A stretch of 38,529 nucleotides of DNA from a virus (lineage: Duplodnaviria; Caudoviricetes). The notes beneath the pieces are model-generated. The model saw only the letters and a list, made by a program, of their open reading frames with translations, was not told the DNA's origin and ran no database searches. This document shows, piece by piece, positions 1 to 38,529 of this stretch. The stretch covers positions 1 to 38,529 of IMG/VR virus record IMGVR_UViG_3300012940_000053; one strand, written 5' to 3'. The position numbers and the translations under genes are program-made. The number at the start of each line of letters is the position of its first letter. The first letter of the stretch is position 1.

Positions 1-1
1 G

Positions 2-175
2 ACACGAAAGTCCATGCAGGGTTTAGTGTCGCAAGGTATGGGCGGTAATGTGCAGGCGGCAAAGGAACTGAAGGAAATGTCCGGCCTTCTGAACGCCGGG
101 GATGCCAACAAAACGATTGTGCTTCATCAAATTTCAAGGCCAAAGGTGGTGAGAAAAGATGTAGACATGGGATGA
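2..175 (+). CDS. C-terminal part of probable terminase small subunit (5' truncated by window)
   Basis: Open frame ..QGMGGNVQAAKELKEMSG..DVDMG* read by hand; GNVQAAK motif is typical of TerS C-termini; lies upstream of terL. Confidence 0.5.
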   Translation, partial: TRKSMQGLVSQGMGGNVQAAKELKEMSGLLNAGDANKTIVLHQISRPKVVRKDVDMG

Positions 176-185
176 ATTTATACTC

Positions 186-509
186 ATGCTTGATAGGCTC
201 CCGAAGTGCGCAACCGCGTTTGTGCAAGTGCCAATAACAACAGGCGAGTTTGACACAGGCCCGTTTATGGACCATTTCGGCGCGTTGGCGTTTACAACAT
301 ACAGGTTCGAAGGCAAAACGGAGGATGAAGTTCGGTATGAAATCATGAAATCCTTTATTTTAGCTTCTGAAGGCGCGAAGTTCGTATTCATGCGGGTGCT
401 TCCTGAAATCCGTCCGGTTTATGAGAACGATGATTTCAATATTGTTGACGGGAGCTACGGCCCGGTAATCGGGTGTAAGGGACGGTATAGAATGGCGGTG
501 TGGCGCTGA
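186..509 (+). CDS. Hypothetical protein
   Basis: 107-aa ORF; the better RBS precedes ATG159, which is followed by TAG (see findings). Confidence 0.55.
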   Translation: MLDRLPKCATAFVQVPITTGEFDTGPFMDHFGALAFTTYRFEGKTEDEVRYEIMKSFILASEGAKFVFMRVLPEIRPVYENDDFNIVDGSYGPVIGCKGRYRMAVWR

Positions 510-560
510 TGAAAGAGGTTGTAAGGTATCCTTGGCTAACTAAGAATTGGAGGGGTTATA

Positions 561-1199
561 TTGGCACAGAATCAACCGACGCCGGAGATGATAGCGGCGC
601 TTCAACAGACGAATCAGTTCGGGGGGTTCGGCGATCCGATGATGGGACCATCATCGACACAACCTCCTTCGACTTTGACTTCGCAAAACGGGCTATTGCC
701 GCCCGGTGCCCTGCCGCAGCAACCACCGGCTGCTTCTGCACAGGACGTTGCTGGGAGCATTCTTCAGTTCATGATGCAATCGATAGGGAAGGCCAAGGAA
801 CTCGATTTCGACGTTTTAGCAAATGGTATCAACACGCTAGCGACAGCGTACAAGAGCCTGACGGAACAACCGGCAGGAGCGAATCCGGAAATCGAGATGG
901 CGAAGGCACAGCAAGAGATGCAGATCGAACAACAGAAGGCAGCAATGGAATTGCAGATCATGCAACAGGAGGCAGCGATCAAGCAGGCGCAGATGCAGCA
1001 GGACATGCGGCTCAAGCAATCCGAGCACGCGAACAAGCTCCGTTTAGCGAACGAGCAAGCCGAACTCGACGCCAGCCTTAAAGCAAGGCAACAGCAGCAC
1101 CAAGAAGCAAAAGATGCCGCAGCTTTATCCAGTCAACATGAGATTGGAATGACCAAAGCGCAGCAACAGCCGAAGGCGAGTACAAGCACGAGTAAATAA
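561..1199 (+). CDS. Gln-rich coiled-coil hypothetical protein, possibly virion-associated
   Basis: TTG start after GGAGGGG; Q/M/A-rich helical composition like the portal C-terminus. Confidence 0.75.
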   Translation: MAQNQPTPEMIAALQQTNQFGGFGDPMMGPSSTQPPSTLTSQNGLLPPGALPQQPPAASAQDVAGSILQFMMQSIGKAKELDFDVLANGINTLATAYKSLTEQPAGANPEIEMAKAQQEMQIEQQKAAMELQIMQQEAAIKQAQMQQDMRLKQSEHANKLRLANEQAELDASLKARQQQHQEAKDAAALSSQHEIGMTKAQQQPKASTSTSK

Positions 1200-1242
1200 A
1201 ACTGATCAGCAAATATAGCAAGTCCGATGGGAGGGCAAGCCT

Positions 1243-1410
1243 ATGATTGCAGTTGGACAGCATGAGTTGGCAGAACATGTCCGTGAAGAATTGATTGGAT
1301 TCGGCTTTATTTGTAAGGATTACGAGGCAGAACTTATTGCGTGGATCATGCTGAAATGGCTGATAGAAAAAGGCGCGGCAACAGGGGAGTTGAGAAGCGT
1401 TGATTTGTAA
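1243..1410 (+). CDS. Small protein (55 aa), possibly YozD-like
   Basis: Below ORF-track cutoff; RBS GGGAGGG; MIAVGQHELAEHVREELIGFGF..WLIEKG; similarity to YozD is from memory. Confidence 0.6.
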   Translation: MIAVGQHELAEHVREELIGFGFICKDYEAELIAWIMLKWLIEKGAATGELRSVDL

Positions 1411-2209
1411 AAATTGTCACACATCTGAAATGGTCGTTCCTATGAACGGCCATATTGCTTATCTGGAATGTCCGGCTTGTGGCTGTATTGAGCTTACATA
1501 TGTGCCGCAAGATTACCAGCAAAAGATGCACGAAGTACCAATAGTTGAAGTGTGGGATGATGAGCTTAAAGAATGGCGTTTACAAGCTCAAGTCATTGGT
1601 GTATTCGGGGGCTATGGCTCAGGAAAATCGCGTACCAGTTTAGCAGAAATCTTCTTACGGGCGATGAACAATCCGAGAGGGACCGGGCTGCTCACAGCAC
1701 CCACTTTACAACAGCTTAAACGGACAACACTTAAGACATTTTTTCATGAAGTTTGCCCGCCGCCGTTGATCGAAAGTTATAATAAATCGGATGGAGAGAT
1801 TAAACTTGTTAACGGGTTTGTTTTCTACACGATTCCATCAGACGATGAGGAAAAGATTCGGTCAATTAATGCCGGTCTTATCCACATGGAAGAAGCGTCT
1901 GGTATCAAGCGTTCAATCTATGACCAGCTTCTTACTCGAATGCGCGATCCTTTTGTACACGATCGCCTGTTTATGGTATGTTCTAACCCTGATTTGGGAT
2001 GGATTAAGGATGTCTTTGCTGACAATATCTCAAGAGCGAATCCTGAGCATCCCGATCATGCTAATTATAATCCTTTTATTACGACTTTTGTATGGCAGAC
2101 GTCGCTGAATAAATACCTACCGCCAGACTTCATTGAACTGAACTGTGCAGGTAAGCCGGATTGGTGGATTGCGCGGTATATGAATGGTAGTTTCGAGCAT
2201 GCAGAGGGT
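1400..2209 (+). CDS. terL: Terminase large subunit, exon 1 (Zn ribbon + ATPase)
   Basis: CKNC/CPAC; Walker A GGYGSGKS; Walker B IHMEEAS; coupling motif CSNP; ends ..GSFEHAEG at intron 5' splice site. Confidence 0.92.
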
Positions 2210-2462
2210 AAACGAAAACCTGCCCTCTATAAACACAACAAAATCGGTGAAACCCTGACCGCATAATGGCGAAGGCAATGCCGAGGACAAGCTACACATT
2301 GTAGGTTGATTTCATTAGTGACATGTGTAGAAATCCGTAACGACTAGATGGTTGTGCATAGCCTAACCAGCTATGAAGATATAGTCTGATCTGCATGGAA
2401 ACATGCAGAGGTCGCAGAAATGACGGCCCGCCTACAGATGTAGGTTAACAAGTAACAGTATG
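2210..2462 (+). ncRNA. Group I self-splicing intron without ORF (253 nt)
   Basis: P1 AGAGGGU/GCCCUCU with U.G at splice site; P AAAUCGGUGAAA; Q GGCAAUGCCGAG; R GUAACGACUA; S AAGAUAUAGUCU; P3 CACAAC/GUUGUG; P9 CUGCAUG-GAAA-CAUGCAG; terminal G; removal restores frame. Confidence 0.93.
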
Positions 2463-3185
2463 ATGGTTTATCCGAACTTTGCGAAGTGCTTGAAAGAGTC
2501 TGCTGATTGGTTCAAAGAGCGTGGCATTCCGGGCATCCCGGACTCGTGGGTAAAGTTCGTCAATTTGGATCACGGCTTGCGTAATCCAACAGCCGTATAT
2601 TGGAGCGCAATAGACCCGGATCGGAACCTTGTTGTGACCTACGACGAGTATTATAAACCCGGTCTGGTGCCGGATCATGCGCCGGTTATCAAGCCGAAGA
2701 TCGATGCAATTTCTTCAGGTCGTCTTCAATTTATGGTAGCTGACCCATCGATACGCAATAAAACAGACCCCATTAATGGTAAGTCTGTTCAGTCTATTTA
2801 TCAGGAGTACGGCCTCTATTTTTCGGAAGGAAACAATTCGCTGGACATGGGTTTAATGAAGGTTAATTCGTACATAAATCGCGGTAAGTGGGTGATTCTC
2901 AAGGACAAATGCCCGAATCTTGCCCGCGAAGGCATAGGCTATAAATACCCGGAATTATCGATGGATGACAAGAAAAATCCTGACGAGAAGCCGGAGAAGA
3001 AGAATGACCATGCCATGGACTCTATGCGCTACGGGTTTGCTCGTCTGCCGGATGATCCCGATCAATTAAAAACCATTGCAGGGGAGCCGCCAAAGAAGTA
3101 TACTAAGGAAGATGAAGATAGTGTATACGATGATGAGTATGATGACGAATACGAAAACGGTCGTGATTATCTGAGCTACGTGTAA
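2463..3185 (+). CDS. terL: Terminase large subunit, exon 2 (RNase H-like nuclease); spliced protein about 510 aa
   Basis: MVYPNF continues EG; motifs NLDHGLRNPT, ADPS, NDHAMDSMRY. Confidence 0.92.
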   Translation: MVYPNFAKCLKESADWFKERGIPGIPDSWVKFVNLDHGLRNPTAVYWSAIDPDRNLVVTYDEYYKPGLVPDHAPVIKPKIDAISSGRLQFMVADPSIRNKTDPINGKSVQSIYQEYGLYFSEGNNSLDMGLMKVNSYINRGKWVILKDKCPNLAREGIGYKYPELSMDDKKNPDEKPEKKNDHAMDSMRYGFARLPDDPDQLKTIAGEPPKKYTKEDEDSVYDDEYDDEYENGRDYLSYV

Positions 3186-3197
3186 AGGAGGCTGTTT

Positions 3198-3542
3198 ATG
3201 GCAGCGGAAGGACGTTTGTATACGATTTATTACACTGATGGCACGTACCTGTCATACCATTTATCGGATGCGGATTACGATAAGCTGGTTGTTCAGTTGA
3301 CGCAAGACGACAATCAAGTTTATGTGGGGCTATCGGTCGGTATCTTATCGCTGAAGGATGTACGATCCATTGTCTTGTATCGCGAAAAAGTCGAAGGGGA
3401 AAATTCTTCAGCTTCTCCTGAGCTTTCAGAGGAAGAGGAAAAATGGCTGGAAGCGATGCGCCATGCGGAGCGGCTGGAGCGTGAAGAACTGATTGAAGAT
3501 AGCGATGATGTAAGCTACCATGGGGGTGAGATTCTGCCGTGA
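3198..3542 (+). CDS. Hypothetical protein between terL and portal
   Basis: RBS AAGGAGG; stop overlaps portal start (GTGA). Confidence 0.8.
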   Translation: MAAEGRLYTIYYTDGTYLSYHLSDADYDKLVVQLTQDDNQVYVGLSVGILSLKDVRSIVLYREKVEGENSSASPELSEEEEKWLEAMRHAERLEREELIEDSDDVSYHGGEILP

Positions 3543-5458
3543 ATGATGTTGATAAGCTTTCTGCCGAAGAACAGAAGACATTAATCAGTGACATGGATGC
3601 TCGTTATCGCCGGTCAGAGCAGGCGTTTGTAAAGAAGCGTGAATTATGGAACAAGCTCGACAAGTTTGATCGCGGCGATCAATGGGTAGACCAATCGTTG
3701 CCGCCGTGGATTCCAAAGCCGGTCACAAACTATATTCGATATGTGCGAACGATCAAACGGGCGAATCTCGCATCCGCGATTCCAGAAGCGCATTACACCG
3801 CACTTGAACAGCAGTACGAAGAGGACATGAAGCGGCTGTCAAAAGCGTATAAATACGTATGGCAGTCGGAGCGTGTACCGCGCACGATTCGACGTTGTAT
3901 TGACCGAGCGATCATTCAAGGCACGGCAATTGCTTTCGTGTATAACGATGATGATTTTGTAGGCGGTACTTATAAGGAAGGCAGCAGTAAAAATTCATTG
4001 TTTCGTGGGCGCGTTTGTGTGAAACGTTTTCCGATTGCGCGATTTCATCCAGACCCGGATGCCTATTGCATTGATGAGTGTAAGTTCATTGACATCACAG
4101 ATAACTTGACGCTGAAGCAGATCAAGAATAACAAGAAGTTTAAGAAGTATGCGGGCAAACAACTTGCCGATTTGACGATTGATATGTTGGGTTCGACGGA
4201 CGTTGAAACGGGTGAGATTTTAGACCGCGAAGATGGCCTATCGAATGCGCCAAGCCAGAACATTGTCGGCGACGAGATGGTGACCCTTCATGCACATTGG
4301 GAGCGGTTTGTAAACGAGCAAGGCCGTTGGCAAGTAAATGTCACCTATTACATATCAGGATGCCAATTTGTTTTATATCGAATTGAGGATTATGAGCCGT
4401 CTGAATATCCGTTTGCAATCTTGTATGACGAAGAAGAAGAGAACAGCTTTTTCGGTAATTCAACAGCGATGGATATTTTCGAAAATCAGAAGCTCATCAA
4501 TCGCACGTCGCAGACATCCTCAACCATCGGTGTTTTGAATCAAAACTCGCAGAAAGTTGTTTTGAAAGAATCGGGGATTAATGCACAGGAGATGGCTCGT
4601 ACGGGCACGATGCCCGGTAAGGTTTGGGTGTCGAACGTCGATCCGCAAAAGTCGGTCCATGTATTGAAGCCGGATGACATCCCGAAAGGGCTGTTCGAAC
4701 TGGAGGACCGGCTGAAGAATGACATTAAAGAAATGGTCGGTATCAACGAAGCGTATACCGGCCAATCTATCGGATCGCTGACAACCTCCACCGGCGTTAA
4801 CGCTTTGATCGAACGTGCAACGATTCGTGATAAGGATAAGATGATTCAGATTGACGAGTTTGTAGAACGTATCTCAGACCTCATTATTCTGCACATCATG
4901 TACAAGTGGAAAGACACACGTCCGATCACTACGTTTGACCGCAATAACAAGGCATCTTATGACACCTACGAACCGCTGGATAAAAGCACAATCCGCAACA
5001 TGCAATGGATATGTAAGTCGGACATTTATGCAGTAGCTCCGACGACACAAGCGCTTCGTAAACAGCAGGCCGATGAATTGATGCAAAAGCAAGGACAATT
5101 TAACTACGATCCACCTATCATCACGCCGGAAGAATGGCTTCGATTCCAAGACTTCGATATGAAGGATGTTATCATGGATCGGATGAAAGAAGATCGGGCG
5201 CGGATGGAGAAGGAAAAGGCGCTGCAATCGGCGCAGATCATGGTACAAATTGCCCACGTACTGCAACAAAATCTGGCGCGTGGTATGAACGAGCAGAAAG
5301 CTCTTCAGATCGCACAGCAGGCCGCGCAGCAGTTTATTGACCAGCAGGGCAAGACGGAGCGCACCGGCACACGTCCGCGAGATGCGGCCAAACCGGCGCA
5401 GGCTCCGCAAGGTACTACCGGCCAAGCGGCCATGATGGCAATGAGCAAAGGTAGCTAA
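3539..5458 (+). CDS. Portal protein (P22-like/podovirus type)
   Basis: 639 aa after terL; GDQW..NYI N-terminus, FHPDPDA, SGV-like TTSTGVNAL segment, Q-rich C-terminus. Confidence 0.85.
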   Translation: MNDVDKLSAEEQKTLISDMDARYRRSEQAFVKKRELWNKLDKFDRGDQWVDQSLPPWIPKPVTNYIRYVRTIKRANLASAIPEAHYTALEQQYEEDMKRLSKAYKYVWQSERVPRTIRRCIDRAIIQGTAIAFVYNDDDFVGGTYKEGSSKNSLFRGRVCVKRFPIARFHPDPDAYCIDECKFIDITDNLTLKQIKNNKKFKKYAGKQLADLTIDMLGSTDVETGEILDREDGLSNAPSQNIVGDEMVTLHAHWERFVNEQGRWQVNVTYYISGCQFVLYRIEDYEPSEYPFAILYDEEEENSFFGNSTAMDIFENQKLINRTSQTSSTIGVLNQNSQKVVLKESGINAQEMARTGTMPGKVWVSNVDPQKSVHVLKPDDIPKGLFELEDRLKNDIKEMVGINEAYTGQSIGSLTTSTGVNALIERATIRDKDKMIQIDEFVERISDLIILHIMYKWKDTRPITTFDRNNKASYDTYEPLDKSTIRNMQWICKSDIYAVAPTTQALRKQQADELMQKQGQFNYDPPIITPEEWLRFQDFDMKDVIMDRMKEDRARMEKEKALQSAQIMVQIAHVLQQNLARGMNEQKALQIAQQAAQQFIDQQGKTERTGTRPRDAAKPAQAPQGTTGQAAMMAMSKGS

Positions 5459-5459
5459 G

Positions 5460-5477
5460 TTGAATATTAATATTCAA
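5460..5477. repeat. 18-bp perfect palindrome TTGAATATTAATATTCAA, copy 1
   Basis: Identical copies at 13118-13135 and 35604-35621. Confidence 0.95.
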
Positions 5478-5490
5478 AGGAGATGCAAAC

Positions 5491-5781
5491 ATGAATTTTG
5501 GAGAAGCGTTGATTGAACTGAAGAATGGAAATAAAGTCGCCCGCGCAGGCTGGAATGGCAGGGGGATGTGGATTGTCATGATGCCGTCCCTTTATCTGCC
5601 GCCCCACAATACACAGGAGCCGGGCGCAAAAGTGAATGATCGAACAGCTAAACACATAGGCGAAGATACGCCGTTGGACAGCCAGCCGTACATTGCCATG
5701 TGGACTGCCGCACAACAATGGCAACCCGGCTGGCTGGCATCGCAAGCTGATCTTTTCGCTGAGGATTGGCAAGTCGTTTAA
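5491..5781 (+). CDS. tad2: DUF2829 / Thoeris anti-defence 2 (Tad2)-like protein
   Basis: MNFGEAL..LKNGNKVARAGWNG..PYIAM..GWLASQADLFAEDWQVV signature. Confidence 0.85.
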   Translation: MNFGEALIELKNGNKVARAGWNGRGMWIVMMPSLYLPPHNTQEPGAKVNDRTAKHIGEDTPLDSQPYIAMWTAAQQWQPGWLASQADLFAEDWQVV

Positions 5782-6110
5782 AGCCAGCGGACACCGCTTG
5801 GCGTACAGGAATCCATTATTAAATGAAGAAACACGCCAGCAGCCAGCGCGATACCGGCCATGGGATGCCATAAGCTGCCTGCAATTGCAAAGCAAACCAG
5901 CATGAACCATACCGAATGAACCGCCCCTCTGTGCCGAAACCATAGCCAGAGGGGTAAAATTTTGCCTATTAAGGATCGTCGGTGGTCGGCATCCGGTAGA
6001 ATACAGCCAAGCAGAAACAAGATTGGGTTTAAAAATAAGTCGCCGTTTGCTAGTAACAACCAGAGGCCAATGCCTGCATACAGATGGATTTTCCCGCTGA
6101 AAGCAACCAC
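5778..6110 (-). CDS. YdjM-like membrane-associated metal-dependent hydrolase
   Basis: GKIH, LPDADH, HRGAVHS and HLIMDSCTPSGV motifs plus hydrophobic segments; exact start uncertain (GTG abuts RBS). Confidence 0.85.
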   Translation of the reverse strand: MVAFSGKIHLYAGIGLWLLLANGDLFLNPILFLLGCILPDADHRRSLIGKILPLWLWFRHRGAVHSVWFMLVCFAIAGSLWHPMAGIALAAGVFLHLIMDSCTPSGVRWL

Positions 6111-6129
6111 CCTCCTTCTTCAGTTCCTT

Positions 6130-6159
6130 TAGTATACCCAACTCATTTAGGATGTATTC
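6130..6159 (-). promoter_or_regulatory. Putative sigmaF/sigmaG (forespore) promoter for the YdjM-like gene
   Basis: Minus strand GAATA-N15-GGGTATACTA versus sigmaF consensus GYATA-N15-GGnnAnAHTR; also TGAATA-N18-TATACTA for sigmaG. Confidence 0.65.
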
Positions 6160-6179
6160 AAAAAGTTTTGTGTAAGGTA

Positions 6180-6208
6180 TTGTCAATAGAAAATTTATGT
6201 TGTATACT
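6180..6208 (+). promoter_or_regulatory. Putative sigmaA promoter of head operon
   Basis: TTGTCA-N17-TATACT. Confidence 0.65.
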
Positions 6209-6221
6209 TAGCTTGAATAGT

Positions 6222-6279
6222 AGAGCTTGTACGTTCGGGTGCCCCGTTGGATTACATCCATAATCGGCCTATAAGCTCT
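6222..6279 (+). ncRNA. Structured leader upstream of scaffold gene
   Basis: AGAGCTTGTA/TATAAGCTCT stem enclosing CGGG/CCCG and TGGAT/ATCCA hairpins. Confidence 0.4.
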
Positions 6280-6322
6280 CAAACCTCGCGGGCCACGCGC
6301 AAAAAGGCAAAGGAGTACGCAC

Positions 6323-7285
6323 ATGGAAAATCGAAAATACCTGTTGGACCTTGACCTTCAACTATTCTCTGATGGCGATCCGAATGAAGACGGGCTGATT
6401 GACTTCGACGATGACAAAGGCGATGCCTCTGATATCGATGACGAAAAAGTCAGCGGTACTGAAGATGACGTTGATGATGAGGACATTGACTTTCGAAAGG
6501 TGCTGGAAGGCATCCGTAAGGAAGAAGATGAAGACGATGAAATCGACGAAGATGGAGCCGATCCCGACGAGATAGAGAAGAAGGAAGAGGACCCCGCTGA
6601 ACCTGTTATCGAAGATAAGCCAGAGGAAAAGAAGCCTACACAATCGGCAGAAGAGAATGCGCGATATGCGGAGCAGCGTCGGCAGAAACAACTTGAGGCT
6701 GAAATCCAGAAGGCTAAGGAGTCGGACCCGGCATTCCAAGTTGCCAAGCAGCTTGCCGATATGTACGGGGTAACACCGGAGCAAATGCTGGAGCAACTGA
6801 AGCAGCAAAAACTCGCTGAGGAATCAAAAGCAACAGGGGTTCCGATTGAGCGGCTGAAGCAGGAGCAAGAGCGTGAAGCCCGGTTGAAAGAGGCCGAAGC
6901 CAAGATTGTTGAACTTGAGTTCAATGACTGGAACCGCCGCATGGATGGAGAAGCCAAGAACCTGCTTACTGAATTTCCGATGCTTACCGAAGATGACATA
7001 AAGGAATCTCGTGTACATATGCTTCAGGTCCTTCGGCGTGTGGACCTGCCGCTTGAAGAAGCGGTATACGCGCTGCATGGAAAGAAGATTGCACAGGGAA
7101 TCCGGGAAGCGGCCAAACAGGAAGCTTTGGCAGAAATGTCCGGGCGAAAAACGATTGTTCCTCCGGCGACAACTGGCGTTAAGTCGAACGACACAGGGCT
7201 TACTGCCGATGAACGGTATGCGGCCAAGATGCTCGGTATTTCTGAAGCTGAGTACAAGAAATATGACACCAGACGAAAGGAGTAA
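6323..7285 (+). CDS. Capsid scaffolding protein
   Basis: LDLQLFS N-terminus, acidic tract, coiled coil, LTADERYAAKMLGISEAEY C-terminus; position before capsid. Confidence 0.85.
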   Translation: MENRKYLLDLDLQLFSDGDPNEDGLIDFDDDKGDASDIDDEKVSGTEDDVDDEDIDFRKVLEGIRKEEDEDDEIDEDGADPDEIEKKEEDPAEPVIEDKPEEKKPTQSAEENARYAEQRRQKQLEAEIQKAKESDPAFQVAKQLADMYGVTPEQMLEQLKQQKLAEESKATGVPIERLKQEQEREARLKEAEAKIVELEFNDWNRRMDGEAKNLLTEFPMLTEDDIKESRVHMLQVLRRVDLPLEEAVYALHGKKIAQGIREAAKQEALAEMSGRKTIVPPATTGVKSNDTGLTADERYAAKMLGISEAEYKKYDTRRKE

Positions 7286-7291
7286 TCATGA

Positions 7292-7714
7292 ATGATTGAG
7301 TTTCGTAAAACGTTTGGCGGCGATGCTGCTATGCCGGTCGAAGACTTGGTAATTGACAGCACATACGCCGCTTCGGCCAAGAAGAACGATCTGGTGAAGT
7401 CGTCTGGCGGTGTGATCACAGCGCTTACGGCTACGGATGCTAATGTACTTGGTATGTACGAAGGTCCGACGCTGCAACATCCGACTGAAACTACAAAGAA
7501 GGGCAAAATCCGCACGAACCCGCTGGCGCTGTATGAGGTTAGTTATGTCGGCGGCACTCCGAATGTGGGGCTGTCTTATGGCGTGTCGGTTGCGTCTGAC
7601 GGTACTTATCAGATGAATGTCGCTGATACAACGCATACGATCCTGAAAGTACACGAATTGCTGGAAAACGGCAATGCTATGGTCGGGCTGAACAAAGCTT
7701 CGACTATACTGTAA
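7292..7714 (+). CDS. Probable head decoration/cement protein
   Basis: 140 aa, beta-rich, between scaffold and major capsid. Confidence 0.55.
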   Translation: MIEFRKTFGGDAAMPVEDLVIDSTYAASAKKNDLVKSSGGVITALTATDANVLGMYEGPTLQHPTETTKKGKIRTNPLALYEVSYVGGTPNVGLSYGVSVASDGTYQMNVADTTHTILKVHELLENGNAMVGLNKASTIL

Positions 7715-7745
7715 TTAAACATAAGGAAAGGAGTGTATACATACC

Positions 7746-8660
7746 ATGATTCATGAGGGTAATTATGCCCGACTTCTGGAGCCGGGATTGCGCAAGATTT
7801 TCTTCGAGTCGTATAAGGAAAAGCCGACGCAATTTACACAGGTATTTAACGTCCTTTCCTCGAAGAAAGCGATGGAAACGGACCTTCGGATGGGCGGCTT
7901 TTCGAAGTGGAATAAGAAGGGTACCACGGACAGCACCCAATACGAAGACCCGACGACAACCGATACTGTAATCTACAAGCACTCGACATTTTCTAAGGGC
8001 TTCATCGTCGAGAAAGAGCTTGTAGATGATGAGATGTACGGTCAGATTCGCAAGATGCCGAAAGCCCTTGGTCGCGCTGCACGTTCGACGATTGAAGATG
8101 AGGCTGCTTCAGTTTTCAATGATTCGGCTACGGCGCTGGCTAGGAACTGGAAAGGTGAGGCTTTGATCGGTACTCACGCTCGGCTGGACGGCGGTACCAC
8201 GACGAATGCAATCGGCAACCTGACGCTTTCTGAGCAGAATCTTGAGGTTGCATTGAAGCTGGCTGCTGAACAAGTGGATGAGCGTGGATTGAAGATTCAG
8301 ATGACACCTGACATCTTGGCTGTGTCTCGTAAAAATGAGTTCGTAGCTGAAAAGATTTCCAAAACGGCATCCGTGCCTGTTGCGGGAACTACCGGCGCAA
8401 CGTTCGCAGAACTGGATCATAACCCTATGCGCGGGCGCTTCAAAGTTGTTGTTCTCGACTACCTGAGCGATGAGATGGCAGATAGCTGGTGGTTGCTTGA
8501 CAGCCAACTGCATCAACTGAACTTTTTCTGGCGGGAACGGCTGAACTTCAAGTCCACCAACGACTTCGACACCGATCAAGCGAAGTACAAAGGCCGGTTC
8601 CGTATCTCGTATGGTTGGTCGGACCATCGCGGCGTACTTGGAGCAATTGTAACGGAGTAA
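7746..8660 (+). CDS. Major capsid protein (Mu gpT-like family)
   Basis: LLEPGLRKIF N-terminus and DFDTD..YKGRFRISYGWSDHRG C-terminus; strong RBS; followed by terminator. Confidence 0.88.
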   Translation: MIHEGNYARLLEPGLRKIFFESYKEKPTQFTQVFNVLSSKKAMETDLRMGGFSKWNKKGTTDSTQYEDPTTTDTVIYKHSTFSKGFIVEKELVDDEMYGQIRKMPKALGRAARSTIEDEAASVFNDSATALARNWKGEALIGTHARLDGGTTTNAIGNLTLSEQNLEVALKLAAEQVDERGLKIQMTPDILAVSRKNEFVAEKISKTASVPVAGTTGATFAELDHNPMRGRFKVVVLDYLSDEMADSWWLLDSQLHQLNFFWRERLNFKSTNDFDTDQAKYKGRFRISYGWSDHRGVLGAIVTE

Positions 8661-8675
8661 TTATCAATACATAGC

Positions 8676-8710
8676 AAAACCCCCTAGTCCCTAGCTGCTA
8701 GGGGGTTTTT
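8676..8710 (+). terminator. Intrinsic terminator after major capsid gene
   Basis: AAAACCCCCTAG-N10-CTAGGGGGTTTTT. Confidence 0.85.
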
Positions 8711-8727
8711 AAATGGGTGGTGAATCC

Positions 8728-8862
8728 ATGAAAACGGAGTTTGGAACATTGGCAACAAAGCAGGAAGAAATGCTTTATGCTCTGCTGCTGGAACAGCGCA
8801 AAATGAATCAACTACTTTTGGAACTGAAGGAGGCTCAGAAGAATGGCTCAAAAAAAGTATAA
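8728..8862 (+). CDS. Small hypothetical protein (44 aa)
   Basis: RBS GGTGGTGA; MKTEFGTLATKQEEMLYALLLEQRK..; below ORF-track cutoff. Confidence 0.6.
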   Translation: MKTEFGTLATKQEEMLYALLLEQRKMNQLLLELKEAQKNGSKKV

Positions 8863-9424
8863 TGTAGGCGTTCAGGAAGTAGAGGCCGGTTCGGTCTACA
8901 CATGGGGGTATGCAAACGGGTATGGTGGCGCGTCTGGAATAAAAGGCGATGTATCAGACTGGCTGTTTGCGAAAGGCACGGATGAAAGTGCGCTTGCCAA
9001 TGGAACGACACTTTACGCCGGAATTGCAACGTCGCAAATTGCGCAGTTTCTTGGTTTTCAAGGGGTTTCTACTTCGGGCAGTACATGGATTGCAGTTCCA
9101 ATTGCAGCGGCGGGCTATCGAACTTTTCGAGTAAATATGACCGGCAATCTGAATCAAGATGTTAATGTAACTGGATGGTTGATGCCAGATGCTAATGGTG
9201 AATTTAATGGAATCAATATCTCTACATCCGGTGGTCCATTGTTTGCTCAAGCCGTTGTAACTGCTGAAGTATTAAATTCGTCTGCACCCTTGCAGTTTGG
9301 ACCGGGCGGCAAGGACTTGACGGTGTTTTATGCTGGCCCTATTGGGTGGCTGGTTCTTCAGATCGCAAAAACAACAAACCCGACAAGCGGCAATCTACGT
9401 GTCGGTGTAGAGCGGCAAAGATAA
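8843..9424 (+). CDS. Hypothetical virion protein
   Basis: RBS AAGGAGG; G/T/N-rich beta-type sequence in structural operon. Confidence 0.7.
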   Translation: MAQKKYNVGVQEVEAGSVYTWGYANGYGGASGIKGDVSDWLFAKGTDESALANGTTLYAGIATSQIAQFLGFQGVSTSGSTWIAVPIAAAGYRTFRVNMTGNLNQDVNVTGWLMPDANGEFNGINISTSGGPLFAQAVVTAEVLNSSAPLQFGPGGKDLTVFYAGPIGWLVLQIAKTTNPTSGNLRVGVERQR

Positions 9425-10524
9425 TGACACACTACAACCCGTTTGGTGTCCATTACTACCCCGGCAAAGCTGCTGGTCCGGTAGAGGGGGTAGTGCGCGG
9501 AGGCTTTCGTTACACAAGTTCAATTGATTCGATCAATAACTTATATGCACATTATGCTTTTGATAACCGCGAAACAGATTTGCCAATCGTTGTTTTGATG
9601 CATGGTTATGATCAAGACGCTTCAACAATGACAAGCTTCATTATGACTGACATGGCAAATTATGGCTTGTTTGCTGTAGCAGTAGGAATGCGCGGACGTA
9701 ACGGAGCGGGCGGGACTCGCGACACTTGCGGACGAGAAACTTACGACATTATCGACGCTGTTGAGTACGTGAAGGCTGCTTTTTCTGACTACGTAAACCC
9801 GGCGAATGTTAATGTTGTTGGATATTCTGGTGGCGGTGGAAACGTGTTCGGCATTGCAGCTAAATTTCCTGATTATTTTAACGTCATGGTATCGCATTTT
9901 GGTATCGCTGATTATGGATACGATGATGAGGATAGCTGGTATGTAACCAATCCCACTCGGCGATCCAGCATTGAGCAATGGATCGGAGGGACACCTTCTT
10001 CAGTTCCGGGCAATTATCAATCCCGCGCTTCACAGTTTGCAATCCCGGTCAATCTGCTTGGAGGTCATCTGTTTATGTTCCATGACTCGGCTGATACAAA
10101 CGTACCTGTTATACAATCACAGATGGTGGCCGATGGTATGGACGGTGTAACAAATACACGATATACGCTTAGTGTTACCGATCCGGGCGATGACCCGCGA
10201 TGGTTGCATGCCAGTCCAGACGCCAATCAGCCGGTTCGTTTAACGCGAGAGATGTGGGGACCGCCGATTTTGGCATTAGATAACCCGCAATGGGCTGTTG
10301 CTGATACCGGCAGTATGAAGGTTAATGGCTATTTAGTAACGAAGAAGTTTTCTATTTGGCTTGGTACAGGCGTAACGGACGTTGCTGATGTAGACTACAA
10401 TGTCACATCCGGTGAGTATACAATAACGCCACTGACAGGTCCTCTTGATGTATTAATTACACAGGGGGGATTGACTGGATCGGCGTCTGCAATTACGGCA
10501 GAAACAACGATTACAGTTACGTAA
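9424..10524 (+). CDS. Alpha/beta-hydrolase (esterase or S9 peptidase-like)
   Basis: VLMHGY oxyanion motif, GYSGGG nucleophile elbow, FHDSADTNVP acid motif, later His; TAATG overlap gives start 9424. Confidence 0.8.
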   Translation: MTHYNPFGVHYYPGKAAGPVEGVVRGGFRYTSSIDSINNLYAHYAFDNRETDLPIVVLMHGYDQDASTMTSFIMTDMANYGLFAVAVGMRGRNGAGGTRDTCGRETYDIIDAVEYVKAAFSDYVNPANVNVVGYSGGGGNVFGIAAKFPDYFNVMVSHFGIADYGYDDEDSWYVTNPTRRSSIEQWIGGTPSSVPGNYQSRASQFAIPVNLLGGHLFMFHDSADTNVPVIQSQMVADGMDGVTNTRYTLSVTDPGDDPRWLHASPDANQPVRLTREMWGPPILALDNPQWAVADTGSMKVNGYLVTKKFSIWLGTGVTDVADVDYNVTSGEYTITPLTGPLDVLITQGGLTGSASAITAETTITVT

Positions 10525-10535
10525 GGAGGGTAGCT

Positions 10536-11123
10536 ATGGTTCTCTCTGAAATGATTACTTTGCTTGAGTTTTATATCGATGACGTAGCTGATCAAGCAAT
10601 TGCGGTCCAACTGTTTAATGCGGGCAAAAATCGAATGTCGATTGAATGCGGCATCGATTATCCTGATATTACAACAGCGAATGCACTCTCTGACAGCTTT
10701 GCTTTCGATGCTAAATTTCATGAGATGCCGGTCATCTATGCGGCTGCAATGTATAAGTCGGCTGACTCATCCATTCAAGAAAAGAACAGCCTGCTTTCTC
10801 AGTTCGAACAAGCTATTCCGCGATTTGTGCAGCACGTAGAAGCTTCGGTGACTGATAAGCAAGGCAGTAATGTTGCTCAATTCACTGGAACGCAAGGGCA
10901 AACTGACTTTTTGGTCACAAAAGAGGGATTTTCGCCTCGTTTTACAGAGATGAAAGTCTATGTCAACGGCATTCAATTTTATGGCTATGAAAAGTTTGTC
11001 TATGATGATCCTCGAATTATCGTTATACCGGGTGGTGTTCAAGACGGGGATAAGGTTACAATTCTATGGGAACCTAATGATGTTTGGAACGATCCACCCG
11101 CATTCTACCCGAAAGGATGGTGA
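10536..11123 (+). CDS. Head-tail adaptor / tail tubular protein A-like with C-terminal beta domain
   Basis: FHEMPVIYAAAMY adaptor-type helix; position before nozzle. Confidence 0.6.
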   Translation: MVLSEMITLLEFYIDDVADQAIAVQLFNAGKNRMSIECGIDYPDITTANALSDSFAFDAKFHEMPVIYAAAMYKSADSSIQEKNSLLSQFEQAIPRFVQHVEASVTDKQGSNVAQFTGTQGQTDFLVTKEGFSPRFTEMKVYVNGIQFYGYEKFVYDDPRIIVIPGGVQDGDKVTILWEPNDVWNDPPAFYPKGW

Positions 11124-11129
11124 CGATAG

Positions 11130-13115
11130 ATGCGGCAAAATATTGAGGTCGATCCGGCGCGAAAAGTGTTTGAGGCGTTTGTCGATTTCTCCGGTGGATT
11201 GAATTCGGAGATTACGAATGAACGCCTTCGCGAGAATGAATATCCGGTGATGACCAATGCAGACCTTTCCGGTCGCGCTTCAGCCCGATTGCGCTATGGC
11301 CGCACTCTCGTTACCAGCCATTCGGGCGCGGCTCAAGGCATGTTCTTCTTCTACGAGGAAGGGCAGGATTATCCGCATATGGTTTTTATAATCAACGGAC
11401 ATTTATTCGTGAAGCAAAATGGAAGCTCCACAATGGTAGAGGTTGCGATTAAAGACTTGGATAACGCAACGATTTTGGTACAGAACATAAGGCCGGTTGA
11501 AGCTGTTCAATATCGTGAGACATTGTACATAGCAACCGGAACAAAGCTGATCGAATTTTACATAGAGTCCAGTACATTCAAAGCGCGTGAAGTTGATCCG
11601 TACATGCCTACTGTTATGGAAGGTATTTATATCGGCACGAATGCGCTGGCTGAGGACCCGGACGGGTTCATTCAAGACGGCGTAGCTGGTGGCACGAATG
11701 TTGAAGTCATTGGTATCCGGCCTGAATATTCTTATGGGGCACTAAACGAACCTATCGATATGACCGCCTACATCGCAATTCCTAGCGGATATGGCGGTAC
11801 AATCGACTATAAATGGGAGTACAAAATGAATTCAGCCACGAGTTATACGGTGGCAAAGGATTGGACCGCCAGTCATAAAACACATGCGTTTACATTCACA
11901 ACTGTTGGACAGTATGACATCCGTGTAACAGCCCGCAAGACAGGTGATTCAGCGGAGCCGGAGTTGTCACAACAGTATGTGCTTGGTAGCTTTCAAATTC
12001 GGACGATTGCGGATCGGCCTAGTATTTTACCTTCGGATGGTATTCATCAATGTAATCATATCGTGTTACATTGGGACCGAATCTTGCTGTACGGTGACCC
12101 GTCTCGGCCTTACCATCTATACATATCGGACCTTGAAAATCCGTACTACTTTCCGACGAACAACACGATTAACTTCGACATTGGTCGGCAGGAGCCATTA
12201 AATTCGGCGGTACGTTTTCAGGATATGCTGGTTTTCTTTTCTAAGACGAGCATCCAGACGCTTACCGGCAAGTCGCCTGAAGACTATGGTCGCTACGTCA
12301 TCAACGATACGATAGGTTGTATCGCGCCGTGGTCAGCGAAAGTAGTCGGAAACCGGGTGTACTTTCTGTCGCATGAAGGGGCGCAAGAGTTGAAGCCGAA
12401 TCCGTACCGTCTGGAAACAATGAATGTCGGTCGGATTGACGCTAACATTCGGTCAGAATTGCCTGTTGATACGAACGCTTGCGCTGCCTTCAATGACAAC
12501 CAATACTGGCTGGCGTTCCCGGATAAAAAGCTGGTGTATCGGTACTACTTTGAAGCCGGTGTGTGGGCGAGGGACGAGTCAGATAAATTGAATATTCTTC
12601 AGTTCCTTACCTACGGTGATGACTGCTATAATCTGACAAAAAATGGATCGGTCATGAAACATGATCGCGAAGTCTTTACAGACGCAGGCACGGACTATCC
12701 GATGGAAATTGAAACGAAGTCGCATGATCTATCGGCTTCATTCAACTACAAAAAGCTGAAGAGAGTATACCTGCTTGCCCGCGCCTATCAAGAATTTTCT
12801 TCAGATTTATACCTAACCATTCAGGCTGATAATGTGATCACGTTGACACCAGAATCCGGCCATGCCGAAGTCGATCCGGTAACAGGCTTCGTCACATGGC
12901 ATGATACTACGGCTCCAAATTTTCACTTCCGGGGTGGTTCCTCACTTGGATTTTGGGAACTCGGTGAGTCGGTTTTGGGCGAGGTTTATCTGTCAGTTTT
13001 GAAGACTTCGATTCGAGGGAAGTGCCGTCGTGTGAAGCTGAAATTTCATACGATTGGTGGTAAGCCTTTTGAACTGTTTGGTTTCGGTCTTGAGTTTAAA
13101 TTGAAGAAGCCGTAA
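11130..13115 (+). CDS. Tail tubular protein B / nozzle (beta-propeller type)
   Basis: DFSGGLN start, IGCIAPWS and YFLS..G motifs, FGFGLEF end; 661 aa. Confidence 0.75.
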   Translation: MRQNIEVDPARKVFEAFVDFSGGLNSEITNERLRENEYPVMTNADLSGRASARLRYGRTLVTSHSGAAQGMFFFYEEGQDYPHMVFIINGHLFVKQNGSSTMVEVAIKDLDNATILVQNIRPVEAVQYRETLYIATGTKLIEFYIESSTFKAREVDPYMPTVMEGIYIGTNALAEDPDGFIQDGVAGGTNVEVIGIRPEYSYGALNEPIDMTAYIAIPSGYGGTIDYKWEYKMNSATSYTVAKDWTASHKTHAFTFTTVGQYDIRVTARKTGDSAEPELSQQYVLGSFQIRTIADRPSILPSDGIHQCNHIVLHWDRILLYGDPSRPYHLYISDLENPYYFPTNNTINFDIGRQEPLNSAVRFQDMLVFFSKTSIQTLTGKSPEDYGRYVINDTIGCIAPWSAKVVGNRVYFLSHEGAQELKPNPYRLETMNVGRIDANIRSELPVDTNACAAFNDNQYWLAFPDKKLVYRYYFEAGVWARDESDKLNILQFLTYGDDCYNLTKNGSVMKHDREVFTDAGTDYPMEIETKSHDLSASFNYKKLKRVYLLARAYQEFSSDLYLTIQADNVITLTPESGHAEVDPVTGFVTWHDTTAPNFHFRGGSSLGFWELGESVLGEVYLSVLKTSIRGKCRRVKLKFHTIGGKPFELFGFGLEFKLKKP

Positions 13116-13117
13116 TA

Positions 13118-13135
13118 TTGAATATTAATATTCAA
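13118..13135. repeat. 18-bp palindrome, copy 2
   Basis: TTGAATATTAATATTCAA between nozzle stop and tail fibre RBS. Confidence 0.95.
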
Positions 13136-13148
13136 AAGGAGGGCAAAT

Positions 13149-14228
13149 ATGGGACGTATTAACGACGGTGCAATGCGTGATTGGAACGACGGTGATATCG
13201 TTACAGCGACGCTATACGAAGCCGATCACGAGATGCTTCGTGCCGCAATAAACGATAACTTTGATCGTCTAATCAAGTCGTTTACCGTGTACGATAGTGC
13301 CGGTAATGTATTGCAGACAAAGAACTTCGATCTTGCTTTTAATTTCATTAAGGTTAAGCAAGGAACAGGCATCCAACTTGCGCTTGATACATCTACCGGA
13401 GTGCTGACGGTAACTGCCGTTCCGGCCAACAACTCCATTGGTACAGCACAGATACAGGATGGCGCAGTAACGACTGCAAAAATCGCTAACCTCAATGTGA
13501 CTGAAGGTAAGCTTGCTGATTCAGCAGTTACGACAAGTAAAATTGCAAACACCGCTGTAACAGCGGACAAGATTGCGAACCTGACTGTGACTACTGGTAA
13601 GCTTGCTGATTCAGCAATTACAACAGCGAAGATTGCTGATGGAAATGTAACAAGCAGCAAACTTCAAGACGATGCGGTAACGGCAGCAAAGTTGGCAGAC
13701 AACGCTGTCACTACAGCAAACATTGTAGATGCCAGCGTGACGAGCGCAAAGATCGGCCCCGGAGCGATCATTAGTCCATTGCTTGGAAATGATGCTGTTA
13801 TTGAAGCCAAGATTCAAGACGGGGCTGTAACGAATACGAAGATTGCAGATGGCTCTGTATCGACAGCAAAGATACAAGATGGTGCAGTTACGGCGCAGAA
13901 ACTTGACCCATCATTGGTCGGTCAAAACCTTGAGCTTGAGGCGCATAACGCTGATGTATACGCGCATCAAGCAATTCTTCGATCCGAAGCCGATCTTGGC
14001 AGTTATGATGCGACGAACAAGAAGTATACGATTGTTAATTTCTATCTACCTGATGACACACTGTATATGCAATCTACGCTATCAGACTTAACGGACGGTT
14101 TATACCATGTTGATACATGGGATTTCTATGATGTTGATGGTGTAACGATTACAAAAACGATTGAGTGGACCTTGGTTTATGACGCGAACAAAATCATTGT
14201 TGAAAAAATTCCGCAGGAGGTACTGTAA
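13149..14228 (+). CDS. Tail fibre with 10-aa (A/S)VTxxK(I/L)AD repeats
   Basis: About 16 decapeptide repeats in mid-protein; 21-nt exact direct repeat at 13506 and 13596. Confidence 0.75.
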   Translation: MGRINDGAMRDWNDGDIVTATLYEADHEMLRAAINDNFDRLIKSFTVYDSAGNVLQTKNFDLAFNFIKVKQGTGIQLALDTSTGVLTVTAVPANNSIGTAQIQDGAVTTAKIANLNVTEGKLADSAVTTSKIANTAVTADKIANLTVTTGKLADSAITTAKIADGNVTSSKLQDDAVTAAKLADNAVTTANIVDASVTSAKIGPGAIISPLLGNDAVIEAKIQDGAVTNTKIADGSVSTAKIQDGAVTAQKLDPSLVGQNLELEAHNADVYAHQAILRSEADLGSYDATNKKYTIVNFYLPDDTLYMQSTLSDLTDGLYHVDTWDFYDVDGVTITKTIEWTLVYDANKIIVEKIPQEVL

Positions 14229-15563
14229 ATGAATATCGATTACGTACTTTCTACACACGGTATTGGTTCAGGGGTTACGGCTGAAGGTACGGCAGTCGTC
14301 TCAGATGTTGTGGCGGGTAAAACATTCATCAATGCAACGGGCGATCTACTGACGGGAACATTGGTAGATCGCCCCTCAGGAAACTATCCTACTGGAGGAT
14401 CGGCTGTGTCAGGAACGACACTGTATCTGGGTATTCCGGCTACAGCGAAGTATGCACCTGCTGCAAACATCACAATTGCCGACACGGACTTTACCCCTGC
14501 CAATATTAAAACCGGCATTAACATTTTCGGTGTGACTGGAACTTTTACATCTGATGCAAATGCGTCAGCAGGTAATATTTTGAGCGGAAAAACAGCCTAC
14601 GTAAATGGCGCAAAAATCACAGGTACGATGGGTAATCGAGAGACGGGTGACTACGGTGCGGACGGCTCCGCAGTATCAGGGAATACGTTGTGGTTAAGTG
14701 TACCCGGCAGCGCTTTTTATGGTACAGGCGCTCGAATCGGAATATCTGATGGCGATTTCGCTTCAGCTAACATCCGGGGTGATAAAAACATCTTCGGTTT
14801 GCAAGGCTCGATGACGATCCGAGATTCCGGCGATTACGCAGCCGATGCTTCTTCAGTTTCGGGTACGACTTTGAAGTTAAGTGTACCAGACAGCGCGTTT
14901 TACGGCGATAGTGCAAATATTACGATTACAGACGCACAGTTCACAGCAGCTAATATAAAAACAGGACAAAATTTATTTGGTATAACCGGAACTTTTACTA
15001 GCGACGCGAATGCTACAGCAGCACAGATTTTAACTGGCCGTACTGCCTATGTAAATGGATCAAAAATTACAGGAACAATGCCTGACAGAGCAGGTGACAC
15101 GGCAGCAGTAGCTTCAGCAGTTTCCGGCACAACGCTTCGTCTCCGTGCATCTGCCGGTTATCGAGATGGTACAAACGATTACGTAACATTATCTGATGGT
15201 GACTGGATTGCCGCAAATATTGTAAGTGGAAAGAATATATTTGGTGTAACAGGCAATGCTCTCAAAGTTGAATCTGCATCCGGTACCACAACAAATGGAT
15301 CGAATAATAGAGTAGTTGTTACAGGTTTAGGGTTTTCTAAGACACCGCGAATTGTAATGATATGGGAAGTATCTACACCTTATGTTCGATCCGACTATAA
15401 CTCCGCTATAAGCACAACTAACTTTTTCTATAGCACAAGTAATTCAGTCAACATGTTATCGATAGCAGACAGCGGTAGTTCTATAAGCAGTTCTGGATTC
15501 AACTTCACAACAGGCGCTGCATCACTTAACCAGCCGTTTGGCTGGCAAGCCATAACATGGTAG
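14229..15563 (+). CDS. Tail fibre / receptor-binding protein with internal repeats
   Basis: Repeated NIxxGxNIFGxxG and DANAxAxxILxGxTAYVNGxKITGTM units. Confidence 0.75.
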   Translation: MNIDYVLSTHGIGSGVTAEGTAVVSDVVAGKTFINATGDLLTGTLVDRPSGNYPTGGSAVSGTTLYLGIPATAKYAPAANITIADTDFTPANIKTGINIFGVTGTFTSDANASAGNILSGKTAYVNGAKITGTMGNRETGDYGADGSAVSGNTLWLSVPGSAFYGTGARIGISDGDFASANIRGDKNIFGLQGSMTIRDSGDYAADASSVSGTTLKLSVPDSAFYGDSANITITDAQFTAANIKTGQNLFGITGTFTSDANATAAQILTGRTAYVNGSKITGTMPDRAGDTAAVASAVSGTTLRLRASAGYRDGTNDYVTLSDGDWIAANIVSGKNIFGVTGNALKVESASGTTTNGSNNRVVVTGLGFSKTPRIVMIWEVSTPYVRSDYNSAISTTNFFYSTSNSVNMLSIADSGSSISSSGFNFTTGAASLNQPFGWQAITW

Positions 15564-15576
15564 GAGGTTCAACAAA

Positions 15577-15960
15577 ATGAACATTGGAAGACGTATTTAT
15601 TATGAGCTTGAGACTGGAAACGTCATTGTTGATACAGGCGAACGGATGGGGGATGTAACACCGACTACCGTCGAGCAAGACTATGACACCTATGCTGATC
15701 TCCGCGAATACTTTCCGTACGCTGTTGGGCATATTGATCTGCCATACGGAGAGTACAAACAGGATTTCATGGAATGCACAAGTTATCGGGTAGACCCCGA
15801 GACGAAACTTCTTCAGTTCTCATACCCCGATCCAAATGCGCCAGAAGAACCGCCTGTCTATCAGAAGCCATTGACAGAACAGGTAGAGGAACTGAAGAAT
15901 GAATTGTCCCTTGTAAAAACAGCGCTTGACGACATGATCTTGTATGGGGGTGGGTTCTAA
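15577..15960 (+). CDS. Probable tail-fibre-associated protein
   Basis: IGRRIYYE..TGNVI start, coiled-coil end; follows fibre gene. Confidence 0.6.
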   Translation: MNIGRRIYYELETGNVIVDTGERMGDVTPTTVEQDYDTYADLREYFPYAVGHIDLPYGEYKQDFMECTSYRVDPETKLLQFSYPDPNAPEEPPVYQKPLTEQVEELKNELSLVKTALDDMILYGGGF

Positions 15961-16100
15961 TGGCAGCATACATGGCAAGTCGTATCATCGAAGGGGCGCA
16001 AGATTACGATTTTGTAATCGAGCGCCGCCCGGATTTAAAGGAAGGTATTGACGCTTACCTGATTGCACATGGCCGGGAGGATTTGATTACAACTCCATAA
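15960..16100 (+). CDS. Small protein (46 aa) of the type that follows fibre modules
   Basis: TAATG overlap; MAAYMASRIIEGAQDY..GREDLITTP. Confidence 0.65.
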   Translation: MAAYMASRIIEGAQDYDFVIERRPDLKEGIDAYLIAHGREDLITTP

Positions 16101-16161
16101 AATTGCCTGTATACACTTGGCATAATATGTGATATGATGCTATTGAAAGGGGTGAGCGGGT

Positions 16162-18438
16162 GTGGCAGTAACAGGCACGGTTGATCCTTATAACGAGATA
16201 AACTACTGGAAAAATATAGCAGAACAGGCCAAAGCCAGCGGCAATACAGCGGGAATTGACTACGCCAGCAAGCAGGCGCAACAATACTATGATATGTTAA
16301 GCAACGATGCTGAACGTGCTAAGGTGTCAAGTCTGAATTCGGCTGGTTTGCAAGAGTACCGGCAAAACATGCCCAGTAGCAATACCGGAGGAACATCGCA
16401 GCCTACGGATTACAATACCAATTCAGATGGTGTTATGAACACTGGGACGCTCGGCGTGGACAACCTTCCGGGTGCAGGAGCATCGAACGGGTTGTCACCG
16501 GAACTTCAAGCGCTGTTCGGCCAGCTAATGAATCAGCAAAGTACATATGGTGATCAATACCAGCAATTCCAACAGCAGTACCAGCAACAATACCAGCAAC
16601 AGCAGCAGCTTTTGCAGCAGCTTATGCAGAGTCAGCAGCAGCTTTATCAGCAATCGCAACAGCCGGATACAACGGACACTTTGATTCAACAGCTTATGGA
16701 AATTATGAACGGCCAAGCAATCAAGGAAGATGAACTCCGTAAACAAGCTGAAGAAGATGCGAAAGCGCAAGCCGATGAGCAGCGGGCTTCATACCAGCGG
16801 TTGATCGACTCCCTTGTAAGTGGACAGGATGCCGCACTTGGTCAAGTAAATGCGAACCTTGCGAACGCTCGGCAAGACCTTCAAGACACGCAGTTTCAAG
16901 ATTACCTCGCTGCACGACAAGGTGTCGCGAATCGCGGTCTTGCAAACTCCGGTATCGCTGACCAAGTGAACACCCAATTGATGCTGGCTAATGGTCGGAA
17001 TCTCGCAAACCTGAGTCGTCAAGCACAGGCAGATACAACCGGAATTCGCTCCGACTACGGTGCACGTTTGGCTGAAGCAAACGCACAGCTTTCGGGCATC
17101 AATCAGAACAAGCTGGCCGATGACATTTATTCGCAGCTTTACGGCCAAGCGCAGGATCGTTTGGATACTCGGGCGAACCAATTCCTTGACTTGATTGGTA
17201 AGACGATTGGTTACGACAAGATTAGCGCAAGTGACCGGGCCAATCTTCAGTTCCAATACGATAAGCTGGGTACTGATCAACAGCAGTTCTACGACAAGTT
17301 GAATGCCGATCAACAACTTGCTTACGCGCAGATGGATCAGGCAGACCGTCAATTTTATGAAAAGCTGAATGCTGACCAACGCTTGGAATATGACAAGATG
17401 GATCAGCAAGATCGGCAATTCTATCAGGAACTGTCGTCGAAGGAACGCATTGAGTACGACAAGATGAGTCAGAGTGATCAACAATTCTATGCGCGATTGG
17501 ATAGCGATGAGCGCCAATTCTACGACAAATTAAAGTCCGATTACGGCCTTCAATTGACGCAGATTATGGGCCAAGACGCAAACGGCAACCCGACATTGGA
17601 TTATCTGAAGCTGGCTGAAACGATTCGCAGCAATCAAGCAAATGAAGGGCTAAAAAGTTCTGAGCTTACAGCACAGATTGCAAATTGGACGGCGAACAAC
17701 CAGCTTGAAAGCAGCCGGATTCAACTTGGTTATGATCAACTCGCGCAGCAAACGGCGAAGGATTCGGCCACGATGCAGCAGGCAATTAACAATGCACAAA
17801 CCGATGTTGATAAGATGGTGCTTTCTGGCCTGAAGACGCAGCTTGACGCTGTTGGTGAACGCCTGAAACAAAAGTCGGCAACGCTGCCTGAAGGGCAAAC
17901 GCTGCCGGATAATGATCAAGATGTTGTGACTTATAACAACATTTTGAACAGCATATCTCGGTTGATAAACCCAAACGCTAGTGCGTCAGCAGAACGCCCT
18001 GCTGCTGGCGCGATAACATACTCGGATAACCGCCGAGTAACGGGCACATATGCAAATGAAATTAACCAAGTTTCAAAGGCGAATAACATTGACCCCGGCC
18101 TTTACAAAGCGTTGCTCCAACAGGAATCTTCGCTTGGGGCCGGGATCAGCAACGGTAACGTCGCACAAGTTAATGGAATGGAGAATGCTACGCCGCAGCA
18201 AAGTATCGCAAAAGGCGCAGAGATGTTCGGTAGTTATCTGAAGAAATACGGCAGCGTAGAGAAGGCCCTTGCTGCTTATAATATGGGGCCGGGTGTCATC
18301 ACTTACATGGAGAAAAATAACATCTCTAGTGTGCGTGAGGCTATGCAACGATTCTCAGATTATCAGAAGTCAACAAAAGGCTACAAGGTGTATGGCGATC
18401 CGCAATACATTGACCACGTACTTCGGTACTGGAAATAG
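16162..18438 (+). CDS. Ejection/internal virion protein with C-terminal lytic transglycosylase (SLT)
   Basis: IDPGLYKALLQQESS catalytic Glu, ALAAYNMGPG, QYIDHVL; Q-rich helical body. Confidence 0.8.
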   Translation: MAVTGTVDPYNEINYWKNIAEQAKASGNTAGIDYASKQAQQYYDMLSNDAERAKVSSLNSAGLQEYRQNMPSSNTGGTSQPTDYNTNSDGVMNTGTLGVDNLPGAGASNGLSPELQALFGQLMNQQSTYGDQYQQFQQQYQQQYQQQQQLLQQLMQSQQQLYQQSQQPDTTDTLIQQLMEIMNGQAIKEDELRKQAEEDAKAQADEQRASYQRLIDSLVSGQDAALGQVNANLANARQDLQDTQFQDYLAARQGVANRGLANSGIADQVNTQLMLANGRNLANLSRQAQADTTGIRSDYGARLAEANAQLSGINQNKLADDIYSQLYGQAQDRLDTRANQFLDLIGKTIGYDKISASDRANLQFQYDKLGTDQQQFYDKLNADQQLAYAQMDQADRQFYEKLNADQRLEYDKMDQQDRQFYQELSSKERIEYDKMSQSDQQFYARLDSDERQFYDKLKSDYGLQLTQIMGQDANGNPTLDYLKLAETIRSNQANEGLKSSELTAQIANWTANNQLESSRIQLGYDQLAQQTAKDSATMQQAINNAQTDVDKMVLSGLKTQLDAVGERLKQKSATLPEGQTLPDNDQDVVTYNNILNSISRLINPNASASAERPAAGAITYSDNRRVTGTYANEINQVSKANNIDPGLYKALLQQESSLGAGISNGNVAQVNGMENATPQQSIAKGAEMFGSYLKKYGSVEKALAAYNMGPGVITYMEKNNISSVREAMQRFSDYQKSTKGYKVYGDPQYIDHVLRYWK

Positions 18439-18451
18439 GGAGGGGTAAGGT

Positions 18452-21400
18452 ATGGCAACACTTGATGAATTGATCGCGCAGCTTGCGCAAAGTGGGAATC
18501 GGAACTACACCTATAACCCAACACCCCTCCCCACTGTTCCGACTACACCGTATCGGCCTGATATCGGAGCGCCGATTGATTTCAATCTGGTCTTTGGAAG
18601 TACACAAAAACCGTCCGCTGCCGCCGCATCTGATTCTTCAGGTCTTCCTTTGTGGCAGCGGGCACTTATGCAAGTTGATCGTGGCCGGAATGCAGCCGTC
18701 AACGTGTTAGATGAATTAACAGATGGTCAGCACAGTTCCTTCGGTAGTATACTTGGGGCTGCGAAACGTGGCGCAGCCTTGCAAGATCACACTGGATTCG
18801 ATAAGATTCTTGGGAATCTTGGATGGGGCGAAGCCAACGAAGACCTTTCAGGATCGCTCGGCAATTACATAGGCGCAAAACTGAATAATAGTTCCCGTAA
18901 GTTGGTGTCCTTCCTCGGGGATGTTGCTTTCGATCCTCTTACATATGCAACATTTGGTGCTGGATCACTGGTTAAAGCTGGAGAATCTGCTGGCGTAAAG
19001 GCCGCAAAAGATGCAGCGAAGTCGCTTGGTGTTAAGGCAACAAAGGAGCTTGATCAAGCACCTACTTATTATGCCGAGCAATTAACAAAAAAGCTAACCG
19101 ATCAAGGCATGGATGTAGCGCAGGCTGAACGTCTTGCCGCACAAAAAACTGCTGGTGTAGCGGAAGACATCCAAAATGCTGTTCGTGCCGCTCAGAATCG
19201 GGCACAAAATGCAGCTATTAACTTTGATGTTCCGTTTACTCGAATCACAAAACAATTCGGTACCAAACCAGACATATTAAAAATCACTCCACAAGCAATC
19301 GGCACAACAGGTGCGATTACTGCACGACAAATTGCGAGGGAGCTTGGCAAAAGTGAAGACTACCTGAAGAAATTTTATAAGGTAGACAAGCTTGAAGACT
19401 TGAATGTTCAGCAGTTCAATCATCTGCGTGAACAGATTCCGCGCTTTCAAGAGTTTCAAGCGCAAAACGCGGTTCGTAGTGTAAATCCGTCAGGCCCACG
19501 GCCAGTTTTTCAAGAGGGTGAGCTAATCAATCCCGGAGCCGTACCTTCTTCAGCTTCTAGCATCGCTCCAATAGCCGATATTAACTTGGGGCCGATTCGC
19601 ATCGAAGGCGATCAGCCATTAGCCTTTTCGGCAGGACGTAGCACTCGGGCACCAGAGCGTCGGAATATAGTTGATGCTGAAACAACACCGATTAAAGCAC
19701 CTGAGTTTGAGTTTAGTAAGTATGTGCAAGGTGCTGGCGGTCGGTCGAAAGTAGGCAACGCAGTTGGACGGGTAACAGATATCTTCAATCCTCGTACTGC
19801 TCGTTCGCGGGATTCAGGGCTGGCGAATCAAGGCGTTGATAAGCTTCGTGACACAGAGAACGCTATCCATGCACAGCAACGGCAATTCGAACAGGAGCTA
19901 TCCGACTTAGCAGAGGTCGGTAAGAATCTAACCACGGAACAGAAGCAGGCTATCCCATATCTGATCGAAGGCGAATTTCCGTCATCTGGTGCATTCAAAC
20001 GAGAGGATGCTACGCCGGAAATGATTCAGATCGCAGACCGCATGCGGGCTATGTTGCAGCAGATGGGGAGCGAAGAAGTTGCTGCTGGTGTACTGAAGTC
20101 ATTACGCCAAGGGTACTTTCCGCACGTATTCAGCGATAGCCTATCGGCTGAGCGATTAGCCGAGCTTCGTGCCAAATACCCGGACGATCCGATGTTTCAA
20201 GAGTTAATTGGCCGTTCGGCCAGTAACAACTTCAACAAGGAGCGTAAATCATTCGAAACTTTGGCTCGGGTGGATAATGCAATCGCTAAGCTAACAAATG
20301 CTAAAAATAAGGCCGGTCTTACACCTGAACAAATTGCAGAAATTGATGATAAAATCGAGATCATATCGAACCTGTTCGAGCGCGATCCATTCAAAGTTAT
20401 GGCAAAGCGGGCATCTGCATGGATACGATCCACTTCGATGAAGAAGTTATATGACGATTTCGCTGAAGATGGACTTGTTATCTCGCCTGAAAAATTCTCT
20501 GCAAGTCCTGAAGCTATTCGCACCGGAAAGTATACAAAACTTGATACCTCGCAAGCAAAAGCGATGGGCTTAGAAGAGGGTACTTATGTACATACGGAGC
20601 TACTGGATGCTATGAAGCGGGTTGATAGCATCTTTACCTCAAAAGGTATGGAGAAATTTGTGAATCAAATTGAAGCCGCGCAGAACATGTGGAAGACGGT
20701 TGTTACAACCATCCCTTCCCACTACTGGAACAATTATATCGGCAACCTGTTTAACAACGCGCTTGCCGGTATCAGTGTGAAATCCTATGCCCGCGCTTCA
20801 ACGTTGATGGATAAGGCACGGAAAGGCACATTGTCTGCGGCTGAAGAAAAGGTATTTCAATCGGCTATTAAACAAGGTGTCTTGCATCAAAACTTCTACT
20901 CCGATTTCATCAAGGCAAATGATCGTGGGAAAGGCACTAAGTTTGAAGAACTGGAGAAGAAGTTCCGCAGCAACAAGCTCACGGCTTACATGCAAAAGAA
21001 GTACGGCCAGCCCGCCGAAAACTTCACGCGGTTTGCACACTACGTCGATGTTCTGGGAAAAACAGGTTCGCCGAAGCAGGCTGCTTCTTCAGTTCGTCAG
21101 TACCTTTTCAACTATCACGAACTGACACATTCTGATCGTGTGGCCCGCCTGCTCATTCCCTTCTGGAACTGGACGAAGAATAATGCGCCGCTTCAAATAC
21201 AGAAGTTGATGCAAAACCCTCGATTCTATAAGCAGTATGTCGCTTTGAAGGAGCAGTCGCAGGAAGGACAGGACGGACCTGATTTTGCCCGCGAGTCTTA
21301 CTTTGGGATTCTCGGCAACAAACAATTACCCGTTAACTTGCCGTTGAATGACCTGAACAGCATCTTCGGGAACTCCGGTATGGACCCGCTTCGCTACCTC

Positions 21401-21667
21401 GCCAGCGGTGCAAACGTGTTAGGTAAAATACCGATTGAGGTACTTACAAACAAGAACCTATTCACGAATAAACCGATTGATTACGAGCGCGAATATCAAG
21501 GTGGTGTTGACCCGCAAGCTTGGCTCAAATATGGCTTAAGTCAATTGGGCCGTGTTGGATCAGCAGCCTACCAAGCAGGGACGGGCAATCCCGGAGAGGC
21601 AGTTGGGCGCACAGTCAGCCCGTTCGGGTATCCAATCACAGTTGATGCTGATCAGGAAGGGGGTTAA
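18452..21667 (+). CDS. Large internal virion/ejection protein
   Basis: 1071 aa helical; DPLTY, GYFPH and LIPFWNWTKNN motifs; last structural gene before lysis. Confidence 0.7.
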   Translation: MATLDELIAQLAQSGNRNYTYNPTPLPTVPTTPYRPDIGAPIDFNLVFGSTQKPSAAAASDSSGLPLWQRALMQVDRGRNAAVNVLDELTDGQHSSFGSILGAAKRGAALQDHTGFDKILGNLGWGEANEDLSGSLGNYIGAKLNNSSRKLVSFLGDVAFDPLTYATFGAGSLVKAGESAGVKAAKDAAKSLGVKATKELDQAPTYYAEQLTKKLTDQGMDVAQAERLAAQKTAGVAEDIQNAVRAAQNRAQNAAINFDVPFTRITKQFGTKPDILKITPQAIGTTGAITARQIARELGKSEDYLKKFYKVDKLEDLNVQQFNHLREQIPRFQEFQAQNAVRSVNPSGPRPVFQEGELINPGAVPSSASSIAPIADINLGPIRIEGDQPLAFSAGRSTRAPERRNIVDAETTPIKAPEFEFSKYVQGAGGRSKVGNAVGRVTDIFNPRTARSRDSGLANQGVDKLRDTENAIHAQQRQFEQELSDLAEVGKNLTTEQKQAIPYLIEGEFPSSGAFKREDATPEMIQIADRMRAMLQQMGSEEVAAGVLKSLRQGYFPHVFSDSLSAERLAELRAKYPDDPMFQELIGRSASNNFNKERKSFETLARVDNAIAKLTNAKNKAGLTPEQIAEIDDKIEIISNLFERDPFKVMAKRASAWIRSTSMKKLYDDFAEDGLVISPEKFSASPEAIRTGKYTKLDTSQAKAMGLEEGTYVHTELLDAMKRVDSIFTSKGMEKFVNQIEAAQNMWKTVVTTIPSHYWNNYIGNLFNNALAGISVKSYARASTLMDKARKGTLSAAEEKVFQSAIKQGVLHQNFYSDFIKANDRGKGTKFEELEKKFRSNKLTAYMQKKYGQPAENFTRFAHYVDVLGKTGSPKQAASSVRQYLFNYHELTHSDRVARLLIPFWNWTKNNAPLQIQKLMQNPRFYKQYVALKEQSQEGQDGPDFARESYFGILGNKQLPVNLPLNDLNSIFGNSGMDPLRYLASGANVLGKIPIEVLTNKNLFTNKPIDYEREYQGGVDPQAWLKYGLSQLGRVGSAAYQAGTGNPGEAVGRTVSPFGYPITVDADQEGG

Positions 21668-21671
21668 AACT

Positions 21672-21917
21672 GTGTCGCAGGAGGCCGACGACATGCATTT
21701 CGAGACGCTAACGCAAATTCGTATTGAGCTTGGGCGCTTGGGTGAAAAAATGGATGCCTTAAAGGAGTCCAATCAAATTCGCTATTTGGAGCAAGAGCGC
21801 CGAATTAAAAAGCTTGAAGATACGCAAACATGGCTGTGGCGCACAACAATAACATCCTTCATTACCGGCGCAGCGGCCATTGTGTTTGCACTTATTCAGA
21901 AAGGTTTGGGTGGTTAA
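21672..21917 (+). CDS. XhlA-like holin/hemolysin
   Basis: Coiled coil then LEDTQTWLWRT plus one TM helix; GTG start after GGAAGGGGG. Confidence 0.75.
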   Translation: MSQEADDMHFETLTQIRIELGRLGEKMDALKESNQIRYLEQERRIKKLEDTQTWLWRTTITSFITGAAAIVFALIQKGLGG

Positions 21918-21918
21918 C

Positions 21919-22716
21919 ATGTCTGTTGAAGGTATTGATTGCGCCCATCCGCTTACAAAGACGGATGCCGCATACTTTGCAGGACAAGGCAAGAAGTTTG
22001 TTGCCCGCTATGTAGTCCCGCAAAGTATGGCGTGGAAGCGCCTGACGAAAGAAGAAGCACAACTTACTAACGATGCCGGTCTGGATATCGTAGCGGTCTT
22101 TGAGTCAACAGCAAACCGAATGCTTAAAGGGCAGGATGCCGGTATGGCTGATGCCGAAGCTTTCCTGAAAGAAGCAGCCTTGATCGGTATTCCAAAAGGT
22201 TCAGGTGCTTACTTCGCTTGTGATTTCGATGTACAATCGGATCAAATGACGGTTGTCGAAAAGTACATGCGCGGTGTTGCTGTCGAGCTTGGAAAAGACT
22301 ATCGGTCAGGTGGCTACGGCTCCTATCGATTCATTGAAGAAATGGCAAAGCGTAACGCTGCTGAGTTGTTCTGGCAAACCTATGCGTGGAGCGGCGGTAA
22401 AGTCAGCACGAAAGCCCACTTCATTCAATACAGCAATGGACATACATATAACGGATTCTCATATGACCTGAACCGGACGCTGGCGCAAGACTTTGGGGCT
22501 TGGAACCTGAACGCGAAGCCTGTGATTTCTTCAGTTCCTACTCAACCAAAGACGGTTATTAACGATACGACTGTCATTGATGTGGAACTGAAGAATGACC
22601 GCGTTCGGGGGGACTACGCTCCGCTACTGGATGCGCTTGGTATCCCCTACACATGGCACCCTGAACAGAAAAAGCTTTATATTTATTGGAAGAAAGAAGG
22701 CGAAAAGAATGGATAA
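21919..22716 (+). CDS. Endolysin, DUF1906 / GH25-like glycoside hydrolase
   Basis: GIDC, FVARY, KRLTKEEA, YFACDFD, GGYGS, WQTYAWSGG motifs; between two holins. Confidence 0.85.
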   Translation: MSVEGIDCAHPLTKTDAAYFAGQGKKFVARYVVPQSMAWKRLTKEEAQLTNDAGLDIVAVFESTANRMLKGQDAGMADAEAFLKEAALIGIPKGSGAYFACDFDVQSDQMTVVEKYMRGVAVELGKDYRSGGYGSYRFIEEMAKRNAAELFWQTYAWSGGKVSTKAHFIQYSNGHTYNGFSYDLNRTLAQDFGAWNLNAKPVISSVPTQPKTVINDTTVIDVELKNDRVRGDYAPLLDALGIPYTWHPEQKKLYIYWKKEGEKNG

Positions 22717-22948
22717 AGGAAGCATTATTCGTACGATCATTCTCGCGATTGCATTGATCAATCAATTGCTGACAGCAGCAGGCAAGTCGCCACTACCGAT
22801 TGAGGATGAAACTGTTGATACCATCGTTAGTACCGGGTTCACGATCATTACATCCGTTTGGGCATGGTGGAAGAACAACTACATCAGCAAGAAGGGCCAG
22901 CTTCAGAAAGAAGTTCTCAAACGAAACGGCCTGACGAATGCAAAGTAA
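22709..22948 (+). CDS. Holin, SPP1 family
   Basis: MDKGSIIRTIILAIALINQLL..GKSPLPI..WAWWKNNYIS. Confidence 0.9.
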   Translation: MDKGSIIRTIILAIALINQLLTAAGKSPLPIEDETVDTIVSTGFTIITSVWAWWKNNYISKKGQLQKEVLKRNGLTNAK

Positions 22949-22950
22949 AG

Positions 22951-22981
22951 AAAAGCCTCCCTATTAACGGGAGGCTTCTTT
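22951..22981. terminator. Bidirectional terminator between the converging arms
   Basis: AAGCCTCCC-N7-GGGAGGCTT with A-run before and T-rich run after. Confidence 0.8.
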
Positions 22982-23374
22982 CATGAAGTCATCGTACAAA
23001 CGATCTGCTAATTTCTTGCGTATACTGAAAGACAAGTAGGGGTGCGTATCAGCAATAGCAAACATAATGTTATTTACCGTAATTTGTGAAGCATAATTGA
23101 GTAGATTGTCTTTTACGTCTGACCTTATTTTTGAATAATCATATTCAATTTCATTTACAGGCGTTTGAATATTATTTTTCAATCGGGTAATGTACCAGAT
23201 AGCTTTATCCAAGTCTTCGATGCCATTCTTCTCTTTCCAACGCCACAAATACTTGATCGCCGTACCTGTGCAATGCGCCTCAATCCCTTTCAGGTTTGCT
23301 GTAGCCGATTCAATTGCGTCAATACATTCAACATCGCCTTGTCTATAATGACTTGGATTGATTGGATCACTCAT
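22964..23374 (-). CDS. DUF3310 (T7 gp1.7-like nucleotide kinase) with C-terminal extension
   Basis: DPINPSHY..ECIDAI..AIKYLWRWKEKNGIEDLDKAIWY. Confidence 0.85.
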   Translation of the reverse strand: MSDPINPSHYRQGDVECIDAIESATANLKGIEAHCTGTAIKYLWRWKEKNGIEDLDKAIWYITRLKNNIQTPVNEIEYDYSKIRSDVKDNLLNYASQITVNNIMFAIADTHPYLSFSIRKKLADRLYDDFMKEASR

Positions 23375-23865
23375 TTTTTCACCCCATATTTGAAGTAGTA
23401 CAGACCGTGCCGAATTGCGTCTCGCTGATGATCGTTGGATCGCATTCCTTGCACCATAAAAATCTTATTGTTTTTTGTCTCTGCAATACCCATTCGAACA
23501 AGAATATGGTCTGCGAAACGAGGCTTAATTGATGGCGGTTGAAAGATAAATTTTACATTCTTTGACCAAGCAATATGCCGGATAGCTCCGATGAGTTGCG
23601 GTGTCTCAAGATCAGACCACGACTGCGCCATTGCTTTACCCGGTTGAAGTTGATAAGATTCACAAACAATGATCTTCGGATGAGCAGCCATAATTTTACT
23701 GATGATAGCTCCCCAATAATTCTCCGTTGTATCATACTCCTTTGCCCGCACATCCCCATAATTCATGAGCGACCCGTCACTGTCAAACGAGGCCCAGCCT
23801 GTAGTACCTTTCCCTTCTTTAGAGAGGAAATTACCGCTAGGATCAATGGCTATCAGATGTACCAC
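23371..23865 (-). CDS. RuvC-like Holliday junction resolvase
   Basis: IAIDPSG, TTGWA, IVCESY, HQRDAIRH acidic motifs. Confidence 0.7.
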   Translation of the reverse strand: MVHLIAIDPSGNFLSKEGKGTTGWASFDSDGSLMNYGDVRAKEYDTTENYWGAIISKIMAAHPKIIVCESYQLQPGKAMAQSWSDLETPQLIGAIRHIAWSKNVKFIFQPPSIKPRFADHILVRMGIAETKNNKIFMVQGMRSNDHQRDAIRHGLYYFKYGVKK

Positions 23866-24118
23866 TATCCATCAACTCCATCATTTCCATCCATTTGTTC
23901 AACTCGTCAAAAGCAGATTCGAGTTTCTTTCCTTCTATAACGATCTGTTCTAAAGCCTTCTCGTGCGGAATTGCAATGCCGCCTGAGCGAAGACTTATAA
24001 GCGCAGTCTTTACAACTTTGTCAAGCGTACCGCCTAGTACCTCGACAATCTTATCTGTGCATTGCGCAACCATTTTAAGGTCCGCAAGCTCCTTCTCCAG
24101 TTCTTCAACACGTTCCAT
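23843..24118 (-). CDS. Hypothetical protein (91 aa)
   Basis: RBS AAGGGAG before ATG 24118; sigmaA promoter upstream. Confidence 0.7.
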   Translation of the reverse strand: MERVEELEKELADLKMVAQCTDKIVEVLGGTLDKVVKTALISLRSGGIAIPHEKALEQIVIEGKKLESAFDELNKWMEMMELMDSGTSDSH

Positions 24119-24148
24119 TTTAACATCTCCCTTTCGGTTTGTATATTG

Positions 24149-24177
24149 AATATAGCATATTACACATAGCATGTCAA
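24149..24177 (-). promoter_or_regulatory. Putative sigmaA promoter (leftward)
   Basis: TTGACA-N17-TATATT with extended TG. Confidence 0.7.
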
Positions 24178-24205
24178 CATATTCCTGATATATTCGGCAT
24201 ACACT
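24177..24205 (+). promoter_or_regulatory. Putative sigmaE (mother cell) promoter of the FtsK-relaxase pair
   Basis: ACATATT-N14-CATACACT versus sigmaE consensus (t/k)CATATT-N14-CATACAnT; RBS AGGAGG follows. Confidence 0.7.
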
Positions 24206-24224
24206 ATATCAGGAGGCGATTATC

Positions 24225-25406
24225 ATGTTGACCCTTGCAGGCGCGGCGCTTGTCGCAGCGTCAGGAGTGGGCCTGATACAGAACAGGCCGAAAGCGATCA
24301 TCAGGAAACAGCTTGTGCGATATTTCCGATCCTGCAAGCTACCGGAAGTTTCCGTGCGCCGGATTACGCGCCACGGCGCTACGTATGCGGTGCGAATCAC
24401 CTTACCCTACGGAGTGACGGTTGAAAAGTTCCAATCGCATCTGCCCGGTATGGAGCAGGCTGTAGCGGCTCCGATCAAACTGAAACATGTGTTCGGTGCT
24501 ACCTGTGAACTTACCCTAGGCTATGCGCCCTTCTTCGAAAAGGTCAGCTACACGGATCGACTACCCCGCAACGGCCTCACCGTACCGCTCATGACACCAT
24601 TCGGCACCCGATTCCTCGACTTCTCAGATGAAACATGCTGCCATTTGCTTACCGGAGGGGCAACTCGAATGGGAAAAAGCGCTTTAATCCGATTGATCGC
24701 AACGCATTTAACACTTTCATTAGACGGAAATTTGCAGATAAAGATGATCAATAATAAAGTTACAGACCTCTACATGTTTCGCGGTGTTCCGCACATTGAA
24801 GTTGCTGAAACGGATCGTGAAGCATTGGCTGTTTTGGAGCAGGCACTTGACGAAGCTAAACGTAGAAAGTCGCTGTTAAAATCAAAGAAAAATGTGGTTG
24901 ATGCTAAGCAATTTAGACAACGGTACCCTGATGAAAAAATGGAGCCTGTCTTTATCATTATAGACGAATACGGGCGCTTTGCCGACAACAAGGCAATTCA
25001 GAATGCGGTGACTGAATTGGCTGAAACCGCTGGCTATCTCGATATTCACTTGATCATATCTAGCCAGCGGCCCGATGCCAAAGATGTTTTGAAGCCTCGA
25101 ATAAAGGCCAATATATTAACAAGGATTGCTTTTTCTACCACCGACGAAACCAACTCCATGATTATACTGGATTCGCCTGAGGCTGCGCACCTTGGGAAGA
25201 TACAGGGCCGAGCCTATTTGCTCGATGGATTCCTTGAAAAAGTTCAGGTTCCCTACATGTCACCGGAACAAGTTGTTACGTTGCTTGAGCCGTACCGAAA
25301 GGAGGAAGGAACTGAAGATGATGCTCCGCGATCAGAGGATATTGAAGCTCCTGAAGCACTTCCGAGTTTTATCTCGGGATCAACTGGCTTCACTGACCTG
25401 TCCTGA
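24225..25406 (+). CDS. FtsK/SpoIIIE-family ATPase with N-terminal membrane anchor
   Basis: HLLTGGATRMGKS Walker A, IIIDEY Walker B, SSQRPDA, IKANI..RIAF, GRA; hydrophobic N-terminus; no gamma domain evident. Confidence 0.9.
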   Translation: MLTLAGAALVAASGVGLIQNRPKAIIRKQLVRYFRSCKLPEVSVRRITRHGATYAVRITLPYGVTVEKFQSHLPGMEQAVAAPIKLKHVFGATCELTLGYAPFFEKVSYTDRLPRNGLTVPLMTPFGTRFLDFSDETCCHLLTGGATRMGKSALIRLIATHLTLSLDGNLQIKMINNKVTDLYMFRGVPHIEVAETDREALAVLEQALDEAKRRKSLLKSKKNVVDAKQFRQRYPDEKMEPVFIIIDEYGRFADNKAIQNAVTELAETAGYLDIHLIISSQRPDAKDVLKPRIKANILTRIAFSTTDETNSMIILDSPEAAHLGKIQGRAYLLDGFLEKVQVPYMSPEQVVTLLEPYRKEEGTEDDAPRSEDIEAPEALPSFISGSTGFTDLS

Positions 25407-25881
25407 AGTAGCCCGGCCAGTCGTCACCATCAATCGCGTTCTGAAACGGCTTGCCAGAGATGGGTATATTCTTCAGATTCCTCAAGTACGGGATCGGCCA
25501 TACTTATATATGCCGAACCCGTCAATCATCCACCCGCAGTCAAATAAAATATCACATTTCATCGCCATTGCTGATCTATACATTGGCCTGAAACAACCCA
25601 AAGTCTTTGAAGTGGAGCCGGTGATAAATGATGATTTTCGCCCTGATGCTTATGTCCGTGATATCTCTTTACCTAGCCCTGTTCTCGTCGAAGTCCAAAG
25701 GACCGTGATTAGTACGAAGAAAATGCAGGCAAAAGTCGATGAGTTTGTGAAGTCGTATCTGAAGAAACAACATGACGCCAAAGCCCTTTGGATCATATCG
25801 GATGTCGAGTATCGACTTGATATTCCAGAGGGCTTCAGCGTCATCCATCAGAAGCCGTTTAGAATGGATATTGCGCATTGA
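25318..25881 (+). CDS. Replication-relaxation (Replic_Relax) family protein
   Basis: RDQRILKLL..LSRDQL wHTH, NRVLKRL, HFIAIAD, RPDAY..LVEVQ PD-(D/E)xK-like core; RBS AAGGAGG; overlaps ATPase gene by 89 nt. Confidence 0.8.
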   Translation: MMLRDQRILKLLKHFRVLSRDQLASLTCPEVARPVVTINRVLKRLARDGYILQIPQVRDRPYLYMPNPSIIHPQSNKISHFIAIADLYIGLKQPKVFEVEPVINDDFRPDAYVRDISLPSPVLVEVQRTVISTKKMQAKVDEFVKSYLKKQHDAKALWIISDVEYRLDIPEGFSVIHQKPFRMDIAH

Positions 25882-26011
25882 TGATGTCGATGAGGACATC
25901 CTTCAGTTCAGCTACCGAATCAGCAGATTCAACTTTGCTGATAAGCGCATTCTTTTGATCGAGGCTATCCTGAATCTCGGCCTCTTTTTCATCAGCCTTT
26001 TTAGCTACCAT
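25859..26011 (-). CDS. Small acidic hypothetical protein (50 aa)
   Basis: RBS AAGGGGGTGA before ATG 26011. Confidence 0.6.
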   Translation of the reverse strand: MVAKKADEKEAEIQDSLDQKNALISKVESADSVAELKDVLIDIINAQYPF

Positions 26012-26094
26012 GTGTATTTCACCCCCTTTCACAAACGGCGCTCTCAGCGCTTGTTTTTGTGATTCAACAAGCTCAATATAATTACCACGATGCA

Positions 26095-26469
26095 TCACAA
26101 TTTTTTACCGCCATGTCGGATCGGACGGGTAGCGTTGTAGGCCATCTTTTCCCGGATCGCTTGTTCCAGATCGATGCCGTATCGGCCTGCGGCATCGAAC
26201 ACGCGAATGCAGATATCAGCCAATTCGGATGGGATACCGCACGGTTTACAATGATCAAATAGCTGCCTGTCGGAGTAGGCAACCTCATCGCCTTCTTTCA
26301 GTTCGTACCAAACTTCCGTAGCCGTGTGTCCGTTACGGAAATCCTCCAGCGCTTCAGATGCCTCAGAGTGAATGAGGGCGATGACTTCGCCGAACGAACG
26401 CTCATCGTCCCACCACCCTTTGTTCACCGCATTTTGATGTGCCTCAGTCACCAATTCCGATAAGTTCAT
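26095..26469 (-). CDS. MazG-like NTP pyrophosphohydrolase
   Basis: ALIHSEASEALE..SELADICIR..KMAYNATR. Confidence 0.85.
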   Translation of the reverse strand: MNLSELVTEAHQNAVNKGWWDDERSFGEVIALIHSEASEALEDFRNGHTATEVWYELKEGDEVAYSDRQLFDHCKPCGIPSELADICIRVFDAAGRYGIDLEQAIREKMAYNATRPIRHGGKKL

Positions 26470-26674
26470 ACTCTTCTTCCTCCTTGAATAATTTATAAAG
26501 CTCTATGTGAAGCGCCTTTGCGATCAACTGTAAGGTGTCAAGTCGAGGACCGGCGCGGACTCCATTTTCAATCTCCTGCAATGTCTTGCGTGTAATACCT
26601 GCATTAGCTGCTAAGACTTCGACGGACCATCCGCGCTGTCTTCGCAGCTTTTTGATTCGTTTTCCAAGCGTCAT
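26444..26674 (-). CDS. XRE-family HTH transcriptional regulator (76 aa)
   Basis: LGKRIKKLRRQRGWSVEVLA..GIT..IENG..P.LDTL..IAKAL. Confidence 0.85.
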   Translation of the reverse strand: MTLGKRIKKLRRQRGWSVEVLAANAGITRKTLQEIENGVRAGPRLDTLQLIAKALHIELYKLFKEEEEYELIGIGD

Positions 26675-26675
26675 T

Positions 26676-28847
26676 TTATACAGCCTCCAATACAGGTTCC
26701 TTTTCGTACCAATTTGTGTCTGAAAACGACACTTCCGCAACAATTGGCACATTGATATTTGGCGCATCTTCCATGATTCTTTTGATTTCCCAAATCGCCC
26801 AATCTTCAGCCGGATCAGGGCAATTGAACTGAAGCTCGTCATGAACGCACAGAACCATGCGCAGCTTCAACTTGTTTTCCCGAATAAACTTCGCTACTTT
26901 AATCATCTTTTTCTTCAGGTCATCGGCGCACGATCCTTGAATCAGATAATTTGCTACCTTGTAGAACTTCCAATGTTCCGTCAGGTAATAACGACGGCCT
27001 GACATATTCTGCGCCCATCCCTTCTGACGCATGGCCGCGATAACGCCGTCTTGATAGGTGATAACTAGCGGGAATGCATCCGTGTAACCGGCATTCATAG
27101 CTTTTGCTTGATCGAGTGTGATATCCAGCGTTTCAGCCGCTTTATGATCACCACCACCATAGTTCCGCATGAAGTTGAACGTTTTGCCTTTTGACCGCCA
27201 CCACTTCAACTCTTTATCGGCCATCTCTTCAGGCACAAAGCCCATGATTCGGAGTGCCCGCCAAGTCGTCGCGCTATGAACGTCTGTTGGCTTCCACGCT
27301 TTGCCGTCTTTCATATGCCAAACGGAGAAGCCTTCTTTCAGCAATTCTTCCCAATGCTTTCCTTTGGGAGCATCGTTACGAAACTCATTCCAACGTGATC
27401 GCCCTTCGACTGTCGTATAATCAAACAGTTCTCCGGTAATCGAGTGTCTACAATTAAATGGCATGTATGCCCGGCAAAGGTTGAGGTCTCCACCGTAATA
27501 TAAGGTGTAATGGGCTTGCATACGTAACTCGACTTGTGAGAAGTCAATATAGTATCCACGCATGATAAAAGCTTTGCGGGGTGTGAATAGCTCTTGCCCA
27601 TAAAGCGGACACTCCTTTATCTCACATTTAATTCCGTCTCGGGGAAACTGCTGTGCATCGCCAGAAAACCGGCCCGAAACTGGATTGAACTGTCCCATCG
27701 TCGAATAGAATTTGCCGTCATGCACATTACCCAAAATACGTTTGATGTAGGTTGATTTCCATTTCTCCACCCGGCGAAGTGTTGTGATAATTTCAGCAAG
27801 GTCATCGCCTTTATCCTTCATAAATTTCAGGAACTTCTTGTCCGTTGAATCCGGGCGAACGCCAGTCCGTTCTTCGTAGATGTCTTTAATAATTGCATGC
27901 TGTCCAACAGTAAACTCGCGGTCAGCAAGGTCCTCCATTTTCGCTTGTAACCATTCAATATATTCATCCAGCTTTTCACCGGATTCTTCAAGGTATTTAA
28001 CATCTGTTGGAATACCTTGTCGTTCCATGTTCCATGTGTGCGGTAGCAACTCAAATTCCTGCTCCATGATATGCTCCTGCTCACGCTTCTTGATAATCGG
28101 CAATGCCTTTTCGACAATGCGGTCAACAAGCGCAATATCAACAGCCACGTACGGCAACATAATATCCATCGGCACGTCCTGATATCCACGTTGCGGATGT
28201 TCACGCCGCCATTCAGAGAAGACGTTCATGACTTCGGGCGGTATTTCTTCAGTTCCTTTATTCATCGCATCTTCGAACCGGCCAACACCCCAACCATGTG
28301 TTTTTAGCTGAGCGATCAATACTTTTCGATCCGCTTTTTCAATATCTGAAATGGCCTGCTTAACCGCCTTCTGATAACGATCTGTCGTATTATCAACATA
28401 CTTCTTGCCGATATGTTTCAGCTTTAAATTGTCGCCGCCGTCACGCTCACTAATGGCTTCGAATATCAGACGGCAAAGCCCCATCGTATCACCCAATTTT
28501 TTGAATCGATACGAATACTCATTGTCACCGACAACATTCGCCAACATATGGATATCGAACAATACGTTGTGGTTATAAAGGATACCAATTCGGTTTGCGA
28601 TATGATGAATCTTAGACACGTTTTCGAATGTAGTCGGAAACACGAAAATACGTCCTGACCAGCCGAATGCACCAATGAATGGACGTGCTTTGATGATATG
28701 CAAACCGTTGGTTTCTACGTCGCACATACACCACGGCGGTAGTTCGTCCATTTCATCCAATTCATACCAAGCGTCCGTAAGGTCTTCTGCATAAGAGATA
28801 TGGTACCATTTACCGCCAATTCGAATTTGCTTGTCTTCAACGTTCAA
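26676..28847 (-). CDS. Family A DNA polymerase with 3'-5' exonuclease
   Basis: ExoI DVET, motif A DFSQVELR, motif B RSKGKTFNF..YG, motif C VHDEL. Confidence 0.93.
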   Translation of the reverse strand: MNVEDKQIRIGGKWYHISYAEDLTDAWYELDEMDELPPWCMCDVETNGLHIIKARPFIGAFGWSGRIFVFPTTFENVSKIHHIANRIGILYNHNVLFDIHMLANVVGDNEYSYRFKKLGDTMGLCRLIFEAISERDGGDNLKLKHIGKKYVDNTTDRYQKAVKQAISDIEKADRKVLIAQLKTHGWGVGRFEDAMNKGTEEIPPEVMNVFSEWRREHPQRGYQDVPMDIMLPYVAVDIALVDRIVEKALPIIKKREQEHIMEQEFELLPHTWNMERQGIPTDVKYLEESGEKLDEYIEWLQAKMEDLADREFTVGQHAIIKDIYEERTGVRPDSTDKKFLKFMKDKGDDLAEIITTLRRVEKWKSTYIKRILGNVHDGKFYSTMGQFNPVSGRFSGDAQQFPRDGIKCEIKECPLYGQELFTPRKAFIMRGYYIDFSQVELRMQAHYTLYYGGDLNLCRAYMPFNCRHSITGELFDYTTVEGRSRWNEFRNDAPKGKHWEELLKEGFSVWHMKDGKAWKPTDVHSATTWRALRIMGFVPEEMADKELKWWRSKGKTFNFMRNYGGGDHKAAETLDITLDQAKAMNAGYTDAFPLVITYQDGVIAAMRQKGWAQNMSGRRYYLTEHWKFYKVANYLIQGSCADDLKKKMIKVAKFIRENKLKLRMVLCVHDELQFNCPDPAEDWAIWEIKRIMEDAPNINVPIVAEVSFSDTNWYEKEPVLEAV

Positions 28848-31696
28848 AACGGTGGACCTCCTTGTTGGCTTAATGGGATCATTCGGTCTGCATCTGCATT
28901 GCTGCGATATACCTCAACCGCCTTACGTAAGCGCCTTGTTGGCAAAAATCCCTGTGCGCTCACCGTAACCAGATAGTTACTGCTGAGTTCACCCATTAGC
29001 TTATTAAATTCATTGTTTTCCAAACCGGATATAGCCTGAAGATTGAACCTCGGGAACGGTGCTGTTGAATTTAACAACGCTCGAATTACCGTAGGTTTTG
29101 TTCGGCACATTCCCTCAACAATTGTGTTCACCGCATCGTTTGTTTCGTTGTAGGCTTTTCTGTCCCGTACGTAGTCAGCCAAGCGAAAAAAGTTGTTGTC
29201 GTAGCAATCAGTGAGGAAACGAGCAGCCCAATCAACATGACGCTTAGAAACAACAAGAAGTTGACCATCAGCAGAGGAACTGAAGCAACACCCCGCACAA
29301 GCCACCGCAATACGAGCAAGCTTTTTCCAAGCCTCTGCGCCGAAAAACTTAACGTCCGTATTGTACTTTTCGTTAAGTTCTTGCGATACATGCCATACAT
29401 AAGACTCAACTCCTTCTTCCCATACAACTTGTTCCGGCGTTCGGCTCCACACCCAATAAATAAGATTGCGGTAATCAATCGAGTCGTATGCCTTAGTAGT
29501 AATCTCCGTAAGTGGCGAGATGTATTCGCCTTCAGCCACAAGTAAAATAAAGTCGAAACGAGCGATGTCTTCCGTTGCTCCCACAAGATCGTTTACAATA
29601 CTTACGCCAGATGGATAGTCGATAACAGAAGCATTATGCCCATCACCATTCTTGCGCGGGTTTGATAACCACATCATACGTGTGTTCGCTGGAGCTTTGC
29701 CCTTTGCCACTTTACTCACTGTCGCCACACCCGAAGACCGCATATCAGTTAGAGAGGCGATGACATCGAGGCCGCAATCCGACATCTCATCAAGAAATAC
29801 GACACTTTTATTGTTGCGCGGAATCACACCCCATGTAATCTTATGACCGCCTGTTGGCAGCTTCTCAACACCACCCAATAGACCGGCTGTTGTTGCCCGC
29901 TTGACGGATGTAAAGTTGCCAAGCTGATAATACCGAACCAAGCTTTGTGCGACATCGGATTTACCTGTTCGCGTGTCCCCCACAACTAAGCCTTCGGGGT
30001 ACCCCTTAATCATCTTGCCGTTGTATATAAATTTAAGTGGCGAATGAAACATAAGATCGCAACCGTTGACAATCGTGTCGCGGGCAAATGGGCCGATAAT
30101 ATCTTTCGCCATTTCTGCTCGATGCGGCATCATCTCAAATGGATCGCCGGTAAATTTCTTCAGTTCCTCCTGAATACTCTCCGTCATCTTGAACATGTTG
30201 ATACCAATATCAGAGTCTTCAACGTGATCGACAACCAAGAACACGCGCTGTCCGTTATTCGGATGCGGAAAGACACGAAAGAACGCTCGATATCGAGAAC
30301 CCTCAATCATATCTGTTCCAATGACATAAGCGTATTGTTCTGTTGCTCGAAAGTCTTCTAACGATTCGGTTTCCACATCCGGCGTTAAAATCACCTTCTG
30401 AACATCTTGCAATGCTCGAATATGGACTGTCCCATTAGGACACTTATCGGGCCTATTTAGTGTCATATTAATTGCATTTATTTGTTGTTTCTCATTGACT
30501 TCTGTGAAGCGTAAAACAGTCTTCATGTTGTCTTCATCCAGCGTCCACCACCGCGATTTTGGATCAACATTGTCTTTCGCTAAAGGACAGCCATAACAAG
30601 GGCTTTTGCCTTCGTCATCTAACTTCGCTCCATTACAGCGCCATTCAATAGCTGAAGGAACTTGCATGGCTTGATCGTAAGTACCCGACAAAACCACTCG
30701 TGAACTACGATGTTGCCCGGAGTGCTTACCTTGGGGAACCTCCCATAGTTCAATAAGTGGGTAGTGTTGGTTTTTATCCTCTAAGTATAGCTCCCCTGTG
30801 TACAACGCCGCTGCCTTGATTCGAGCGTTTAATTCTTCAGTTCCCCAACCATGCTTGACAACAAAATCGGTGATGTCCTTATCATCTTTTGTTCCCGGTA
30901 GCTCAAGATCGACAATATAAACAGTAGCTCCAGCTTCCCGTAATCGGAATGCTACAGATCGGACCGCCTTTCGTCCTGCACTATCGCAGTCGAAGCACAT
31001 GTAGACGGTTCGCCCTTTGAATAATCCAGCCAGCATCTTCGGAAACGTGCCTTCGCCGCCCGTTACCGTAACTGCATTGTAGCCCATCTGTCGAGCTAAA
31101 AGACAATCATTCTCACCAGCTACGAACAATGTAGGTTGCGGATCGACAATCCATTCATCAAATGGGTACAGCCAAGGCTTTGCGCCCGGTTTTGATCGCA
31201 TCTTTGGTTTGCCGCCCGGATCGTAGGTTCGAACATCTACCAGATGCCAGAACATTTTAACGGGGTATCCAATACCGTCACCAGTGAATCCAAGCGAATA
31301 CTTTCCAATGGTTTTATTCATGATCCCGCGATCATTTAGGTACTCTACAGCGGGTTTGTTTTCATACAAAAGGCGTTGAAGGCGCTCCCACTCATCGTCA
31401 TCATATAACTCATGGTTGTTCAGCATGCCTTCGAGGTATAAAGCTTGATCGTACGTGAGGTTGTAAGCTTTGGCAAGAAAGTTGGTTTCTGACAATCCCC
31501 CTTCGTTAAAACGACCCTCGGCTTGGCATGTTTTGCAATGGAACAATCCCTTTTTGGGATTGACATGCGCCGAGGGCCGTGTCTCATATCCTTTGTCGTG
31601 CGGAAACGGGCATATGACAGGAATTTCACCTTGCGAATTTTCTTCATACGGCCCGCGAGGTTTAAAGAAATACTCGAAGATCATACCTCTATACAT
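28844..31696 (-). CDS. Primase-helicase fusion: Zn finger + TOPRIM + MCM-like AAA+
   Basis: CPFPH..HCKTC; GENDC and FDCD TOPRIM; GDTRTGKS, TTAGL, FLDEM, SNP, ARFD MCM motifs. Confidence 0.88.
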   Translation of the reverse strand: MYRGMIFEYFFKPRGPYEENSQGEIPVICPFPHDKGYETRPSAHVNPKKGLFHCKTCQAEGRFNEGGLSETNFLAKAYNLTYDQALYLEGMLNNHELYDDDEWERLQRLLYENKPAVEYLNDRGIMNKTIGKYSLGFTGDGIGYPVKMFWHLVDVRTYDPGGKPKMRSKPGAKPWLYPFDEWIVDPQPTLFVAGENDCLLARQMGYNAVTVTGGEGTFPKMLAGLFKGRTVYMCFDCDSAGRKAVRSVAFRLREAGATVYIVDLELPGTKDDKDITDFVVKHGWGTEELNARIKAAALYTGELYLEDKNQHYPLIELWEVPQGKHSGQHRSSRVVLSGTYDQAMQVPSAIEWRCNGAKLDDEGKSPCYGCPLAKDNVDPKSRWWTLDEDNMKTVLRFTEVNEKQQINAINMTLNRPDKCPNGTVHIRALQDVQKVILTPDVETESLEDFRATEQYAYVIGTDMIEGSRYRAFFRVFPHPNNGQRVFLVVDHVEDSDIGINMFKMTESIQEELKKFTGDPFEMMPHRAEMAKDIIGPFARDTIVNGCDLMFHSPLKFIYNGKMIKGYPEGLVVGDTRTGKSDVAQSLVRYYQLGNFTSVKRATTAGLLGGVEKLPTGGHKITWGVIPRNNKSVVFLDEMSDCGLDVIASLTDMRSSGVATVSKVAKGKAPANTRMMWLSNPRKNGDGHNASVIDYPSGVSIVNDLVGATEDIARFDFILLVAEGEYISPLTEITTKAYDSIDYRNLIYWVWSRTPEQVVWEEGVESYVWHVSQELNEKYNTDVKFFGAEAWKKLARIAVACAGCCFSSSADGQLLVVSKRHVDWAARFLTDCYDNNFFRLADYVRDRKAYNETNDAVNTIVEGMCRTKPTVIRALLNSTAPFPRFNLQAISGLENNEFNKLMGELSSNYLVTVSAQGFLPTRRLRKAVEVYRSNADADRMIPLSQQGGPPF

Positions 31697-31713
31697 GCCG
31701 CCTATCTCCTTTC

Positions 31714-31856
31714 AATTCGCCCGCTTGGGGCCAGCGACACAATCTACGATGCAAGGCTTCTGCCACAGGCTGCGCATCCACCTATGGATAGCTATTCTTG
31801 CATCGATCTTGCGATTGTGCCCGGCCCCAAAAGGGCGAATTTGCCCCTTCGCCCTT
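31714..31856 (-). ncRNA. Long structured element upstream of the primase-helicase RBS
   Basis: Four nested helices of 9, 8, 7 and 9 bp plus apical hairpin; competing 9-bp hairpin at 31831-31856. Confidence 0.6.
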
Positions 31857-31871
31857 CTGGTTTACGCCGAA

Positions 31872-32081
31872 TTATTCAGCGGCTTCTTCAGGTGCTTCTT
31901 CGTCGGTTTCTTCCTCAATTTCCTCGCCACGCGAGAGGGCTTCCAGCTTGCGACATTCAGCTTCATAAGCGTCTTGCTTTTCATCAAAAGCTTTCTCAGC
32001 GCGATCTACTGCCCGCTTGGTAGCGGAAACCTTTGCGAGTTGTTTTTTCAAGGCTTCAACGTTAACTGTCATGATAATCAT
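31872..32081 (-). CDS. Small coiled-coil protein with acidic tail
   Basis: RBS AAAGGAG; 69 aa (start may be the second Met). Confidence 0.7.
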   Translation of the reverse strand: MIIMTVNVEALKKQLAKVSATKRAVDRAEKAFDEKQDAYEAECRKLEALSRGEEIEEETDEEAPEEAAE

Positions 32082-32128
32082 TTCTCCTTTATAATGGTTT
32101 TATATTGATGGGCCTATGGCCCGGTCAA

Positions 32129-32719
32129 TCAGAATGGTAAATCGTCTTGATCCTTTTCCCACGGAGGGGCTTCATCCGTCTTCTTACCTTTTTTAGCAGC
32201 CTTTTTCGCCGCTGGCGGCGGTGCTGCCTCTTCATTAATATCATCAGGCGGTGCAACATCGGGATCGTCGAACGGATTGCCCATCGGGCCATTGTTCGGA
32301 TCGCCGCCGCTGTATGCTTCCTTCGGTTCGCCGACAAAAGCGACATTAGCCTGCATTTCTTCCTTGCCGTTGTAGTCATTCAGGCGATGAGTAACTTTGA
32401 TTCGAACCGCCTTGAACTTAATCAGCTTGGCGAAGTCTTCCAGCGTTTCGATGTCCAACCCTTCCGCAATACCAACAGCCTTCGAAAGTTGTTGAAATTT
32501 GAAGATTGTACTGTCCATCTGCACAAGGTTGTCAAACATCTTTCGCTTCTGTGCCGGTTGCTCAACATCGGTGCGGATGGTGTACGTTACCTTCAGCATC
32601 GGAGCACCGCTGTTTTTCGAGGTTGTTTTCTTCACATCTGAAATGACTGCTTCATACTCACCCTCGGGCACAAGCTCAAACGAACCAACCTCTGAATAGT
32701 TCGTATTGAAAAATCCCAT
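32129..32719 (-). CDS. DUF669-type single-stranded DNA-binding protein
   Basis: VPEGEYEAVI..SKNSGAPML..; acidic tail ending DDLPF. Confidence 0.85.
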   Translation of the reverse strand: MGFFNTNYSEVGSFELVPEGEYEAVISDVKKTTSKNSGAPMLKVTYTIRTDVEQPAQKRKMFDNLVQMDSTIFKFQQLSKAVGIAEGLDIETLEDFAKLIKFKAVRIKVTHRLNDYNGKEEMQANVAFVGEPKEAYSGGDPNNGPMGNPFDDPDVAPPDDINEEAAPPPAAKKAAKKGKKTDEAPPWEKDQDDLPF

Positions 32720-32750
32720 TCCTCACATCTCCTTTATTCGTCGTGTTCTT

Positions 32751-32780
32751 ATTATATTACATGTGATACGTAAAACGCAA
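32751..32780 (-). promoter_or_regulatory. Putative sigmaA promoter upstream of ssb
   Basis: TTGCGT-N18-TATAAT. Confidence 0.65.
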
Positions 32781-32783
32781 GCA

Positions 32784-33587
32784 TTATTTTTCCTCGGTTA
32801 CCTGTTTTTCGGCTCCCATGGCTTCGAAGATTTCTCCCCACTTCGGATTGTAGATGACCGCCTTCAGATCGTCACGGCGATCAATTGGCATTCGAGCATC
32901 CGCCTTAAAGATACCTCTATCCTGTGTGAAAATACCCCGATGAACCTTACCGTCTTTCTCTGTTTTGAACATATAAAAGACAGCATCGACAGCCGATACA
33001 ATACGCGGCGCGGCGTATTTTCCTTGTAGCATCAATTGCGTAGCGTACGCCTGCCCCATCTCGTTCGTTAATGTCATATCGTGGCCGATCCAAATGACGT
33101 TAATGGGATTCTTTTCTCGCTTCGTCATGCGCTGCCAATCACGCACTTCTCCAACTTCATTACGCTGCAAGTCTTCCCAATCGGATTGGGCACCAAAACG
33201 CCCTTTCAACTCCCGTTGTCGGTTAGGCACAAGCTCAGTCGCTACCCACGTCTTGTATTTCTCTTCAAGCGTAGTAAAACTGTCGATGGCATAGCCGTCG
33301 AAGTCCATCTTCAACTTTTCCTTACCAAGCGTAAGAAAACCCGTATCAACTCCCTCTTTTACAGCCAAATAATCATTGACTGAATCGCAGCCTATAATTG
33401 TTACGTTATCGGACTCTTCAATCGTTGTCGTATTTTTATCTAAATCGATGACGCACACTCGAAAATTAGGATCATTGCCAAGCGTTGTTGTCTTACCTAC
33501 AAGGGGTGGTCCATATAAAACAACGGATCGCCCTGTAGGCTTCTTTTGCGTTAAGACTTCTCCCGGCTTCCTGATACTTATCGCCAT
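32784..33587 (-). CDS. AAA_24 / Sak4-like ATPase (single-strand annealing)
   Basis: LYGPPLVGKTT, AIDSFT, WIGH, VDAVFY; adjacent to SSB and nuclease. Confidence 0.82.
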   Translation of the reverse strand: MAISIRKPGEVLTQKKPTGRSVVLYGPPLVGKTTTLGNDPNFRVCVIDLDKNTTTIEESDNVTIIGCDSVNDYLAVKEGVDTGFLTLGKEKLKMDFDGYAIDSFTTLEEKYKTWVATELVPNRQRELKGRFGAQSDWEDLQRNEVGEVRDWQRMTKREKNPINVIWIGHDMTLTNEMGQAYATQLMLQGKYAAPRIVSAVDAVFYMFKTEKDGKVHRGIFTQDRGIFKADARMPIDRRDDLKAVIYNPKWGEIFEAMGAEKQVTEEK

Positions 33588-33593
33588 TGTCGA

Positions 33594-33821
33594 TTAACCC
33601 TCCTGTTTGAGCGTATAGATTTTGTGGACCTGTGCGTGTTGTGCTATAACACGATACCCTTTTGGCATTTGCAATGCATCCGTAAGGGCATCCTCAGCAT
33701 CAGTAAAGCACTTTTCAATATAATCCGGCGTAGGATATCCCGCTATATGCTCGGAGGACCATTTATGCCGTCCTCTCGGTGTCATAAGCGTTACTTCGAC
33801 ATAAAATTCATCCTTCAACAT
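33594..33821 (-). CDS. Hypothetical protein
   Basis: 75-aa ORF tightly packed in operon. Confidence 0.65.
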   Translation of the reverse strand: MLKDEFYVEVTLMTPRGRHKWSSEHIAGYPTPDYIEKCFTDAEDALTDALQMPKGYRVIAQHAQVHKIYTLKQEG

Positions 33822-33824
33822 TGC

Positions 33825-34193
33825 CTATTCACTCTCCCATTCTTTTGTTTTGTACACGACAAAATGTTTGCGCTCAGGCAGTTTAATGCCCGGATATAAA
33901 ACCGTAGGCTCAAACTTAATGTACTTGAACTTAATCGGCCACCTTCTGAGCAGCCATCGCGGCGCAAAGCGTTCCTTCAGCGCCTCTACCCAGTCTTTCG
34001 GATAATAGTGAACTTGCGGTTCTTGCGTTTGCCCTGCCATCTGTAGCTTTAACGACGCTACTGCATCGCGTGTCATTTTGTCAATATGCGTTTCGAGCCT
34101 AATTGAACCGGCAAAATCATCTATGAACTCTCTTGAAATGTGAAAATTTATTCCATACTCCATGCGTGAAAGTACGATCTCTTCAACTCGCAT
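33825..34193 (-). CDS. Hypothetical protein
   Basis: 122-aa ORF tightly packed in operon. Confidence 0.7.
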   Translation of the reverse strand: MRVEEIVLSRMEYGINFHISREFIDDFAGSIRLETHIDKMTRDAVASLKLQMAGQTQEPQVHYYPKDWVEALKERFAPRWLLRRWPIKFKYIKFEPTVLYPGIKLPERKHFVVYKTKEWESE

Positions 34194-34198
34194 AGCAC

Positions 34199-35353
34199 CT
34201 AAACCTCCACTTCAAAGGATCGCGGGCTTAGTGTTTCTTCATCCTTTTCATAAAACAAATTGGCGATCATGTCGCCGTTTGATCCATCAAATGTTGCTTT
34301 ACATAACTCTTTCATCTGGCACAGTTTACAATGGTCATCAATATTGCGGTAAACCGGATCGTAAGGCATTGCATAATACTCGGCTTCGTCTGTGATGATC
34401 TCACGAAGATTTTCTGCCTCAACAGCAGAGGCGTAAAATTCCTGAATGGCGGCATCAAGCTCCACCTGTTCACGGAATACACGAACACGCTTGAAAAACT
34501 TGTCGCCATGTTCGTCTTCCTGCGATGCCAAATGATCAAGCATTTCTTGATACTTGTCCTCTGTTACGAAAGTTCCATCTGTAATGACGGCAAGCCCATT
34601 GTCGAGCAACGCCTGTTTATAAACGGCCACTGTCGTATTCTGGTTCTTAGCAACCGATATTCCTCCTTTCTTCAGAATTTCGGGAACTGAAGGAACATCC
34701 CGCTTGATCAAATTGTAGATGAAACCATGTGGCGACGGCAGTCTAGTAAGTTCGACTTCCATCCAATGCTTGACGGGCACCCAATAATCGCCTTGTTCAT
34801 GCTTTACCAGCACGTACCCATTGCCTTCCGCAAGCTGCTGGAGCGCCCAGAAATACCGGCTTATTTGCCGATCCATCTCAATCCGCTCAACGTACAGTGA
34901 CATCGATATGCCGCACTTATGGTCCATGAACCAAAGTTGACCAAAATCATCCACCATCAGGATATCAATAGTACCTGTATAAGCAATGCCGTTTGTGAGC
35001 GGAATGGCGAATGTAAACTCGGTTGCAATTGTATGGAATTGACGGTCCTGACGAAACCACTTTTCCGCATAGTTTGATGCAATCGACTTCAGTAAATCCC
35101 ACATACCGTCAATTTCGACTTGCTCCATCCGCGAAGTGTCCGTTTCTTCAAACATTGAACGGGCGGCACGAATGCCGGAAGGAAAGTCTCCAGACATGTG
35201 ATACTCTTCAAGAAACTTATGCATCAAGTTTCCAAAGAATATCTTACCATCCGGGCGCTTCGGCTTCAAGCCGCGAACCCATCGTAATTGCCACTGTTTA
35301 CGACAACGCAGGAAGCTTTGAACCTCACTCCCCCGAACAAGGTTGTATTTCAT
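34199..35353 (-). CDS. PD-(D/E)xK Cas4/RecB-like exonuclease
   Basis: FLRCRKQW, GNLMH, TGTIDIL..MDHK, QISRY, CKLCQMKELC (split 4-Cys). Confidence 0.85.
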   Translation of the reverse strand: MKYNLVRGSEVQSFLRCRKQWQLRWVRGLKPKRPDGKIFFGNLMHKFLEEYHMSGDFPSGIRAARSMFEETDTSRMEQVEIDGMWDLLKSIASNYAEKWFRQDRQFHTIATEFTFAIPLTNGIAYTGTIDILMVDDFGQLWFMDHKCGISMSLYVERIEMDRQISRYFWALQQLAEGNGYVLVKHEQGDYWVPVKHWMEVELTRLPSPHGFIYNLIKRDVPSVPEILKKGGISVAKNQNTTVAVYKQALLDNGLAVITDGTFVTEDKYQEMLDHLASQEDEHGDKFFKRVRVFREQVELDAAIQEFYASAVEAENLREIITDEAEYYAMPYDPVYRNIDDHCKLCQMKELCKATFDGSNGDMIANLFYEKDEETLSPRSFEVEV

Positions 35354-35588
35354 AAGACTCTCCTTTCAGTTGTCCATCATAAACCACATGCGCATGAGGT
35401 TTAGTGCTTCGAACTAGCACTGTTTTCGAATAACCTACATCGTTAGCCACATGCAATTCATGATGCCAGTTATCGTTGCCAGCATAATGTGCGTCCATAA
35501 ATGTGCAATGAAACAGCTTGCCTTCCTCTTCCAACTTGTCACAGAGGGCATCCCAAAGCTCTTGCACAGAAGCATTCTTCAGTTCCAT
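35325..35588 (-). CDS. Hypothetical protein
   Basis: RBS AAAGGAG directly after palindrome copy 3. Confidence 0.65.
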   Translation of the reverse strand: MELKNASVQELWDALCDKLEEEGKLFHCTFMDAHYAGNDNWHHELHVANDVGYSKTVLVRSTKPHAHVVYDGQLKGESYEIQPCSGE

Positions 35589-35603
35589 CCCAATTCATCT
35601 CCT

Positions 35604-35621
35604 TTGAATATTAATATTCAA
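35604..35621. repeat. 18-bp palindrome, copy 3
   Basis: TTGAATATTAATATTCAA; contains the TGA stop of the upstream minus-strand gene. Confidence 0.95.
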
Positions 35622-36199
35622 TCTTCTGTAGGTGGTTGGGCTGTATCAGACGGCTCTTGATACGGAACTCGATACGAGCATCCGTCGTTAGGACACTCGG
35701 CCATGCCCTTGTAAAAGTCCAAATCAGACCCGCATTTCGGGCATTCGTGTTGATTGTCTTGGGCTGTAGGTTGGGCTGTATCGTATTGGGCACAAAAATC
35801 GTTCCAAACATCTTGGCCCATGTATAGCTGGATCGAATGCAGCAATTTCGTATGTTTATCGAGTTCCACCAGCAGCGCAGCGTTGGCTTGCTCCAACCTC
35901 TGGATTTTTTCACGTATCCGCCCCGGTTGCTGCTGCCAGAATCCAAGCGCCTTGTCCTTTTCTTCGAGGGCTTGCCGGGCTTCGTCCCGTTCTTCCTCAA
36001 GGACCGCAATCCGTTCTGTCAACCTGACTTCGACATTCGTTATAAGCTGTTCATCCGGCAGAAAATTGACGTTGGCTTCACGAAGCTCATTCTTCAGTTC
36101 TTCAACGGACCATTGCAGTTCCTTAATGTACAGGTTCTTTATATGAAGTCGCTCTCGTTCAACCCGTAATGCTTCAAGAAGTTTCTTTCGTCCGAACAT
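35618..36199 (-). CDS. Coiled-coil protein with C-terminal Zn ribbon
   Basis: RBS AAGGAGG before MFGRKK; CPKC..CPNDGC. Confidence 0.7.
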   Translation of the reverse strand: MFGRKKLLEALRVERERLHIKNLYIKELQWSVEELKNELREANVNFLPDEQLITNVEVRLTERIAVLEEERDEARQALEEKDKALGFWQQQPGRIREKIQRLEQANAALLVELDKHTKLLHSIQLYMGQDVWNDFCAQYDTAQPTAQDNQHECPKCGSDLDFYKGMAECPNDGCSYRVPYQEPSDTAQPPTED

Positions 36200-36450
36200 C
36201 GAATAAATTCCTCCTTCCAATCCCGGATTTCAATTTCAGCTTCACTAATGGCAAGCTGAATTTCCTGATGTTCCATGACGGTTTCCATGATGTCATTCTG
36301 TTCTTTATCCAAGATGGATTCAAGGATAGATTCGACAAGGTTTTCCTTGTCAAACCGCTCAGCGTATTCATACGGTACTTGCTGCACTTGCTCAATCAGT
36401 CGTTCCGCAATAATTCCTGCCAACTTGTCACGATCAATGAGCATCGCCAT
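36139..36450 (-). CDS. Acidic hypothetical protein
   Basis: RBS AGGAGG; downstream of sigmaA promoter. Confidence 0.7.
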   Translation of the reverse strand: MAMLIDRDKLAGIIAERLIEQVQQVPYEYAERFDKENLVESILESILDKEQNDIMETVMEHQEIQLAISEAEIEIRDWKEEFIRCSDERNFLKHYGLNESDFI

Positions 36451-36473
36451 CGCCTCCTGTTCTTTGTATAGCT

Positions 36474-36503
36474 ATTTTACCACATAACATGTGAAATATG
36501 CAA
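36474..36503 (-). promoter_or_regulatory. Putative sigmaA promoter with operator-like palindrome in spacer
   Basis: TTGCAT-N18-TAAAAT with TG extension; CACATAACATGTG at 36481-36493. Confidence 0.7.
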
Positions 36504-36521
36504 TGCTACAACTAAAATAAC

Positions 36522-37022
36522 TTATATCCGCTCAGCCTCAAATTTTCGCACATTCTCAGCGGCATCTTCTACTGAATCAAAAGTGCCAATGTAATAAACA
36601 TTCCCATCTATAGTTTTTGAAGCTCTATATCTGCCATTTGACAGTGGAAAAACATTCTTATACCCAGTCCTGTTTTTACTGTACTTTCGTTTATTTTTCA
36701 AATTCGTATAGTTTGTACATACTTTTAAATTCAGATCAGTATTATCGAGTCCATTATGGTTACCGTGATCGACAACTAAATCATCAGGACAATTTGTAAT
36801 AAACCTATGGAGAAATGTCTTGCGGCCATCTTTTAAGCGTACTTTACAATAATTGGTATAGCTATTACTTACGATGTACATTTGCTCCACGTTTTCTATT
36901 ACACGGTTAAGCTTACTCAGATTGATCTTTACAATATAAAATCGAAGTCCAATTTCACCCTTTTTAGGCCGTTTAAATACTTCAAATTCAACAGTATCAC
37001 CTTTTACTTCATACTTCAGCAT
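36522..37022 (-). CDS. Free-standing HNH-AP2 homing endonuclease
   Basis: LHRFI..VVDHGNHNGLDN..NL..N HNH core, then TGYKNV..YIGTFDSVEDAA AP2 domain; visibly AT-rich. Confidence 0.88.
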   Translation of the reverse strand: MLKYEVKGDTVEFEVFKRPKKGEIGLRFYIVKINLSKLNRVIENVEQMYIVSNSYTNYCKVRLKDGRKTFLHRFITNCPDDLVVDHGNHNGLDNTDLNLKVCTNYTNLKNKRKYSKNRTGYKNVFPLSNGRYRASKTIDGNVYYIGTFDSVEDAAENVRKFEAERI

Positions 37023-37074
37023 ATTTCGATACCACCTTTTACATGCGATGAAATTCACGCCTGTTTAAAAATTT

Positions 37075-37317
37075 TTACTGATGACCTTTGACCTGAAGAG
37101 TTAATTTGCCCGACTCGAAAACGATATTATAATGCGTGACATTTCCATATTGGTTCACAGAGAAAATACGCTCAACGATCCTTCCCGTATCCATCACATG
37201 ATAGCTGGACAGTGAAGCGACAAAAGTAACAACGTCAGCAACCTTGCGCTGTGTGAAAAACTCCAATTCCGCATAGCCATCATCCGTCTTCGTTACAACC
37301 ACATACAATTCATTCAT
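37075..37317 (-). CDS. Hypothetical protein
   Basis: 80-aa ORF, RBS GGAGGT. Confidence 0.65.
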   Translation of the reverse strand: MNELYVVVTKTDDGYAELEFFTQRKVADVVTFVASLSSYHVMDTGRIVERIFSVNQYGNVTHYNIVFESGKLTLQVKGHQ

Positions 37318-37318
37318 T

Positions 37319-37555
37319 TTAGAATACCTCCAATATGGCCGCAGCCAATTTTAAAGCCCGCATAAACGCTTCAATGGTAATTACCCCGCCTGCCAACCAG
37401 AATAATCGATCTGAGAGGAAAGCGGCGTTGTCATATCCGCGCTTTACGAGCCATCTTTTTAGTGCTGCCGATGCGGCTCCAAGTCCCGCAACCGTCAGCA
37501 AATATTTAACGCCGGGCGCATGTAAAAATGCTTTAACAATGATGATGGCTTCCAT
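37319..37555 (-). CDS. Small membrane protein (78 aa), SpoIIIAC/AD-like pattern
   Basis: RBS GGAGGG; LLTVAGLG..L..WL..RG...A helix-hairpin pattern; family call is from memory only. Confidence 0.45.
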   Translation of the reverse strand: MEAIIIVKAFLHAPGVKYLLTVAGLGAASAALKRWLVKRGYDNAAFLSDRLFWLAGGVITIEAFMRALKLAAAILEVF

Positions 37556-37559
37556 CTCA

Positions 37560-38528
37560 TTATCCCTCCGATAAAAGCTCCCGAACCGCCTCCCTGCCGC
37601 CTTCATTGATAAATTGGACCAGCGTTGATTTTCTACGAAGGATGTTGTTCACTCGCTTGTCAATTGTTTTCTTGCCCTCCAAGTCGATAATGACATGTGC
37701 ATGGTTGCGCTCAATCGACGTTGGACAAACACGGTCTTCGGCTTGTGAGTTGTCAATCGGTGTCCATGCCCGATCCGTAAAAATGACGCAGTTAGATCGG
37801 TCCAGCGTGTAACCAACACCAGCGCTGATGATGTTACATAACAGCACATCCAGTTTACCAGCCTGAAAAGCATCTACCGCTTGCTTCTTCTTTGTATTCG
37901 GTATTTCGCCATTTATCTCCCCAACTCGCAAGCCCATCTTTTCGATTTCCGGCTTGATAAGCTGAAGATAACTGGTGAACATCGACATGATGATAACTGG
38001 TTCTCGATGGTTGCTCAGGTAGTCCATTAAAGCATCCGTCTTTGCGCCCCGCACATCGAACCCCAATAGGCGCGGATCGAGGCATAGCTGCCGCATCCGC
38101 ATAAACTGTGAGATGATGTTTTCGGCATCAATTTCGGTTTCTGTATCCTCATCCAACGCAACGAAAAACTCCTTCATTTCCTCATACAGCTTGCGCTGCT
38201 TCGGAGTTAACTCGCAGGCAATCGTTTTGAACGTTTTATCCGGCAACCATGGCATAACTTCCTTGCGCTTTCGCTGGACGGATAGAAGGCCAACTATCTC
38301 CTTCAGTTCCTTCTCTCGATGCGGTTTCGGCCAGCCAAGCTCCGGCTTCGGCCCATGCATCGACTTGTTAATCTGAAAGTATCGTGCGCAAACTTGCCAG
38401 TAAGACGTGTATTGCTTCGGGTACAGGAATTTCAGTATACCGATGATATCGGCGGGATGCTCAACGGTTGGTGTGCCTGTCATGGCGAACCGACGTTTTG
38501 CATGTAAACCGATCTTATAAATCGCCTC
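37560..38528 (-). CDS. SNF2-like SF2 helicase (N-terminus outside window)
   Basis: AMTGTP motif III, MRQLC, GVGYTL..VIF, QAEDRV motif VI; frame open to window edge. Confidence 0.88.
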   Translation of the reverse strand, partial: EAIYKIGLHAKRRFAMTGTPTVEHPADIIGILKFLYPKQYTSYWQVCARYFQINKSMHGPKPELGWPKPHREKELKEIVGLLSVQRKRKEVMPWLPDKTFKTIACELTPKQRKLYEEMKEFFVALDEDTETEIDAENIISQFMRMRQLCLDPRLLGFDVRGAKTDALMDYLSNHREPVIIMSMFTSYLQLIKPEIEKMGLRVGEINGEIPNTKKKQAVDAFQAGKLDVLLCNIISAGVGYTLDRSNCVIFTDRAWTPIDNSQAEDRVCPTSIERNHAHVIIDLEGKKTIDKRVNNILRRKSTLVQFINEGGREAVRELLSEG

Positions 38529-38529
38529 A

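Follow-up and report, generated by a model that had tools for sequence, protein, structure and literature searches.

A podovirus-like phage record carries a two-gene unit, encoding a predicted DNA pump and a predicted nuclease, that is preceded by a motif of the type read by sigmaE, the mother-cell sigma factor of sporulating Bacillus. The motif makes it quite probable that the unit is expressed in the sporulating mother cell, after septation. Given the architecture of the two proteins, the pair may move phage DNA out of the mother cell and into the forespore, a reading that is rated slightly above an even chance. The cassette itself has already been described in print; its sporulation wiring and the job proposed for it are the new part.

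Genome context

The window, i.e., the whole stretch of 38,529 nt that was analyzed, is an entire virus record (38.5 kb) and about 80% complete. The record is without ~20% of the genome, and the statements of absence made below cover the remaining ~80%. Pfam and PHROG scans identified structural and lysis genes (terminase, portal, capsid, internal virion proteins, a glycoside-hydrolase lysin, and an SPP1-type holin) and, in the same record, replication genes (PolA, primase-MCM helicase, and SNF2 helicase); no integrase was found among the proteins scanned. The FtsK protein of the record is also present on a 51-kb contig. The closest cultured capsid is that of Bacillus phage PK1 (44%), and the closest cultured FtsK and relaxase-like proteins are those of Cytobacillus phage Bfsp1 (42% and 45%, respectively). 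From these neighbors we infer that the host is probably a spore-forming member of the Bacilli; comparison of the endolysin yielded no host assignment.

Table 1. Coordinates of the two-gene unit, its control elements, and the associated genes in the window
Feature	Position	Strand	Basis
Divergent sigmaA-type promoter, TTGACA-17-TATATT, TG extension	24149..24177	-	motif scan
sigmaE-type motif: -35 ACATATT (24177-24183), 14-nt spacer, -10 CATACACT (24198-24205)	24177..24205	+	
Shine-Dalgarno AGGAGG of FtsK gene	24211..24216	+	sequence
FtsK/TcpA-type ATPase, 393 aa	24225..25406	+	PF01580, PHROG 1358, AF2, Foldseek
Replic_Relax / MOB_C-like protein, 187 aa	25318..25881	+	PF13814, PHROG 2190, AF2, VIA-align
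YdjM-family membrane protein, inverted single-gene island	5778..6110	-	PF04307, E 2e-17
sigmaF-type motif GAATA-15-GGGTATACTA	6130..6159	-	best sigmaF score in record
Two-helix membrane hairpin, 78 aa, weakly SpoIIIAC/AD-like	37319..37555	-	structural likeness only

The two ORFs overlap by 89 nt (25318-25406), and the start of the second agrees with the N-termini of its relatives in an alignment. The remaining plausible genes between 22964 and 38483 all lie on the - strand, so that the pair forms an inverted island in the replication arm; the sign of the GC skew changes near 23 kb, and across the island the skew is close to zero. The coordinates, overlap, motif, ribosome-binding site, and orientation given in the initial annotation were all reproduced from the sequence, and its description of the unit as the sole + strand island of the arm is correct. 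What it overlooked is a near-perfect sigmaA-type promoter on the - strand at the head of the island, which has base 24177 in common with the sigmaE -35 box and contains two copies of TAGCAT (24153 and 24167). This divergent promoter probably re-starts the interrupted - strand arm and serves the - strand genes downstream.

Coupling of the two genes is strict among close relatives. Alignment-based searching was needed to find them, a single-sequence locus search of viral contigs having returned no match. Among 42 close FtsK homologues, the relaxase-like gene comes next in 37 and the remaining 5 loci are too short, i.e., 37/37 of those assessable. When 133 FtsK-like loci of all kinds were fetched, the partner was downstream in 59, absent in 55, and the locus too short in 19. 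Related podoviruses keep the pair inverted between PolA and a gene that we take to be RuvC-like. Pumps without a helix of their own usually have a small membrane gene upstream, and a pilin-like gene follows the pair in 276BB001, Blastoid, PM1, and PK1. In the Thermoanaerobacterium plasmid pMU3262 the operon opens with a SpoIIIAC-family (PF06686) gene, followed in order by a membrane gene, FtsK, and Replic_Relax; Spo0E and metal-dependent hydrolase genes are close by. Prediction of a complex between FtsK (residues 20-365) and the relaxase-like protein gave a score of 0.00, which counts neither way.

No oriT-like repeat array was found in the record or near the pair (~80% of the genome covered), nor were convincing KOPS/clt-like skewed words or repeat clusters found in the record; in BtCS33 and DLc1, the promoter region is closely followed by 12-bp iteron-like repeats. 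VirB4, VirB6, and other pore genes were likewise absent when 29 proteins were compared with Pfam and 20 with PHROGs (record ~80% complete). A self-transmissible type IV secretion system (T4SS) fails as a reading, there being neither a VirB4 ATPase nor mating-pore genes in the record.

Architecture of the two proteins

The first protein consists of an N-terminal hydrophobic helix (residues 2-19), an alpha domain, a RecA-like beta domain, and a disordered C-terminal tail. Its PF01580 match scores 32.9 bits against a cut-off of 24, and it has a Walker A (GGATRMGKS) and a Walker B (IIIDE) motif. Residues G150, K151, D247, E248, Q281, R282, and R292 are invariant in 65 homologues, in which neither the Walker motifs nor the SQRP...R region of FtsK varies. 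The AF2 model (pLDDT 90.7) is disordered after residue 365, and its best Foldseek matches are TcpA, at the top, and the FtsK motor (E about 1e-22). Sequence and model thus place the protein in the FtsK/SpoIIIE/TcpA ATPase family as a predicted DNA pump, and the membrane-anchored FtsK-like ATPase of the initial annotation is borne out, with PF01580, the N-terminal helix, and the Foldseek fold supporting a pump of the dsDNA type. It is not SpoIIIE or FtsK proper: hydropathy reveals one hydrophobic helix only instead of a multi-pass N-terminal domain, and the C-terminal gamma winged helix is missing. The 750-aa FtsK of the Herelleviridae/SPbeta type and the mycobacteriophage FtsK are also other types, their annotated flanks being without an adjacent relaxase-like gene.

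The partner combines a winged helix (residues 1-70) with a PD-(D/E)XK-type domain. PF13814 matches above its cut-off within the first 57 residues (9-57), and PHROG 2190 spans residues 3-166. In the AF2 model (pLDDT 92.7), the winged helix was recognized by VIA-align (Z 11, rmsd 1.5, 64 residues aligned), and residues 79-187 align with AF1548 (Z 9.3, rmsd 3.0, 102 aligned). Foldseek gave weak matches to NucS, FokI, Bax1, and McrC, none at E 0.001, and a search of solved structures by sequence with the relaxase profile found no match. H80, E100, D110, E125, Q127, and K139 are invariant in an alignment of 22 sequences. A winged helix joined to a restriction-endonuclease-type domain is the architecture of MOB_C relaxases (PMC12857230), in which a DEE motif is found (PMC6736028); the partner has a variant of it with Gln in the third position. 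The fold therefore fits a predicted MOB_C-like nuclease. The relaxase-like label attached earlier to the second ORF holds up on the strength of PF13814, the winged helix, and the conserved metal ligands of the nuclease-type domain. After the acidic motif, the close subfamily has Phe and distant members have RY (TraX itself is outside the alignment). With Phe instead of Tyr in the close subfamily, there is no evident counterpart of the essential tyrosine of TraX (Y181) for covalent attachment; CloDF13 MobC does not form a covalent adduct (PMC6736028).

A sigmaE-type promoter motif at the head of the unit

The sigmaE consensus consists of an ATA-type -35 box, a fixed spacer, and a -10 box, CATAcAnT. 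Scored with a fixed consensus and weights set by hand, the motif upstream of the FtsK gene reaches 21/22, the best value on both strands; the runner-up in the record scores 18.5, and 12 Markov-shuffled copies of the window contained 0 sites at 21. The consensus match claimed in the initial annotation is thus confirmed. Promoter logos of the sigmaE regulon have been published (PMC517825).

The motif recurs at homologous loci. A blind scan of the 700 nt upstream of FtsK starts found a score of at least 18 in 20/47 loci vs 7.2% of 847 control windows. The 47 loci comprised 30 from the alignment search (after seven near-duplicates, four 5'-truncated hits, and weak hits were dropped) and 17 annotated records, five of which are other FtsK types. 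At operon heads the same score was attained in 21/38, against 8/250 other genes and 4/92 operon-first genes, a count that leans in favor of the motif because the heads were picked after the blind scan. Scores for sigmaA and sigmaF were not enriched there. That for sigmaK was slightly raised; a sigmaK reading was rejected, as the mild rise stems from the CATA box common to both and most sites have ATA at -35. The aligned sites read (G/T)CATATT-14-CATAnAnT, both boxes being kept while the spacer sequence varies.

Pairing with the relaxase-like gene goes with the motif. After clustering at 60% identity, 25, 15, and 11 of 35 paired loci reached scores of 17, 18, and 19, respectively, compared with 5, 1, and 0 of 22 unpaired FtsK-like loci (p 1.7e-4); the unpaired FtsK-like genes are more AT-rich, yet score lower. 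The contrast weakens with clustering at 45% (at least 17 in 7/14 paired vs 4/19 unpaired; Fisher 0.086, rank p 0.03). Among 13 held-out loci of chromosomal or prophage origin, located via the relaxase, 8 reached 17 and 4 reached 18, compared with 111/343 and 32/343 control windows, a modest enrichment (p 0.034). No good site was found upstream of the pair in BtCS33, Blastoid, L145, and L150. The motif search upstream of homologous pairs that the initial annotation had proposed was thus favorable for paired against unpaired loci (15/35 vs 1/22) but less so for prophage-type copies (4/13), some carriers having no site at all.

Unrelated lineages share the motif: podoviruses, B. subtilis 276BB001 (20.5), B. 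thuringiensis BMBphi (19), Geobacillus PK3.6 (20.5), and plasmid pMU3262 (19.5). PK1, located via its capsid, scores 17 upstream of the FtsK gene, and the SPO1 operon has a moderate site (17) upstream of gene 29.1. In the phage's own clade and a number of distant phages the motif is strong; part of the prophage-type copies have a weaker one or none. SpoIIID-like boxes defined by a strict pattern occur near 4/47 promoters (p 0.42) and nowhere in this record. With a relaxed pattern, noticed post hoc, they occur near 17/47 vs 21.5% (p 0.015), a result not used as evidence.

Distribution of the pair

The relaxase profile matched in 19/301 Bacilli genomes. All 19 were among the 211 spoIIGA-positive genomes and 0/90 among the others (Fisher p 9e-4; p 0.027 with the 10 strongest matches), the genomes being non-independent and the profile built from the same family. 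The comparison of spore-formers with non-spore-formers suggested earlier therefore came out as anticipated, the partner gene being confined to spoIIGA-positive genomes in this sample. Among cultured phages, 23/26 relaxase matches are in phages of Bacillus, Geobacillus, or Cytobacillus; two of the remaining three (SpaA1) have coordinates and scores identical to Bacillus phage BceA1, and the third has a score identical to B. cereus phages. The pair is carried by phi29-like lytic phages (Bfsp1 and DLc1), temperate phages, and plasmids. By tblastn, relatives of the FtsK protein, of mixed types, are found in 260 Bacillus phage and 304 Bacillus plasmid records, and plasmid records with such relatives number 743.

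Associated genes

Two further genes had been linked to the unit. The sigmaF-type gene proposed in the initial annotation is well founded: it belongs to the YdjM family, and its upstream site scores 19.5/20.5 against the sigmaF consensus. YdjM-family genes occur in 7/10 related virus records, and a sigmaF score of at least 17.5 within 120 nt was found for 6/7 of these relatives vs 4/192 control genes; in cultured phages, tblastn with the protein found no match. The YdjM-family protein is likely made in the forespore, and its gene is an unproven candidate part of the pump system. If the site is read by sigmaF, these phages are transcribed inside forespores. Under the same condition, its conservation independently supports a life cycle that includes entry into the spore; it does not support the pump as the route.

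The second gene encodes the two-helix hairpin. The ORF called SpoIIIAC-like exists, but a family match and a sigmaE site upstream are both absent, and the resemblance is weak. No match to Pfam, PHROG, or NCBIfam was found (PF06686 none at E 1; NCBIfam none for three members), BLASTP gave no alignment with the PF06686 protein of pMU3262, and likeness to SpoIIIAC/AD appeared only as Atlas structural leads under the acceptance bar; membership in SpoIIIAC/SpoIIIAD was rejected for want of a PF06686 match. Comparison with operon-linked hairpins by hhalign gave a probability of 21.6%, tblastn against cultured phages one weak match, and a large protein search no homologue. Here and in 3/9 relatives tested, the gene follows that of the SNF2 helicase within the replication operon. 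The hairpin is an unproven candidate for a membrane partner of the pump.

Relation to described systems

In a relaxase-like gene adjoining a translocase gene in a Bacillus-type phage, the pair matches the phage "DNA translocation operon" named by Pathria et al. in 2012, who tied its relaxase to CloDF13 MobC and listed 0305phi8-36 orf200/201, SPO1 gp27.3/27.4, GBSV1, and Gamma/Wbeta/Fah as members (PMC3357382). GBSV1-type members match both proteins of this phage by tblastn, and the SPO1 operon is an inverted island too. In contrast, 0305phi8-36 and SPO1 have a long VirD4-like ATPase and extra genes, whereas the unit here has a short FtsK/TcpA-type ATPase and one partner. Deletion of a related operon left plaques unaffected, and cell-to-cell spread in biofilms was suggested as the role; the available part of that account does not mention a sporulation promoter (PMC3357382). 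Genome papers have listed the genes of the pair as a host-derived insertion (PMC7695010) or as plasmid-prophage relics (PMC9658697). spoIIIE is among the phage-borne sporulation genes of Schwartz et al., according to whom segregation genes may aid entrapment (PMC10294663). In the literature searched (few subscription journals), no link of the pair to sigmaE or the forespore was found.

CloDF13 is mobilized by its own coupling protein and a MOB_C relaxase (PMC3357382, PMC11389934). The MobB/MobC module of CloDF13 and the TraX module of pAD1 resemble the pair in having their own coupling ATPase, a winged-helix PD-(D/E)XK relaxase, and no pore genes. Unlike these, the pair is phage-borne, with an FtsK/TcpA-type ATPase, a sporulation-type promoter, and Gln as the third acidic residue, and neither an oriT nor a catalytic tyrosine as in MOB_C modules was identified for it. 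With B. subtilis SpoIIIE and FtsK it has in common a membrane anchor and the fold of the alpha and beta motor domains (TM about 0.67 against the FtsK motor); it differs in that a single helix takes the place of the multi-helix N-terminal domain, the linker and gamma domain are missing, and the partner is a nuclease. TcpA of C. perfringens pCW3, the top match of the ATPase, resembles FtsK, and TraB translocates dsDNA with Spd proteins as its only helpers (PMC12857230). Unlike pCW3, the phage has no Tcp pore genes in the record, and TcpM of pCW3 is a tyrosine-recombinase relaxase. Streptomyces TraB and the small Spd membrane proteins also move dsDNA across membranes, but TraB needs no relaxase and reads the clt repeats itself. 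The outcome proposed here, passage of a phage genome from mother cell to forespore, is like that of the phi29 and SPO1 virospores (PMC12991052), for which the route described uses 0A boxes and host segregation elements, with no phage-encoded pump. The record has 8 exact 0A boxes (a raw count) and 0 parS-like sites, and with the latter missing the phi29 route is not evident.

A proposed model for delivery into the forespore

In the proposed mechanism, sigmaE would read the motif, so that expression would follow septation and be confined to the mother cell. The components would then act as follows: i) the winged helix of the partner would replace, in trans, the DNA recognition of the gamma domain present in SpoIIIE and missing here; ii) its nuclease would cut phage DNA, providing a nick or an end for loading of the pump; iii) the N-terminally anchored hexamer would export DNA from the cell that produces it, like mother-cell SpoIIIE, and the forespore would be the nearest membrane-apposed recipient; and iv) inside the forespore, sigmaF would switch on the YdjM-like gene. 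Mother-cell SpoIIIE alone suffices for DNA transfer into the forespore, and its assembly requires DNA already trapped at the septum (PMC7780723).

The pore is the weakest step of the mechanism. Since SpoIIIE needs trapped DNA and the record has no T4SS genes, either a TraB/Spd-like channel or SpoIIIA-SpoIIQ would have to serve. The pore might be built with a small two-helix hairpin or a pilin-like partner, as TraB does with Spd proteins, or the sigmaE-made SpoIIIA-SpoIIQ channel might be borrowed, as CloDF13 brings a coupling protein and MobC to the pore of a helper. A wider version, more tentative and at somewhat less than an even chance, is an intracellular conjugation: a pump, nuclease, and hairpin driven by sigmaE in the mother cell, together with a membrane hydrolase that sigmaF drives in the forespore, would inject DNA through the closed septum, possibly docking on SpoIIIA-SpoIIQ as the mating pore, in phages and plasmids of spore-formers alike. 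The temperate carriers and the members without the motif call for caution over forespore delivery. Many of the carriers are temperate phages that, as prophages, already travel with the forespore chromosome; in these the model covers only new infections or excised copies.

Alternative explanations

The same parts could be put to other uses. A sigmaE-timed pump might export phage DNA sideways, to neighboring cells or via a co-resident conjugative pore, as a timed form of the spread from cell to cell that Pathria et al. proposed. This is unlikely, but it would account for an anatomy that is that of a mobilization module (a coupling protein and a MOB_C relaxase, as in CloDF13), for the pilin-like partners in 276BB001, Blastoid, PM1, and PK1, and for the FtsK relatives in so many plasmid records, and it suits temperate carriers, which have a safe copy in the forespore anyway. 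Pore, hydrolase, and adhesin genes that such export might call on are absent from the ~80% of the genome at hand, however, the pair is also present in the lytic phages Bfsp1 and DLc1, and conservation of the sigmaF-type site suggests that the phage is present in the forespore.

It is quite unlikely that nuclease and pump act instead on host DNA or on the septum, stalling or reversing sporulation, with the mother cell kept as a phage factory. The winged helix and the strict gene coupling indicate a specific cis site, as do the iteron-like repeats of BtCS33 and DLc1, and a forespore-type promoter is found elsewhere in the same phages. Nevertheless, the sigmaE-type promoter evidence fits such sabotage equally, SpoIIIE-type motors can work in both directions (PMC7780723), and phages are reported to carry genes with a possible helping or hindering effect on spore development (PMC10294663). 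The unit might also have no role in sporulation and serve a plasmid-like state of the phage, in its replication, partition, or resolution, the motif belonging to another sigma factor or being an AT-rich coincidence. Little weight is given to this reading, which is the published one for Andromeda-like phages (PMC9658697) and is helped by the carriers in which a good site is missing and by the reliance of the scoring on a fixed consensus and hand-set weights. Coincidence is difficult to reconcile with a two-box motif of fixed spacing and free spacer in lineages less than 45% identical, with sigmaA scores that are not raised at operon heads, and with the lower scores of the more AT-rich unpaired genes; a role in replication, with a phage that has its own PolA and primase-helicase and with a related operon whose deletion was silent in plaques (PMC3357382).

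Significance

Entrapment of phages in spores is a long-standing observation; the route described for it relies on host segregation elements and operates before or at septation. If delivery into the forespore by the pair is true, a phage that lands in a doomed mother cell could still reach the spore via a post-septation pump, and a cassette whose FtsK gene has relatives, of mixed types, in Bacillus phages and plasmids would have a function. Such delivery would bear on the persistence of mobile DNA in the spore banks of soil and gut, and might uncover passage of DNA through the SpoIIIA-SpoIIQ channel.

Repeat elements at the cassette

The cassette that encodes an FtsK/TcpA-type ATPase and a relaxase-like protein lies opposite a divergent sigmaA promoter, inside which are tandem 7-bp repeats of the form T[AG]NCA[CT]. 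The same repeats are present 5' of the operon in other compared loci (L010, L019, L040, L042, L043, L044 and L050), and runs of at least two copies, a pattern defined post hoc, were found in 11 of 28 relatives versus 1.3% of random windows. Because a second minus-strand promoter of the window also holds a pair, the repeats probably mark a regulator site of the phage and not an oriT. The cassette leaders of a temperate siphovirus (BtCS33) and a phi29-like phage (DLc1) have in common direct repeats with a 12-bp period, a candidate binding site for the relaxase-like protein.

Other genes of the window

The Thoeris anti-defence Tad2-like gene is flanked by portal and scaffold and is convergent with the YdjM gene. 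The terminase large subunit is spread over two ORFs ~190 nt apart, an arrangement that may reflect an intron, a frameshift or splitting of the gene. Low GC content marks the gene for an HNH homing endonuclease, which lies within the replication arm.

Positions of features in the window and in compared loci
Feature	Record	Position	Strand	Remark
Terminase large subunit	window	1400-3185	+	ORFs 1400-2266 and 2460-3185
Tad2-like gene	window	5491-5781	+	PF11195, E 9e-26
Esterase/lipase-like gene	window	9346-10524		PHROG 789; structural arm
T[AG]NCA[CT] repeats	window	24153-24172		
Gap upstream of primase-helicase gene	window	31696-31872		175 nt
Second T[AG]NCA[CT] pair	window	36478-36500		
HNH homing endonuclease gene	window	36522-37058	-	
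12-bp-period repeats	L106 (BtCS33)	1628-1785		
12-bp-period repeats	L115 (DLc1)	1026-1088		
SPO1 genes 27.3-29.1	L175	19820-25877		
PK1 region with sigmaE-type site	L177	10372-10514		

Operon variants and neighboring genes in relatives

In a temperate subgroup (L015, L017, L021 and L048), the hairpin gene and ftsK are separated by an insertion of one or two small ORFs rich in Cys (CxxC). The large Bacillus phages MarvelLand (L109), Spock (L114), Goe14 (L116) and Grass (L117) carry a different, 750-aa FtsK-like gene type. Ahead of it lie a hydrophobic ORF of 38 aa and a gene for a multi-pass membrane protein, and no relaxase-like gene is annotated beside it in these four.

Recombinase genes adjoin the cassette in L015, L146, L154 and Bacillus phage PK1. 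The PK1 gene, a serine recombinase, has directly 5' of it a sigmaE-type site scoring 18 out of 22 on a fixed consensus weighted by hand. This site and the nearby recombinase genes hint that mother-cell excision may be coupled to the pump.

The translocation operon of SPO1 (genes 27.3-29.1) is an inverted island. Among its genes are three that are small and hydrophobic, one that is ParM-like, and 29.1, labeled pilin-like by eye; a moderate sigmaE-type site (score 17) lies 181 nt upstream of 29.1. SPO1 forms virospores, in which the phage genome is entrapped in the spore (PMC12991052), and is therefore a ready test case for the cassette.
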